The notes: generated from the sequence alone by a model not told the origin. Shown: positions 1 to 56,019, counted from the stretch's first letter. The stretch: 56,019 nucleotides of DNA from a virus (IMGVR_UViG_3300036402_000107:1-56019), one strand, 5' to 3'. A program made the numbers and translations.

Positions 1-1
1 G

Positions 2-1177
2 CTGGCCCGTGCTGTCGTGTTCGGCCCGATCCTCTCCAGCGACCTCACCTTCGAGTCCGACGACGACACCCCTCCGCTCGTCGTCGACTTCATCCGATCG
101 CAATACGAGGGCGTCGCCCCCAGCCTGCGTGAGCAGCTCCTCCGCTCGCTCGACTTCGGTGCCCGCTCGCTCGAGCAGTCCTACACCCCCGTCAACTTCC
201 AAGGCCGTCCGCTCGTGGGCATCAAGCGGTTCAAGCCGCTCCGCCCCGAGAACACGCAGGTGCTCGTCGATCCGGACACCGGGGACTACGCGGGTCTCCG
301 CAACGGTGCCGTCGATCTCCTCCCCGAAGAGACGCTGCACTTCGCGTACGACATGGAGGACGACGACTACTACGGGCGTGCTCGCCTCGAGAACGTGCGG
401 GAACGGGCTTGGTGGCCGCACTACTGCCTCGAGAAGAGGCTCGGCCAGCTCGCACAGAAGGTGAGCCAGATCATCCCGATCGTCAAAGGCCCGCTCTCCT
501 CACGCGAGAAGGACACGGAAGGGAACGAGATCAGCGGCTACGACGCGGGCATGGCCCTGCTCAACGCCCTGATCACCGGCGACGGCGTGATGGTCGAGAA
601 CATGGCGTCTTCCATCGACGACGTGATCGGCAACCCGGAACTTGCCAAGATGGCGAAGTGGGACGTCGAGCCGTACGACACCGGGCAGAGTGCGACCGGG
701 ATCAGCGGGATCATCGAAGGTCTCCGCTACTACGACTCGCTCAAGCTGCGTGGCATGCTCCGCCCGGAACGCACCGCCACGGAGGGCCAGCACGGCACCA
801 AGGCGGAAGTCGCCGAGCAGGCGGACGTCGGTCTGGCGGAGGGCGACTCGCTGCACCGCCGGATGCTGCAGGTGATCAACTGGCACAGCGTCAACCGCCT
901 GCTCCTGTGGAACTTCGGCGAGCGGATGGTCGGCAAGGTGCGTCTCGTGGGCTCGCCGCTCATCGACGAGAAGAAAGCGATCTTCCGCTGGATCTGGACG
1001 ACGCTCCTCGCAAATCCGGCTGTCCTCGACCTCGTGGTCGCGAACCTCGACCTCGACGCGATCGCCGAGACTCTAGGCGTGCCGCTCATCGCCTCCGTGA
1101 ACGTGCCTGAGAACAGCCTCGTCACTCCGCCCGTCAACCCGGCACTGGCCGACAACGTGATCGCCGCCGCCGCATGA
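2..1177 (+). CDS. Portal protein (Mu gp29/DUF935-like), 5'-truncated; N-terminus is at the window end (55846-56019)
   Basis: Frame is open from position 2 (LARAVVFGPI...). On the circle it lies between TerL and the MuF-like gene. C-terminal 'TEGQHGTKAE' resembles DUF935 portals. Confidence 0.8.
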   Translation: MARAVVFGPILSSDLTFESDDDTPPLVVDFIRSQYEGVAPSLREQLLRSLDFGARSLEQSYTPVNFQGRPLVGIKRFKPLRPENTQVLVDPDTGDYAGLRNGAVDLLPEETLHFAYDMEDDDYYGRARLENVRERAWWPHYCLEKRLGQLAQKVSQIIPIVKGPLSSREKDTEGNEISGYDAGMALLNALITGDGVMVENMASSIDDVIGNPELAKMAKWDVEPYDTGQSATGISGIIEGLRYYDSLKLRGMLRPERTATEGQHGTKAEVAEQADVGLAEGDSLHRRMLQVINWHSVNRLLLWNFGERMVGKVRLVGSPLIDEKKAIFRWIWTTLLANPAVLDLVVANLDLDAIAETLGVPLIASVNVPENSLVTPPVNPALADNVIAAAA

Positions 1178-3471
1178 CCCAGCAGCTCCGCAAAGCCCTG
1201 CAGATGGAAAAGGATCGCCTCCGCTACGAGGCGATCGGGATGATCCATGCCCGTGCCGCCGCCGCCCGTGCCCGGGGTGCCGTGCTCCGTACGTGGCTCC
1301 GCACCGGCGACGCGGGGGCGGTGCAGACCGCACTGGCCGTCCACCTCTCCCCGCTGATCCCCCTCGTCACGGACGGGATGATCGCGGGGCATCTCGCGGG
1401 CGTCTCCCGGACTCAGGAGAGCGTCGTGGAGCGTGGGGAGGGTCGTCGGGGCATCCGGCTGTCCTCCGCGTACGAGAACGCCCTCCGCTTCCTAAGAGAG
1501 CGTACCGGGATGACGGCGGAGCAGCAGGAGAGCTTACGCCTACGCTACGACACGGCGGCGACGCAGGTGGTCGCCGGTGCCACCAAGCAGGCTCAGGACA
1601 AGGTGAGCCAAGCGATCCGCGAGAGCATCGAGGCTGGCGACGGCGTCAAGCGTGGTAGCACCAAGGTCGCCGCCGCAATGGAAGCGGCGGGGCTGGGAGC
1701 ACAGAAGAAGCACACCCTCGAACAGGTCTTCCGGACGCAGACGCAGCTGGCCTACTCCGCCGGGCGGATGAACAGCTTGAGCGACCCGGCGATTCAGGAG
1801 ATCCTGTGGGGCTTCGAGTACGTGACCGTTGGCGACTCCCGCGTACGCCCCGCCCACTGCGAGATGGACGGCCACAAGGCACCGAAGGAAGACCCGATCT
1901 GGTCGAGGTGGACTCCGCCCAACGGCTATAACTGCCGCTGTGCGATCCTCGAGATCTTCGACGGCGGGACGCCTTCAACCAAGACGCCGGACGTCCAGCC
2001 CGACAAGGGCTTCGCGTTCAACCCGGGCGACCTCACCGAGGGCGTGGTGGAGGCGTCGACACCGCAGCCCGTGCTGAAGCCGATGAACACGCACCCGTCC
2101 GCTCCTCCCCCGGGAGCGTCGGGCAGCCAGACGGCACCGGCGGAGTACGACGCCGAGTACGAGATGTGGGCGAACACGCTCACTAAGGACGAGTTCAGGG
2201 CTCTGCGGGAATGGGAAGCGAACCCTGCAGCGATGGCCGACATACGTCAAGTGAGTGCTGGCCTTCCTCCCCTCTACGAGTCGCAGCAGACGGCACGCGA
2301 GAACTACGACCTCTTCACGACTGCGGCCTCGAAGTGCCCGCCGTTCGAGGGCGTCACCTACCGTGGTCTGGCCGACCCGCCCAAAGAACTGATGGATCAG
2401 CTCACGAACGTCGGGGGCGAGGTCTCGATCGACAAGTACTCGTCGGCGACGAAGTCCCGCAACGCGGCGGAGTGGTACGCTTCCCGCGTTCGTGCCATGG
2501 AGCTTGGGGAGGACGTCCCGGCACGGGTCTCCGTCGTCATGAAGATGAAGACCAAGACCGGGATGGATCTCGCGGGCATCACCGGGCAGAAGGCGTCCGA
2601 GGAGGTCGTGCTCCGCCCCGGCGTCCGGTACCGGGTCGTCGGCAAGCCCGTCACCGTCACCAGCCGGATGAAGGATCTGGAGACCAAGGAGGAGAAGAGC
2701 GTCACCTACCAGCAGGTCGAGCTTGAGGAGGTGGATCCCGCCGCTCCCCCCGCACCCACCAAGAACACGCCGGTCATCGCCCCCGCCGCAGAGGAAGCTA
2801 AGCCGGGCGACAAGCCGAAACCTCAACCCGGTCGGTACACCGGAACGTTAACCTACTCTTCGGCGTCGTCCGAGCAGACCCTAACAGACGCACTTAGGGG
2901 TTCAGGGCTAAAGACCGATGACCCTCACGTCGCCATCGCCGCGATGGTGCCCGACGCAGCCCGCTTCCCCGTCTTGAAGGTGCACGCCACGAAGGACGGA
3001 ATCAACGTGAAGGCAGTCACCGGGGACGGGAGCAGGATCGACCGAACCATCCGCTCCATCGGTGGCAGGCCGGTCATGATTAACAACGAGTTCTACATTC
3101 CTAAGGAAGCACAGGGCAAGGGGTACGGCACGCAGTTCTTCTCCGATCAAGTCGAGAATGCACAGCGGGTCGGGATAGCGGAGATCAGAACTTCAGCAGC
3201 TAGAAGTGGCACAGAAAACGGTTACTACACGTGGCCCCGTCTCGGTTACGATGCGAAGCTCGAAGACTTCCGCGACTACCTCCAAGCACGACTACCTGCA
3301 GGCTTTTCATGGACCCAGAACATAAGCGATCTCATGGCGACGCCGGAAGGGCGAGCTTACTGGAAGAAGTGGGGAACCGACGCGTACCTCAAGTTCGACC
3401 TCGACCCCGATAGTCTGTCGCTAAAGGTGCTCAAAGCGTACAAGGCGGAGAAGGCGAAGCGGAATGGCTAA
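1174..3471 (+). CDS. MuF/SPP1 gp7-like minor head protein with ADP-ribosyltransferase and GNAT-like C-terminal domains
   Basis: MuF motifs 'FRTQTQLAYSAGR', 'YVTVGDSRVRPAH', 'PPNGYNCRC'. ART R-S-E motifs 'YRGL', 'YSSAT', 'SEEVVLRPG'. GNAT-like 'QGKGYGTQFF...GYYTWPRLGY'. Confidence 0.85.
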   Translation: MTQQLRKALQMEKDRLRYEAIGMIHARAAAARARGAVLRTWLRTGDAGAVQTALAVHLSPLIPLVTDGMIAGHLAGVSRTQESVVERGEGRRGIRLSSAYENALRFLRERTGMTAEQQESLRLRYDTAATQVVAGATKQAQDKVSQAIRESIEAGDGVKRGSTKVAAAMEAAGLGAQKKHTLEQVFRTQTQLAYSAGRMNSLSDPAIQEILWGFEYVTVGDSRVRPAHCEMDGHKAPKEDPIWSRWTPPNGYNCRCAILEIFDGGTPSTKTPDVQPDKGFAFNPGDLTEGVVEASTPQPVLKPMNTHPSAPPPGASGSQTAPAEYDAEYEMWANTLTKDEFRALREWEANPAAMADIRQVSAGLPPLYESQQTARENYDLFTTAASKCPPFEGVTYRGLADPPKELMDQLTNVGGEVSIDKYSSATKSRNAAEWYASRVRAMELGEDVPARVSVVMKMKTKTGMDLAGITGQKASEEVVLRPGVRYRVVGKPVTVTSRMKDLETKEEKSVTYQQVELEEVDPAAPPAPTKNTPVIAPAAEEAKPGDKPKPQPGRYTGTLTYSSASSEQTLTDALRGSGLKTDDPHVAIAAMVPDAARFPVLKVHATKDGINVKAVTGDGSRIDRTIRSIGGRPVMINNEFYIPKEAQGKGYGTQFFSDQVENAQRVGIAEIRTSAARSGTENGYYTWPRLGYDAKLEDFRDYLQARLPAGFSWTQNISDLMATPEGRAYWKKWGTDAYLKFDLDPDSLSLKVLKAYKAEKAKRNG

Positions 3472-3679
3472 GAAGACCAACGAGATCCCGCTCACCAGAG
3501 ACGACGAAGCCGCCCTGAACGTGGCGTGGGAGTCCATCGGGCCGTCCTACGTGAAGGGCTACAATGACGGCGACGCCGGACGACAGATACAAGACGTTCT
3601 CGACGCCGACTACCTGCGTGGCTACCAAGACGGAAGCGACGTCCGCTCTCGCCGCAAGACTTCACCCCGACGTCGATAG
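3464..3679 (+). CDS. Small hypothetical protein, possible immunity partner of the MuF toxin domains
   Basis: 71 aa ORF overlapping the MuF stop; repeated 'Y.KGY.DG / YLRGYQDG'. Confidence 0.5.
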   Translation: MAKKTNEIPLTRDDEAALNVAWESIGPSYVKGYNDGDAGRQIQDVLDADYLRGYQDGSDVRSRRKTSPRRR

Positions 3680-3753
3680 TTACAATGCCACATGGACCTC
3701 TTTACTTACGGCTGGCGGGGCGGGCGAGGACTAAACGTCTGCGTACCTCTCGC

Positions 3754-5178
3754 ATGCCGACGCACAAGACCGTCAAGGTCGGCGGAAAGCGAAAGCAGTT
3801 CCCGGTCGCGTACTTCTGGAAGGACGTAATCGGCGTCGGCAAGTTCCGCCACCCGATCACCGGCCAGACGTTCGAAGTCGACGAGAAGAGGATCGACGGC
3901 TGGGTCAGGAAGTACGAGAAGATGCGTGAGCAGGGGATCGAGATCCCGACGCCGGTAGACCACAGCGACAACGCCGAAGACAATCGGGGTTTCGTGGTCG
4001 GTGCCCGGCGTGTTGGTGATAAGCTTCAGCTTCTCCACCAAGTGATCGGTGAGGACGGAGCACGGCTGGCGTGCCGCAACCGTTGCTCCGTCTACATCGA
4101 CCCCGAGTTTATGGACGAGCACGGCAAGAACTGGGGCGAGGCGATCGCCCATTCGGCATTCACACCCAAACCGGTCATCAGCGGACAGGGCGAGTTCGTC
4201 CCGTTCGCGGCAAGCCGGGCTACCGGTTCGGGTAAGACACGGAAAGTCCCGGTGTTCTACCTATCGCGTTCGAAGGAGTCAGACATGGCAGCGAAGATGA
4301 AGCCCGGTAAGCGTCGCGGGAAGAAGGGCAACAGCGAGAGCAAGCTCTCGCCCAAGAAGGCCAAGAAGGTGCGAAAGCTCCTCAGCATCGAGGACGACGA
4401 GGAGGTCACCGACGAGGAACTCCTCAAGCGTCTGGCGTCCCACCCGGCGATCGCCAAGGCCGCGAAGAGGGCGGTCTCGGGCGACGACGAGGAAGAGGAC
4501 GACGACGATGAACTCGTCGATGAGGAGGAGGACACGGACGAGGACGACGCCGACGACGAGTCGGACGAGGACGACGAGGAGGAGGACGACGACGCGGAAG
4601 CCGACGACGAACTCGAGGAGGACGACTCCGACGAGGACGCCGACGACGAAGAGGACGACGAGGACGAGGACGACACCAAGAAGAAGAAGCGGAGCAAGAA
4701 CCGCAAGCGTATCCTCGCCGAGCGGAGCAAGAACCGCAAGCGGGAACTCGTGGGCAGCATCGGCTCCCTGTCCCGCGTCCCCAAGGGTGCTGACCCCACG
4801 ACCCTGACGCTCCTGCGTCGCTCCTTCAAGACCGAGCGGCAGAAGCTCATCGCCAAGGGTGCCATCACCCCGGAGGTCGATCAGGCTCTCTGCGACCTGC
4901 TGTTCAGCGGCAAGCAGTTCAACGGGCTCGCCCTCTCGCGGATGCCCGGCTCCGAAGACCCGCTCGCCTTCCGCCTGTACAGCATCCTGAAGAAGAACAA
5001 GCCGGTGCCGATGAACGGCGGACGCACCGGGAATCAGGAGGCGATCGCCCTTGGCCGCAAGGTCGTCGGCAGGAACGGCGGCGTGCTCTCCCCGCGTGAC
5101 CGCGAGGCCCTCCGCGAGGAAGTCCGGGCACAGATGGGCGTCGCCTCCAAGAAGAAGGCCAAGAAGGACGACGAGTAA
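3754..5178 (+). CDS. Capsid maturation protease/scaffold (Mu gpI-like)
   Basis: Lies before decoration and capsid genes. 'PTPVDH...NRGFV', 'CSVYIDPEF...AIAHSAFTPKPVI'. Long acidic tract. Start uncertain (3685 or 3754). Confidence 0.7.
   Translation: MPTHKTVKVGGKRKQFPVAYFWKDVIGVGKFRHPITGQTFEVDEKRIDGWVRKYEKMREQGIEIPTPVDHSDNAEDNRGFVVGARRVGDKLQLLHQVIGEDGARLACRNRCSVYIDPEFMDEHGKNWGEAIAHSAFTPKPVISGQGEFVPFAASRATGSGKTRKVPVFYLSRSKESDMAAKMKPGKRRGKKGNSESKLSPKKAKKVRKLLSIEDDEEVTDEELLKRLASHPAIAKAAKRAVSGDDEEEDDDDELVDEEEDTDEDDADDESDEDDEEEDDDAEADDELEEDDSDEDADDEEDDEDEDDTKKKKRSKNRKRILAERSKNRKRELVGSIGSLSRVPKGADPTTLTLLRRSFKTERQKLIAKGAITPEVDQALCDLLFSGKQFNGLALSRMPGSEDPLAFRLYSILKKNKPVPMNGGRTGNQEAIALGRKVVGRNGGVLSPRDREALREEVRAQMGVASKKKAKKDDE
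4285..5178 (+). CDS. Nested in-frame scaffold protein (internal start)
   Basis: AAGGAG at 4273-4278 six nt before in-frame ATG 4285, just after the protease-like domain, as in Mu gpI/gpZ. Confidence 0.6.
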   Translation: MAAKMKPGKRRGKKGNSESKLSPKKAKKVRKLLSIEDDEEVTDEELLKRLASHPAIAKAAKRAVSGDDEEEDDDDELVDEEEDTDEDDADDESDEDDEEEDDDAEADDELEEDDSDEDADDEEDDEDEDDTKKKKRSKNRKRILAERSKNRKRELVGSIGSLSRVPKGADPTTLTLLRRSFKTERQKLIAKGAITPEVDQALCDLLFSGKQFNGLALSRMPGSEDPLAFRLYSILKKNKPVPMNGGRTGNQEAIALGRKVVGRNGGVLSPRDREALREEVRAQMGVASKKKAKKDDE

Positions 5179-5243
5179 GCCTCGAGGCGTCCTAACGTAA
5201 GAGACCACTAGGGGGAAGACACAAGGAAAGAAGGACAGTTACC

Positions 5244-5771
5244 ATGAACCCGATGACGATTCTGCTTCTCATCATCACCATCGCCGCACTGCTGCTCGTG
5301 CTCGGCATGGCGACCCCGGGCATCGGCCCCCGCCCCTACGGTGCCAAGACCGGTGCCCCGCTCCGCGTCTCCGCTGACGGCCAGCCCCGGGCGGTCGTGG
5401 GCGGCATCACCATCGATTGGACGGACGCCAACATACCGACTGGAGCGGCGGGCACCGGCACGACGCTCTTGGACGGTACCTACGTCCCGCCCGGCGTCAA
5501 GTACCTCCGTCTTGGCTCGGTCGTCTTCTGGACGGTCACGGCCAACAAGCGGGACAAAGCCAAGGTCGCCCTGACCGCCACCGCCCTCGTCCGCGACCGC
5601 ACCGCCGTGCTCAACGAGACGGTGGTCGAGGGCGAACAGATGGACCTGCACGCGGGCGGTGCCTTCTACGGCGGGCGAGTCTTCCGCCAGCGTCTCAACG
5701 TCGGCGGTGCGTGGCCCACGGAGGCGGCGTTGCTCACCGCCTGCCCGCTGCTCGAACTCGTCGAGGACTAA
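5244..5771 (+). CDS. Head decoration protein (putative)
   Basis: Between scaffold and capsid; 'GGITIDW', 'G.KYLRLGSV'. SD-like AAGGA upstream. Confidence 0.55.
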   Translation: MNPMTILLLIITIAALLLVLGMATPGIGPRPYGAKTGAPLRVSADGQPRAVVGGITIDWTDANIPTGAAGTGTTLLDGTYVPPGVKYLRLGSVVFWTVTANKRDKAKVALTATALVRDRTAVLNETVVEGEQMDLHAGGAFYGGRVFRQRLNVGGAWPTEAALLTACPLLELVED

Positions 5772-5848
5772 CGCAGGACTCGACCGAAACGCGTAAGAGT
5801 GAAGGCCGGTGACGGCCACGAACCGAGACAACGAACAAGGACAGTACA

Positions 5849-6961
5849 ATGGCTCAAGGTTATGACCTACTGGCCGTCACGAGGGTGAACGAGATCACTC
5901 AGACCGTGGCGGAAGAACTCGAGATCCCGGGCTCGCTCCGGTTTCTCGACCGCACGCCCGTGGTCGCCGCCGAAGACGGCGAGATCATGGGGACGCACGA
6001 AGCGTACGTCGTGAGTGCCGACATCGTTGCCGACGATCAGGCGGCAGTCGTGCGTCAGGGCGGACGCTTCGTGCTCAACACGTCGGCGATCCCGAACATA
6101 AAGCAGGGCTCGCACATCACGCAGAGCATGCTGAACTTGCTGCGGCGGATCAACGCCGGTGGCGGCATCCCGAGCGACCGGGGTCTGATCACCGGCTACG
6201 TGACCCGGGAGATGCAGGCCAAGATCGTCTCCAACCGCATCATGATGAACCGCATGATCGCGGGCATGATGACCGATCTCTTCAGCTACACGAAGAACGG
6301 CATCATCTACGCCAACGTCTCGTGGGGCATGCCCGCCGACCTGAAGTTCAACCCGGCCACGCTCTGGACGATCGCGAACAAGGCGACGGCGACGCCGATC
6401 ACCGACCTGCAGCTGTACCTGTCGTACGCACAGCAGACCTACGGCGAGGTCTACAACCGCATCACGCTGTCGCAGACGCTCTTCAACAACGTGGTGGCGA
6501 CGGACAACTTCCGCACGTTCGCCCAGCTGTTCACGTCCGCTGCGAACTCCACCGCGACGTTCCCCACCAACGTCGGCTCCGTGATGCGTCCGCTCTTCGA
6601 GCAGGTCACCGGCCTGCAGGTCGAGATCGAGGACAACGTGTTCCGCGACGAGAACAACGACGGCACCGCAACCACGCAGCGTTTCCAGCCCGTCAACGTC
6701 GCGTACCTCTCGAACTCCGGCGACGACAACAACGCGGGCGTCTTCGACTTCGCCAACGCCATCGTCAACGAGACCGAGGTCGGGATCGTCCCGGGCACGC
6801 AGGTCATCGGGGGCGGGTTCGCCGCCCCGCAGTACGGCCCGGTCGGCTACGCCACCATCAAGGGCGACCTCAACCCCCCGCAGGTCACCCTGTGGGCGGT
6901 CACGCGTGGCTTCCCCCGCAAGAAGCGGGTCACGGCCACCGCCCGGATCACGGCCTACTAG
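5849..6961 (+). CDS. Major capsid protein (lambda gpE-like family)
   Basis: 370 aa, highly biased codons, SD AAGGA, follows decoration gene; 'WGMPADLK...W...ATPITDL'. Confidence 0.8.
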   Translation: MAQGYDLLAVTRVNEITQTVAEELEIPGSLRFLDRTPVVAAEDGEIMGTHEAYVVSADIVADDQAAVVRQGGRFVLNTSAIPNIKQGSHITQSMLNLLRRINAGGGIPSDRGLITGYVTREMQAKIVSNRIMMNRMIAGMMTDLFSYTKNGIIYANVSWGMPADLKFNPATLWTIANKATATPITDLQLYLSYAQQTYGEVYNRITLSQTLFNNVVATDNFRTFAQLFTSAANSTATFPTNVGSVMRPLFEQVTGLQVEIEDNVFRDENNDGTATTQRFQPVNVAYLSNSGDDNNAGVFDFANAIVNETEVGIVPGTQVIGGGFAAPQYGPVGYATIKGDLNPPQVTLWAVTRGFPRKKRVTATARITAY

Positions 6962-6972
6962 CCCGTGGTTGG

Positions 6973-7018
6973 CCGGAGGGCGTCCCCGAGGCTCAGGGAG
7001 CGACGGGACGCCCTCCGG
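6973..7018 (+). terminator. 14-bp hairpin after the capsid gene (terminator or mRNA stabiliser)
   Basis: CCGGAGGGCGTCCC (6973-6986) / GGGACGCCCTCCGG (7005-7018); no clear U-tract. Confidence 0.5.
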
Positions 7019-7085
7019 GGTATGCGATGGGGGTCACAGCGGTACAGAAGCTCCGAGACACTAGCACGTACGAAAGGAAGAAGTC

Positions 7086-7646
7086 ATGGCAGGCACGATG
7101 AGCAGGCAGCAGATGCAGGAACTGATCGAGGGTGGACAGTCCGTCTCCTACGGGGGGCGGATCATCCGCGACGTTCGCGACCTCCCCGCCGAGGAGGAGA
7201 TCGCCGTCACCGCCGCCGAGAAGCGGACGGCGATCCAGTCGCTCAAGCAGCAGCACGCCGACCTTGGCGAGCGGATCAAGCTGGCGGAGGCCGACGCCGA
7301 CGAGACCGAGAAGCGGGAGGCGGAGCACCGGCCGAGCAGCACGCCCAAGCCGAACGTCGCCCCCGTCACGCACACCATGGGTGGACAGCCGGCCAACCCG
7401 GTCACGACCCAGCAGCCCCCGGTGACCCGGACGGACGGCAACGTCGGCCCGGTCAAGACCGACGAGGGCACCGGCGAGGGCGAGGATCGCGTCGTCGCGA
7501 ACCGCAAGCTCTCGACCTACCGCAAGGCCGTCGAGAAGGCCGGTGTCGTCAACCGAGACGAGGTCGTCAAGTTCCTCGAAGAGAAGTACGAGGGCGTCGG
7601 CAAGGTTACGGCGGAGGAGATTGCGGACGCCCTCTCCGCCAAGTAG
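7086..7646 (+). CDS. Hypothetical virion-associated protein with C-terminal HhH-like motif
   Basis: SD AAGGA; 'EGVGKVTAEEIADAL' resembles a helix-hairpin-helix. Confidence 0.55.
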   Translation: MAGTMSRQQMQELIEGGQSVSYGGRIIRDVRDLPAEEEIAVTAAEKRTAIQSLKQQHADLGERIKLAEADADETEKREAEHRPSSTPKPNVAPVTHTMGGQPANPVTTQQPPVTRTDGNVGPVKTDEGTGEGEDRVVANRKLSTYRKAVEKAGVVNRDEVVKFLEEKYEGVGKVTAEEIADALSAK

Positions 7647-7652
7647 TCGCCG

Positions 7653-8255
7653 ATGGCCGTCCTCACTCTACAAGTTCGGGACGCGGAAGCTAGACGGGTC
7701 ATCGCTGATGCGGTGAAGATCCTGCGGCAGGGCGGAGATGGTCCCATGAAGGACTATTTCCGTCGTGCCGCAGCCCGCTATCTGGCCTTCATCCGTGCCC
7801 GCTACGTCCGTGCGTCCCGTGGCGACGGAACGTGGAAACCGCTGGCCCTCTCCACCAAGATCAAGCGGCTCCGCCGTCAGCACGGCAAGCGTTTCCACTC
7901 CGTGGTGAGGGCCGCACCGGGCAAGTCACGTGGCGAGCAGCTGGCGTCCCTCGCCGCCGGGACGAGCTTCGCGATCCTGAGGGACACCAGCACTCTCTTC
8001 GGCTCGCTGACCGAGGGTGCACCGGGGAACTCGATCGACTACGTACGCGACGGCATCCTGATCGGCACCAAGGTCTTCTACGCCAAGTACCATCAGGAAC
8101 CGAGCGTGCCGGGCCGTCCGCCCGTCCGCCAGATCTTCGTGCAGCCCGACGCGGCCACGGAGCAGGCGATCGCGATAGAACTAGCCAACGGCATCGTTGC
8201 CGCATTCGGCGGGACGCCGCCAGCAGGAGCAAGCAGTGGCGGAAGCACCCCTTGA
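7653..8255 (+). CDS. Virion morphogenesis/tail completion protein (Mu gpG-like)
   Basis: 'WKPLALST', 'ILRDTSTLFGSL', 'IGTKVFYAKYHQ...P.R' match this family. Confidence 0.7.
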   Translation: MAVLTLQVRDAEARRVIADAVKILRQGGDGPMKDYFRRAAARYLAFIRARYVRASRGDGTWKPLALSTKIKRLRRQHGKRFHSVVRAAPGKSRGEQLASLAAGTSFAILRDTSTLFGSLTEGAPGNSIDYVRDGILIGTKVFYAKYHQEPSVPGRPPVRQIFVQPDAATEQAIAIELANGIVAAFGGTPPAGASSGGSTP

Positions 8256-8763
8256 TTTCTTCTCGACTCTGCACCGGGCGGTCTGGGCCGCGTTGCAAGA
8301 CTACCAGCCCTTCACCGAACTCGTCGCCGTCCGCAACCGCGTGGACATGACCGACGACGAGTTCGAGTCCTTCCCGCCCAACGCCACCGAGGACGGCACC
8401 CCCGAACTCGTGGTCATCCAAGGCGGGTTCTCGCAGGGGTCATTCAAGACCTCAGACGCAGGCTGCGGGAGAACGCAGACGTTCGCGTTGCTGGTGACCT
8501 CGAACAGGTTGAACCCGAGGGAGATGAACCGCGTAAAGGAGGCGATGCTCGACGCCCTCCTCATGAAGGGCCAGACGCTGGGCTTGACCCAGCCGGTAAA
8601 CGGTAACAAGGTAATCGGGTGGAGCGTGGCAGGCGACGACGTGCTGCTGGCCGGTGCTTCGGAGGCACCGGGAGAAGACCGGGCAGGACAGCTTCGCTCC
8701 CAGTCGATCGGTCGCGTGACCGTCACTTTCATGAAGAACCTGCCCAAGAGGTCAAACCTGTAG
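8236..8763 (+). CDS. Putative tail terminator/completion protein
   Basis: AGGAG then GTG at 8236; immediately upstream of the tail tube gene. Confidence 0.45.
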   Translation: MAEAPLDFFSTLHRAVWAALQDYQPFTELVAVRNRVDMTDDEFESFPPNATEDGTPELVVIQGGFSQGSFKTSDAGCGRTQTFALLVTSNRLNPREMNRVKEAMLDALLMKGQTLGLTQPVNGNKVIGWSVAGDDVLLAGASEAPGEDRAGQLRSQSIGRVTVTFMKNLPKRSNL

Positions 8764-8777
8764 GAGAAGCAAAGCCA

Positions 8778-9587
8778 ATGATCGAGAACAATCAACAGCT
8801 GCTCGTCACCGGGTCGATCCTGCACCTCGCACGGATCGACGAGAGCGTCGTCCCGGCGGTGGTCGGCCCGGCACGCGACGTCGGCACCATCACCGTTGTC
8901 AACCCGGGCATGGCGTCGGACGCCATCGAACTTTTCGACGCCCGGGGAGGTCGCCGCTCGCGGATCAGCAGGCGGATTCTGAACGTGAACGAGACGGCGG
9001 AGGTCATGTGCTCCAACCTCAGCCTCGACAACCTCGCCTTCACTTTCGGTGCGGACGCCGTGCAGACCTACACGCAGTCGGCAACGCCGCTCACCGGCGT
9101 CTCGCACTACGTCTACCCCGACTCCAAGCTGCACCTTCACGACAACAGCGGCAACTACCTCTACCCGATCACGTCGGTGCAGAGCATCGGCACCCTCGTC
9201 AACGGCACGGACTTCGTGGTCACGCCCGAGGGTCTGAAGATGGGCTACGTCACCATCCTGCCCACTTCGGCCGTCGCCGCCGCCGGTGCCACCCTCAACG
9301 TCAGCTTCACCCCCGCCGCCGTCTCCGGTGCCCGCTGGTTCGCCCCGCAGAAGCAGCCCTCCGCCAAGTGCGAGGCGTGGATCTACTGGACGAGCGACGA
9401 CTACCAGACCGTCATGCTCCGCGACCACGTGCAGGTCTACGTCACCCCGGCGAACGCCGAGTTCAGCGAGACCGACTACAGCAAGATGCGGCTCAACATA
9501 GCCGTCATCAGCAACCTCGCGAACACGACGCGTCCCGCCGGTCGCTTCGTGCACCCGGTCGGTGCGATCCCGAACCGAACGATCTAG
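8778..9587 (+). CDS. Major tail (tube) protein
   Basis: AGGAG then ATG 8778; biased codons, beta-rich, precedes chaperone and tape measure genes. Confidence 0.7.
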   Translation: MIENNQQLLVTGSILHLARIDESVVPAVVGPARDVGTITVVNPGMASDAIELFDARGGRRSRISRRILNVNETAEVMCSNLSLDNLAFTFGADAVQTYTQSATPLTGVSHYVYPDSKLHLHDNSGNYLYPITSVQSIGTLVNGTDFVVTPEGLKMGYVTILPTSAVAAAGATLNVSFTPAAVSGARWFAPQKQPSAKCEAWIYWTSDDYQTVMLRDHVQVYVTPANAEFSETDYSKMRLNIAVISNLANTTRPAGRFVHPVGAIPNRTI

Positions 9588-9614
9588 CACGCCGCAACGT
9601 ACAATCCTCCGTCC

Positions 9615-9658
9615 GCTCGGCGTACCAACTCTCCAAACGCGGTACGCCGAGCTTGTTT
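9615..9658 (+). terminator. Intrinsic terminator after the tail tube gene
   Basis: GCTCGGCGTACC / GGTACGCCGAGC 12-bp stem followed by TTGTTT. Confidence 0.7.
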
Positions 9659-9687
9659 CCGGAGACCCCCGCACCGAGGAGATCGCC

Positions 9688-10230
9688 ATGGAAAACCCGC
9701 AGCAGGAACGCAAGAGATTCGCACTCGTCGTCGACGAGGAGGACGGCTACAAGATCAAGGTCTACCCGCTCGCCTACCACGTGCTCGAGCAGCACGCCGA
9801 TGCCGTGGCCTTCGTCCTCAACTCCGCAATGCGGATGGACGCGAAGGGGCTGGTAGAGGCGGCAGCGAGCGGCGACGGCTCGAAGCTCTGGACGCTGCTC
9901 GCCCCGTTCGCGGGTCGGCAGATCCTGCAGATGGTGAACTCCTGCTGCGTGCCCACGCTGGCCGAGAGCTACGCCGCCCCCGACGTGGTGGCGGAAGCGT
10001 GCGGCAAGTGGATCGAACTGTCTTTTCTCCGGCGAGGCTCTTACGACAGGCTAATCAAGACCGCCGAGAGTCTCGCAAAGGCGGCGACCGGGGAGTCCTT
10101 GGATTTGCGGAGTCGCTTGCAGAGCTTGTTAGCTTCGGCTTCTCCGAGCAGTCAATCTACGACTGTGAACGGCGGGACGGGCACCCCTGCCGAGGATGGA
10201 CAGTCCCGGAGTGGATCGAACGCCGCGTAG
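9688..10230 (+). CDS. Tail assembly chaperone (gpG-like)
   Basis: GAGGAG then ATG 9688; between tube and tape measure genes. Confidence 0.65.
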   Translation: MENPQQERKRFALVVDEEDGYKIKVYPLAYHVLEQHADAVAFVLNSAMRMDAKGLVEAAASGDGSKLWTLLAPFAGRQILQMVNSCCVPTLAESYAAPDVVAEACGKWIELSFLRRGSYDRLIKTAESLAKAATGESLDLRSRLQSLLASASPSSQSTTVNGGTGTPAEDGQSRSGSNAA

Positions 10231-10358
10231 CGATGCAGCGGGTCGATAGCCAGCGTCGCGTCAGGGAGATGAGCGACACGACGCTGGCTATCGCCGCCGC
10301 GATCGACAAGGACGGCAACCGGCAGATGCTCCAGTTCCACGCTGATCTCTTGAAGTGA
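10101..10358 (+). CDS. -1 frameshift extension of the chaperone (gpGT-like T part)
   Basis: Overlapping -1 frame ORF ends 8 nt before the tape measure ATG; candidate slip site G GAT TTG at 10101-10107. Confidence 0.5.
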   Translation, partial: GFAESLAELVSFGFSEQSIYDCERRDGHPCRGWTVPEWIERRVAMQRVDSQRRVREMSDTTLAIAAAIDKDGNRQMLQFHADLLK

Positions 10359-10365
10359 GGCATAC

Positions 10366-12636
10366 ATGTCAGAGCAGGAACGCTCCGTAACTTTCAAGAT
10401 GATCATGCAGGAGCTTGTCTCCGAGGCAGCACAGAAGGCCAGTGCTGCGATGGTCAAGACCACCGAGGACGTGAAGAAGGCCGTAGCAGCGGCCAACACC
10501 ACGACCACGGAGATGACCAAGACCGTCGACGAGGCGGCGAGGAAGTTCGAGAACACCAAGGTCGGCGTCGAGAAGACCGCCGAAGCCGCCAAAGTCCGCC
10601 TGATCCCCGCGATGAAGGAGGTCGCCAAGGAGGCGGGCAAGGCGGCGACGGAGACGGGCAGGATCAAGGATGAGGCCGAGAAGGCCACCAAGGCTACGGG
10701 CGGTCTGTTGGCCGGAAGCAAGGAGGTCGGCGACCAGATCCAGAAGATCACCAAGGTCTTCGCCATCGCCGGTGCCGCCGTCAAGGGCGTGGAAGCGGCG
10801 TGGCGTGGCGTGCAGCTCGTGCAGGCGATCGTCTCCAACGACTTCGACAAGCAGGTGGTCGCCGCCAACCGCCTGCAGAGCGTCATCGAGAGCCTGCCCG
10901 GGGGCGGTGCCGTGGTCGGCATTGGTGCCTCGATCAACAATCTGTTCACCGGGAACAAAGACTACGTCGAGGATCTGGAGCGGGCGAACAAGAAGCTCGA
11001 GGCCCACACCGAGCGGATGAAGACCGTGGGCGAGCAACAGAAGCAGATCAACGACGCCGCCAAGGGCTACCTCGAGTCCCTGAACGGGCAGGCCGACAGC
11101 GTCTTCCGCACGCAGGCTGAGATCAACGCCCGGAGTCTGGTCGAGCTTCGCAAGCAGCGTGACCTGATCGCCGAACGGATGGCCGGCACCTTCTCGCCCG
11201 CACAGCGTACGCAATTCCTGAAGGACGCCGACCAGATCATCGACCACATCGCGAACCGGCAGACCAGCGAGATGGCCCTCGCGTGGACGTCGGCCAACCG
11301 AGAGCTGGAGGCGGAGAACCTCAAGCTGATCGGCCGGACGGCGGAGGCAGACCGCGTCACCTTCAACAACTCGCTGCAGGAGAAGCAGATCGCCGCCGCG
11401 AAGATGGGCGACCGCTTCGCGGCACTGCAGGAGAAGATCAACACCGTCCTGCTCGCCGCCTTCGACAAGGAAGCGAACCGCAAGAGGCAGGAGTTCCTCA
11501 CCGGCTTCGACGCCGACCTCGACGCCCGTGCCCTCCGTGCCACGGGAGACCCGGCACAGGGGAGGCGGGCCGACACCGTCGAGCTGCAGTTCCGGCAGCA
11601 GCGGCAGCGGGTCGAGCTGAACCGCTCCATGAACGAGCAGGGCGTCGGTGCCGCCGATCAGGGGGCGATGCGTGGCCAACTGGAGAGCGTGCAGCGTCTC
11701 GAGCTTCAGCACCAGAAGGTCACGCAGGCGATCGACGCCAGCAGCGACGCCGAGCAGCGATTCGCGGAGAAGATCGAGGCGGCGAACGCTCTGGCAGGCA
11801 GCGGCAAGATCTTCGACTTCGAGGCACAGGATAGAATCAAGGACGCACAGGCACGATACAACGCCGAGATCGAGAAGACGATCGCCCTGCTCAAACAGAT
11901 GCAGGCACAGTCCACCGACCCGGCACAGCAGGACGCGATCCAGCGGCAGATCGACAACGTACAGACGTCCCAGATCAAGGCCAACGATCAGGTGCAGTCG
12001 TTCGCCAAGCAGAGTGCGTCAATCCTGCAATCGTCGCTCGAGCCAGCCTTCGCCGGGATCATCGACGGCACCATGTCCGTGAAGGATGCTTTCAAGGGCA
12101 TGCTGAAGAGCATCGCCAAGGGCTTCGCTGAACTCGCCGCTCAGCTTCTCACCAACCTGATCATCAAGAAACTGATCATGGCCGCGATCGGCGGTGGGAG
12201 TGGGGGTGGCGACTTCAGCGGTGGCGGCAGCACCTATGAGGGCGGGGGCGGCGACTTCGCCGGTGGTCAGGGCTACGCGGAGGGCGGACTCGTCACCGGC
12301 GGCGTCAAGGGCGTGGACTCCGTCAACGCCAAGCTGATGCCGGATGAGTACGTGCTCACGCCGCAGATGGTTCCCCACTTCGGCCTTGGCTACCTCGAGG
12401 AGCTTAGGCGTCGCGTCCTCTCGGGGACGGCACCGGTGCCCCGCACTACGGCGGTGGCTGCGTTTGCCACGGGAGGCCCGGTCGTGGGCTCGAGCGTGGG
12501 CACCAGCGTCTCGGGCTACCCGATCCTCCCCGCCGACGAGAGCACGTCCGACAGGCTCTTCGCCGGTGGCCCGAACGCCCTGATCTCCCACATCGGCAGG
12601 AACCGGGACGCCGTTCGCCGAGTCCTAGGCATCTGA
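10366..12636 (+). CDS. Tape measure protein
   Basis: 756 aa, Ala/Gln-rich and helical; C-terminal 'YAEGGLV.GG..GVDSV.A.L...EYVL', 'FATGG.V'. Confidence 0.85.
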   Translation: MSEQERSVTFKMIMQELVSEAAQKASAAMVKTTEDVKKAVAAANTTTTEMTKTVDEAARKFENTKVGVEKTAEAAKVRLIPAMKEVAKEAGKAATETGRIKDEAEKATKATGGLLAGSKEVGDQIQKITKVFAIAGAAVKGVEAAWRGVQLVQAIVSNDFDKQVVAANRLQSVIESLPGGGAVVGIGASINNLFTGNKDYVEDLERANKKLEAHTERMKTVGEQQKQINDAAKGYLESLNGQADSVFRTQAEINARSLVELRKQRDLIAERMAGTFSPAQRTQFLKDADQIIDHIANRQTSEMALAWTSANRELEAENLKLIGRTAEADRVTFNNSLQEKQIAAAKMGDRFAALQEKINTVLLAAFDKEANRKRQEFLTGFDADLDARALRATGDPAQGRRADTVELQFRQQRQRVELNRSMNEQGVGAADQGAMRGQLESVQRLELQHQKVTQAIDASSDAEQRFAEKIEAANALAGSGKIFDFEAQDRIKDAQARYNAEIEKTIALLKQMQAQSTDPAQQDAIQRQIDNVQTSQIKANDQVQSFAKQSASILQSSLEPAFAGIIDGTMSVKDAFKGMLKSIAKGFAELAAQLLTNLIIKKLIMAAIGGGSGGGDFSGGGSTYEGGGGDFAGGQGYAEGGLVTGGVKGVDSVNAKLMPDEYVLTPQMVPHFGLGYLEELRRRVLSGTAPVPRTTAVAAFATGGPVVGSSVGTSVSGYPILPADESTSDRLFAGGPNALISHIGRNRDAVRRVLGI

Positions 12637-12646
12637 GGAACCGACC

Positions 12647-15136
12647 ATGGCAGAACTCCCTGACGGCCCGATCATCCCCTCGCCGCTCGTCGACGCGAAC
12701 CTCCCCGCACTCGACGACCAGCTGTGGACGCCCTCCGCTGCGTTCGTGCACAACTGGCAGCAGGCGTGCCGGGTCTACAGCCAGTACACCACCGACGTCA
12801 AGCACTCCCCGTCGATGGTGAGCAGCAGGGAGGGGTTGCGTGACCGGCCCCGCAAGCTCGTCACCGCCGAGCTGCTGGCGTTGTCGACGCACGAGTTGAA
12901 GACGATGCGTTCCTTTATGTTCAGGCAGGGGCAGGCCCGTTCGCTCGCCCCGCTCTTTTGCGATCAGACCTTCCTGACCCAGCCTACGGGCTGGTCTTGG
13001 GTGGAGGGCTCGAGCGTCGGCAACGGCTCGTGGGCGTACAAGTCCAAGGTCGGCGTCTTCGACCTCTCGCGGGGCGGTCAGACGATCTTCTTCACCCCAC
13101 CCCACGACCTCGTGAAGGGCATGCTCTTCCTGTGTGCGTCCGGGACGACGCCGGTGGTCAACCGCACGACCCCCGGCGAGCCGAACAGCGACGTCGACGT
13201 CATCCTCCCCGCCGCCACGGTGGCGATCCGGCAGAATCAGGGGGCACACAACAACACGACCGGAACCAACTGGCACTTTCACCGTGGAGTCGTCGACTTC
13301 GACGTGCTCGGCGGTGCGGCGATAGACCCCGACTCGTTCGGCATCCCCACCGTGGAGCTTAACGCCCTGACGCTCGACTACCTGCTGGCCCGTGGCTGGG
13401 CGTCCGGCACCCTCGCGAGCGTCCGCTTCATGTACTTCCAGACCAGCGGGTCGTTCATCGACCTCAAGGTGCAGGCGACGGCGACGATCTCCTGCGACAC
13501 CAGCCTGCGACGCTTCTACCGTGGCGGTCGCGTGATGGTCTGCACCCCACCCAACGATTCCGCCGCCGTCCCCCGGTTCGCCATCGGCACCATCGGCACC
13601 GTGCTCTCCGGCGGACTCGCCCTCGAAGACGGCTTCGTCAACGACTTCCCGCTCGGTGCCCGCGTCTACCCGCTCATGGAGGGACGGCCGGTGCTCCGCC
13701 CCGAGATCAGCCTCGAGACCGACACCGCCGGTTCGTTGACGTACAGCGTGCAGGAGGACGTGGGCGTCACGCAGATCCCCGCCACCGCCCTCCCCGGGGA
13801 GCAGACGACGACGCAGGCCGCTTTCGGCCTCCCGGTCTTCCCCTGTCGCGGCGACTGGAAGACCAAGCCAAGGCTCTCGAGCGACCGCTCGGAGACGAGC
13901 ACCCCGAGCGGCATCACCGACGTCTCCAAGCTCAAGGGTCTACGGCCCGTGGTCGTCTGTGCCCTTGACTTCGAGTTCCTGACGAGGCAGGAGGCGTGGG
14001 ACTTCATTCGCTTCTTCGACTCGAGACGCGGGCGTCTCTTCCCCTTCATCCTGCGTCTGCCTTCGTGGGAGCTGGTCGGCGTCAACTACGGCGTAAACGA
14101 CGTCGAGTTCCGGGCGAGCGGGGACGAGCGGGATTGGTTCTTCGCACAGTACGTCTGCTTCGAGCTTGCGGACGGCAGCACGCACTTCCTGAAGGTCGAG
14201 AGCTGGGAGCGGTACGCACCGCCCAACGACAACCTCGACCACGTGACCTTCACCCAGAATCTGCCCGCCGGAGTCAACGCCCTCAACGTCGTCGCCGCCT
14301 ACTTCGCGATCTCGGCCTGCTTCGACTCCGACGCCATGCAGGAGGAGTGGAGCACGGACGAGACGATGCGGACTAGCATGGCGTTCCGCGAGTACCCCTT
14401 TGATCAGGACGTCTCGATTCCGGTGGACGACCCCCGCACCGGCGTCGAGCGGAATCCGGACGGCCCGTTCCCGGGAGACCCGGGCATGCCGCCCCCGGGC
14501 ACCGTGGTCTACTGCCAGCTGCAGGACTGCAACGGGGTGCCTGTCAACAAGTGGGTTCGGAGCAACCCGCCCCCTCCGCCCTACATCTACGACCCGGGCA
14601 CCGGTGCCGTGATGATCGTCGACTGCACGACCACCGTGGTGGGGCAGCCCCCGGGTACGGTCGTTCTCGGCTTCGAGGAGGTGCCCTTCCCCCCGGGCGA
14701 CCCCGCGAACCCGCCGTGGGTTCCGCCCTGCAACCCGGCGTCCCCCTCGTGCTTCGACTACAACTGGATGGTGACCAACTGCCCGTTCACCAAGACCGTC
14801 ACCATCAGCGACCCGTACGCCGACGCCAACAACCCCGACTATTCGTTCTCGGGCACCCACACCGTGACGCTTCAGGCGAGCGGGTCGTGGGTCGGCTACG
14901 CCCCGTCGCCGTCCGGGTCGGGCATGACCAAGCGTATCCAGCTTGCCTGCTCCGAGGGGAGCGGCGTCAAGAAGTGGTTCTGCGACCTGACTACGTCGGT
15001 GGCCGGTTTCGGCCACGGTGCGAGCTTCGAGCAGGCGTCGTCCAACGACTGCCCTGCTGACGGTGGCTACGGCTTCGTCAGCGAGTCGGGCTCGATCTCG
15101 ATGCCGAAGAGTGGGGCTTCCGTTTCCGTCTCCTAG
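12647..15136 (+). CDS. Distal tail/baseplate protein (DUF2460-like) with Pro/Cys-rich extension
   Basis: Follows the tape measure gene; 'FIRFFDSRRGRLFPF', 'CFDSD'; C-terminal Pro/Cys-rich region. Confidence 0.55.
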   Translation: MAELPDGPIIPSPLVDANLPALDDQLWTPSAAFVHNWQQACRVYSQYTTDVKHSPSMVSSREGLRDRPRKLVTAELLALSTHELKTMRSFMFRQGQARSLAPLFCDQTFLTQPTGWSWVEGSSVGNGSWAYKSKVGVFDLSRGGQTIFFTPPHDLVKGMLFLCASGTTPVVNRTTPGEPNSDVDVILPAATVAIRQNQGAHNNTTGTNWHFHRGVVDFDVLGGAAIDPDSFGIPTVELNALTLDYLLARGWASGTLASVRFMYFQTSGSFIDLKVQATATISCDTSLRRFYRGGRVMVCTPPNDSAAVPRFAIGTIGTVLSGGLALEDGFVNDFPLGARVYPLMEGRPVLRPEISLETDTAGSLTYSVQEDVGVTQIPATALPGEQTTTQAAFGLPVFPCRGDWKTKPRLSSDRSETSTPSGITDVSKLKGLRPVVVCALDFEFLTRQEAWDFIRFFDSRRGRLFPFILRLPSWELVGVNYGVNDVEFRASGDERDWFFAQYVCFELADGSTHFLKVESWERYAPPNDNLDHVTFTQNLPAGVNALNVVAAYFAISACFDSDAMQEEWSTDETMRTSMAFREYPFDQDVSIPVDDPRTGVERNPDGPFPGDPGMPPPGTVVYCQLQDCNGVPVNKWVRSNPPPPPYIYDPGTGAVMIVDCTTTVVGQPPGTVVLGFEEVPFPPGDPANPPWVPPCNPASPSCFDYNWMVTNCPFTKTVTISDPYADANNPDYSFSGTHTVTLQASGSWVGYAPSPSGSGMTKRIQLACSEGSGVKKWFCDLTTSVAGFGHGASFEQASSNDCPADGGYGFVSESGSISMPKSGASVSVS

Positions 15137-15147
15137 GAGGACTTGCA

Positions 15148-15957
15148 GTGCTAAACCCGCTCGACGTCAAGACAGCGAAACAATTCGTGACCGTGGTGAC
15201 CTTCCAGTGGGGGGTTGCCAACACGTACCGGTACGCCCGCTGGGACAGCAACTTTCTGGACGTGCTCTCCGCCCCCGAACTCGACGTCGAGACCGACAAG
15301 CAGCACGGTGGCGTTCAGGACGTCTCCTACCGGGTGACGCTCCGCACCGACCGCGTCCCGCTCGACATGCTCCTCCGTACGGGCGTCGCGTTCGCCACGC
15401 TGCAGGTGGAGATCGGCGAGTGCGACCCGACCGACTACGCCGCCACCTATCGTGTTCACTTCGTCGGGCGGGTCTCCCAGAGCGTCCGCAACGCCAAGGG
15501 TCTCCCGAACCTCGTGAGGCTCGAGGTCATCGGCTGGAAGGAGCGGATCGGCTACCCTCTCGGCCTCCTCTGCACGTCCACCTGCCAGCACGTCCTAGGC
15601 GACGCGGGGTGCGGCGTCAAGCTCAACCACTACGACTACGAGGGACTATGCAACGCCATCAACAAGGACACGATCAGCATCGTGGGTCTGCCGGACGGGG
15701 ACACGGACAGCTGGTGGGAGTTCGGTCAGGCGAGCTTCGACGGACTCGACCTCATGATCGTCGAGCAGCTCCCGAACAAGGATCTCCGCCTGATCAAGCC
15801 CCCGCCCCCCGAGTGGCTGGGGCACATCGTGCTCTGCCTCCCCGGCTGCAACAAGGAGTACGCGGGAGACTGCAAGAACAAGTGGGGCAACCAGAAGCGG
15901 TTCTTGGGTCTGGGCATCAAGATGCCGCTGCACAACCCGCAGACCGAGCCGGGATGA
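15148..15957 (+). CDS. Tail-tip protein, DUF2163/BR0599 (lambda gpL/GTA-like, Cys ligands)
   Basis: 'C.HVLGDAGC' and 'PGCNK....C..KWGN..RF.G'. Confidence 0.8.
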   Translation: MLNPLDVKTAKQFVTVVTFQWGVANTYRYARWDSNFLDVLSAPELDVETDKQHGGVQDVSYRVTLRTDRVPLDMLLRTGVAFATLQVEIGECDPTDYAATYRVHFVGRVSQSVRNAKGLPNLVRLEVIGWKERIGYPLGLLCTSTCQHVLGDAGCGVKLNHYDYEGLCNAINKDTISIVGLPDGDTDSWWEFGQASFDGLDLMIVEQLPNKDLRLIKPPPPEWLGHIVLCLPGCNKEYAGDCKNKWGNQKRFLGLGIKMPLHNPQTEPG

Positions 15958-16373
15958 ACTGGGTGGAGCAGCTGTCCCACGCCCTGCGTCGCCGGGCACG
16001 CGGGCCGTACGTCTCCTGCTGGTCGTTCGTGGTCGGGGTCATGGACGAGCTGCACGGCATCGCCCTGCCGCTGCCGCGAGCCCTGCCCACGGATCTCGCC
16101 TTCAACCGCCCGATGGAAGCGACGCGGGCGGTCGTCCGGATGCTCCGCCGCTACCCCCACACGAAAGTGGACGGGGAGATCGAGCCGGGCGACCTCGTCC
16201 TCGTGCGGGTCACCAAGGGCGTCGGCCACGCCCTGATCGCCGGGCCGACGCCCAACACGCTGTGGCACTGCGACGTCGGCGGAGTCTGGTACACCGGCGT
16301 CGGCCCGTGGAAGAGTCGCATCGTTCGAGTCGTCCGTTCGCTGTGCCGTGAAGACTGGAGAGCACGACTATGA
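15954..16373 (+). CDS. NlpC/P60-like tail assembly peptidase
   Basis: 'SCWSFV', 'PGDLVL', 'GHALI', 'LWHC'; ATG 15954 overlaps the previous stop. Confidence 0.75.
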   Translation: MNWVEQLSHALRRRARGPYVSCWSFVVGVMDELHGIALPLPRALPTDLAFNRPMEATRAVVRMLRRYPHTKVDGEIEPGDLVLVRVTKGVGHALIAGPTPNTLWHCDVGGVWYTGVGPWKSRIVRVVRSLCREDWRARL

Positions 16374-18412
16374 TCGCAGTAATGTACGTTCTGGGCATCA
16401 CCTCGCTGGTCTACATGGTCGTTTACGCGGTCGTCTCGACGGCGATCTCCTACGGCATCAGCTACTTGCTCGGCAGGATGAACAAGCCGAGACAGCAGAC
16501 CGCACAGGAGTCTCAGCCGACGCTCTCCACGCGTGGTTCCCGCCTGACCCTCCTGCTCGGCCGTCGCCGCGTCGCCCCGGTCGTGCCGTGGGTCGGTGGC
16601 CGCACCGTCAAGAAGAACAGCAAGGCACAGTACTACAAAGAGAAGGGGATGCACGCAATCTGCCTTGGCCCGATCGATGCGATCCTCGAGATCTACGACG
16701 GCAGCAAGAAGATCCTCACGCCGACCATCGGCCCGCTCTACCGGGCGACGACGCCAGCCGGGTCACAGTTCACGGTTGAAGACGTCGGCACCTTCCGCGT
16801 CTACTGGGGCGAGAACGAGCAACCCCTCGACCCGATGCTTTACGAAGAGATGGGCATCGGCAGCATGTGGCCCGGCGTCGCCTACGTCGTCTGGGACAAC
16901 AAGGCGGTGAACCCGGGGTGGATCTGGAACGACGTACAGTACGTGGTCGAGCGGATCTTGACGACCGAAACCAATCTGACCGACTCGATCCCCCACCTCC
17001 CCCGCACGACGCGTCCCCGCCGTGGGGCGATCGACGACAGCGGCGTCAACCCCGCTCACGCGATCTGGTACTTCCTCACCGCCCCGAGTCCATACGGGCT
17101 GGGCGTTCCGGCTCAATGGCTCGACGGCGGTGCCTTTGAGTACCTAGGGCAGCTGTGCGTGGCGGAGCACCTGCCCGTCAACATACTGGCGAGGGACGGC
17201 GTCAACGGCGACCAAGTCCTCAGCGAACTCATGCAGGAGGTCGGCTTCTTCATCACGCAGGTCGGCGAGAAGTTGGTGCCGATCGTCGTCCGCCCCCCGG
17301 GCAACACGACGCTCCCGCAGATCACCATCGACGCACAGCAGCAGCCCCTCCCCGAGATCACGAGGCAGCACGGCGAGACGACGCCGACGCGGAGCATGTA
17401 CCGCATCTTCGACGAGGAGATGGGCTGGAAGCTCTCCGACCTCAACGTCGACAACGACGCCGCCGCCCGCTCCCGGGGTGCTCAGCAGTCCAAGGAAGTG
17501 CAGCTGCAGAACGTCACCAACAGGCTCACCGGCACCGAGATCATGCAGCGTATGGTGCGGGACGACTCGATCGACGGCGAGACCTACAGCTTCGAGCTGA
17601 TGCGGGGTGCCCGCGACCTCTGGCCCGGTCAGCTCTTCGTCGTCCCGAACTTCGGCACGCTCCGCGTCGCCAGCAAGAAGCCGAGCTTTATGAACTCAAC
17701 GGTCAGCATCGACGCCGTTCTGGAGAACTACGGGATACGGCTGCACGACCGGTACGTCGACGGCGTCGGCGACCCCCGCACCGACGGCATACAGCCCGTC
17801 GCCCAAGACCCCTATGTGCGTCTCTTCATCGTCCCCGAGGCGATTCTCAGCGTCGGCTCCCTCTCGATGTGGGTGCTCCGCGTCCGTGCCCACGGCGGGA
17901 TCGTCAGTGCAGAGGTTATGTTCAGTGCGACCGGTGCGAGCTACGCCCGGGTCAACCGCGACGAGCCGCACGTGACCGCCGGGACGATCAACCGCCCGAT
18001 CCTGATCGACGAGGCGACCCACAACGGAGGAGTGCTCGACGCCGCCCTGAGCTTCACGCCCTACAACGGCGACACTGACGAGATCGACGACCTCGCTGGC
18101 AACGACGCGGAGTGGGAGGAGGGCGACCAGATCGCCGTGATCGACGACGAGGTGTTCCTTGTGCAGAGGCTCGCACCGGTCGAGGGCGGGTTCAGGATCG
18201 ACGGCTTCCGCCGGGCGGTCTGGGGCACGGTGCCCGCAAACCACCTGCAGGGGACACCGGTCTACATCTTCAGGATCTCCGACCGCATCACCTACACGAG
18301 GCACCTCGTCCGTGCCGGGAACACCCTGCACGTCAAGACCCTGCCCTACACTTCCACCGACGAGATGACCCTCGCCACCGTCGCCGACCACGTGATCGCC
18401 TTCCCGGCGTGA
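16370..18412 (+). CDS. Central tail tip/host-specificity protein (gpJ/GTA g15-like)
   Basis: 'PGVAYVV', 'VNPAHAIW..LT...YGLG', 'IDDEVF', 'RAVWGT.P..H..G'. Confidence 0.75.
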   Translation: MIAVMYVLGITSLVYMVVYAVVSTAISYGISYLLGRMNKPRQQTAQESQPTLSTRGSRLTLLLGRRRVAPVVPWVGGRTVKKNSKAQYYKEKGMHAICLGPIDAILEIYDGSKKILTPTIGPLYRATTPAGSQFTVEDVGTFRVYWGENEQPLDPMLYEEMGIGSMWPGVAYVVWDNKAVNPGWIWNDVQYVVERILTTETNLTDSIPHLPRTTRPRRGAIDDSGVNPAHAIWYFLTAPSPYGLGVPAQWLDGGAFEYLGQLCVAEHLPVNILARDGVNGDQVLSELMQEVGFFITQVGEKLVPIVVRPPGNTTLPQITIDAQQQPLPEITRQHGETTPTRSMYRIFDEEMGWKLSDLNVDNDAAARSRGAQQSKEVQLQNVTNRLTGTEIMQRMVRDDSIDGETYSFELMRGARDLWPGQLFVVPNFGTLRVASKKPSFMNSTVSIDAVLENYGIRLHDRYVDGVGDPRTDGIQPVAQDPYVRLFIVPEAILSVGSLSMWVLRVRAHGGIVSAEVMFSATGASYARVNRDEPHVTAGTINRPILIDEATHNGGVLDAALSFTPYNGDTDEIDDLAGNDAEWEEGDQIAVIDDEVFLVQRLAPVEGGFRIDGFRRAVWGTVPANHLQGTPVYIFRISDRITYTRHLVRAGNTLHVKTLPYTSTDEMTLATVADHVIAFPA

Positions 18413-18435
18413 CGGAGGCACGGGAGCGGGTCGGG

Positions 18436-18466
18436 GGCTACCACGACCTTCCCCGGGCGTCTCGGA
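18436..18466. repeat. Dispersed repeat, copy 1 (GGCTACCACGACCTTCCC ... GCGTCTCGGA)
   Basis: 18 bp identical to 48417-48434, and both are followed by GCGTCTCGGA. Confidence 0.6.
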
Positions 18467-18655
18467 CGCTCCCGGAGGGCAGGACGGACGAACGGAGAGG
18501 GTCGAGGTGGGGGCGGGAGGAGCAGCCGGTAGGCTCACAGGAAAGCGACGAACCATCGTCAACGAAGCCATGGAACGGGCGGGACTAGTCGCGGGTCATG
18601 AGGAAGGCAAAGCCCCCTCGTCCCATCTCTGTATGGCAGCAGGAGCAACAAGACC

Positions 18656-18907
18656 ATGAGCAAGAAGGGCTTCACCGTGCCGGTATGGCAAAAGAAACAC
18701 GCACCGGTCTGCGACTGCGGTAACGTCATGTCGCCCTGCATGGTGACCGTGGACGACGAGGGCAGGAAGCCGGAGCGTCTGCCGATGTGGCTCTGCCTCG
18801 AGCCGTCCCACGTGTGCACGGCCTCGCTCTACGTCCGGGCGATCCCCGACGACGAGCTGGAGGAGCAGTGGCGGACGCCCGCTTATAAACGAAAGCGGGC
18901 TTTATAA
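18656..18907 (+). CDS. Small Cys-rich hypothetical protein
   Basis: AGGAG upstream; CxC and 'WLC....HVC' suggest Zn binding. Confidence 0.55.
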   Translation: MSKKGFTVPVWQKKHAPVCDCGNVMSPCMVTVDDEGRKPERLPMWLCLEPSHVCTASLYVRAIPDDELEEQWRTPAYKRKRAL

Positions 18908-18946
18908 TCGGGGGGACTTGCGTCAACAGACCCCTTGTGGTATAAT
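18883..18946 (+). promoter_or_regulatory. Early sigma70 promoter P1 with upstream palindromic box
   Basis: TTATAAA-N11-TTTATAA (18883-18907); TTGCGT(18918)-17-TATAAT(18941) with extended TG. Confidence 0.85.
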
Positions 18947-19009
18947 GCGTCTTCGGTCGGGTTTCCCGATCGGCCGATCCGGCGGGTTCCGGGTTGAAAG
19001 GACGAGACC

Positions 19010-19435
19010 GTGCAGACGATCAAGACACTCCAAGGACAGTTTTTCCTCCTCAGCAACTTCGCCCCGACTCCCGTCAGCTTCGAGGGCGTCCTCTTCCCGA
19101 CCGTTGAACACGCCTTCCAAGCCCAGAAGACGCACGACAACGCCGAGCGTCGGCGGATCGCGAGCCTCCCCAAGCCCGGTCAGGCGAAGCACGCCGGGAA
19201 GCGAGTCAAGCTCCGGGAGGATTGGGAGCAGGTCAAGGTCGGGATCATGAAGGCGATTCTCGTCGCCAAGTTCGAGCAGAACGCAGCAGCACGGGACGTC
19301 CTTTATCGAACCGGCGACGCCCGGATCGAGGAGGGCAACCTTTGGAACGACACCTTTTGGGGCGTCAGCCTTAAGACCGGGAAGGGCAAGAACACCCTCG
19401 GGCTCCTCCTCGAAGAGATCCGCAACACGCTTTGA
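19010..19435 (+). CDS. NADAR (YbiA-like) family protein
   Basis: 'LSNF', 'FPTVEHAFQAQK', 'LREDWEQVK..IM..ILVAKF.QN', 'EGN.W.DTFWG', 'GKN.LG.LL..IR'. Confidence 0.9.
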   Translation: MQTIKTLQGQFFLLSNFAPTPVSFEGVLFPTVEHAFQAQKTHDNAERRRIASLPKPGQAKHAGKRVKLREDWEQVKVGIMKAILVAKFEQNAAARDVLYRTGDARIEEGNLWNDTFWGVSLKTGKGKNTLGLLLEEIRNTL

Positions 19436-19498
19436 GCCGAAACGCCCGAGAGGGCGTCTGCAGCGATCGACCCCGCTGCACTGACGAGGCAGGTTCCT
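19436..19498 (+). ncRNA. Type II hammerhead ribozyme HH1
   Basis: GCC-GAAAC-GCCC-GAGA-GGGC-GTC^(19458)-TGCAGCG-loop-CGCTGCA-CTGACGA-GGC-AGGTTCCT; complete catalytic core. Confidence 0.93.
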
Positions 19499-19515
19499 TG
19501 ACTCAGGAGACACCG

Positions 19516-19836
19516 ATGATTCTCGAGATCCAGAAGTGGCAGCAGGACGTGCAGGCCAAGAACCTGCACCGGGCGGACGTCGTGCACAAGTTCAGCGGCA
19601 TTAAGGTCGGCTTCATGACGCAGCAGACCTACAAGTGCAAGGGCGGTCTGGGAGCGACGTTCAAGATGTACGCCCTGCTCTCGAACGGCACCGACACCAC
19701 CTACGTCTGGTCTTCCTCGATCAACGGCGGCGACCTCACCCACGAGAACGAGCAGTGTGCTCGCCGGTGCGGGCTGGAGATCCTGACCCGCTACGTCGAG
19801 AAGCACGGCGTGCCCGGGGTTAAGCAGATCGCTTGA
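19516..19836 (+). CDS. Hypothetical protein (gene B of cassette 1)
   Basis: AGGAG 19505-19509, ATG 19516. Confidence 0.65.
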   Translation: MILEIQKWQQDVQAKNLHRADVVHKFSGIKVGFMTQQTYKCKGGLGATFKMYALLSNGTDTTYVWSSSINGGDLTHENEQCARRCGLEILTRYVEKHGVPGVKQIA

Positions 19837-19861
19837 CACCAACGCGTTCGTGTGGTAGAAT
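19833..19861 (+). promoter_or_regulatory. Early sigma70 promoter P2
   Basis: TTGACA-17-TAGAAT with extended TG. Confidence 0.8.
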
Positions 19862-19916
19862 CCGTGGTTGGGGGTCTGACCCGGCAGGTTCCGGGGTTCG
19901 AGAGGATCGGTGCTCT

Positions 19917-20180
19917 GTGTTCTTTGTCTTCGCTGAAGATCTCTGCTCCTGCCTCGTCGGCCCGTTCGAGACCCGCGAGGAGGCGGAGGGTCATCTGGCT
20001 TGGTGCCGTGACGAGCGGCACGACGGTGCGACCATGGAGGTCGTGTCTCGGTTCATCGCCGAGCGTCTGTCGCCGGACATGACGATGACCCCCGCCCTAG
20101 ACCGGGCGTCCTCCCCCGTCGCCAGCGACGCCCTGCAGCCGTGGGACGACCTCGACGCGAACGGCCGTCAGGTCTTCTAA
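19917..20180 (+). CDS. Hypothetical protein
   Basis: Downstream of P2, GAGG upstream; 'VGPFETREEA' motif. Confidence 0.5.
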   Translation: MFFVFAEDLCSCLVGPFETREEAEGHLAWCRDERHDGATMEVVSRFIAERLSPDMTMTPALDRASSPVASDALQPWDDLDANGRQVF

Positions 20181-20208
20181 ACCGAACAACAACTTAACGA
20201 AGATCAAG

Positions 20209-20245
20209 AGACCCCTCCCCGTGACCCGGGCGAGGGGTCTTGCGT
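20209..20245 (+). terminator. Hairpin/terminator before P3
   Basis: AGACCCCTC / GAGGGGTCT stem. Confidence 0.45.
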
Positions 20246-20301
20246 TATAAAGGGCGTCCGCGTCTATACTACTTGCGTTAACGCAAAAGCTGTGGTATAA
20301 T
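20245..20301 (+). promoter_or_regulatory. Early sigma70 promoter P3 with palindromic box
   Basis: TTATAAA-N11-TCTATAC (20245-20269); TTGCGT(20273)-17-TATAAT(20296), extended TG. Confidence 0.85.
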
Positions 20302-20364
20302 CCTCTTTCGGTTGCGGATTCGCAACCGGCCGATCCGGCGGTGAGTCCGGACTGAAAGGACTAG

Positions 20365-20769
20365 ATGATGATTCGCCAGTTCATTCCGATCGGCTTCGAG
20401 TTCCCCGGTGGCTACACTTGGTGCGTCGACGACGAAAAGAAGGAATCGCACGCCGTCTACCCTGACGGGTCGTCCAAGCCCGCGACTGAGTCTTACTCCG
20501 GTGACTTCCTGTCCTTTGCCTTAGATTCAGTCGATCAAGAAGTCTGGCTGGAGCTGACCCGCCCTCTCGTCTGGATCGACACCGGCCTCGAAGGCCAGCC
20601 GTACGTCGAGGTCTACGAGGTCTTCGTCTGCACCGCCGTGATCGACGGCGTGAAGGTGGCCCGGTACTCGAACCCGGAGAAGGACGAAATGGTCGAGGTG
20701 CCCGTGAGCGAGATCCGCACCGGTCGCGGGGTCTTCGCCGACAAGAACGTCTTCGACTGCTCCAAGTAA
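20365..20769 (+). CDS. Hypothetical acidic protein (gene A of cassette 2)
   Basis: GAAAGGA SD then ATG; stop abuts HH2. Confidence 0.7.
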   Translation: MMIRQFIPIGFEFPGGYTWCVDDEKKESHAVYPDGSSKPATESYSGDFLSFALDSVDQEVWLELTRPLVWIDTGLEGQPYVEVYEVFVCTAVIDGVKVARYSNPEKDEMVEVPVSEIRTGRGVFADKNVFDCSK

Positions 20770-20833
20770 GCCGAAACGCCCGCGAGGGCGTCGAGCGAGG
20801 ATTGACCTCCCGCTCCTGACGAGGCAGGTTCCT
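20770..20833 (+). ncRNA. Type II hammerhead ribozyme HH2
   Basis: GCC-GAAAC-GCCC-GCGA-GGGC-GTC^(20792)-GAGCG(A)GG..CCCGCTC-CTGACGA-GGC-AGGTTCCT. Confidence 0.93.
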
Positions 20834-20852
20834 CCTGACGGAGAATGACGAG

Positions 20853-21251
20853 ATGACCATCACCCAGATCAAGCGGAAGCACAACCCCCATCAACCCGTG
20901 GGCCGCTGGATTCGCCCCGCGAAGCGGATGGCGATCTACCTCAGGGATCGCTTCCAGTGCCTTTACTGTGGTGCCGACCTCCACGGCGTCACCGACCCCC
21001 GCCACATCCAGCTCGACCACAAGACCCCGGTGAGCAAGGGAGGCTCGAACCTCGAGCACAACGTCTTCACGACCTGCATGCGTTGCAACTGCTCGCGGGG
21101 ATCGAAGCCCTTCCGGTCGTTCGCGACCACGGGGGCGAAGCAGCGGGCCAAGCGTCAGCTCTCGCTCTCGCTCAAGCCGTACCTCGCCCTCGCCAAGGCC
21201 ATCTGCTCGGGGGCGGTCAGCAGGGAGCAGGCTCTCAGCGAGATCCGCTAG
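20853..21251 (+). CDS. HNH endonuclease
   Basis: 'RDRFQCLYCG...LDHKTPVSKGGSN...NVFTTCMRCNCSRG'. Confidence 0.85.
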   Translation: MTITQIKRKHNPHQPVGRWIRPAKRMAIYLRDRFQCLYCGADLHGVTDPRHIQLDHKTPVSKGGSNLEHNVFTTCMRCNCSRGSKPFRSFATTGAKQRAKRQLSLSLKPYLALAKAICSGAVSREQALSEIR

Positions 21252-21296
21252 CGTCCGTGAAACGACCGGGCACCCCCGGGGTGATGAAAGGTGACG

Positions 21297-21449
21297 ATGA
21301 TCTACCGAATCCTGCAAGCTCGCTTCGGCCGTTGGGGGCGTCGCCTCGCCCTCCTCTGCGTCGCAATCTGGGTCTTCACGCTCCTCTGCTGCCTGCTGGC
21401 CTTTGGCTGGCAGCTGTTAGGGCGTTATAAAAGCGGCGGGGCTTTATAG
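21297..21449 (+). CDS. 50-aa single-pass membrane peptide (not in the ORF track)
   Basis: TGAAAGG SD; MIYRILQARFGRWGRRLALLCVAIWVFTLLCCLLAFGWQLLGRYKSGGAL*. Confidence 0.5.
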   Translation: MIYRILQARFGRWGRRLALLCVAIWVFTLLCCLLAFGWQLLGRYKSGGAL

Positions 21450-21489
21450 CAGGCAGGGGATTGCGTAGGCTTACAGCCTGTGGTACAAT
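21425..21489 (+). promoter_or_regulatory. Early sigma70 promoter P4 with palindromic box
   Basis: TTATAAA-N11-TTTATAG (21425-21449); TTGCGT(21461)-17-TACAAT(21484), extended TG. Confidence 0.85.
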
Positions 21490-21556
21490 GCGTCCTCAGT
21501 CGTGGGATCACGACTGGCCGACCCGGCGGTGAGTCCGGGATGAAAGGACGTGCGAC

Positions 21557-21748
21557 GTGAGCGAGACGAACCTCCCCAAGTGGATCGAAGACCTGAAGGC
21601 GGACTTTATCGAGTGGAGCGGCGGCTTCGGCCCCGAGGAGTGCGAGGTCGATGAGATCACCAAGTACCTCGAAGTCAGCGAGATCGACGAGGACGACGAT
21701 CGATTCGGTGCCCTCTGGGATCTCCACAACGGCGAGCTTGAAGACTGA
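21557..21748 (+). CDS. Small, very acidic protein (gene A of cassette 3)
   Basis: GAAAGGA SD, GTG start; 63 aa, D/E-rich; stop abuts HH3. Confidence 0.65.
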   Translation: MSETNLPKWIEDLKADFIEWSGGFGPEECEVDEITKYLEVSEIDEDDDRFGALWDLHNGELED

Positions 21749-21812
21749 GCCGAAACGCCCGCGAGGGCGTCCGACCGAGACTAACCCCCGGTCGCTGATG
21801 AGGCAGGTTCCT
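21749..21812 (+). ncRNA. Type II hammerhead ribozyme HH3
   Basis: GCC-GAAAC-GCCC-GCGA-GGGC-GTC^(21771)-CGACCG..CGGTCG-CTGATGA-GGC-AGGTTCCT. Confidence 0.93.
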
Positions 21813-21833
21813 CGATCTCGAAAGGATCACGTC

Positions 21834-22991
21834 ATGGTTGCAGGAAAGATCACCCCCGCTGGTCACATGGTCAAGGGTCTCGACGGCGTTGAGCGTTTCG
21901 TCGCCCACGAGGCCGATCAGGACGGCCCGGTCACCGAGACGACGAAGACCCCGCGTCTCGCCCCCAAGAGCAAGGCCGAGAAGAAGGCCGACAAGGCCGC
22001 GAAGAAGGGCAAGCCGGTCGTCGAGACCGTCGACGCCGGTGGCGGCATCTTGGTCGACGTCGCGGACAGCAAGCCCGCGAAGAAGGCCAAGAAGGTCAAG
22101 ACCGCTGGCCCGCTCTCGACCGAGGTCTCCAACCCGGAGCAGGAGGAAGTGAAGAAGACGACGTGCAACCACGGCGTCAAGTCCAACGAGAGCATCCTCT
22201 GGGAGATCGCCGACAAGTACAGCAACGCCTGTGCGACCCGGATCTCTGACCCGTTCACGGGCGAGAGCACCGGCTTCGCGATGGTGCACGGCTGGGACGG
22301 TGCCGCCGAGCAGTGGCACTCCGTCCGCCCGGTGAGCGACCGGTACAAGCCGATCCGGACACAGGATCTCATCGAGATCGCCGTCGAGCGTCTGCAGGGG
22401 ACGCCGCTGATGGCCGAGAAGATCCGCACCGACCGCTTCGGCACTTCGCTCGAGGTCAAGATCCCGATCAACCGCCCGATCGAGATCGGCAAGGGCGTCG
22501 CGTTCGATCAGGGTCACCCGTGGACTCGCCACGGCGAGCACACCAAGCGGGACGTGCTCTACCCGGTCGTGAACATACGTAACGCCTACGACGCCACCTC
22601 CTCGATCATCGTCGACGTCGGGCTGTTCCGGATGATCTGCAGCAACGGCATGAAGATCATGCTCGCGGGAGTCGGTGCCAAGGCGATCCACACGAAGCAC
22701 GAGGTCGCCCGCGTCATCGAGACCATCGCCAAGCAGGAACTCACCGGCGACCTCGACTTCGTCCGCAAGCTCTCGGTCGCGAAGCTCGACGTCAAGGACG
22801 TCGCGAAGATCATGGGCGACCGCGTCCCCGAGAAGTGGCAGAAGGAGCTAGCGGAGTACGCCAAGCTCGGCGGGAACACCGCTTGGTCGTGGATGAACGG
22901 CCTGAGCTACCTGAGCACCCACGAGTATAGTCTCCTCCGCTCGCGTCAGCTTGACCCGATCATGACGGCGATTCAGAAGCTCGCCGCCTAG
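21834..22991 (+). CDS. DUF932-like protein with Lys-rich N-terminus
   Basis: 'VSDRYKPI', 'NAYDATSS....GLFRMICSNGM', 'IHTK', 'TAWSWMN..S...TH'. Confidence 0.75.
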   Translation: MVAGKITPAGHMVKGLDGVERFVAHEADQDGPVTETTKTPRLAPKSKAEKKADKAAKKGKPVVETVDAGGGILVDVADSKPAKKAKKVKTAGPLSTEVSNPEQEEVKKTTCNHGVKSNESILWEIADKYSNACATRISDPFTGESTGFAMVHGWDGAAEQWHSVRPVSDRYKPIRTQDLIEIAVERLQGTPLMAEKIRTDRFGTSLEVKIPINRPIEIGKGVAFDQGHPWTRHGEHTKRDVLYPVVNIRNAYDATSSIIVDVGLFRMICSNGMKIMLAGVGAKAIHTKHEVARVIETIAKQELTGDLDFVRKLSVAKLDVKDVAKIMGDRVPEKWQKELAEYAKLGGNTAWSWMNGLSYLSTHEYSLLRSRQLDPIMTAIQKLAA

Positions 22992-23073
22992 GGCCGAGAC
23001 CGCCGACCACGGACGCCCTCCCGACGCGGAGGGCGTCCTGCTCGTTGGTCTCAGACCAGAAGGGAAGCAGGAG

Positions 23074-23346
23074 ATGGACAAGACGAACAGCCACCGCCAC
23101 AAGTGTGCAGTGTGCGGCTTCGTTTGGCGTCACGCGAACGAGTCCCCCGGGCGTGACAACGACGTGGCCCACACGTGCCGGTGCGGCAACCAGCAGTTCT
23201 TCATCTACCGGGGCGAGGACAAGGCACAGGTCGCGACGTGCGGGCGTCCCTGCAGGCAGGGCGACCGACCCGTCCTCGCCCCCGGCGTCGTGTATCAAGC
23301 TTACTTCGGCGACCTGCACCCCGACAACAAACCCGGCGACCTCTAG
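23074..23346 (+). CDS. Small Zn-finger-like hypothetical protein
   Basis: AGGAG SD; 'HKCAVCGFVWRH...HTCRCG'. Confidence 0.55.
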   Translation: MDKTNSHRHKCAVCGFVWRHANESPGRDNDVAHTCRCGNQQFFIYRGEDKAQVATCGRPCRQGDRPVLAPGVVYQAYFGDLHPDNKPGDL

Positions 23347-23385
23347 CCGACGACCCGGCGTGACCCGGGCTGAAAGGAACGCAAC

Positions 23386-23877
23386 GTGAACGAAGCACAG
23401 AAGAAGATTCTCGAGAAGCACCCCGGAGCCCGGCTGCAGAAGCTGGTCTACGTCGGCGTCCGACCCGGCAACAAGACCAAGCGGGTGTACGGCTACGTCA
23501 AGGTCAGTGACGACGACCTCAAGTCAGGTAACCCGGTGGTCAATGCCGCACAGGCGATGTACTGGAAGAAGAGCCTCTACCCGGGCACGGCGGGGACGGT
23601 CATCGAGATCGTCATGGAGGAGGGGGCGGACGGCGTCTCGATCTGGAAGGCCGTAAACTACGTGGGCCGCTGGCCGAACCGCGAGCAGTGCGTCGCGTGG
23701 CAGGCGGAGCACGACGAGACGGTGGCCGACCTCGACAGCAAGAAGGACGCGATGCACGACTCGATCATCGAGACGCTGGCACCGGTCGCGAAAGCCTACC
23801 GACACTCGAACCGAGCGGGACGGGCCGTGCTCCTCGCCAAGGTCATCCGGTACCTTACGGCCTCGTCCTTCGACTAG
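23386..23877 (+). CDS. Hypothetical protein
   Basis: Preceded by a CCCGG/CCGGG hairpin and TGAAAGGA SD. Confidence 0.65.
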   Translation: MNEAQKKILEKHPGARLQKLVYVGVRPGNKTKRVYGYVKVSDDDLKSGNPVVNAAQAMYWKKSLYPGTAGTVIEIVMEEGADGVSIWKAVNYVGRWPNREQCVAWQAEHDETVADLDSKKDAMHDSIIETLAPVAKAYRHSNRAGRAVLLAKVIRYLTASSFD

Positions 23878-23935
23878 ACGCAACGCGTCCCGACCCCCCG
23901 ACGTACAACCCGGCGAAGACGACCGCTCTCGGGGA

Positions 23936-24004
23936 TTATAGAGAGCGGTCTTCTTTATAACGCAACAGGAAGTACTTGCGTTGACGACCAGCCTGTGTTA
24001 TAAT
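23936..24004 (+). promoter_or_regulatory. Early sigma70 promoter P5 with palindromic box (overlaps a terminator-like hairpin)
   Basis: TTATAGA-N11-TTTATAA (23936-23960); TTGCGT(23976)-17-TATAAT(23999), extended TG. Confidence 0.85.
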
Positions 24005-24070
24005 GCGTTCTCGGTCGGGGTTTCCGACCGAGCCGACCCGGCGACGAACCCGGGATGACGGAGACGACCA

Positions 24071-24376
24071 ATGACCAACGAGACTTTCAACGCCGCCTTT
24101 TCGCAGAAGTCCGCCTTTGCGGCCATCCGCTCGCTCGGACTGACCGTCAAGAAGACTGAGGACGGCGAGATCCGAGTGAACTTCAAGGGTCACAGCGAGG
24201 AGACCGCCTACTACACCACCGACCTGAAGGACGCTTACGACACCGCCCGTTCGATGGCTGCCCTCAAGGCGAGCAGCAGCCCCAAGAAGAAGTGTCACCT
24301 TTGCGGCGGCACCGACCACACCTCCTCGCAGTGCGAGTTCACCGGCGAAGCCGAAGCCACCGACATGAATCGCTGA
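24071..24376 (+). CDS. Hypothetical protein with C-terminal CCHC zinc knuckle (gene A of cassette 4)
   Basis: 'CHLCGGTDHTSSQC' = CX2CX4HX4C. Confidence 0.7.
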   Translation: MTNETFNAAFSQKSAFAAIRSLGLTVKKTEDGEIRVNFKGHSEETAYYTTDLKDAYDTARSMAALKASSSPKKKCHLCGGTDHTSSQCEFTGEAEATDMNR

Positions 24377-24412
24377 AACGAGACGACCCGCCCGTGGGTC
24401 ATGAAACGGGAA

Positions 24413-24475
24413 GCCGAAACGCCCTGCGGGGCGTCGGGCGGGAATGACCTCCCGCCCCTGATGAGGCAGGTTCCT
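24413..24475 (+). ncRNA. Type II hammerhead ribozyme HH4
   Basis: GCC-GAAAC-GCCC-TGCG-GGGC-GTC^(24435)-GGGCGGGA-ATGACC-TCCCGCCC-CTGATGA-GGC-AGGTTCCT. Confidence 0.93.
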
Positions 24476-24497
24476 CGACTCAAGAACGGAGGCCCCC

Positions 24498-25184
24498 GTG
24501 GCCAACAAGCTCGCAGCTGCTATCGCGTTCCGTCAGTACGCCAAGACCAAGACCCGCAAGGTCGGTGACGCCGTCGACGACCCGATCGCCGACAAGCTCG
24601 CCAAGGCCCAGTCCGCCGACGACATGGCCAAGCTCGCCATCGAGTCGGGCATCCCCAAGGACGTTGTCGAGGAGAAGGCCAAGAAGGCCCCGAACCCCGG
24701 TCAGTTCCGCATGACCATCGGGAACCTGATCCGTGGCGTTTACGCCCGGGTCGAGAAGTACCACACCCTCACGGGCGGGCGGGTCGATGCGGCGGACGTC
24801 GGGACGAAGAAGCTCTTTCAGGCGAAGATGGCGGAGTACCGCAAGGCCAACCGCCCCGTGAAGGACGGCCCGAAGCCCTCGACTGGGAAGAAGAAGACCG
24901 AGACCGCCAAGAAGGGCGGCAGGGTCGCTGCCTCCAAAAGCGGCAAGGGCGACGCTGCGGCGACTCCCAAGGGAGCACCCAGCAAGTCCGAGGCCGCTGG
25001 CCGTGGCAAGGGAAAGAAGGGTGGCGACGGTTCTGCCAAGAAGTCCCGCTGGCAGCGGAACGCCAGCAACAAGAAGGGCAAGCCCGCTGCTGACGCTGCT
25101 GACGGTGCGGGCGTGGGCGAGCAGGGCGAGCAGGAGGGCGGGCAGTCCAGTCTTGCCGAGGCAATTGCCGAAGCCAACAGCTGA
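24498..25184 (+). CDS. Hypothetical protein with Lys/Ala/Gly-rich basic tail
   Basis: GGAGG SD, GTG start; 'PNPGQFRMTIGNLIRG' core. Confidence 0.7.
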   Translation: MANKLAAAIAFRQYAKTKTRKVGDAVDDPIADKLAKAQSADDMAKLAIESGIPKDVVEEKAKKAPNPGQFRMTIGNLIRGVYARVEKYHTLTGGRVDAADVGTKKLFQAKMAEYRKANRPVKDGPKPSTGKKKTETAKKGGRVAASKSGKGDAAATPKGAPSKSEAAGRGKGKKGGDGSAKKSRWQRNASNKKGKPAADAADGAGVGEQGEQEGGQSSLAEAIAEANS

Positions 25185-25399
25185 TCTCGTGAACGCGTGG
25201 GCGGTGAGGCTGGGTGGCAACCCCCGCCTCACCGCCTTGTTTCTGGACGTCACCTTTAGAGCCTTCCCCGACGAGTGGTGCATGCGAGCTTTTGGCGTCC
25301 CCTACCCTCCGCTCTCCGTGGTCTTCGGCAACGGGTCACAGGAGCGGTACCAAGAGATGATCCGCCGCCCGGGAAGCTACGTGAAGAGAGACTGACCCC

Positions 25400-25999
25400 A
25401 TGGCCAAGACCAAGACCCCGAAACCCAAGAAGGATTACGGCGACGGCGAGCGACCCGGCAAAGAGCCACCGCTCGCCGTCGCCGTCCACCGGCGGAAGAA
25501 CCACGAACAGATGATCCTTGAGTGTGCCGAGCAGATCGAGCCGGGCTGTCCGCTCGACCCGATCGCGAGAGCCTACGGACTCCTGCAGGCTCTCGGCCAG
25601 ATGTACGACTCGCTCAGGGTCGCCGTCGACGAAGCGGTCGCCGACAAGATCCGTGCTGACGGCCCGTTTGTTCTCGGTGAGGAGAAGTTCTACGTCGGCA
25701 AGAAGAAGAACACCAAGCAGACCGCCACGCACTCCGACCTCTACCTGTTCCTGATGGACTTGACGGGCGGGGATACGGAGACGGTGATGAGCTGCCTGAG
25801 TTCCAACGCGTGGAAGCACGGCACGATCAAGAAGCTCCTCGAAGAGAAGCTGACGGAGGGGGCGGACGCCGAGATCGCCTTTCTCAAGCTCTTCGAGGTC
25901 AGGGAAGAAGACGAAGTGAAGACGGGCAAGCCGACGAAGAAGGACGGCGACTTGCAGCGAATCCCCGTGGCTCTCCTCAAGAGGCTACAACAGTCATGA
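25400..25999 (+). CDS. Hypothetical protein
   Basis: Typical codon usage; stop overlaps the next ATG. Confidence 0.6.
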   Translation: MAKTKTPKPKKDYGDGERPGKEPPLAVAVHRRKNHEQMILECAEQIEPGCPLDPIARAYGLLQALGQMYDSLRVAVDEAVADKIRADGPFVLGEEKFYVGKKKNTKQTATHSDLYLFLMDLTGGDTETVMSCLSSNAWKHGTIKKLLEEKLTEGADAEIAFLKLFEVREEDEVKTGKPTKKDGDLQRIPVALLKRLQQS

Positions 26000-26658
26000 G
26001 AGTAACACTCCTCAAGCGTCTGCTCGTCAAGAACGATGAGCACTGGTTCCGCAAGGACACGACCCTGCTCGTGCCGCCGCTCGTCGGCGAAGTCCTGTAC
26101 ATCAGGCGTCGCGAGGGCGTCCTTGGCCTCCCCGAGTCCTTCGAGGACACGGTGAGTCCGCTGCTCCGCACCGCCGTGGTCGAGGGCTCGGATCGCCTCG
26201 TGGTCTTCCTCGACTACGTGACCGAGATCTTCGAGTCCGACTACGGCCCGCTAGACCGCTCTTCGCACGAAGCGTGGGGTCACTGGTTCTACTGCTACGG
26301 CTTCGCTCCCACCGAAGAGACCGACCCCATGAAGCTCACGCCGTGGAGCGTCCCCGAGAGCCGTCAGAAGGCGGAAGCACCGAGGCACGCGTCGCCGTGC
26401 TGCGGCATGGAGAGCACCGAGACCGGGCTCGTCGGCACCGCCTACCTGTACACCTGCTACGGCTGCCGCCACATCTGGCACTACGCGGGCGGGCGGAAGG
26501 TCATCGGGACGCCGACCCAGCAGGAACCGGGCGTAAGGCTCTCGGACGCCATGGCACCGCTCGACCCCACGGCACCCCTGCAGTTCGCCGAGCACCCCGA
26601 TGGCTTCCCGGGCACCGACGAGGGCTCGCACTATATGTCCCAGACGAAGCTCCCGTGA
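25996..26658 (+). CDS. Hypothetical protein with Zn-ribbon-like motif
   Basis: ATGA overlap; 'SPCCG...YTCYGC'. Confidence 0.5.
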   Translation: MRVTLLKRLLVKNDEHWFRKDTTLLVPPLVGEVLYIRRREGVLGLPESFEDTVSPLLRTAVVEGSDRLVVFLDYVTEIFESDYGPLDRSSHEAWGHWFYCYGFAPTEETDPMKLTPWSVPESRQKAEAPRHASPCCGMESTETGLVGTAYLYTCYGCRHIWHYAGGRKVIGTPTQQEPGVRLSDAMAPLDPTAPLQFAEHPDGFPGTDEGSHYMSQTKLP

Positions 26659-26936
26659 AACGGCTGCGACCGGTCGCGGGTCAGAGGGGGAGGGCGAGTC
26701 GCGTGGCGTGGCTCGCCCTCTCCGTTTATGGAGGTCCAAGATGACCGAGGTCGCGAAGATAGCAAAGCAGATCTGGGATCGCACGAGTTTCGACGTCAGG
26801 CAGACGATCCTGACGAGCCTGATCGAGTGGCGTCTCTTCAAGCTAGGCTGGGAGGGGCACGTCACCGAAGACTTGCAAGCGTTGTTCACGGTGTACCACG
26901 AAGGGGATAACCCGTTCGACAAGTTGGAGTGGACGC

Positions 26937-27488
26937 ATGGATTCGACGAAGCGAAAGCAACAAGTGACGCCCTCGCAAGAAGGCAAGGCGACGCCGGACT
27001 GGAGCAGGATCGGCCGGAGGAGCAGGAGGAAGGGGAAGAAGTACGAGAACGTGATCGCGGGGTGCCTCCGAGACTGCATGGGTCTGAACTGGCAGACGAC
27101 GCGAAACAGCGGCCGAACCGACTTGAAGGGAGATCTGTACTGTCTCGATCGTCCGGGCTTCGTCGTCGTGGAGTGCAAGGATCGTGACACTTTCCAACCT
27201 CTGTGCATGCTGCAGGAGAATGCGGGGTTCGTCAATGAGCTTGACAAAGTACGCGACGAAACGAAAGGCCAAGGTCGTGTCGTCATCTTCTCGAAAGTCC
27301 GCCTGCTCGGCGACCTCGTCGGCGTCCTCCGCGACCCGGAGGGCAGGACGATCGACGACTTCCTCATCGGCTCGCAGCGGACGGGCATCCACGCGGGGGG
27401 CGTCCTGTGGCGGCTCGTCCGCGACGGCCTCGACTGCGACGAAGCGGAGAGACTCCTCTTCCGTGGCATCGGTGAGTCCGCAGTCTAG
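26937..27488 (+). CDS. PD-(D/E)XK nuclease, Holliday junction resolvase-like
   Basis: 'SRRKGKKYENVIA', 'GDL', 'VVECK'. Confidence 0.75.
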   Translation: MDSTKRKQQVTPSQEGKATPDWSRIGRRSRRKGKKYENVIAGCLRDCMGLNWQTTRNSGRTDLKGDLYCLDRPGFVVVECKDRDTFQPLCMLQENAGFVNELDKVRDETKGQGRVVIFSKVRLLGDLVGVLRDPEGRTIDDFLIGSQRTGIHAGGVLWRLVRDGLDCDEAERLLFRGIGESAV

Positions 27489-27972
27489 CTACGTCGCGTT
27501 GATCCGTCTAGCCCGCGACGGGCACCGCGGGGCGTGGGAGGCGATGGTGGCCCGGCTCACCCCGATGCTGCGGTCTTTGGCCCGTCGCCTTGGCCCGGTC
27601 GGGCACGAGGAGGACGCCGTGCAGGAAGCCCTGCTACGCGTCGTGCAGCAGATCGGGCGGGTCGATCTCGGCCGCGAGTCCACGGCCCGCACCTTCATCA
27701 TGAACGCGGGCGTGTTCGCGATCCGCACCTTCAACACCAAGATCATGAGGGAGAACCGACGCGACAAGCTGAAGACACACCGCACCGGCGTCGTCCAAGA
27801 CCCCGACCTCGCCGACTTCCCGCCCGTCCTGTCGCTATACTTCCGCTACATCATGGAGCACGGCACGATTCTCGGTGCCCACAAGAGCGTCGGCGACGAG
27901 TTGGGGATTCACAAGGCGTCCGCGTTCCGCCGCTTCCATCAAGAGGCGAAGACTTTCATGGAGGGACTGTGA
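27472..27972 (+). CDS. ECF-like RNA polymerase sigma factor
   Basis: 'LIRLARDGHRGAWEAMV', 'EDAVQEALL', 'TFIMN...', C-terminal 'ELGIHKASAFRR' HTH. Start uncertain. Confidence 0.7.
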   Translation: MSPQSSYVALIRLARDGHRGAWEAMVARLTPMLRSLARRLGPVGHEEDAVQEALLRVVQQIGRVDLGRESTARTFIMNAGVFAIRTFNTKIMRENRRDKLKTHRTGVVQDPDLADFPPVLSLYFRYIMEHGTILGAHKSVGDELGIHKASAFRRFHQEAKTFMEGL

Positions 27973-30311
27973 GAAGAGTAATCGTCGTCGGCGACATGCC
28001 GCAACCAGACCAGCAGCTGCAAGCCATCATGAAGGAGGTCTCCCCCGACTGTCTGTACTGGCACGTCAACGAGGTGGAGAAGTTCAAGCCGGTGACGGGC
28101 GACCTCATGGTGCCGCTCGGCAAGGCCGCGATCGAGACCGTGCTCCGCGTCGACAAGGCCAAGGTAGATGATCTCGTCGGGCAGCAGTACGACGCCAAGG
28201 TCGAGGGGGCGGACGTCAAGGTCATCTGCCAGTACCACCCCGGTTACCTCGCGAGGATGCAGGAGAAGAAGGGCGGAGCGACCGAGCGGGCGGTCAAAGC
28301 GTGGTTCGACGTGTGGGACACCGTGCAGGAGGTCTCCACGGGCGAGGAGGTCAAGATCCCTGAGGTGCTCGTCCTCACCGAGTACGAAGACGTCGTGGCG
28401 TGGCTGGAGTACCTGCGTGACACCGACCACGTGATCGGCTACGACTACGAGACTTGGGGCGTGAACCAGAGCGGGGAGAACACCGCACTCCGGCCGGAAC
28501 TGTGCACCGAGTTCGAGATCCTCACCATCGGCTGTGCCGTCGTCAGGGAAGACGGCACGTGGGACGCCTTCAGCTTCCCCTTCGACTGGCACAGGGAGGA
28601 CGGCACGTGGTACTGGACGGAGGAGCAGCAGCAGGTGATCGCCGACCTGTGGTTCGGGATCTACCTCGGCAAGAGGTCGATCGCTCACTTCTGCAAGTAC
28701 GAGCACAAGTGCAACCTCAAGCGGTTCGGCAGGACGAACGTCTCGCTCATGGACACGATGCTGGAGGACGACACCTACAACGAAGTGAACGACCACAAGC
28801 TTCACCGCGTCGGTGCCCGAATGGGTCTGCGGTGGATGCGGTACAAGAGCCTGAGCGACAAGACCCGCAAGAACCCGAAAGAAGCACCGCTGGACAAACT
28901 GCTGGAGTACAACGCCCTCGACGCCCTCTGCACGATCCTCTCGCACGTCAAGCTCGACGAACTCCTCAGCGAGCAGCAGCTCGACGGCGTGGCCCGGATG
29001 GAAGAGAGCTTCTGCTACTACCTCGCCAAGCTCGAGATGAACGGCATGCAGGTGGACGCGAACGAAGCGTCGATCGTCCGTGCCGAGCTTCGCGACGTCG
29101 AGATCCCCAAGCTGCAGCACGAGTTCAGCACCCTGCCCGAGATCCAGAAGGTGGAGCGGTGGGCACTCCGCACCATGAAGAAGTACCAGACCAAGGCGTA
29201 TCAGGAGGGACGCAAGCAGGTCGTCTTCTCCCCGAAGTCGCCGCCCATGATGAAGTACCTGTGCATGGACGTGCTGAAGCTGCCGATTCAGGAAGTCAAA
29301 GTCAACGGCAAGTACACTCTGAAGTTCGACAAGCGGACGCTCGAGCCATACGAGGAGGACGTCCCCGTCCTGACGCACCTCGTCAACCTTCGCCGCACGT
29401 CGGCGATGCTGACGGGCTTCCTCGACAAGTGGGAAGCCTTCGTCGACTCGCACGGCAAGGTGCACAGCCAGTACAACCAAGGCAAGGTCGTCACCGGCCG
29501 TCTCTCTTCGACCGACCCGCCCCAGCAGAACATACCCAAGAAGCACCGGGTGCGGAAGGTCTACGTCAGCCGGTACAAGGACGGCTGGCTCGTTAACGTC
29601 GACGTCAAGCAGCAAGAACCCCGCTTGCTCGCCGGATGGTCGAAGGACGAGAAGATGATCGAGGCGATCAACGGTGGGTACGACCTCCACGGCTTCGTGG
29701 CCAGCGAGATCTACGGCGTGCCCTACCTCGCCGACCAGACCGAGCACCGCGAGATCGGGAAGCGGATGAATCTCGGCATGATGTACGGGCAGACCGAGTA
29801 CGGGCTCGCCGCCAAGACCGGGATGACCGTCGAGGCAGCGGTGCGTCTCCTGAAGCTGTACGATCGCCGCTTCCCCCGGATCGCCAAGCAGCGTCAGGAG
29901 TGGCAGGCTTTCGCCGCCAAGCACGGCTACGCCGAAGACCTGTTTGGCCGTCGCCGCCACCTCCCCGACGCCCTCTCGAAGGACAAGTGGCTGCGGGAGC
30001 GGGCACTCCGCCAAGCCTGCAACTACCCGATCCAGCGTACCGCCCTCGTCTTCACGATGGTCTCGATGGGCGTGGCGATGCAGACCATCGAAGACGAGGG
30101 GCTCGAAGACGCGATGTGCGTCTGCGGCACCGTGCACGACTCGATCATCGGGGACGCCGCCGACGCCAAGTACCGCAAACGGCTGCAAGAGATCTTGGTG
30201 TACGGCGTGGAGATCCATAACAAGGCCGAGTACTGGAAGGACAGCGGCGTGCCCATGAAGGCGGACGTCGAGTGGGGGCGGAACCTCTACCAGCTGGAGA
30301 AGGCCGCATGA
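27969..30311 (+). CDS. polA: Family A DNA polymerase with 3'-5' exonuclease and N-terminal UDG-like domain
   Basis: ExoI 'DYET', ExoIII 'YNALD', 'TGRLSSTDPPQQNIP', motif A 'DVKQQEPR', motif B 'REIGKRMNLGMMYG', motif C 'VHDS'. N-terminal 'LGKAA...YHPGYLAR'. Confidence 0.92.
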   Translation: MRRVIVVGDMPQPDQQLQAIMKEVSPDCLYWHVNEVEKFKPVTGDLMVPLGKAAIETVLRVDKAKVDDLVGQQYDAKVEGADVKVICQYHPGYLARMQEKKGGATERAVKAWFDVWDTVQEVSTGEEVKIPEVLVLTEYEDVVAWLEYLRDTDHVIGYDYETWGVNQSGENTALRPELCTEFEILTIGCAVVREDGTWDAFSFPFDWHREDGTWYWTEEQQQVIADLWFGIYLGKRSIAHFCKYEHKCNLKRFGRTNVSLMDTMLEDDTYNEVNDHKLHRVGARMGLRWMRYKSLSDKTRKNPKEAPLDKLLEYNALDALCTILSHVKLDELLSEQQLDGVARMEESFCYYLAKLEMNGMQVDANEASIVRAELRDVEIPKLQHEFSTLPEIQKVERWALRTMKKYQTKAYQEGRKQVVFSPKSPPMMKYLCMDVLKLPIQEVKVNGKYTLKFDKRTLEPYEEDVPVLTHLVNLRRTSAMLTGFLDKWEAFVDSHGKVHSQYNQGKVVTGRLSSTDPPQQNIPKKHRVRKVYVSRYKDGWLVNVDVKQQEPRLLAGWSKDEKMIEAINGGYDLHGFVASEIYGVPYLADQTEHREIGKRMNLGMMYGQTEYGLAAKTGMTVEAAVRLLKLYDRRFPRIAKQRQEWQAFAAKHGYAEDLFGRRRHLPDALSKDKWLRERALRQACNYPIQRTALVFTMVSMGVAMQTIEDEGLEDAMCVCGTVHDSIIGDAADAKYRKRLQEILVYGVEIHNKAEYWKDSGVPMKADVEWGRNLYQLEKAA

Positions 30312-30553
30312 AACGGATCATCGGGCTGCGGACGAGAGACCTTGCTACGTTGATGGCCGCTCTCAGCGATGCTGTGCGTGACCGCGAGGGGCTGGTCGAA
30401 GCTTACACGGTCACCGACTACGGGACGAGGAGGGAGTCTCTTGACCGGGGCAGTGCTCACGCCGTTCAGGGGGCGAAAGGGGCGATCAAGAGATACGTGC
30501 GTCTTCGCTCGATGATCGCTCAGGAGCTTCGCCTAAGGAGGAACCAAGAGTGA
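30308..30553 (+). CDS. Hypothetical protein
   Basis: ATGA overlap with the polymerase stop. Confidence 0.45.
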   Translation: MKRIIGLRTRDLATLMAALSDAVRDREGLVEAYTVTDYGTRRESLDRGSAHAVQGAKGAIKRYVRLRSMIAQELRLRRNQE

Positions 30554-30788
30554 ATGCAGGAAGGCAGAAGCTCATCGAGCGGACGTGCGGCCTCCTGCAC
30601 GTCTGCCTCGAGCCTCACCAGCAGGAGAAGGACGTCGAGCGGATCTTGCGGACGTGCTCGACCGACCTCGAGATGTGGGGCATCGGCGAGGACGAGATCA
30701 TTGAACAAGACCCCGATGCGTGGCTCTGCCTGCTACTGGGCGTGGAACGAGCGGAGCATCTCGGGGGTCATGACGGAGGAGACAGACT

Positions 30789-31994
30789 ATGGCACTCAGC
30801 CCCAAAGCAAGAGCAGCAGCCAGCAGCGAACTTTCGTACACCGGAGCGGCACAGTCCTACGACGTCCCGCTCCGCAACAGTTCGCCTCTGGCTAAGGACG
30901 TCGCCCGCGTGGCCAAGCAGGTAGCCGACGACTGGCACCGGGAGAACCCCAACGCCAAGCGTCCGGCGATGGTGCAGGTGACTGATGCCCTCATGAAGAA
31001 CGCCGCCGACAAGCTCGGTCTCGAGCACGGCGTCCCTCAACTGGGCAACCACACCTTGGCGAAGCCGACCCTTGCCTCCCTCTTCGAGCCCGCGAAGCCG
31101 GGCGAGCGTCCCGACCCCCTTGCCTCTTGGAACAGGGCACGCAACGCCAGCTTCAACGGCAAGCCAGCCGTCTCCGTGCAGCCCGAGGATCAGGCATTCT
31201 ACAGCACCGAGGCCGACCCAAAGGGCACCGCTTACGCGGTCGGCAGTCTCGATCAGGACAGACTCCCGGGCTTCGGTGCAGGCCCATTCAAACAACTACA
31301 GGACGCCTTGGAATGCGTTGGACACGAGGGCGAAGCTGTGTGGCGTATCGTCCCCGGTCAGGAACCTTCAGTTATCGACGTGTGGGTTGGTGCCCGTGAG
31401 ATCAGGGGCGAGCGTTTCGTCCCGGGATGGGCTGTCAATCAAGCACGCGAGGAGTGTCATGTTATCATGGCTAAAGCAGCAGCCCCCAAGAAGAACTTCG
31501 GAGCAACAGCGGCGACGGCGTCCGCACCGACGCGACCCCCTGCGTCACCGCCTGCCCGCCCCCAACGGCAGGCGGCACCGGTGACGGAGGAAGACTTCAA
31601 GCCTTCCGACAACGACCCGCAGGACGACGACGTCAGCGGTGCGGAGGACGACGCCCCCGAGCAGGAGGCCCCCGCCGCCCCCGCCGTCCCCGCCAAGACG
31701 GCCAAGAAGCGTCCGACCGGCTCGGCACCCGCCGTGCAGGAGGGCGAGACGCTGGACGACCTCAAGCGTCGGGCGGGGGCTCCGGGCAACGGCCAGCAGG
31801 TCTTCGTCTCGGTCGGCAAGACCATCAACATAGGCGACTATGAGTCGGTGCGGATCGACGTCGGCATCTGCCGCCCGGTGGAGGACGGCCAGACCCGCGA
31901 GGAGGTCACCAACGAGGTGATCGACGAGGTCTTCGCCACCATCAACAACCTGAAGACCGACGTGCTCGCAGCCGTCGAGAGCGGAGGGTTCTAG
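30789..31994 (+). CDS. Hypothetical protein; possible internal start at 31467
   Basis: GGAG SD; C-terminal 'KTINIGDYESVRID'; Pro/Ala/acidic linker. Confidence 0.55.
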   Translation: MALSPKARAAASSELSYTGAAQSYDVPLRNSSPLAKDVARVAKQVADDWHRENPNAKRPAMVQVTDALMKNAADKLGLEHGVPQLGNHTLAKPTLASLFEPAKPGERPDPLASWNRARNASFNGKPAVSVQPEDQAFYSTEADPKGTAYAVGSLDQDRLPGFGAGPFKQLQDALECVGHEGEAVWRIVPGQEPSVIDVWVGAREIRGERFVPGWAVNQAREECHVIMAKAAAPKKNFGATAATASAPTRPPASPPARPQRQAAPVTEEDFKPSDNDPQDDDVSGAEDDAPEQEAPAAPAVPAKTAKKRPTGSAPAVQEGETLDDLKRRAGAPGNGQQVFVSVGKTINIGDYESVRIDVGICRPVEDGQTREEVTNEVIDEVFATINNLKTDVLAAVESGGF

Positions 31995-31996
31995 CC

Positions 31997-32443
31997 ATGG
32001 ATCAACGGCAGTATGACAGCATCGTCTCCGACCTCGCCCCCGACCTCGCGATCTCCCGCGACAACGTGAGCGAGGCGATGATGAACCAGCCCGAGAAGTA
32101 CGTGCACTACGCACTCGCCTACCAGCGGGCTGTGAAGCACTGCAAGCTTCTTGAGTTCAGGCTCGAGGAGGTCGAGGCCAGCATCGACCGCTGGCTCGTG
32201 AAGCGGTTCAACAAGGTGACGGAGAAGATGCTGCGTACTGCCTGCCTGACCCGGGACAACTACAAGCAGATGAAGCGTGAGCTGATCGACGCGGAAGACC
32301 GCCGAGATTCGCTCGAGTCGATCGTCAGAGCGATGGAGCACCGAAAGGACATGCTAGTCAACTTCGGTGCCACCGTCCGCGAAGAGATCCGCCTGACGTC
32401 GGGCGGTGACCACGTGAACAAGACTAGCAGCAGGAACAGGTAA
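31997..32443 (+). CDS. UvsY-like recombination mediator (putative)
   Basis: Helical 'LAISRDNVSEAMMNQPEKY..Y', 'KVTEKM', 'RAMEHRKDML'; sits next to the SSB gene. Confidence 0.5.
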   Translation: MDQRQYDSIVSDLAPDLAISRDNVSEAMMNQPEKYVHYALAYQRAVKHCKLLEFRLEEVEASIDRWLVKRFNKVTEKMLRTACLTRDNYKQMKRELIDAEDRRDSLESIVRAMEHRKDMLVNFGATVREEIRLTSGGDHVNKTSSRNR

Positions 32444-32447
32444 GACT

Positions 32448-33389
32448 ATGGCACTCAATCGTGAAAAGTTGCAGCAGGACATGGAGAAGAGCAAGAGCGA
32501 GCGTGGCGGCTCGGGCATCAACTTCGTGGGCAAGGGCACGCTTGTGCTCCGCGTCCTCGAGTTCACGGATCAGGACGGCGACCAGCAGTTCGCCCGCAAG
32601 GTCGTCAAGTGGGGCAGCACCGGGGCGGGCAACAAGCGGAAGGATCTGTGCGTGCACCGCTCGGCGACGTTCGGTGAGGACGTGCCCGACGCCGTGCAAG
32701 CCTACGGCGACCTCCTCGCCTCCCGTGGGCAGGACTCGCCCTACACCGCCCGCAAGCAGTACTTCGTCAACGGCATCGACGTCAACGCCAAGCAGAAGAA
32801 AGTCGAAATCTGGGGTCTGCCCACGAGCGTCTGGGAGCAGATCAGCGTGGTCGCCATCAATGAGCAGTGGTCTGACGTGCTCGAGCCGGAGACCGGGCAC
32901 GCGTTCGTGATTGTCGGCACCGGCGACGGGCTGGATCGCGAGTACACCGTCACCGTCGATCGCAACCCGTGGCCTGTCAGTGCGGAGCTGATGCAGCAGG
33001 TCATCGACCCGCTCGAGAAGGCCGTCGACGTCGGGCTCGAGGCCCAGTGCCGCCTGCTCGGCGTCAGCATGGAGGAGATCTTCCCGGACGGCGTGGAGTT
33101 GGAGAACGTCGACAGCATGACTGGCCCGCCCCCCGCCGCCGAGACCCCCGCCCCGCCGCCCCCGACCCGCTCGACACCCCCCGCCACGACCCGGACGGCC
33201 CCCGCTGCGGGGGGTGCACCGGCCCGGCAGGCTCAGGGAGGTACTTCCCGGGCAGCGGGAGGCCCTCCGGCACCCCGACCCCTGCCGCCACCTTCCCGGA
33301 CGGCCCCGACGCCTCCCGTGGCCCCCGGGAACAAACCGGCAGCGTCCGGCGGTCTCATCCGAGGTCTGGCCCGGGGAGCGGGTCGGTAA
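32448..33389 (+). CDS. Single-stranded DNA-binding protein (gp32-like) with Pro-rich tail
   Basis: 'LRVL', 'KQYFVNGID', 'GHAFVIVGTGDGLDREYTV'. Confidence 0.6.
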   Translation: MALNREKLQQDMEKSKSERGGSGINFVGKGTLVLRVLEFTDQDGDQQFARKVVKWGSTGAGNKRKDLCVHRSATFGEDVPDAVQAYGDLLASRGQDSPYTARKQYFVNGIDVNAKQKKVEIWGLPTSVWEQISVVAINEQWSDVLEPETGHAFVIVGTGDGLDREYTVTVDRNPWPVSAELMQQVIDPLEKAVDVGLEAQCRLLGVSMEEIFPDGVELENVDSMTGPPPAAETPAPPPPTRSTPPATTRTAPAAGGAPARQAQGGTSRAAGGPPAPRPLPPPSRTAPTPPVAPGNKPAASGGLIRGLARGAGR

Positions 33390-33487
33390 ACGAGATCGTG
33401 TAACGACAGTACCCACCTGAGGGTTATAGAGACGGGCGGAGGTACAGCGGTGAGTTGCCGTTGCCTCCGCCCCTTTTGTTCGGGAGG

Positions 33488-34585
33488 ATGACCTTGATCA
33501 AGCGGAACAAAGCTAACGTGATTATCGACGGCCAGTGGGGCAGCACCGGGAAGGGTCTGCTCGCTGGCTACCTTTACGACCGGTACCCCAGCATCCTCGC
33601 TGGCGTCTGCGACTTCATGCCGAACGCGGGTCACACCGTGCACCTTCCCAACGGCACGGTCTTCGTCTCGCGGCACGTGCCGATCGCTGCGGCCTACGGG
33701 CGGATGGCCTTCATCGGCCCCCACGCCGCGATCGACATGAACACGCTGAAGAACGAGATGCGGCATCTGCGGGACTGCCGCTCCGAACCGGGCGAGGTGT
33801 ACGTGCACCCGCTCGCCTCCGTGATCTCCCCGGACGACCTGACGGCCGAGCGGATCATCTTGGGGCGGATCGCCAGCACGCAGAAGGGTGGTCACGCCTC
33901 GACGGCCCGCAAGACGATGAGGACGAAGGACGCGTCGATCGCCGGTGACTACAAGACGGCCCTCCGCGAGATCGGCGTGAACGTCGCCGACACGCACGAA
34001 TGCGTGCAGCGGACGCTGGCCCACGGCGGGACGGTGTTGATCGAGACGGCACAGGGCTTCGATCTCGGGTTGAACCACGGCAAGGAGTGGCCCTACGTCA
34101 CGGGCCGCGACTGCCTCGTGGGTCGGGCACTCGACAACGCGGGCGTCCCGATCCGCGACTGCGGCAGCGTCATCGGCTGCATGCGTACCTTCCCCATCCG
34201 CGTCGGCAACACCGACAACGGGAACAGTGGCCCGCACTACGAAGACCAGCGGGAGCTGACGTGGGAGCAGGTCTCCGAGATCGCGGGCGAGAAGATCGAG
34301 GAGCGGACGACCGTCACCAACCGCGTCCGTCGCGTCTTCACCTTCAGCGATACGCAGGCTCGTCGCTTCTTTACGTTCGTCCGCCCCGACTACCTGTTCC
34401 TCAACTTCTGGAACCAGACCAACGCCGAGCCTCAGGGCGAGCGGAGCAAGCGTCTCTGGCACATCAAGGCACTGGCGGCTCACCACGGCTGCCAGCTCCG
34501 CCTGATCGGCACCGGCCCGAAGTCCGGCGACGTGATCGACCTCGAAGACCCGACCGCCTCACAGATTGGAGTGCTGCACCTTTGA
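33488..34585 (+). CDS. purZ: PurZ, N6-succino-2-amino-2'-deoxyadenylate synthase (PurA paralog)
   Basis: 'DGQWGSTGKG' (Ser at the PurA catalytic Asp of GDEGKG), 'PNAGHT', 'IETAQGFDL', 'RTFPIRVG', 'TTVTNRVRRVF', and 'NFWNQ' replacing the PurA 'TKLD' GTP motif. Confidence 0.88.
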   Translation: MTLIKRNKANVIIDGQWGSTGKGLLAGYLYDRYPSILAGVCDFMPNAGHTVHLPNGTVFVSRHVPIAAAYGRMAFIGPHAAIDMNTLKNEMRHLRDCRSEPGEVYVHPLASVISPDDLTAERIILGRIASTQKGGHASTARKTMRTKDASIAGDYKTALREIGVNVADTHECVQRTLAHGGTVLIETAQGFDLGLNHGKEWPYVTGRDCLVGRALDNAGVPIRDCGSVIGCMRTFPIRVGNTDNGNSGPHYEDQRELTWEQVSEIAGEKIEERTTVTNRVRRVFTFSDTQARRFFTFVRPDYLFLNFWNQTNAEPQGERSKRLWHIKALAAHHGCQLRLIGTGPKSGDVIDLEDPTASQIGVLHL

Positions 34586-35124
34586 CACTCGTCTCCTACA
34601 TCGGTTCCGTGGGTTCGGGCAAGACGACCCGCGTGAAGGACTACCCCAAGAAGGAAGGGCGTGGGGACGGCTGCATCCTCTTCATGCCCGGTCAGATCCT
34701 CCGGGCTGCGATCGGCCCGGGGTTCTTTGCGACGGAGGACGGAAACGCACCGCGTGTCTGCGATGAGTTCGTGTTCGGGCAGTGGCTGCAGCACTTCGAG
34801 TTTGCCCGGAAGACGGGGGCGGTGACGGTCGTCTCGGACGGCTGGCCGCGAACCGCCCTGCAGGCTGCAGCCCTCGTGCAGTGGCTCCACCGGAGCGGGA
34901 ACCGCATCACCGTCTACCCGCACCACCTGATCTGCTCGGAGGACGAGTGGGAGCGTCGTCTCAAGGGAGACCGTTGGCTGCAGAACCCCGAGCTGGAGGC
35001 GATCGACCGCCGACGTTACGCACAGAGCATCGAGGACTCGCTCGGCTCGATCTCTGTGCTCCGCTCCACCGGCGAACCCTTCGTCAAGGCCGTACAGATT
35101 CACATGGAGAACGCACCCCAATGA
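34582..35124 (+). CDS. Nucleoside monophosphate kinase (adenylate kinase-like)
   Basis: P-loop 'GSVGSGKTT', 'DGWPRT..QA'; TTG start overlaps the purZ stop. Confidence 0.75.
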   Translation: MTLVSYIGSVGSGKTTRVKDYPKKEGRGDGCILFMPGQILRAAIGPGFFATEDGNAPRVCDEFVFGQWLQHFEFARKTGAVTVVSDGWPRTALQAAALVQWLHRSGNRITVYPHHLICSEDEWERRLKGDRWLQNPELEAIDRRRYAQSIEDSLGSISVLRSTGEPFVKAVQIHMENAPQ

Positions 35125-35774
35125 AGACCGTTCAAGAGATCATCTCAACGCTCGCGAGATCCGTGCAGACCATGAACGGTCGGCACGGCTCGTCTCACGC
35201 CGTGACCGCTCAACTCGAGTTTGAAGAGAGCATGCTGGAACTCTTCAGGGCTAGGAACGGTGACGCCGAGTTTCGCGAGCCGATGCAGGTCATGTACCGC
35301 GACGATCTGGTGCGGACGCTGGCACCGCTGAAGCACGCCAAGCCGGGCGATTGCGGCTTCGACCTCGCCTACGCCCCCGAGAACTCGAGCGGGTCGGGGT
35401 CTTCCGCCGCGATGCTCCCCATCCGCATCCTGCCCGGCACTTTCAAGCTCATCCCCACCGGCGTCTACGTCAAGATCCCCGATGGCTACTTCGGCCTGCT
35501 CTGCGGTCGCTCCTCGACTTTCGGGAAGCGTGGCCTCTTCGTGGTCGAGTCCCGCATCGACAGCGGGTACACCGGCGAGCTGTTCGTGAAGCTCTGGCAC
35601 CCCGCTGTCTCCGGGGGCGACTTCGAGCAGCCGGTCGTCCCCGCCGTCATCGAGCCTTGGCAACGCGTGGCTCAGCTTGTGTTGATCCCCTTCAACTCGC
35701 CCCTTCTGGAGATCGTCGATGCCCTCCCCGCAACGCAACGAGGAAACACGGGTTTCGGCTCAAGCGGAGTTTGA
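35121..35774 (+). CDS. dut: Trimeric dUTPase-fold pyrophosphatase with N-terminal extension
   Basis: Motifs 'GFDL', 'GRSS', 'IDSGYTGE', 'RVAQLV', 'RGNTGFGSSG'. Confidence 0.85.
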   Translation: MKTVQEIISTLARSVQTMNGRHGSSHAVTAQLEFEESMLELFRARNGDAEFREPMQVMYRDDLVRTLAPLKHAKPGDCGFDLAYAPENSSGSGSSAAMLPIRILPGTFKLIPTGVYVKIPDGYFGLLCGRSSTFGKRGLFVVESRIDSGYTGELFVKLWHPAVSGGDFEQPVVPAVIEPWQRVAQLVLIPFNSPLLEIVDALPATQRGNTGFGSSGV

Positions 35775-36999
35775 GCTTGACCCGGAGTTCGAGTCCGCCG
35801 TCATCAGGGCGATGCTGCTCTCGCCGGGCTTCGTGTCGTCCTACCGCTCGCTGCTGACGGAGGATCTCTTCACCCGCCCGCACAACAAGTACCTGTGCAC
35901 CGTCCTGCTCCGCTTCTTCGACGAGTACCGCGAGTCCCCGAGCGTCGACGTGCTGGTCGACCTCATCCGGTGCGGCGAGTACCGGGCTCGCGGCTCGCTG
36001 GTCGAGGAGGTCAAAGAGCTGCAGCCCGTCGAGAACCTGCAGTACGTCGCCGACCGGGTCACCCAGTGGGCGAGGTGGCAGAAGATCACTTACGTGCTCG
36101 ACAACGACACGAGGGACGACCCCCGCCGCTTCGGCATCCTGATCGAGGAGGCGTCGCGGACGGGCGAGCACCTCAAGGGCGGCGAGATCGTCATGGGCTC
36201 GGGGCTGCCCGACGAGCACATCGAGTACGAGCGTACCAAGATTCTCACGCCGTGGGCCAGCCTGAACGAGCGTCTACGCGGTGGCCCCGAGTACGGTCAT
36301 CTCTGCATCATCGAGAGCTTCATCAACGTCGGCAAGACCGCCCTCCTCGTGAACGTCGGGGCAGCGGCACTCGCTCAGGGCGAGATCGTCTGCTACGGCG
36401 TCTTCGAGGACGGTGAACTCGAGATCCGCCGCCGCTTCCACCAGCACATCTCGGGGATGACGCAGGAGGAGATGATCAGCTGGCCCGAAGAGAGCCGACG
36501 CCGCGTGCAGGATTGGCTGAGCATGCACAACGGGAAGCTGTACATCAAGCGTCTCCGCTCGCGTCGTTCCTCAGTGGAGGACTTCGCGGGCTGGGTTCGC
36601 TCGGTGACGGAGCGTGAGGGCCGCGAATGCAGGCTGGCGATCTCCGACTACGCCGACCGCTTCGCGGCACCGAGGCGACGCAGCGAGGACAGGCAGGAGT
36701 ACCGCGAGATCTACGAAGAGTGCAAGCTCATGGCTCAGGATCTCGACCTCGTGCACTGGACTGCCCTACAGGCGAACCGCTCGAGCCACAATCAAGACGT
36801 CGTCGGTCTGGAGTTCACGGGCGAGAGCATCGGCAAGGCCGAGGGTGCCGACCTCGTGCTCGGTGCCGGGCAGACGGCGGAGGACGTCGAACTAGGGATC
36901 ATCAACCTGTTCTCCGCCAAGGTGCGGGGAGCGAGGAAACACGAACAGTGGAGGCTCAATGCCGACTTCGAAAGGCAACGAATCACCGAGATTGACTGA
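35719..36999 (+). CDS. DnaB-like replicative helicase
   Basis: 'TPWASLN..L.GG', Walker A 'NVGKT', 'SDYAD', 'WTALQANR', 'GESIGK...AD'. Start uncertain. Confidence 0.85.
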   Translation: MPSPQRNEETRVSAQAEFELDPEFESAVIRAMLLSPGFVSSYRSLLTEDLFTRPHNKYLCTVLLRFFDEYRESPSVDVLVDLIRCGEYRARGSLVEEVKELQPVENLQYVADRVTQWARWQKITYVLDNDTRDDPRRFGILIEEASRTGEHLKGGEIVMGSGLPDEHIEYERTKILTPWASLNERLRGGPEYGHLCIIESFINVGKTALLVNVGAAALAQGEIVCYGVFEDGELEIRRRFHQHISGMTQEEMISWPEESRRRVQDWLSMHNGKLYIKRLRSRRSSVEDFAGWVRSVTEREGRECRLAISDYADRFAAPRRRSEDRQEYREIYEECKLMAQDLDLVHWTALQANRSSHNQDVVGLEFTGESIGKAEGADLVLGAGQTAEDVELGIINLFSAKVRGARKHEQWRLNADFERQRITEID

Positions 37000-37198
37000 C
37001 AGCCAGAGGACGCTCCTGCAGCTGGCCCACGTCTCCTCGATCCTGCTCAGGTATGACGAACCGCGACTTAGGACTGCCTTTAGTGCGTACGAGGGGCTGG
37101 AACAGGACGGGTACGTCAGTCTCGTCCACGTTTCCCCCGGTAAACTGCACGTCCGTCTCACCCCCAAAGGTAAGGAAGCCATCAGCTATGCATGCTAG
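36992..37198 (+). CDS. Small winged-helix-like protein
   Basis: 'LEQDGYV...VRLTPKGKE'. Confidence 0.4.
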   Translation: MTDSQRTLLQLAHVSSILLRYDEPRLRTAFSAYEGLEQDGYVSLVHVSPGKLHVRLTPKGKEAISYAC

Positions 37199-37664
37199 CA
37201 ACACCACCATGAAGTCGTTACCGCTCGAGATCCTGCACCAGATCGCCCGGACTCCCCGGGACGGCAGCAACCTGCCGATGGCCCGCAAGCTCCTGCTCTG
37301 GATGAGGTTGCAGCACGAGAGGGCGGTCAAGCTCCCGCCCGCGTGGTACGCCAAGGCGGGCACCGCCAAGGCTTGGTGGGTCGTCGCCGACCTCCCCAAC
37401 CCGAGCGGCAAGAGCGAGAGCAACGTCGTGCAGGTCGCCTTCGTCGTCGTCGGCTTCGAGTACGGGAGGGCGATGAGCACGTGCCCGGTGACGCCCGTGG
37501 TGCACTTCGCCTGCTTCTGGGACGGACTGCCCCAGACGGTGCGGGGTTGGGGCGTGAAGGAGTACGGCGAGCAGATCGTTGAGACCGAGAAGTACGAAGC
37601 GGAGGAGCAGGTCACCTACGACGCCCCCGACAACGGCAGACCCGACAAACCCAAAAGGAAGTGA
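37189..37664 (+). CDS. Hypothetical protein
   Basis: AAGGA upstream of ATG; typical codon usage. Confidence 0.5.
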
Positions 37665-37667
37665 CCC

Positions 37668-38060
37668 ATGGCCAAGGGACGCGGAATGATCGACCTATCG
37701 TGCCGCTCGTGCGGACGCCGCTACGGCTTCACGTGGATCGAGGGAGAGCCGATCCCGCCCTGCCCGCACTGCAGGGCGATGCCGAACGAGAAGACGCAGC
37801 GGGACATGGCCCACGTCTTCGCAGTGGAGGCACTTTTGGAAAAGAACGCTCACGGCATGACCCCGTGCGAGCTGCAGAGGGCGAGGATCGCCGCCGGTCT
37901 CTCGATCGGCCAAGCCGCCAAGATCCTTGGAATCACCGTCGACGATCTGGAGAGGATCGAGGGCGGGACGCGTAAGCTCGACGTCGCCCTCGCCGTCGCC
38001 ATCGACAACGCGTATTGGCTGGCGAAACAGACGAGCGATCCCACGGGTCATGAGAGGTAG
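37668..38060 (+). CDS. Zn-ribbon plus XRE-HTH transcriptional regulator
   Basis: CxxC...CxxC then 'LQRARIAAGLSIGQAAKILGITVDDLERIEGG'. Confidence 0.75.
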   Translation: MAKGRGMIDLSCRSCGRRYGFTWIEGEPIPPCPHCRAMPNEKTQRDMAHVFAVEALLEKNAHGMTPCELQRARIAAGLSIGQAAKILGITVDDLERIEGGTRKLDVALAVAIDNAYWLAKQTSDPTGHER

Positions 38061-38072
38061 GAGGATCTGCCC

Positions 38073-38387
38073 ATGCCCATCGGTTCGATTTTCAGCGTTA
38101 CGTTCTTCGGTCTGGAGCGGAAGGACGGCAGCGACGAGGGGGAAGTCCCCTGCGTCCTCGTCTCCGTCCGCAGTTCTTCGGAGATGATCGCTACCGACGT
38201 CCGTACCGACGAGACCTTCACGGTCTCCGTCCCCCCGGGCGAGCGGTTCGACGCCCTCGTGCTAGTGACTTGGATCTTGCGGCACCTCAAGCGTCCGCAA
38301 TACGAACTGAACGAAGTGAGCATGCCGATCGTCGGGCTGCTGCACGTCGTCAGCGGCGGGGCTGTCCCCGTGAAGGAGGTAGACTGA
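38073..38387 (+). CDS. Hypothetical protein
   Basis: AGGAGG SD. Confidence 0.55.
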   Translation: MPIGSIFSVTFFGLERKDGSDEGEVPCVLVSVRSSSEMIATDVRTDETFTVSVPPGERFDALVLVTWILRHLKRPQYELNEVSMPIVGLLHVVSGGAVPVKEVD

Positions 38388-38641
38388 TGGGACGCCCGAT
38401 CACCGAGGACGAGCGGCTGTTCATCGTGCGAGTCCTGAAGGACGCGACGCAGAACGTCATGCTTCTGAGCGACTTCGAGCGATCGTTCGTGTTCGAGGTC
38501 GCGACGTCCTACGCTCGCTTCGGCTCGAAGCTGCAGACCAGCAATGCTCGAATGAGGACGCTCTACAACGTCGCCGTCAAGCTCTGCACCGACTTGACTG
38601 GCGTTCCCGAGATCGACTGGGAAGAGATGGCGGAGGAATAA
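38387..38641 (+). CDS. Hypothetical protein
   Basis: AAGGAGG SD; TGATG overlap. Confidence 0.55.
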   Translation: MGRPITEDERLFIVRVLKDATQNVMLLSDFERSFVFEVATSYARFGSKLQTSNARMRTLYNVAVKLCTDLTGVPEIDWEEMAEE

Positions 38642-39234
38642 TGAACTGTTCAGAGTGCAACGGCAACAACGCTTGTACGTGCAAGGCCACGAACCTCAGG
38701 CAGAAACGGCGGAAGCTGCGAATGATCGACCGTCTCGGAGGGAGGTGCCACACGTGCGGGTGCTCCGACCCGGCTAAGCTCACGTTCGACCACATCCACG
38801 GCGGAGGCAACGTGCATCGACGCGAGTCCGGGCGGGTGACGACCCACGCCCTCGCGGCTCAGGAGAAGGACCCCAGCAAGAAGTTCCGCCTTCTCTGTCG
38901 AACCTGCCACGCGTTCGAGGACATGCCTCGCATCCTCCACGGCGTCTCGCAGGGCGGAGACTCTGCGTTCATCAAGCAGCTGCGGAGTCTGAAGAACAAC
39001 CCGCTCCTGTGGGCCATCTTCAGCAGCGACCTGCGGGAGATGGTGCGTCTCCTCTTCCTCTGTCTTCCTGAGAACGTCCAAAAGGATGCTGGCGTGTCGG
39101 AGGAGAACGACTACTACCACACCGAGATGCAGATTGACGACTTCGACTTCGTCTCGGAGACGCTGGGTGAAGCCTACCCGGCGTTCAAGTTCATCTTCCG
39201 CGTGGCCGGTTTGGAGGAGGAGATTCAGGCGTGA
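38641..39234 (+). CDS. HNH-like nuclease domain protein
   Basis: 'LGGRCHTCG...LTFDHIHGGG...FRLLCRTCH'. Confidence 0.7.
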   Translation: MNCSECNGNNACTCKATNLRQKRRKLRMIDRLGGRCHTCGCSDPAKLTFDHIHGGGNVHRRESGRVTTHALAAQEKDPSKKFRLLCRTCHAFEDMPRILHGVSQGGDSAFIKQLRSLKNNPLLWAIFSSDLREMVRLLFLCLPENVQKDAGVSEENDYYHTEMQIDDFDFVSETLGEAYPAFKFIFRVAGLEEEIQA

Positions 39235-40211
39235 GCACTCGAGAGCTTAACAAGACGATCCTCGAGTACGTGAGGAGGGCGGTGGAGCTTGGGGACTACG
39301 AAGTCTCCGGCTTCCGCCTTCTCATGCGGTGCCCGCTCCCCGAGTGCCAAGAGGCCCGCAAACAGGAGCACTTCTACGTTAACCGCGAGTGGTATGGCTG
39401 GAAGTGCTACCGGCAGGGGGTGCAGGGCTCGCTGCGGGATCTCGTGCTGGCGAACCCCCTGCTCTGGGCACCGGTGCGGTCGCTGGACGACCGGGGGCAG
39501 GCTCGGCTCTCCGCCGACGTCCACCGGCTGCCCGACGACCTCGTCCCCCTCACCGAGGTCTCCGACCGCATCTTCGCCTCCCACCGGCGACGGGCTTATG
39601 AATACGCACTGCGGCGGGGCATCTCCCCGGCACAGATCCACGACTACAAGCTCGCCGTCAAGCAGGCCGACCCCCGCCTGTGGTTCCCCTTCTGGACGCC
39701 CGAGGGCGAGACGGTCTTCCGCATGGGCAGGCTCATCGAGACGCCGGGCGACCCGCCCGTCGAGGCGATCAAGACGTGGGACGAGGGCGTGCCCGACAAG
39801 CCGCTGTACGGCTCGCACGTCCGGAAGCCCACGGGGTTCCTCGCCCTCGTCGAGGGCGTCGTCGATCACTTCGTGACGCCGCACAGCTGCAGCCTGATGG
39901 GGAGCACGATCACGACCTCGCAGGCGGACACCGTCGAGCAGTGGTGCCGCGACGGGCTGGTCGACCGCGTCTTCGGGCTGTTCGACCCCGACGCCAAGGA
40001 CAAGGCCCGGCGTGAGATCCTGAAGCTGAGGAGGAGGGGCGTGAACGCGGCGGCGTGCTTCCTCGAGCGGACGGACAGCGACCCGGGGAAGCTTGGGGCG
40101 GGGGTGATGGGGCGGGTCAGCCGTGCTCTCGGGGCTGTGGCTTGCTCGACTCTTGCATCAAGACCGTTTCTAACACTTCACGTGCCTCCGCCAGCGTTCG
40201 CGACACCGTAG
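39231..40211 (+). CDS. DNA primase (Zn finger plus TOPRIM)
   Basis: 'CPLPEC...H...WKCYR', 'LVEGVVD', 'FDPDA', 'DPG'. Confidence 0.8.
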   Translation: MSTRELNKTILEYVRRAVELGDYEVSGFRLLMRCPLPECQEARKQEHFYVNREWYGWKCYRQGVQGSLRDLVLANPLLWAPVRSLDDRGQARLSADVHRLPDDLVPLTEVSDRIFASHRRRAYEYALRRGISPAQIHDYKLAVKQADPRLWFPFWTPEGETVFRMGRLIETPGDPPVEAIKTWDEGVPDKPLYGSHVRKPTGFLALVEGVVDHFVTPHSCSLMGSTITTSQADTVEQWCRDGLVDRVFGLFDPDAKDKARREILKLRRRGVNAAACFLERTDSDPGKLGAGVMGRVSRALGAVACSTLASRPFLTLHVPPPAFATP

Positions 40212-40659
40212 CGAGCGACAGGCCGCTGATCCTCGCCAGCTGACGCTGCGTCGCCGCACAGGGCGTCGGCGGGAAGAGACGGGCGTGGACGACCCGCGTC
40301 TGCCGACCGGAGAGACGCATGACCGCTTCCTTGAGGGCGAGGATCGAGAGCGGGTCGGGCCGCTGGTGCGGCAGGAGCGGGGAGACCTCGCCCACGGTGA
40401 AGCGGTACTGCTCGTGCCTGCGTATGTTCTTGCACTTGTTGCGGATCGCCGCGATCACCGACCCGGGGTGCGTCTTGCAGACCCGCCCCTCGTGGTACTT
40501 GCTCCGCGTCGGCCTCGCCGTCCAGTTCTGGCGGGAGAGGTGGATCAGGACTTCCTGCCTTATGTCGTCGGCGTCCCAGATGCCGGTCACGAACTTGCTC
40601 GCCTGATGCCGGATCATCTCGCCGAACCACAGGTCGAGGTACTCGATGGTGAGCTTCAT
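40117..40659 (-). CDS. ECF-like sigma factor (minus strand)
   Basis: GGAGG SD; 'DADDIRQEVLI', 'IRNKCKNIRR', 'LSGRQTRV...TQRQLARISGLSLATVSR'. Confidence 0.75.
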   Translation of the reverse strand: MKLTIEYLDLWFGEMIRHQASKFVTGIWDADDIRQEVLIHLSRQNWTARPTRSKYHEGRVCKTHPGSVIAAIRNKCKNIRRHEQYRFTVGEVSPLLPHQRPDPLSILALKEAVMRLSGRQTRVVHARLFPPTPCAATQRQLARISGLSLATVSRTLAEAREVLETVLMQESSKPQPREHG

Positions 40660-40671
40660 GCTTCCTCCGTG

Positions 40672-40711
40672 AACAAACAGGTGCCCGGGGCAGCACGACA
40701 CCCCGGGCACC
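40672..40711 (-). terminator. Intrinsic terminator between the two minus-strand genes
   Basis: 11-bp stem GGTGCCCGGGG / CCCCGGGCACC followed on the minus strand by TGTTTGTT. Confidence 0.65.
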
Positions 40712-40728
40712 GCACCTAGGAACGCCGA

Positions 40729-41133
40729 TCAGAGGGCGAAGCCGGACTCCACCAGACGCCACTCCTTGAGGAGGGCGAGGACGCGATCCCGGATCGTCAT
40801 GTTGCGGAAGCGACCGAGGAACTTGCAGATCGCCGTCTCGTGGGTCATCGGCTCCTCGAAGTCGCTGGCCCGAAACACGATCGTCGGCGAGTCGACGGGC
40901 TGATCGACGATCACGAAGTCGATGCCGTGGCCTCCTGAGCCGATCAGGGCGATCGTGTTCTCCCGGTAGACGGTGGCGACGAGGCAGATGCCGAAAGCGA
41001 CGGCCCGATAGTCGAGGGTGAAGTCCCAGTCGGCGGACGCGGGATTGGCGGGATCAGCCTTGACGCTCTCGCTGACGTGACGGTCTTGACGATCCCAGTA
41101 GTCGACGGCGAGGGGAACAGCGGACGAACCCAT
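40729..41133 (-). CDS. Hypothetical protein (minus strand)
   Basis: GGAGG SD before ATG 41133; downstream of P6. Confidence 0.6.
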   Translation of the reverse strand: MGSSAVPLAVDYWDRQDRHVSESVKADPANPASADWDFTLDYRAVAFGICLVATVYRENTIALIGSGGHGIDFVIVDQPVDSPTIVFRASDFEEPMTHETAICKFLGRFRNMTIRDRVLALLKEWRLVESGFAL

Positions 41134-41193
41134 GACAACCTCCATGGTGAGGGAAAGGCGGGACACGACGGCAACACGCCGCCGAGATCACTC

Positions 41194-41222
41194 ATTGTAC
41201 CAGACCCGGTACCCCTTGTCAA
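41194..41222 (-). promoter_or_regulatory. sigma70 promoter P6 driving the minus-strand operon
   Basis: TTGACA-17-TACAAT with extended TG on the reverse strand. Confidence 0.85.
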
Positions 41223-41275
41223 GCATGCAAAAGCGGAGGGCGAACCTCGTGCAGGTAGACAGCGTATAACCGGGT

Positions 41276-41752
41276 ATGGCAGCAGCGACCATGGAAGCGA
41301 AGAAGCCCAACCCCTACGAAGCCCCGAAGATCGACTGGCACGCGGCCGAGCGGTTCTTCCTCTTCGACCCGTCCCTCCCGTCGATCAAGGACGTCGCCGT
41401 CAAGTACGGCGTCAGCTACCTGACGGCCCACAAGCACGCGACCCGTGGCCGGTGGGTGAAGCGGCGGAGCACGGAGCACAAGAGGCTGCACGAGAGGGCG
41501 TTGGAGGAGTGCCGCAAGCTGTACGTCGAGGATCGCGTCCTCCGTCTGCGTAGGCTGACGAGGCTGATCGACGCGGCACTCGACGACGCGGTGACCGAAC
41601 CGGGCGAGGCGGTGCCCCACATCCTCAAGCTCATACGGGTCGAGCAGGAGATCATCGAGGGGCTGCCGTCCGATCGGGCACGCGACCGAGTACTACGTGA
41701 ACACGTCGATCGAGCACTGACGCTCGGCGGCTTACACAGGAGAGAAGAATGA
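41276..41752 (+). CDS. HTH protein resembling terminase small subunit N-termini
   Basis: 'IDW......F.....SIKDVAVKYGVSY.T....A.RGRW..RR'. Confidence 0.55.
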   Translation: MAAATMEAKKPNPYEAPKIDWHAAERFFLFDPSLPSIKDVAVKYGVSYLTAHKHATRGRWVKRRSTEHKRLHERALEECRKLYVEDRVLRLRRLTRLIDAALDDAVTEPGEAVPHILKLIRVEQEIIEGLPSDRARDRVLREHVDRALTLGGLHRREE

Positions 41753-42489
41753 GCGACGAGACAGGGAACGCGGGGAAGCAGAACCCCAAGCACCGGGCCA
41801 AGTACCGCGTCTTCGTGAGCGGACGGTACGCGAGCAGGAAGCGGGCGTCGGACTTCACGCAGGCCATGTGCCAGCAGAACGACCAGACCGTCTGCCCGCT
41901 GTACTGGTTCCTGCACGACCGGGACGACGACCAGCTCACACCGGCCGAGAAGCTGGGGCTGTCCACGACGATCCTCCGGGCGATCCGGGAGTGCGACTAC
42001 TTCGTGCACCTCCACGAGAACGTGCCGCAGCGGGGCGGGAACCTCGTGGAGCTGGGGATGGCCCTCGCACTCGGCAAGACCGTAATCGCCGTCCTCCCGC
42101 ACGTCGACGCCCTCGTCGCCCCGCCGACCCCGACAAAGGACGTCCCGAACCAGAAGATCCCGCCCGTCACCCGTCAGATGGTCCCCATGGGCGGCGTCTT
42201 CCACGAGCTTCCCCAGTGCTACGTGGTGAGGACGGACGACGAAGCCCTCGCCACGCTCCACCGCTGGATCGTCCGGAAGGCCAACCCCTCCCCCGAGTCC
42301 CGTGGGGTGCAGCTCGTGCCCTCCCATGTGGCCGACGTCGGGGAGGAAGGTCAGGTGGTCTACGGCGGCCTAGGGCTCGTCCCCAAGCCCGCGTCGATGA
42401 ACACGCCCGTTCTCGGCCCGGTCGCCGTGGAGTACCGGGCGGACGCGGCGGAGCAGAAGTCGCCCAAGAGTCGTAAACGCAACACGTAG
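41749..42489 (+). CDS. Nucleoside 2-deoxyribosyltransferase/nucleotide N-glycosidase-like protein
   Basis: 'VFVSGRY', 'AIRECDYFV', 'GGNLVELGMALALGKTVI'. Confidence 0.7.
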   Translation: MSDETGNAGKQNPKHRAKYRVFVSGRYASRKRASDFTQAMCQQNDQTVCPLYWFLHDRDDDQLTPAEKLGLSTTILRAIRECDYFVHLHENVPQRGGNLVELGMALALGKTVIAVLPHVDALVAPPTPTKDVPNQKIPPVTRQMVPMGGVFHELPQCYVVRTDDEALATLHRWIVRKANPSPESRGVQLVPSHVADVGEEGQVVYGGLGLVPKPASMNTPVLGPVAVEYRADAAEQKSPKSRKRNT

Positions 42490-43140
42490 ACTTCTCACTC
42501 AAAGGATAAACACGCATGGCTAAGCAGCGACCGATCAGGATAGAGCGTGGGGGGCAGATCGTGCGTCTCAACCCCGAGTGCTCGCTCTGCCACCAGCCCA
42601 CACCTTTGCACATGCTCTCAAGTGGAGTGTGCTACGACTGCCAGACCCCGGTCACGGCGTCCACCCCCATCGTGCTCTCCCGTTCCCTCGTGAACGTCGC
42701 CGCCATGAAGTCCGCCATCAAGCGGGGCGAGCATTCTGCGGGAGGTCTGTGATGAAGAAGCTGTACGGCAACTGTGTCGGTTGCCAGCACGACCTGACCA
42801 CCGGCCCGTGCGGTGGCTGCGGAGCAGAACAAGAGGTCAAGGATGAGCCTAGTACCCGTACTGCCAATCCGCTCGACGTCCCGCACCCTGCTGAACCTGA
42901 GACCCCGCACCCGAGTGCGGATCAAGACGGGCTGGATGACGGCGGGGAGCGTGGGCGTCGTGATCGGGGCGTCGATCCTCGTTGACACGGTCTGGTGGAC
43001 GCCCGTAGTGTGGGAAGATCAGGACGAGCCGGACTGGTTCCGGTCTCATGGGCTGGAGATCATCAAGTGACGCACACTGACTGGCTCATGACGGCCCTCT
43101 GTGTGGCCTTGACGATCCTTGCCCTGAGGAGACCGAGACG

Positions 43141-43584
43141 ATGAGCGACGTATGGTACGACCACCTGCACTGCAGCACCGTGGTGAAGGAAGGCGAGCAG
43201 TACATCGGGACGCTCTTCCCCGACACCGGCAAGCTGGCCCACGCTCGGCCGACCTACACCGAGGAGGACAGGGCACGGGCCGTCGCTCTCGGCTACGGGG
43301 AGGAGGGCGTCTGGCTCATGCACGTCGAACACGAGCTGCTGCACACCATCGTCTCGGAGGGCTTCGTCTACCTGTGGTCTCCCGTCCTGTACGCCGCCGC
43401 CCACGACCAGCTGGGGCAGCTCGACCGGGTCACCGGGATCGAGGACTACGGGCGACTGGAGGAGTGCAGGGTGTTCGCAGCACAGCGGCTCGTCCGGACG
43501 GGCGAACCCCAACCCCTCTGGCTCCCGGCGTGGATGACGAGAGAGTCCCTGCAGTACAAGATCGAGGGGAGGAGACGGCGGTGA
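43141..43584 (+). CDS. Hypothetical protein with HExxH motif
   Basis: 'VEHELLH'; GAGGA SD. Confidence 0.5.
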   Translation: MSDVWYDHLHCSTVVKEGEQYIGTLFPDTGKLAHARPTYTEEDRARAVALGYGEEGVWLMHVEHELLHTIVSEGFVYLWSPVLYAAAHDQLGQLDRVTGIEDYGRLEECRVFAAQRLVRTGEPQPLWLPAWMTRESLQYKIEGRRRR

Positions 43585-43968
43585 GAAGGTGGCCCAAACC
43601 GACAGGACACGGAGGCAGCATGGCACTCTGGAGCGAGACACGACGTGAGTGGTACGAAGAGGATCGCAGGCTCTTTGTCCCGGTGCACCACGGGTCGGAC
43701 GGTCTCAGCTCGTCGATTGTCGACCCCTGCAAGCCCTGCAGCCCCATCGAGCGAGGGGAGGCGAGAGGGATCGAGATCCACCCCGCTCTCGTCGAGGATC
43801 TCCTGCGGCGGGCTTGTCCCCACGCGGGCAACCCTGAACACGCATTCTACTGCCGCTTCTGCGGCGAAAGGCTCTACCGTGGTGCTCTCCCCCCGAACCG
43901 TCAACCACCAGAACGTACCCACCCGCCGACTCCCCGTCCCGCACCTCACCGAGGATCTGCAGGTCTCC

Positions 43969-44388
43969 TTGCCCGGCTACGTCTGGCCGCAAGTACGCTT
44001 CTCGGCCGACCCGGGCGGTAAGGTCTTCGAGTACGAGGCCAAGGTCGAGCGGGTCGTCGACGGCGACACCCTGTGGGCTCTCCTCAAAGAGTCCCGCGAC
44101 TTCGGCTTCGATCAGGTCGTCACCGTCGAGAAGCGTATCGACCTCCGCCTGTTCGGGCTGGACGCCAAGCACAAAGACACGCTGGAAGGGAAGGACGCCA
44201 TGCAGATGCTCATCGACGAGACGCTCCGCCCGGGTCTCCGAGTCCAGACCATCAAGGACAAGAGGGAGAAGTTCGGCCGGTTCCTCGCCGTGCTCTGGGT
44301 GGGGGACGAGGTGAAGAGCGTAAACCAGCGGATGATCGAGGCGGGCTTGGCTCTGCCGTGGAATGGTAAAGGACCGCACCCGGTATGA
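43969..44388 (+). CDS. Thermonuclease (SNase-like)
   Basis: 'RVVDGDTL', 'LRLFGLDA', 'KFGRFLA', 'VNQRMIEAGLA'. Start uncertain. Confidence 0.8.
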   Translation: MPGYVWPQVRFSADPGGKVFEYEAKVERVVDGDTLWALLKESRDFGFDQVVTVEKRIDLRLFGLDAKHKDTLEGKDAMQMLIDETLRPGLRVQTIKDKREKFGRFLAVLWVGDEVKSVNQRMIEAGLALPWNGKGPHPV

Positions 44389-44651
44389 GCGACGTGGATC
44401 TATCGATCGTCGGTGAAGACCTCTGCGTGCTGCCGCTGAAGAACGGGCTGTGGAAGTGCAGGCGGATGACGCCGTCCCGGGTCGAGCGGTGGCGTAGGGC
44501 GTGGAAAGGATGGTGGGACAGGAAGGGCGTAAGACTCGCGATCAGCCCCGAGATGTGGAGAAGAGGATGAGCGACGTGATCCACCCGATGTACCCCGTTG
44601 ACTGCGACATGCTGGGCGATCCGTCCGAAGACCATCATAAAGGAGAGCACC

Positions 44652-45479
44652 GTGGCCGAAACCGTTACACTCATGCGACCGAACTACGGGCAGCACGCCC
44701 TGCGGCTCGTTCCCGATCAGGACAACTATAAGGGCACCGGGCGTCTGCGGGCAATCGACCTGCGAGACGACCGCTTCCGTCTGGGCAAGGTAGACCGCCA
44801 GCTCAAGGCCGCTCGCGTCCTCAAGACCAGCAACGCGGGCAAGACCTTCCGGCATTGGTGGATCGACCGGGATCTCCCCATCGACCAGATGCAGACCTCC
44901 GCCTGCACCGGCTTCTCGACGGCTGGCGTGATCATGGTCGGCCCCGTTACGCACGAGGGCTACCGGACGTTCGAGGAGGGCAACAAGCTTGGGAGGAGGC
45001 TGTACGCCGGTGCCCTCGACAACGACGAGTGGCAGGGCAACGACCCGTGCTGTGGCTCCTCCGTCCGTGCCGCCGTGAAGACCGCCGTGGACGCCGGGTT
45101 CTTCAAGAGCTTCGCGTGGGCGTACACCGTGGACGAGATCGTCGAGTGGCTGCTCCGCTTCGGCCCGGGGATCTTCGGCATCGTCTGGCCCGACTCCTTC
45201 ATGCGTACCGACAAGCACGGCTACCTGCAGATCGGCGACACCGCAACGCTGAGCAACCCGCACGCGGCGGGCCACGCGATCGCAGCGGTCGGCGTGAACA
45301 CGAGCTACCGCAACCCGGACGGCACCAAGGGCTTCGTCGAGCTGCTCAACTCGTGGGGCAAGCCGTGGGGCAGGGAGGGCAACGGCACCGCCCGTCTCAC
45401 CTTGGCCACCGTGCCCGCCCTCCTCGCCGCCGATGGGGAGTTCTGCTGCCCGGTCGATCAGAAGATCAAGGCGGCGTAA
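44652..45479 (+). CDS. Papain-like (C1) cysteine peptidase
   Basis: 'DQMQTSACTGFS', 'GHAI', 'NSWG..WG..G'; AAGGAG SD. Confidence 0.85.
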   Translation: MAETVTLMRPNYGQHALRLVPDQDNYKGTGRLRAIDLRDDRFRLGKVDRQLKAARVLKTSNAGKTFRHWWIDRDLPIDQMQTSACTGFSTAGVIMVGPVTHEGYRTFEEGNKLGRRLYAGALDNDEWQGNDPCCGSSVRAAVKTAVDAGFFKSFAWAYTVDEIVEWLLRFGPGIFGIVWPDSFMRTDKHGYLQIGDTATLSNPHAAGHAIAAVGVNTSYRNPDGTKGFVELLNSWGKPWGREGNGTARLTLATVPALLAADGEFCCPVDQKIKAA

Positions 45480-45620
45480 CGATCTCTGGAAGTGCCAGCA
45501 GGACTGATCTGATCCCTGCGTTTGGCGTCCAAACCTCCGCGTCCGGCTTCACCGCTGGGCGTGGATTTAGGGCCGAGAGCTTTGACGGGCTCTCGGCCCT
45601 TCTCTTGTCCGGCTACGGGT

Positions 45621-47336
45621 ATGACGAGACAAGAAATCATTGACCGCATCAACCTAGGTGAAACCGTCAGCATCTTCACCGGGGACACAACGATGCTCCT
45701 GCATAGCGTGGCGGAGGTGCCGACGCAGGCGGTGCTTGACTCCTACTCTTACCTGAAGGCGGGGGGACGCGTGGAGTTGCTGCCCGGGGTCACGGGCAGG
45801 GGGACTCGCAGCAACCCCTACAAGGGCTGGCACACCTATCTTGCTGCGTCGACGGGGGGAGAAGTCTGGTCGTTCAGTGCCGCTTGGTACTACACCCCCG
45901 TAGAAATCCGCATCAGCAGCAGCCAAGTCAAGCTTATCGGGGTGGCCGTGGGTGCAACCTTCTTGGTGGGCGGGGATGCTAGGCCGTTCAAAGCCATCAT
46001 CCGCGTCGCCCGGCAAGACGCAGGCGAGATGACCCACGTCGAGGTCAAGGGCATCACATTCGACGGTGACGGCGTGACCGACTACGGCCTGATCCTGAGG
46101 AACGTGAACTACTCCACGTTCGACGTGGACTTCCGCAACGCGAAGTCTTGGTGCATGCGGACGAGCCGGGGGATCTGCAACGGTGGCCGCATAAGGGCGA
46201 TTGCCAGCTTGATGGACAAGCTCGTGACGCCGAACGGGCTGTACTTGGGCGAAGCACCGTTCACGATCCCCTACATCGACACCCCGGGCAGGGCGGTCGG
46301 GACTTATCCCGGAGAGGACAATTCGCCCGCTTCGTCCGACTACTACACGACCTGCAGCACGTGGGACACCATCGAGATCCAGTCGCTGCCGGGGACGGGT
46401 CTGGAGATCAACCAATCGTTCTCCGTTCTGTTCGACGCGGGGGCGGTCGAGGGGTGCAGCATCAACCTCAAGCTGCACGACAACACCTACTTCTGCATCT
46501 TCAACGGCATTAACTTCGAGCAGGCGACGTCGTCGCCCGGGATGATCGTCAGCGGCAACTCACACCACTTCAACCGGTGCGAGTGCGTCAACACGGACGT
46601 CCTGTTCGACGCGGGGAGCATGGGCGGGCACCAGTTCGACTTCTGTCGGGTGCGGGACGTCGTCGACAACGGCTCGCTGACCGCCGCGAATTATTGGCGG
46701 TGGGCGAACCCGTCGGCGATGCTCCCCGTGACGGGCACAAACCGCGACAACAACGTCCTAATCGACGGAGCGGGGCATCGGCGAAGGTACGGGACGAACG
46801 TCTACGTGGCCGAGAGCCAAGGAGGCGGGACGGTAGGTTTCACGATGCTGGTCGGCGGCGTCGCCGAAGGCGGCATGCATGCGACGACGTCCGGGTGGCT
46901 GTACCTGTCGAATCACGGGACGCTGTTCAACTATGACGACGCCTCGCTCAAAGCCAAGGCTGCGATCGCCGTCAAGGGCACGGACGTCAAGATCAACAAG
47001 AAGCTGATCGGGCACACGGGAGAACTTTCGTTCGTCGGCCTGCTGGGCGACGGCGTCACGGAGATCGCCGGTCGTCTGAACGTGATCCCCGACAACAACG
47101 ACGTATACCTGCAGAACGCCGTGGCGGGCGGGCGGGTGTACATCACCGCACCCGGGATCACCGACCTTGGGGGCGTCATCATTAAGGCGACTTACTTTCG
47201 TACGACCGGGAAACTCGGCGTCGGCGGGATCACGGCGGCGACTGGCCCGGTAGGGGCGATCGTCGGCAAGATGGAAGTCACGGACGGAGAGGGCGTCGCC
47301 AAAGGCTTCATCCCGATCTACAACGCCATCACGTAA
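45621..47336 (+). CDS. Tail spike/fibre with parallel beta-helix-like region
   Basis: Beta-rich repeats ('VEVKGITFDGDG', 'GLILRNV'); Gly-rich C-terminus. Confidence 0.55.
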   Translation: MTRQEIIDRINLGETVSIFTGDTTMLLHSVAEVPTQAVLDSYSYLKAGGRVELLPGVTGRGTRSNPYKGWHTYLAASTGGEVWSFSAAWYYTPVEIRISSSQVKLIGVAVGATFLVGGDARPFKAIIRVARQDAGEMTHVEVKGITFDGDGVTDYGLILRNVNYSTFDVDFRNAKSWCMRTSRGICNGGRIRAIASLMDKLVTPNGLYLGEAPFTIPYIDTPGRAVGTYPGEDNSPASSDYYTTCSTWDTIEIQSLPGTGLEINQSFSVLFDAGAVEGCSINLKLHDNTYFCIFNGINFEQATSSPGMIVSGNSHHFNRCECVNTDVLFDAGSMGGHQFDFCRVRDVVDNGSLTAANYWRWANPSAMLPVTGTNRDNNVLIDGAGHRRRYGTNVYVAESQGGGTVGFTMLVGGVAEGGMHATTSGWLYLSNHGTLFNYDDASLKAKAAIAVKGTDVKINKKLIGHTGELSFVGLLGDGVTEIAGRLNVIPDNNDVYLQNAVAGGRVYITAPGITDLGGVIIKATYFRTTGKLGVGGITAATGPVGAIVGKMEVTDGEGVAKGFIPIYNAIT

Positions 47337-47420
47337 AACCGGTCGCCGATGGAACTTCCAGCTGACCCACGGCGTAGAAACCGCATAAGTCGAACCTTTA
47401 CCCAACGAAAGGAGGTAGAG

Positions 47421-47606
47421 ATGGCAAACCAAACCCCGAGCAACCCGGTCGCCCGCGAGCTTGTGAAGTCGCAGCCGAGCGGGAACGCCCAAGCGGCAGC
47501 GGCACTGATCGCCGCCACGCGACGGAACGGCCCGTTCGTCAACGTGCCCGTCCGCCCCGAACCGCTGAGTGCGGCGGCAGCAGCCCGACGCAAGGCCGGT
47601 GCCTGA
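47421..47606 (+). CDS. Small Ala-rich protein
   Basis: Strong SD AAGGAGGT before ATG 47421; hairpin follows at about 47634-47663. Confidence 0.6.
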   Translation: MANQTPSNPVARELVKSQPSGNAQAAAALIAATRRNGPFVNVPVRPEPLSAAAAARRKAGA

Positions 47607-47879
47607 CCCGGCGACCCACTAAAGAGATCCACGGACGGGAGGGTCGAACCAGATCCTCCCGTCTTCGTAGAGGTGAACGATGAGCGACCCCACAGTCCCT
47701 CTCTTCGAACTGGACGTCAACCAACCGTGGAGCACCCCGGTCTTAGTGCGGGATCAGTACACGCATCCCGAGCGACTGGAGGAGCGGTTCGTCGCCGCCC
47801 GGGAAGCGTCGCTCAGCACACAGCAGAACCGGCGAGCGTACCTCGACGCAATCCGCCTGCACAGAGAGAGGAGTGAGCA

Positions 47880-48410
47880 ATGGGCAAGGCACTACCGACG
47901 AATGCTCTCGCTCTAGCCCGCGAGATCAAGGCCGTCATCGCCACCGAGAACCTGCACGTTCTCTGCCTCGAGAACAGCGGCGAGATCGTCCCGCTCGAAC
48001 GGCTGGTGGACGACCGGGACAAGCACCTGCAGCACCTCTCGTTCTGCTGGCACCCCGACGCCGAGATGGGCATCGCCAAGGTCGTCAAGTCGCACCTCGT
48101 CGAAGCGGAGTGCTCCAGCCTACAGGACGTCTCCTCCGACGCCCTCATGCTCGAACTCAAGCGGCGTTCCGACCTGTTCTTCTGCGTGATGACCCCGGCG
48201 ATCACCGACGACTGGGAGTGGCGACGTTCCTACAAGGGCGGTCACGCTTGGCCGCTGCTCGGCTTCGTGAAGCTGCACCTCGACGCCATGTCGCAGAAGT
48301 GGGCCAAGGAGGGGGAGATGACCCCCCGGGACGACGACGTCACCGACCACATGGACGACCAGAGCCCCGAGGAAGGTGCCGGAGAGGGGTCTCCGGGCGA
48401 CCGACCATAG
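47880..48410 (+). CDS. Hypothetical protein
   Basis: GAGGAG SD; typical codons. Confidence 0.55.
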   Translation: MGKALPTNALALAREIKAVIATENLHVLCLENSGEIVPLERLVDDRDKHLQHLSFCWHPDAEMGIAKVVKSHLVEAECSSLQDVSSDALMLELKRRSDLFFCVMTPAITDDWEWRRSYKGGHAWPLLGFVKLHLDAMSQKWAKEGEMTPRDDDVTDHMDDQSPEEGAGEGSPGDRP

Positions 48411-48416
48411 GGGGAT

Positions 48417-48456
48417 GGCTACCACGACCTTCCCGGAACCCTTCCCGCGTCTCGGA
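48417..48456. repeat. Dispersed repeat, copy 2
   Basis: Matches 18436-18466. Confidence 0.6.
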
Positions 48457-48475
48457 GACCCCAGAGCTTATAAAC

Positions 48476-48820
48476 GTGACCAACCCCACCCCAGAGAAGA
48501 AGCGAGGAGGACGACGCGTCGCCCGTAGCAAGCGGACGAAGCGGAAGGGCTTCACTCGCACGGCGAGTTTTGACGCAGCAAAGAGTCTGGCCAAGGTGCA
48601 ACGCGTGTTGAACCCGGCACAGATCGAGGTCTTGGTTTGGTACTACGTCGACGGCATGGACATGTCCGACATAGGGATGCTCCTAGGATGCGGCAAGAAG
48701 GCGGTCAACCACAGGCTCAACGTGATCGACCGCAAGCTGAGAAAGGCAAGGATTCGGCTCCCTAGGAGAGTTGAGCACCCGTACGCCACCGACAGCGTAT
48801 CGAACTACAACGTGATGTGA
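48476..48820 (+). CDS. sigma70 region-4-like HTH regulator
   Basis: 'LNPAQIEVLVWYYVDGMDMSDIGMLLGCGKKAVNHRL'. Start uncertain. Confidence 0.65.
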   Translation: MTNPTPEKKRGGRRVARSKRTKRKGFTRTASFDAAKSLAKVQRVLNPAQIEVLVWYYVDGMDMSDIGMLLGCGKKAVNHRLNVIDRKLRKARIRLPRRVEHPYATDSVSNYNVM

Positions 48821-48829
48821 GGTCGCACC

Positions 48830-49735
48830 ATGACGAGTCCCTACGATCCCAGCAACCCGCTCGGCTACGGCACCCCGGACTACCCGCCCCCGGGCTCCAG
48901 CCCCGAGCAGTACGCCCCCGACTACGGATTCGCGGAGCAGATGAGGGGGAGTCGTCGGCTCTCCGCCGACCTCGATCCCCAGCCCATCGGCCAGCTGCAG
49001 AGCACGACGATCATCGCCGCCATCACCGGCATCGCCGCCATGCTCGCGGGCTTCGGCGTGAAGTGGGGCGTGACCGACGAACAGAAGCGGCAGATCTCCG
49101 AGGGCATCCTCTCGCTGGTCGCGATCGGCTCGTTCGTGTGGGCGTGGGTCGGCCGAGTGCGAGCCACCAAGCAGGTTTCCGCCACCAAGCTCCTCACCGA
49201 CGCCAGCAAGAGGACGCTGCCCCTGCTCTTCGTGCTCTCCATGTGCACGGGCTGTCTGGGCAACCTCAAACAGTCGCCGATGATCCAGCTGTACGCCGCC
49301 AAGCAGGCTTACGCCGAGTCTCTGGATCAGTTCAAAGCTGCGGTGCAGTCCCGGATGATCACCGACCCGAAGGTGCTCAATGCATTCTTGAAGCTTAACC
49401 CCGAGATCCAGAGCACGCTGCTCGAGGCGACGATCAAGGCGAAGGCCGGTGACGGTCTGGGCTATCAGTTCCTCTGGGAGCAGCTGCAGGGCAAGCTGAC
49501 CCGCTTCCTCGAACTTCAGGCGTTGCCGAAGCAACAGCCGCAATCACTCCTTCAGGAACGTGACCTATGGATCCGGCCCTCATGGCTCTCATCGCTAAGG
49601 CAGCACTCTCTCTGTTTCACCTTACCGAGGCAGGACAGACGCTCGCCAACGGCGGCACTCTCAGCGAGACGCAACAACAACTCGTCGATCTTCATCTCCA
49701 GAACGCGAGCGACGGAACTACGGCTGCTGTCCTAG
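48830..49735 (+). CDS. Membrane protein (holin/spanin-like candidate)
   Basis: Two TM segments plus lipobox-like 'LLFVLSMCTGC'. Confidence 0.45.
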   Translation: MTSPYDPSNPLGYGTPDYPPPGSSPEQYAPDYGFAEQMRGSRRLSADLDPQPIGQLQSTTIIAAITGIAAMLAGFGVKWGVTDEQKRQISEGILSLVAIGSFVWAWVGRVRATKQVSATKLLTDASKRTLPLLFVLSMCTGCLGNLKQSPMIQLYAAKQAYAESLDQFKAAVQSRMITDPKVLNAFLKLNPEIQSTLLEATIKAKAGDGLGYQFLWEQLQGKLTRFLELQALPKQQPQSLLQERDLWIRPSWLSSLRQHSLCFTLPRQDRRSPTAALSARRNNNSSIFISRTRATELRLLS

Positions 49736-49805
49736 CGGAGCTGGAGCGGCAGCGGCAGGGCAACAGGCCGACTGCCTGAAACCGACTGCGGGTCTGGTCG
49801 CGGGA

Positions 49806-49848
49806 ACGGGCCGTCTCCTCAGTTGCCGAGTGAGACGGCCCGTGTTGT
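49806..49848 (+). terminator. Terminator-like hairpin
   Basis: ACGGGCCGTCTC / GAGACGGCCCGT followed by GTTGT. Confidence 0.55.
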
Positions 49849-49867
49849 ACCCTGAAAGGTGTAGAAG

Positions 49868-50464
49868 ATGCCGCCAGTCTCCCTGATGAACGACGACGAG
49901 AAGAAGGCGTACCTGATCCAGCTGCGGCGGGAAGCCGCTCACCGCTTCAAGATGCTCTGGATCAGCTCGCTCACCACCATCATCGTGACCATGCTCCTGT
50001 GCACCGTGCTGGTGGTCACGCACAACTCCGCACAGACGATCACCCTGACGGCAGTCGGCGGTCTGGCCCTCTCGAACCTCTGGCCCATGCTCAAGCGGGA
50101 GCAGAACGACCGGATCGCCGAGTACCACCGCTCGATCATCGAAGCCAAGGTGGACGTCGCCGCCACCAAGGCCCTCGAGGTCGCCGACAAGGTGAGCAGC
50201 ATCGAGGAGAAGACCAACGGCAACCTCACCAAGGCCGTGCACGAGGTCGGCAAAGAGATCATGAACGCCAAGAACTCACCGGCACCGGGGCAGGAGGCGA
50301 TGCCCAAGACCAAGGAGGAGCTGGAACAGGTCATGACCAGCTTCGCTAAGCGTTTCTGCGACGACGTGGTGCTGGCCAACCTCGAGGAGAAGATCAAGAT
50401 AGCGTTCGAGAGGGAGAAGCAGGAGAGGGAGATGAACGAACGCAACAAGGCCGAGAACATATAA
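49868..50464 (+). CDS. Two-TM membrane protein with coiled-coil (holin-like)
   Basis: Hydrophobic segments followed by 'IEEKTNGNL'. Confidence 0.5.
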   Translation: MPPVSLMNDDEKKAYLIQLRREAAHRFKMLWISSLTTIIVTMLLCTVLVVTHNSAQTITLTAVGGLALSNLWPMLKREQNDRIAEYHRSIIEAKVDVAATKALEVADKVSSIEEKTNGNLTKAVHEVGKEIMNAKNSPAPGQEAMPKTKEELEQVMTSFAKRFCDDVVLANLEEKIKIAFEREKQEREMNERNKAENI

Positions 50465-50478
50465 CCACGGAGACCGAC

Positions 50479-51669
50479 ATGCTCAAGACACGTTACAACG
50501 CGGTGTACGCGATGGCAGAGGAGGACGGCAAGGGCAGGAAGCTCCTGCAGGAGTGGTACGCCCGGGGTGCCCGCCTCTTCATCGGCTGGGCGTCCCGCCT
50601 GCAGACCAGCGGCAGAGACCCGGCGAAGGACAGGGCGGAGCAGCTGAAGTGGCGGCAGGCCGTCCGTGCTCTCGGCCCGGACGCCCGCTACGTCGACTAC
50701 CCCCTGCCCGACTGGCAGGTTCGCAACCTCGACCCGGTGACCGGAAAGGTCGTTAACACCGGAGTCCCCGCGATCCCCACGCAAGCCGACCTCGACCTCA
50801 TGCTCGACGACCCGCAGTGTCTCGGCTTCTTCGGCCCGGACGAGCCGAACCTCTCGCCGCCCACGGGCGGGAACGTCTGGCGGATCAGCCCGGCGACGTG
50901 GCACGCGTTCTGGGCACCGATCCTCGCCGCCGACCCGTTCGACGAGAAGGAGCGATTTGCCGACTTCGCGGGCCCGAAGCTCACGGGCGGGTGGCAGTAC
51001 GGCTACAAGGCCCTCGACGTCGTCCCCTACCTGACCATGCCGATGAACTACGCTGGCGGTCTGGGCGGACGGCGGATCGCCACCGTGAAGCTGTGCAACT
51101 GGCACCCCAAGAACGCCGAACCCGCCCGGTACGGCAACGACCTTCCCGCCAAGGCCGTCCGTGCTCTGGGCTGGGTCGGCGATCCGAGCGACGCCCGGGG
51201 CGTCATCCTCGAGTGTGCCGACGAGGATCTCAACAACGCGACGGGGCGTGGGCCGACCGACGCGGAGATTTGGGAGCAGAGCGAGACGGTGGACGCCGAG
51301 CGGGTCATCAAGGACGGCGGGGAGACGCAGCCCATCCTGATCAAGGCTTACTTCCCGCAGAAGCCCAAGCCCAACGCCTCGCACGAGTTCGACAACTGCG
51401 ACGATTCGCAGCACGCGATGGTCGAGCAGGTCTACCAGAAGTGGGCACCCACCGTCCTCACCCCCGAACCGTCCGAGCCGAGCAGCGACTACGAGGCCCT
51501 GCTACAGGACGTCGAAGACCTCAAGCACCTTGTCTCCCAGCAGCAGCTTCTCATCGCGTCCCAGCGTTCGACGCTCACCGTGCTGCAGGAGCAGGCGAAA
51601 GCCAACTACGGCGAGATCCAGCGTCTTGGCGATCCCTTCACTGCCAGCATAGCCAGAGTCCAGACCTGA
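50479..51669 (+). CDS. Hypothetical protein, possible glycoside hydrolase-like barrel with C-terminal coiled coil
   Basis: 'LGFFGPDEPN' resembles a GH-A acid/base motif; weak evidence. Confidence 0.35.
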   Translation: MLKTRYNAVYAMAEEDGKGRKLLQEWYARGARLFIGWASRLQTSGRDPAKDRAEQLKWRQAVRALGPDARYVDYPLPDWQVRNLDPVTGKVVNTGVPAIPTQADLDLMLDDPQCLGFFGPDEPNLSPPTGGNVWRISPATWHAFWAPILAADPFDEKERFADFAGPKLTGGWQYGYKALDVVPYLTMPMNYAGGLGGRRIATVKLCNWHPKNAEPARYGNDLPAKAVRALGWVGDPSDARGVILECADEDLNNATGRGPTDAEIWEQSETVDAERVIKDGGETQPILIKAYFPQKPKPNASHEFDNCDDSQHAMVEQVYQKWAPTVLTPEPSEPSSDYEALLQDVEDLKHLVSQQQLLIASQRSTLTVLQEQAKANYGEIQRLGDPFTASIARVQT

Positions 51670-51751
51670 GCGGGACAGAGATGGGGCGAGGGGGCTTTGC
51701 CTTCCTTGTAACCCACGGACGTATCCGGTCGTTTCACGTGCGAGTTGACGT

Positions 51752-52630
51752 ATGAGCAGAGCATCCATTCCGCCTTCACTTCCCGGGCTCGTCGCCAAAG
51801 AAGCCCTCCTGCTCTCGGCCAAGGGTCCACCCGTCCCCGAGACCCGGGGCGTCACCGTCCGCTTCATCGACGCCGCTGCCCGTGCGGCGTCGGTTCCGGC
51901 GATGCTCGGGCAGCTGGGGTTACAGTTGGACAACGGCACCCTGTGGCGATCGGTGGGGATGGACGCCGGAGACTGGGCGTCCGTCGCCGTCTCGACGGGT
52001 GCCTCGCCCTTCGTCGTGGGGCCGCTGTCCATCGACAACGGGACGATTCTGACCACGGGCGACATAGGCTTGCAGTTCGGCAGCTCTTCGACGCGGATCT
52101 TCAGCATCGGGATGGACGGTTCACTCACTGCGGGCAGGACTGCGATCATGAGGTTCGGGGACGGTGCGAATCAGCTGGAAACCTCCAACGGCGGGCCGAT
52201 GATCTTCAAGGGTCACAACGGCTTCGAGTGGTACACCTTCTTCGGCTATAACCTCGTCGCCAAGCTCGATTACAACAGCACGTTTACGGTCGGCAAGGTG
52301 CGGACGCTTACGGCGTCGAAGCCCTACGCCGCCACGATCACCCCCAACGCGGACGTGCACCAGAAGCTAAAGGTAGCCCCGCTCACCGGGGCCGTCACCT
52401 TTGACACGCCCACAGGAACCCTCTACGACGGCGACCGCCTCGAGCTGGTGTGGTCTCAGGACGCTGTCGGCGGGAGGGCGGTCGGTTTCAGCACGGGCTA
52501 TCTCTTTCCGCCCTCTGTCCCCGCTTCGCTCATCACCCTCACCGCGTCGAAGTTTTGTTACGCTACGTTCGAGTACAACGCCGATCTCGGCAAGATGGTC
52601 TGCATGCGGATCATCCCCGACGTCGGCTAA
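51752..52630 (+). CDS. Tail fibre-like structural protein
   Basis: C-terminal 'PTG...DGDRL.L...QDAVGGR.V.F..GY.F' resembles phage fibre domains. Confidence 0.5.
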   Translation: MSRASIPPSLPGLVAKEALLLSAKGPPVPETRGVTVRFIDAAARAASVPAMLGQLGLQLDNGTLWRSVGMDAGDWASVAVSTGASPFVVGPLSIDNGTILTTGDIGLQFGSSSTRIFSIGMDGSLTAGRTAIMRFGDGANQLETSNGGPMIFKGHNGFEWYTFFGYNLVAKLDYNSTFTVGKVRTLTASKPYAATITPNADVHQKLKVAPLTGAVTFDTPTGTLYDGDRLELVWSQDAVGGRAVGFSTGYLFPPSVPASLITLTASKFCYATFEYNADLGKMVCMRIIPDVG

Positions 52631-52647
52631 CACGCAGGAGTCCAACT

Positions 52648-53703
52648 ATGGCACAGCTCGCAGCCCCCACAAACTTCGTCGCCACCCAGCAGGGCTACCG
52701 CGTCGGCTTCACGTGGAGCGGCGGATTACCCCAGTACACCGCCGTCCTGCAGTTTCGGGAGACCGGGAAGGAGTGGGGCACCGGCGGGTTCGTCTACAAC
52801 GGTGCCGCCGACGTCTTCCCCTACCCCTTCTTCGCGATCAACCACAAGAGCTATGACTACCGCCTGCAGTTCGTCGACTCCTCGCTCACCAACGACCCGT
52901 CGAACTGGGTGGAGATCAGCTTCACCAGCAACTTCACGCAGGTCGCCCCGGACGCCGCCCGAGCACGCGTGAACGCGGACGGGTCGATCGAGGTGCCCTT
53001 CACCGGGCTGGCCCACGTCGGCGGCTTCGACAACCCGGGGTGGAGAGTCCGCGTCAACACCCGCTACGTCATGACGCCGGGCGGGACGCAGGTCGCCGAC
53101 GTCAACGGCGTGACCGTCTTTACCCTCGTCTTCTACGACTTCGAGATCCTGCCCACTGACAAGATCGACGTGCTGATCAGTAACCCGGGGGTGATCCTCA
53201 ACGCCGACAACAACCCGACCAGCCCGTTCACCCTGACGCAGATCGCGAACTACAGCGAGATCACGCCCAAAGGCGAGTTCCGCTACGCGACGTCAGACGA
53301 CTTCATCAGCGATTGGGGCTCGAAGTTCGCCGTCGAGTGGACGAACCTGAACCCCAGCAGCACCATCGTCGATCTCGTTCGCCTCAACTCCGCGATCTGG
53401 TGGGCACAGGACGAGGTCGATCGCCGCCTGTTCCACAGCGTCTACGCGGTGCCGCTCGAGGAGATGAGCGACGGCGACGCCCGGCTCATTCGCGACCTCA
53501 CCAACAAGCTCGCGTTGGTCTGGCTGTACGACCATCGGCCCGGCAAGGCCGTCGACAACGAGGGACGCCCGGTCAACGTGAGTACGCCGGTGCGGAAGGA
53601 AGTCGACCGGATCTTCCGGCAGATCACCAGCAACCAGACGTCTCTCTCCGCCAAACGCAGAGTGAACCGTCCCAGCGTCGTCGGCGTACAACTCCCGTTA
53701 TAG
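52648..53703 (+). CDS. Head-tail adaptor (Mu gp36/DUF1320-like) with N-terminal FN3/Ig-like domains
   Basis: C-terminal 'YATSDD...AI..AQDEVD..L...YAVPL...LA.VWLY'; N-terminal 'AAPTNFVAT....V.FTW'; AGGAG SD. Confidence 0.65.
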   Translation: MAQLAAPTNFVATQQGYRVGFTWSGGLPQYTAVLQFRETGKEWGTGGFVYNGAADVFPYPFFAINHKSYDYRLQFVDSSLTNDPSNWVEISFTSNFTQVAPDAARARVNADGSIEVPFTGLAHVGGFDNPGWRVRVNTRYVMTPGGTQVADVNGVTVFTLVFYDFEILPTDKIDVLISNPGVILNADNNPTSPFTLTQIANYSEITPKGEFRYATSDDFISDWGSKFAVEWTNLNPSSTIVDLVRLNSAIWWAQDEVDRRLFHSVYAVPLEEMSDGDARLIRDLTNKLALVWLYDHRPGKAVDNEGRPVNVSTPVRKEVDRIFRQITSNQTSLSAKRRVNRPSVVGVQLPL

Positions 53704-53715
53704 GAGACGCAACCG

Positions 53716-54282
53716 ATGGCTATGTCAACGCCCAACAAGTACAACCCCGAGATCCACCCCGTGGCGATCCGCTACATGGCCCGTGCTGGCCTCACCAACC
53801 AGCAGATGGCGGACGAGCTGGAGATCTCGCGGCGGACGCTGCAGAGCTGGCAGAACGAGTACGCCGCCGTGCATCAGGCTCTCACCGAGGGCAAGCAGCA
53901 CGTCGACAACCTCGTTGAAGAGAGCCTGCTCGCCCGTGCTCTCGGCATGGACTACGAGGAGGTCGTCACCAAGCAGGTCTTCCCCGCCGCAGACGTCGAG
54001 GAACCGGCGGGATCGACGCCCGACGTCCCGCCCGTGATCGAGCGGACGATCAGGAAGAAGAAGCTCGCCCCCGACGTCACCGCATGCATCTTCTGGCTGA
54101 AGAACAGACGGCCCGGTACGTGGCGGGACGTGCAGGATCACCGCTTCAGCGGCAAGGTGAAGGGCGAACGGGACAAGCAGAAGAAGCTGCTGCGTCCCAC
54201 GCTCCGCGACCCCAAGACCCTGCGTATCGCCAATGAGCTTGCTCGGGCCGTACAGAACGACCGCCATGCCTCGCATAACTAA
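53716..54282 (+). CDS. terS: Terminase small subunit
   Basis: 'GLTNQQMADELEISRRTLQSW', 'VEESLLARALG', 'PDVTACIFWLKNR.P..WRD'. Confidence 0.88.
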   Translation: MAMSTPNKYNPEIHPVAIRYMARAGLTNQQMADELEISRRTLQSWQNEYAAVHQALTEGKQHVDNLVEESLLARALGMDYEEVVTKQVFPAADVEEPAGSTPDVPPVIERTIRKKKLAPDVTACIFWLKNRRPGTWRDVQDHRFSGKVKGERDKQKKLLRPTLRDPKTLRIANELARAVQNDRHASHN

Positions 54283-55843
54283 AGAACAACGGGCAGCGAG
54301 CGAGGAGATGGCGGACGCGGCGTGGCTCGCCACCCCCGCCGCGATGGCCCGCTACCTCACCTCGCAACGCTGCACCGGATGCGTGAACGGGAGCACCGAC
54401 CCCCATGAACACCGCTGTTGGCAGTGGCCGCATCACCTCGACGTGCTCTCGCTGTACCTCGCCGAGGTTGCGGCAGGCACCATTCCGCGTCTGCTGGTGC
54501 ACGCTCCGCCCCGTCATGGAAAGTCTGAACTCATCAGCAGACGCTTCCCGCTCTGGTTCCTTGAGTGGCAGCAGCATCAGCGAGTCATCCTCTGCTCCTA
54601 CCAAGCAAAGATCGCGAGCCGCTGGGGACGCCGAGTCCGCAACGACATAGTCGAGTTCGAGGACGACCTCACCGTCCGCATCGCTCAGGACTCCTCCGCC
54701 GCCGACGACTGGAGCACCACCGAGGGCGGGGGCATGAAGACGGCGGGCGTCGGTGGCCCGATCACCGGCGAGGGTGCCAACGTCCTGATCGTGGACGACC
54801 CCTACAAGAACTGGGAGCAAGCGGCGTCGCAGGTCTACCGCGACACGCTCTGGGATTGGTGGGTCACCACCGCCATGACCCGCCTTGAGCCTAAGGCTGG
54901 CGTCGTGCTCGACATGACGAAGTGGCACAGCGACGACCTCTCGAGCCGGATCATCGAGAACGAGGAGGACGAAGAGGACTGGGTCGTGCTCAGCATGCCT
55001 GCGATCGCCGAAGAGAACGACCAGCTGGGGCGGAAGGTCGGCGAGCCGCTGTGGAAGGAACGCTACGACGTGCCCGACCTGCAGAAGATCATGGGACGCA
55101 GCCACTATACGTGGCACTCGCTCTACCAGCAGCGTCCCCCCGACCTCACCGGCAAGCGAGTCTACGGCGAGTACACCGGCAGGAACCTCGACGAGATCGA
55201 GCTTACGGACGAGCTGCCCCTTGACCTCTCGATCGACTTCAACATAGACCCGGGCATGCACGGCGTCCTAGGTCAGCACGATACAGACCTCGACCTCCTG
55301 ACCGCCCGTCACGTCATCCACGAGCGGGACATGAACGTGCGGCAGATGATCGACGCGATGGCCAAGCTCATCCGAACCCGGTACCGCAAGTTCCGCTGGC
55401 CGACCTTGCGGGTCTTCGGCGACGCTTCCGGGCGTGGACGCTGGGAGGGCACCGGGGAGTCGGCTTGGCAGATCGTCAAGCAGAAGCTCGAGGAGCACAA
55501 GATCCCGCACCGCTTCCTGCTCCGGGCCAACAACCCGCCCGTCGCCGATCGCGTGGAGGCGATGAACGCGGCACTCTGCGACGTGCTCGGCAAGGTGCAC
55601 TACCTGATCCACCCCGACTGCGTCCCGCTGATCGAGGACTTCACGAAGCTGAAGTGGGAGAACGGCGAGATCGGCAAGAAGGACAGGAAGCGAAGCCATC
55701 CCTCCGACGCTGAAGGGTACAGAATCCACCGTGTTCGCCCGATCTACAAGCTTCGCCAGACGATAGGCAAGGTGGGATCGGCGGACGGCACCGGACTCGC
55801 AGCGGTTGGTGCTCACGTGAAAACGACACTGTACAGGAGATGA
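54266..55843 (+). CDS. terL: Terminase large subunit
   Basis: 'PPRHGKSE', 'ITGEGANVLIVDDPYK', 'TKWH.DDL', 'LYQQRP', 'IDFNIDP', 'SHPSDA.GY'. Confidence 0.92.
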   Translation: MPRITKEQRAASEEMADAAWLATPAAMARYLTSQRCTGCVNGSTDPHEHRCWQWPHHLDVLSLYLAEVAAGTIPRLLVHAPPRHGKSELISRRFPLWFLEWQQHQRVILCSYQAKIASRWGRRVRNDIVEFEDDLTVRIAQDSSAADDWSTTEGGGMKTAGVGGPITGEGANVLIVDDPYKNWEQAASQVYRDTLWDWWVTTAMTRLEPKAGVVLDMTKWHSDDLSSRIIENEEDEEDWVVLSMPAIAEENDQLGRKVGEPLWKERYDVPDLQKIMGRSHYTWHSLYQQRPPDLTGKRVYGEYTGRNLDEIELTDELPLDLSIDFNIDPGMHGVLGQHDTDLDLLTARHVIHERDMNVRQMIDAMAKLIRTRYRKFRWPTLRVFGDASGRGRWEGTGESAWQIVKQKLEEHKIPHRFLLRANNPPVADRVEAMNAALCDVLGKVHYLIHPDCVPLIEDFTKLKWENGEIGKKDRKRSHPSDAEGYRIHRVRPIYKLRQTIGKVGSADGTGLAAVGAHVKTTLYRR

Positions 55844-55845
55844 CG

Positions 55846-56019
55846 ATGGCAGAAGCAGCAACGCCCCCTCCCATGGGCAGCAAGACCGGCCCGCAGTCGG
55901 GCAGGAACGGCAACAGGCTCGGTGCCCTAGGGGTTCCGATCGCCTACTTCGGCGGAGACACGGCGGCGACGCCCGGGAAGCGGACGCGTAAGCTCCTCTA
56001 CGGCCAATCGTTCGGCAAC
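55846..56019 (+). CDS. N-terminus of the portal protein (runs off the window)
   Basis: AGGAG SD, ATG 55846, open to the end of the window. Confidence 0.65.
   Translation, partial: MAEAATPPPMGSKTGPQSGRNGNRLGALGVPIAYFGGDTAATPGKRTRKLLYGQSFGN

Follow-up and report, generated by a model that had tools for sequence, protein, structure and literature searches.

The 3' tail of four phage type-II hammerhead ribozymes: a pseudoknot strand followed by a possible partner of the spent core

Described systems and the ribozyme cassettes of the window

Type-II hammerhead ribozymes (RF02276) of prophages and phages have been described in which loop I forms a pseudoknot with the 3' tail, a contact that was tested by mutation (Perreault et al. 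2011, PMC3088659). In the same paper, multiple copies flank single phage genes and long transcripts were proposed to be processed to gene-length mRNAs; its main text never uses the terms 'Shine-Dalgarno', 'ribosome binding' or 'stop codon', and its four passages on 'tail' and four on 'alternative' present no second tail element pairing with the core. In engineered hammerhead and twister switches, the Shine-Dalgarno sequence (SD) lies hidden in a ribozyme stem formed by SD and anti-SD, and ribozyme activity raises expression through SD accessibility (Felletti et al. 2016, PMC5052635). The layout of this stem suggests that cleavage acts by placing the two strands on different fragments. Self-cleaving ribozymes of fungal and plant RNA viruses serve translation initiation and resemble the present case in lying ahead of an ORF, with cleavage mattering to translation (Lopez-Galiano et al. 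2026, PMC13725137); unlike the present case, these are described as type-I hammerheads in RNA virus 5' UTRs, eukaryotic and cap-independent, without SD/anti-SD logic. Non-ribozyme sequence flanking the antigenomic HDV ribozyme alters the extent and rate of cleavage (PMC2396440). As described, the HDV attenuators belong to another ribozyme class and host, and their flank lies upstream. The attenuator effect reportedly works via alternative pairing. We know of no comparable conserved 3' element in hammerheads. RiboJ-type insulators, which are synthetic, combine a ribozyme with an added hairpin that sets a defined context for the SD of the next gene.

The window, i.e. the whole 56,019-nt stretch of soil phage DNA analysed here, carries on its + strand four intergenic elements (HH1 to HH4, Table 1) that are, judged by sequence, type-II hammerheads predicted to self-cleave. 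Three of them score above the Rfam gathering score of 37 bits for RF02276 (HH4 24412-24475, 45.3 bits; HH1 19435-19498, 40.4; HH2 20769-20833, 37.9). HH3 (21748-21812) lies slightly below it with 36.4 bits and was accepted as a putative hammerhead, being a paralogue of the other three. A hammerhead core was defined by CUGANGA, by GAAA and by H17, which follows the A15.1-U16.1 pair, as the last base of the cleavage triplet; all four sequences contain CUGA(C/U)GA, GAAA and GUC preceding the cut site. Loops close stems I and III, and stem II is open and carries the 5' and 3' ends, as in type II. Stem III reads CGCCC-N4-GGGCG, stem II GCC/GGC, and for stem I isolated folds predict 5-8 pairs.

The 3' end common to the four copies is CUGAYGA-GGC-A-GGUU-CCUY. 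The tail is bipartite, GGUU being the pseudoknot strand and CCUY following it. In each copy, GGUU offers at least 4 bp with GACC or AACC of loop I, and the UU of the 'UUCCU' quoted earlier as an anti-SD belongs to this strand. A pseudoknot of at least 4 bp is possible in 83.5% of 79 ribozyme clusters, compared with 56% when tails are swapped. The core, the open stem II and a pseudoknot made from bases after stem II are all as published for type II.

The promoter-leader cassette occurs as four repeats, each ordered promoter-like module, leader hairpins, gene A (the first cistron), hammerhead, gene B, with 16-21 nt between the hammerhead end and the gene B start. The first-pass annotation placed the gene A stop codon against the ribozyme 5' strand; this holds for HH1, HH2 and HH3, where the stop directly abuts the GCC strand of stem II (distance 0), but not for HH4 (36 nt). 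Across the family, 47 of 77 clusters have the stop at a distance of 0 or -1. To the type-II description as given in the published main text, the present analysis adds the CC(A)UY element, the stop-codon abutment and the one-to-one link to a promoter cassette.

Table 1. Features of the four hammerhead cassettes (positions counted from the first letter of the window; HH, hammerhead)
Feature	Position	Strand	Details
Promoter-like module, cassette 1	18918..18946	+	TTGCGT-N17-TATAAT; 4 matches vs 0.01 expected
Equivalent promoter-like modules	20273-20301, 21461-21489, 23976-24004	+	
Gene A1	19010..19435	+	NADAR domain; stop TGA 19433-35, adjoins HH1
Gene A2	20365..20769	+	no family match; stop TAA 20767-69, adjoins HH2
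Gene A3	21557..21748	+	63 aa, no family match; stop TGA 21746-48, adjoins HH3
Gene A4	24071..24376	+	101 aa; stop TGA 24374-76, 36 nt 5' of HH4
HH1 with tail, type II	19435..19499	+	stem II GCC 19436-38 / GGC 19488-90; GAAA 19439-42; stem III 19443-56; stem I 19459-80; core CUGACGA 19481-87
HH2 with tail	20769..20834	+	stem II 20770-72 / 20823-25; stem I 20793-815; core 20816-22
HH3 with tail	21748..21813	+	stem II 21749-51 / 21802-04; stem I 21772-94; core 21795-801
HH4 with tail	24412..24476	+	stem II 24413-15 / 24465-67; stem I 24436-57; core 24458-64
HH1 predicted cut	after C19458	+	
HH2 predicted cut	after 20792	+	
HH3 predicted cut	after 21771	+	
HH4 predicted cut	after 24435	+	
HH1 pseudoknot strand	19492..19495	+	GGUU; partner GACC 19469-72, loop I
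HH2 pseudoknot strand	20827-30	+	GGUU; partner GACC 20804-07
HH3 pseudoknot strand	21806-09	+	GGUU; partner AACC 21783-86
HH4 pseudoknot strand	24469-72	+	GGUU; partner GACC 24446-49
HH1 element read as anti-SD	19496..19499	+	CCUU
Equivalent elements	HH2 20831-34; HH3 21810-13; HH4 24473-76	+	CCUC
HH2 tail-SD hairpin	20832..20843	+	CUCC-UGAC-GGAG; -5.1 kcal/mol
HH1 core-tail hairpin	19481..19506	+	CUGA/UCAG + CGAGG/CCUUG, loop CAGGUU; -7.8 kcal/mol
HH3 core-tail hairpin	21797..21817	+	GAU/AUC + GAGG/CCUC; -5.9 kcal/mol
HH4 core-tail hairpin	24459..24482	+	UGA/UCA + UGAGG/CCUCG; -5.5 kcal/mol
Gene B1	19516-19836	+	106 aa, no family match; SD AGGAG 19505-09; ATG 19516-18
Gene B2	20853-21251	+	HNH endonuclease; SD GGAG 20840-43; ATG 20853-55
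Gene B3	21834-22991	+	DUF932; SD AAGGA 21822-26; ATG 21834-36
Gene B4	24498-25184	+	no family match; SD GGAGG 24488-92; GTG 24498-500

Complementarity between the tail and the Shine-Dalgarno sequence

The first-pass annotation read the tail as an anti-SD: CCUY would mask the gene B SD, and ribozyme folding or cleavage, together with gene A termination, might release it in the manner of a timer or coupling switch. The pairings that it quoted are all present in the sequence, namely UUCCU/AGGAG in HH1 (19494-19498 with 19505-19509), CUCC-UGAC-GGAG in HH2, UCCU/AGGA in HH3 and CCUC/GAGG in HH4. They extend over 3-5 bp, and over 4-5 bp per copy when judged against the at least 4 bp expected of an anti-SD. 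About 10% of the 6-mers of the window (8-13%, depending on the SD) can match an SD by at least 4 contiguous pairs, and the quoted complementarity is not more than chance. Since a single repeated element supplies all four tails, opposite four purine-rich SDs, its presence in four of four copies amounts to about one observation.

Tail-SD hairpins are weak in isolated segments (-3.4, -5.1, -3.4 and -4.0 kcal/mol for HH1 to HH4), against -7.8, -5.9 and -5.5 kcal/mol for the core-tail hairpins of HH1, HH3 and HH4. Partition-function folds gave a tail-SD pairing probability of 0.78 for HH2 with the ribozyme fold imposed and of 0.64 in its 3' product, compared with at most 0.13 for HH1, HH3 and HH4; RNAfold scores neither the pseudoknot nor tertiary contacts, the balance between active fold and core-tail hairpin lying outside its reach. 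In-silico replacement of CCUC raised P(unpaired) of the HH2 SD from 0.01 / 0.11 to 0.52 / 0.74, whereas the change in the expected direction was absent in HH1, HH3 and HH4 (0.38 to 0.36, 0.75 to 0.37 and 0.11 to 0.11). Only in HH2, therefore, is the SD predicted to be masked by a helix that dominates the ensemble and depends on the element; in the other three copies masking is not tail-dependent.

The relatives supply further evidence for SD masking. Median SD accessibility is 0.37 with a CCUY tail and 0.83 without (n = 19 vs 15, p 4e-5), a comparison confounded by a G+C content of 0.53 in the CCUY relatives and 0.40 in the others. Changing CCUY to AAAA raises accessibility by a mean of 0.17 (p 0.036), and some relatives have tail-SD helices of 5-6 bp when read by eye (e.g. 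UUCCUC/GAGGAA in L215). The stop-codon abutment across the family is likewise in favour of the annotated switch.

By contrast, the proposed gating of the SD by cleavage found no support in the models. Since the tail and the SD both sit on the 3' product, all four predicted cuts being 5' of both, cleavage cannot part them, and the median accessibility of the CCUY class goes from 0.37 in the ribozyme fold to 0.26 in the 3' product. The locus shares with the engineered switches an SD and a candidate anti-SD by a self-cleaving ribozyme, the means by which those designs govern bacterial translation initiation; their stem logic is nevertheless inapplicable here because none of the three stems contains the SD, which is on the fragment of the tail. 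In two relatives (L145, L163) a CCUY tail stands 30-36 nt from the SD, and two others (L205, L151) have core-complementary tails without any SD, the L205 hammerhead being followed by an apparent terminator-like hairpin (flank read by eye). Together with the tail-independence of three of the four window copies, these observations make an anti-SD switch unlikely.

Proposed pairing of the tail with the ribozyme core

On viral contigs outside the window, 101 ribozyme clusters were compared, and they suggest a different partner. CCUY directly follows a GGUU pseudoknot strand in 11 of 29 non-window clusters with diverged stems, against an expected 0.3% (binomial p 4e-21), and in 15 of 30 in the re-clustered set. 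The tail co-varies with the core: in the UGGC class, whose core is CUGAYGA-U-GGC (GAUGG), CC-A-U(C) takes the place of CCUC. Among clusters with a GGUU pseudoknot, CCUY and CCAU number 15 and 0 of 30 in the GGC class and 1 and 5 of 24 in the UGGC class (Fisher p 3e-4), and over all pseudoknots 18 and 0 of 52 compared with 1 and 6 of 49 (Fisher p 4e-5). GGC and UGGC possibly represent two clades, in which case one or a few events may account for the CCUC/CCAUC switch and these p values overstate independence. CCAU is no anti-SD and does not pair with GGAG, which also argues against the SD switch; the element is not conserved for SD complementarity and, rather than being directed at the SD as annotated, tracks the ribozyme core.

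The four window copies are 67-79% identical over 66 nt and have the same tail, and the individual core-tail energies of HH1, HH3 and HH4 do not stand out from those of shuffles (z -1.72, -0.94 and -0.68), as if CCUY had no function beyond the pseudoknot and had been inherited with a cassette copied four times. However, the element keeps its fixed position in half of the re-clustered GGUU set, on unrelated viral contigs with different stems I and III, and the change to CCAU(C) coincides exactly with the additional U of the core, which makes this reading very improbable.

The tails also fit their own cores energetically. In a swap test comparing tail energy with its own core and with the core after toggling the U, the own core was better by -1.25 kcal/mol in the GGC class (28 better, 13 worse, 11 equal; p 1e-4) and by -0.62 kcal/mol in the UGGC class (20/5/24; p 0.0045). 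The mean core-tail duplex energy of the 101 clusters is -3.25 kcal/mol, compared with -2.03 for shuffled tails (reached by 0/100 replicates) and -2.67 for tails of other clusters (1/100), and -5 kcal/mol or less is attained by 33 of the 101, compared with 7.9% of the shuffles. This signal is confined to the 12 nt adjoining the pseudoknot and to about one third of the clusters. Distinct tail solutions fit the 3' half of the core (CGUCAG, AUCAG, CCGUCA, UCUCGCAG and CCCGUUA).

The partner of the tail is thus most likely the ribozyme's own G8-A9-G10.1-G10.2 (GAGG), with which it would form a conserved hairpin mutually exclusive with the active fold. Minimum-energy folding of the 3' products places the tail over the core of HH1, HH3 and HH4; the tail-core pairing probabilities are 0.42, 0.13 and 0.89, respectively (the HH4 value being that of the 3' product), and the HH1 hairpin is incompatible with stem II, core and pseudoknot. 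When CCUY is replaced, the ribozyme fold costs on average 0.76 kcal/mol less to hold (19 ribozymes, p 0.026).

We estimate at about one in two the probability that the tail has two ribozyme-internal jobs, as pseudoknot strand and in a spent-core hairpin, its complementarity to the SD being incidental. As to the choice of fold in the cell and the purpose of the hairpin, we infer the following. The hammerhead would cut each cassette transcript between gene A and gene B, A-GGUU pairing with RACC of loop I and aiding fast cleavage. CCUY, extended by GA(C/U)UCA in HH1 and HH4, would pair with GAGG and close a hairpin with the loop C-A-GGUU, excluding the active fold because two catalytic residues and two of three stem II pairs are tied up in it, with the pseudoknot strand left in its loop. 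Once cleaved, the fragments would be joined by the 3-bp stem II alone, and the 3' product would then collapse to stem I and the spent-core hairpin, which would tidy a purine-rich, SD-like core remnant just 5' of the gene B SD; in uncleaved RNA, the core-tail hairpin would serve as an off-state. Complementarity to the SD would be a by-product, since GAGG resembles an SD. A ribozyme and then a hairpin before an SD recalls the synthetic RiboJ, a likeness that we take as a lead only.

CCUY is complementary to GAGG and to the SD alike, and both pairings could be used in turn: the active fold would engage GAGG while CCUY masks the SD, and after cleavage GAGG would take CCUY, release the SD and turn gene B on. 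The alternation might also run in reverse, the ribozyme being activated once a 30S subunit at the SD releases GAGG. Models of L142, L164 and L186 follow this course, tail-SD pairing falling from 0.51, 0.79 and 0.29 in the ribozyme fold to 0.08, 0.07 and 0.00 in the product, where tail-core pairing is 0.80, 0.91 and 0.74. These are, however, 3 of 19 CCUY-class ribozymes (read by eye); four others (L175, L199, L214, L215) go in the opposite direction, the pattern is absent from all four window copies, and the SD stays closed even in L164 (0.19 to 0.23) and L186 (0.28 to 0.28). Such an alternation is impossible for the CCAU-tailed class, and we regard it as quite improbable.

Several results weaken the reading of the tail as a ribozyme-internal element. 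With 25-nt tails core-tail complementarity does not significantly exceed that of shuffles (mean z -0.14, p 0.25), N7 and the fifth tail base, which make up the pair flanking GAGG, do not co-vary among the listed tails (A with U7 in 4 cases and with C7 in 5, by eye), the HH3 pairing probability is low, and the lower accessibility of CCUY-class SDs, itself G+C-confounded, would fit an anti-SD role. In HH2, moreover, the core option is limited to the 4-bp GAGG/CCUC and the tail folds onto the SD instead, a dominant pairing that would keep the HNH endonuclease gene constitutively damped.

Type-II hammerheads and gene cassettes

Type-II hammerheads have been known in phages since 2011. The window spans 56,019 bases and makes up a complete IMG/VR virus record, and no close relative was found among deposited phages, where eight records matched, each over at most 3% of the query: seven in the NADAR gene and one (Streptomyces phage VieEnRose) in the HH4 region. 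A single sequencing run was listed as containing this stretch, a DNA run that possibly is the source sample, and no RNA run was listed. An Rfam search of the window identified four type-II hammerheads, HH1 to HH4, all on the + strand. Each of them has a complete core (GAAA, CUGAYGA and a GUC preceding the cut) and closed stems I and III, together with a stem II of 3 bp (GCC/GGC), and the 3' end GGC-A-GGUU-CCUY is common to the four copies. GGUU is the pseudoknot strand, its partner in loop I being GACC in HH1, HH2 and HH4 and AACC in HH3. The pairing of loop I with the bases directly after stem II was described as a pseudoknot and tested by mutation in Perreault et al. 2011 (PMC3088659), and the main text of that paper already holds type-II hammerheads and several copies flanking single phage genes.

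Related loci were collected by searching viral contigs with three sequence patterns. The first, restricted to the 5' half of the ribozyme, returned at least 118 loci; the second (core, GGC and AGGUU) returned at least 120, many of which are not ribozymes; and the third, the core of the second with an extra U, returned at least 117, 73 of those listed being parsed as hammerheads. Loci that could not be parsed into two hairpins and a UH cut site were excluded before counting, and clustering of the parsed loci at 80% identity yielded at least 104 clusters, of which 101 lie outside the window. Among the matches listed, 83.5% of 79 relative clusters can form a pseudoknot of 4 bp or more, compared to 56% with swapped tails.

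The promoter-like pattern TTGCGT-N17-TAHAAT has exactly four matches in the genome, whereas 0.01 would be expected by chance, and each match opens a repeat of 57-89 nt with leader hairpins. The cassettes are ordered as promoter-like pattern, leader, gene A, one hammerhead and gene B (A1 to A4 and B1 to B4), four cassettes corresponding one to one to four ribozymes. Family matches were obtained for A1 (NADAR-domain protein), B2 (HNH endonuclease) and B3 (DUF932 protein) and for none of the other genes.

The abutment of the ribozyme on the stop codon of gene A, pointed out in the first-pass annotation, was supported as a family trait. Among the matches listed, 77 clusters have an ORF upstream of the ribozyme, and in 47 of these its stop codon either adjoins the ribozyme directly (24 clusters, distance 0) or overlaps the G of GCC, the base with which stem II begins (23 clusters); in 62 of the 77 the stop is at most 3 nt away from this base. 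The term "stop codon" has no occurrence in the main text of Perreault et al. 2011 (PMC3088659) and, within open-access papers, bioRxiv and that main text, no core-pairing tail, stop-codon abutment or Shine-Dalgarno (SD) link was found for bacterial or phage hammerheads. Together with the presence of one ribozyme per cassette after the first gene, the stop abutment makes a role of the ribozyme in phage mRNA design directly testable.

Positions of features in the window (hammerhead scores from the Rfam search; gathering score 37)
Feature	Position	Strand	Details
HH1	19435-19498	+	40.4 bits; predicted cut after 19458
HH2	20769-20833	+	37.9 bits; predicted cut after 20792
HH3	21748-21812	+	36.4 bits; predicted cut after 21771
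HH4	24412-24475	+	45.3 bits; predicted cut after 24435
Promoter-like pattern, then two hairpins	18918-18972		pattern match at 18918
Promoter-like pattern, then two hairpins	20273-20361		pattern match at 20273
Promoter-like pattern, then two hairpins	21461-21549		pattern match at 21461
Promoter-like pattern, then two hairpins	23976-24064		pattern match at 23976
Ribosome-site module	18979-19012
Ribosome-site module	20335-20367
Ribosome-site module	21266-21299
Ribosome-site module	21522-21552
Ribosome-site module	23354-23388
Ribosome-site module	24037-24073
Apparent decayed ribosome-site module	24377-24411
Terminator-like hairpin	18877-18900
Sigma-70-type site	19833-19861
Open frame of B1	19432-19836		likely true start 19516
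Open frame of B3	21651-22991		likely true start 21834
GAC/GAG-rich repeats	4390-4701		12 overlapping copies

Predicted pairing of the tail with the gene B ribosome site

CCUY had been taken for an anti-SD that masks the SD of gene B, with ribozyme folding or cleavage and gene A termination perhaps gating gene B. The coordinates and tail-SD pairings quoted for this proposal are correct. Such complementarity is nevertheless cheap, since 8-13% of all 6-mers of the window form at least 4 contiguous pairs with each SD, since the four tails, as copies of a single element, are not four observations, and since any string of the CCUC type is by its nature complementary to an SD of the GGAG type. RNAs reaching 33 nt beyond the start of gene B were folded in two states, either with the ribozyme fold imposed (stem II forced, core and pseudoknot strand blocked) or as the free 3' product, using RNAfold, which takes no account of pseudoknot and tertiary contacts.

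Predicted pairing of tail and SD and accessibility of the SD (ribozyme fold / 3' product)
Hammerhead	Tail-SD pairing	SD unpaired	SD unpaired, CCUY to AAAA
HH1	0.01 / 0.13	0.38 / 0.28	0.36 / 0.33
HH2	0.78 / 0.64	0.01 / 0.11	0.52 / 0.74
HH3	0.01 / 0.01	0.75 / 0.73	0.37 / 0.37
HH4	0.01 / 0.00	0.11 / 0.11	0.11 / 0.14

In these in silico folds, masking of the SD was recovered, in a tail-dependent manner, for HH2 only, and not for HH1, HH3 and HH4. In HH2, where the tail runs on as CCUCC-UGAC-GGAG, the complementarity to the SD probably damps the HNH endonuclease at the level of translation, in the uncleaved and in the cleaved RNA. The expected effect of cleavage did not appear: no SD among HH1 to HH4 was predicted to open, and cleavage cannot part the two elements, tail and SD both being located 3' of the cut. 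Herein lies the main contrast to the engineered ribozyme switches, at least as outlined in PMC5052635, in which SD and anti-SD make a ribozyme stem.

An anti-SD role also draws on the relatives, since among the matches listed the SD is less accessible in the CCUY class than in the others, with medians of 0.37 versus 0.83 in the ribozyme fold and 0.26 versus 0.69 in the 3' product (n=19 versus 15, p 4e-5), a gap qualified by the higher G+C of the CCUY class (0.53 versus 0.40, p 3e-4). Replacement of CCUY brought a mean gain of 0.17 in SD accessibility (p 0.036; matches listed).

Predicted pairing of the tail with the ribozyme core

Outside the window, 11 of 29 clusters have CCUY directly 3' of the GGUU pseudoknot, where 0.3% is expected (p 4e-21), and 15 of 30 do so after re-clustering (matches listed). 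Stems I and III have diverged among the 29 clusters (matches listed), and CCUY is thus an element under selection and more than a local copy. Loci with the core CUGAYGA-U-GGC (UGGC class, with an extra U compared to the GGC class) carry the tail CC-A-U(C), in which the inserted A matches the inserted U. With a GGUU pseudoknot, CCUY and CCAU number 15 and 0 of 30 in the GGC class versus 1 and 5 of 24 in the UGGC class (Fisher p 3e-4) and, with any pseudoknot, 18 and 0 of 52 versus 1 and 6 of 49 (p 4e-5), all among the matches listed; the two classes may be two clades, and thus fewer independent events than these counts suggest. In the alignment, the matched one-base insertions set the classes out of register, and no single structure line fits both. 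Because CCAU cannot pair with GGAG, the conserved partner of the tail is G8-A9-G10.1-G10.2 and not the SD.

The pairing energies were compared among the matches listed. Tails paired better with their own core than with a core in which the U had been added or removed, by -1.25 kcal/mol in the GGC class (p 1e-4) and by -0.62 kcal/mol in the UGGC class (p 0.0045). Core pairing of the 12 nt adjoining the pseudoknot averaged -3.25 kcal/mol over 101 clusters, compared to -2.03 for shuffled controls (native mean reached in 0/100 replicates) and -2.67 for the tails of other clusters (1/100), and 33 of the 101 clusters had energies of -5 kcal/mol or lower versus 7.9% of shuffles. The family-wide shuffle test with 25-nt tails, later redone with 12 nt, did not reach significance (mean z -0.14, p 0.25), and inspection of the listed tails by eye showed no co-variation between N7, the core base next to GAGG, and the fifth base of the tail.

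In the minimum-energy folds of the window copies, CUGAYGAGG of the ribozyme itself is the partner of the tail in HH1, HH3 and HH4. The isolated tail-core hairpins have energies of -7.8, -5.9 and -5.5 kcal/mol, respectively, and the isolated tail-SD hairpins -3.4, -3.4 and -4.0 kcal/mol. Among the matches listed, the ribozyme fold costs 0.76 kcal/mol less once CCUY is replaced (p 0.026), a predicted effect consistent with competition of the tail against the active fold.

Other sequences complementary to the same core are CGUCAG, AUCAG, CCGUCA, UCUCGCAG and CCCGUUA. A pseudoknot-less subclass of related loci reads CUGACGAGGCCGUCAG (L012, L017, L044, L056, L069, L071, L076, L080, L088, L089, L092, L100 and L113), and its tail CGUCAG perfectly complements the core CUGACG; L043 and L058, with U at core position 7, have the tail (C)AUCAG instead. 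In L205 and L226, inspection of the flank by eye indicated that an apparent hairpin and a U-run, instead of a gene start, follow the core-complementary tail UCUCGCAG.

Two further partners were considered and set aside. An extended pseudoknot of CCUC with the 5' side of loop I finds a match in HH2 only (GAGG-AUU-GACC), with no consistent partner by eye in HH4 or in the related loci L152, L164, L175 and L129. Pairing of CCUC with the end of gene A or the stem III loop meets no GAGG upstream of GCC, and stem III loops vary.

Proposed fold-back hairpin and neighbouring features

Most likely, the tail is composed of GGUU, for the pseudoknot, and of a strand folding back onto GAGG. The resulting hairpin, with the loop C-A-GGUU, would exclude stem II, core and pseudoknot. 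After the cut, the fragments would be joined by 3 bp alone, and with this hold only, the 3' product should settle as stem I and the fold-back hairpin, directly beyond which the gene B SD would lie; in the uncleaved RNA the same hairpin would be an off-state. The complementarity of the tail to the SD would arise because GAGG resembles an SD. If this core-clamping tail is real, natural hammerheads have a built-in second conformer, which offers a starting point for cleavage that is regulated or one-way, and the anti-SD lookalike ahead of the next gene is accounted for. A CCUC close to a GGAG need not be a riboregulator. More broadly, CC(A)UY could serve natural type-II hammerheads as a conserved switch arm, pairing with the ribozyme's own G8-A9-stem II strand or, where this is GAGG, with the next SD; ribozyme state and gene B initiation would then be read against each other as a natural relay, with the stop abutment as a second input through a terminating ribosome melting stem II. 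We consider this relay unlikely, at roughly one chance in eight.

The B1 and B3 frames are open backwards through HH1 and HH3, so that mechanical ORF lists run these genes across the ribozymes; the SD-linked starts are likely the true ones. The six ribosome-site modules, each a CCGG...CCGG hairpin directly followed by (A/C)UGAAAGGA (UGACGGAGA at 24037) and a start codon, are all located within 18.9-24.1 kb. Between the gene A4 stop and HH4, a GACCC...GGGUC hairpin and AUGAAACGGGA resemble a decayed module, and HH4 may have come to lie between gene B4 and an earlier ribosome site. The terminator-like hairpin lies directly ahead of cassette 1, and the end of gene B1 holds a sigma-70-type site close to consensus (TTGACA-17-TAGAAT, the second hexamer being preceded by TG). 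The GAC/GAG-rich repeats would encode a very acidic Asp/Glu stretch.
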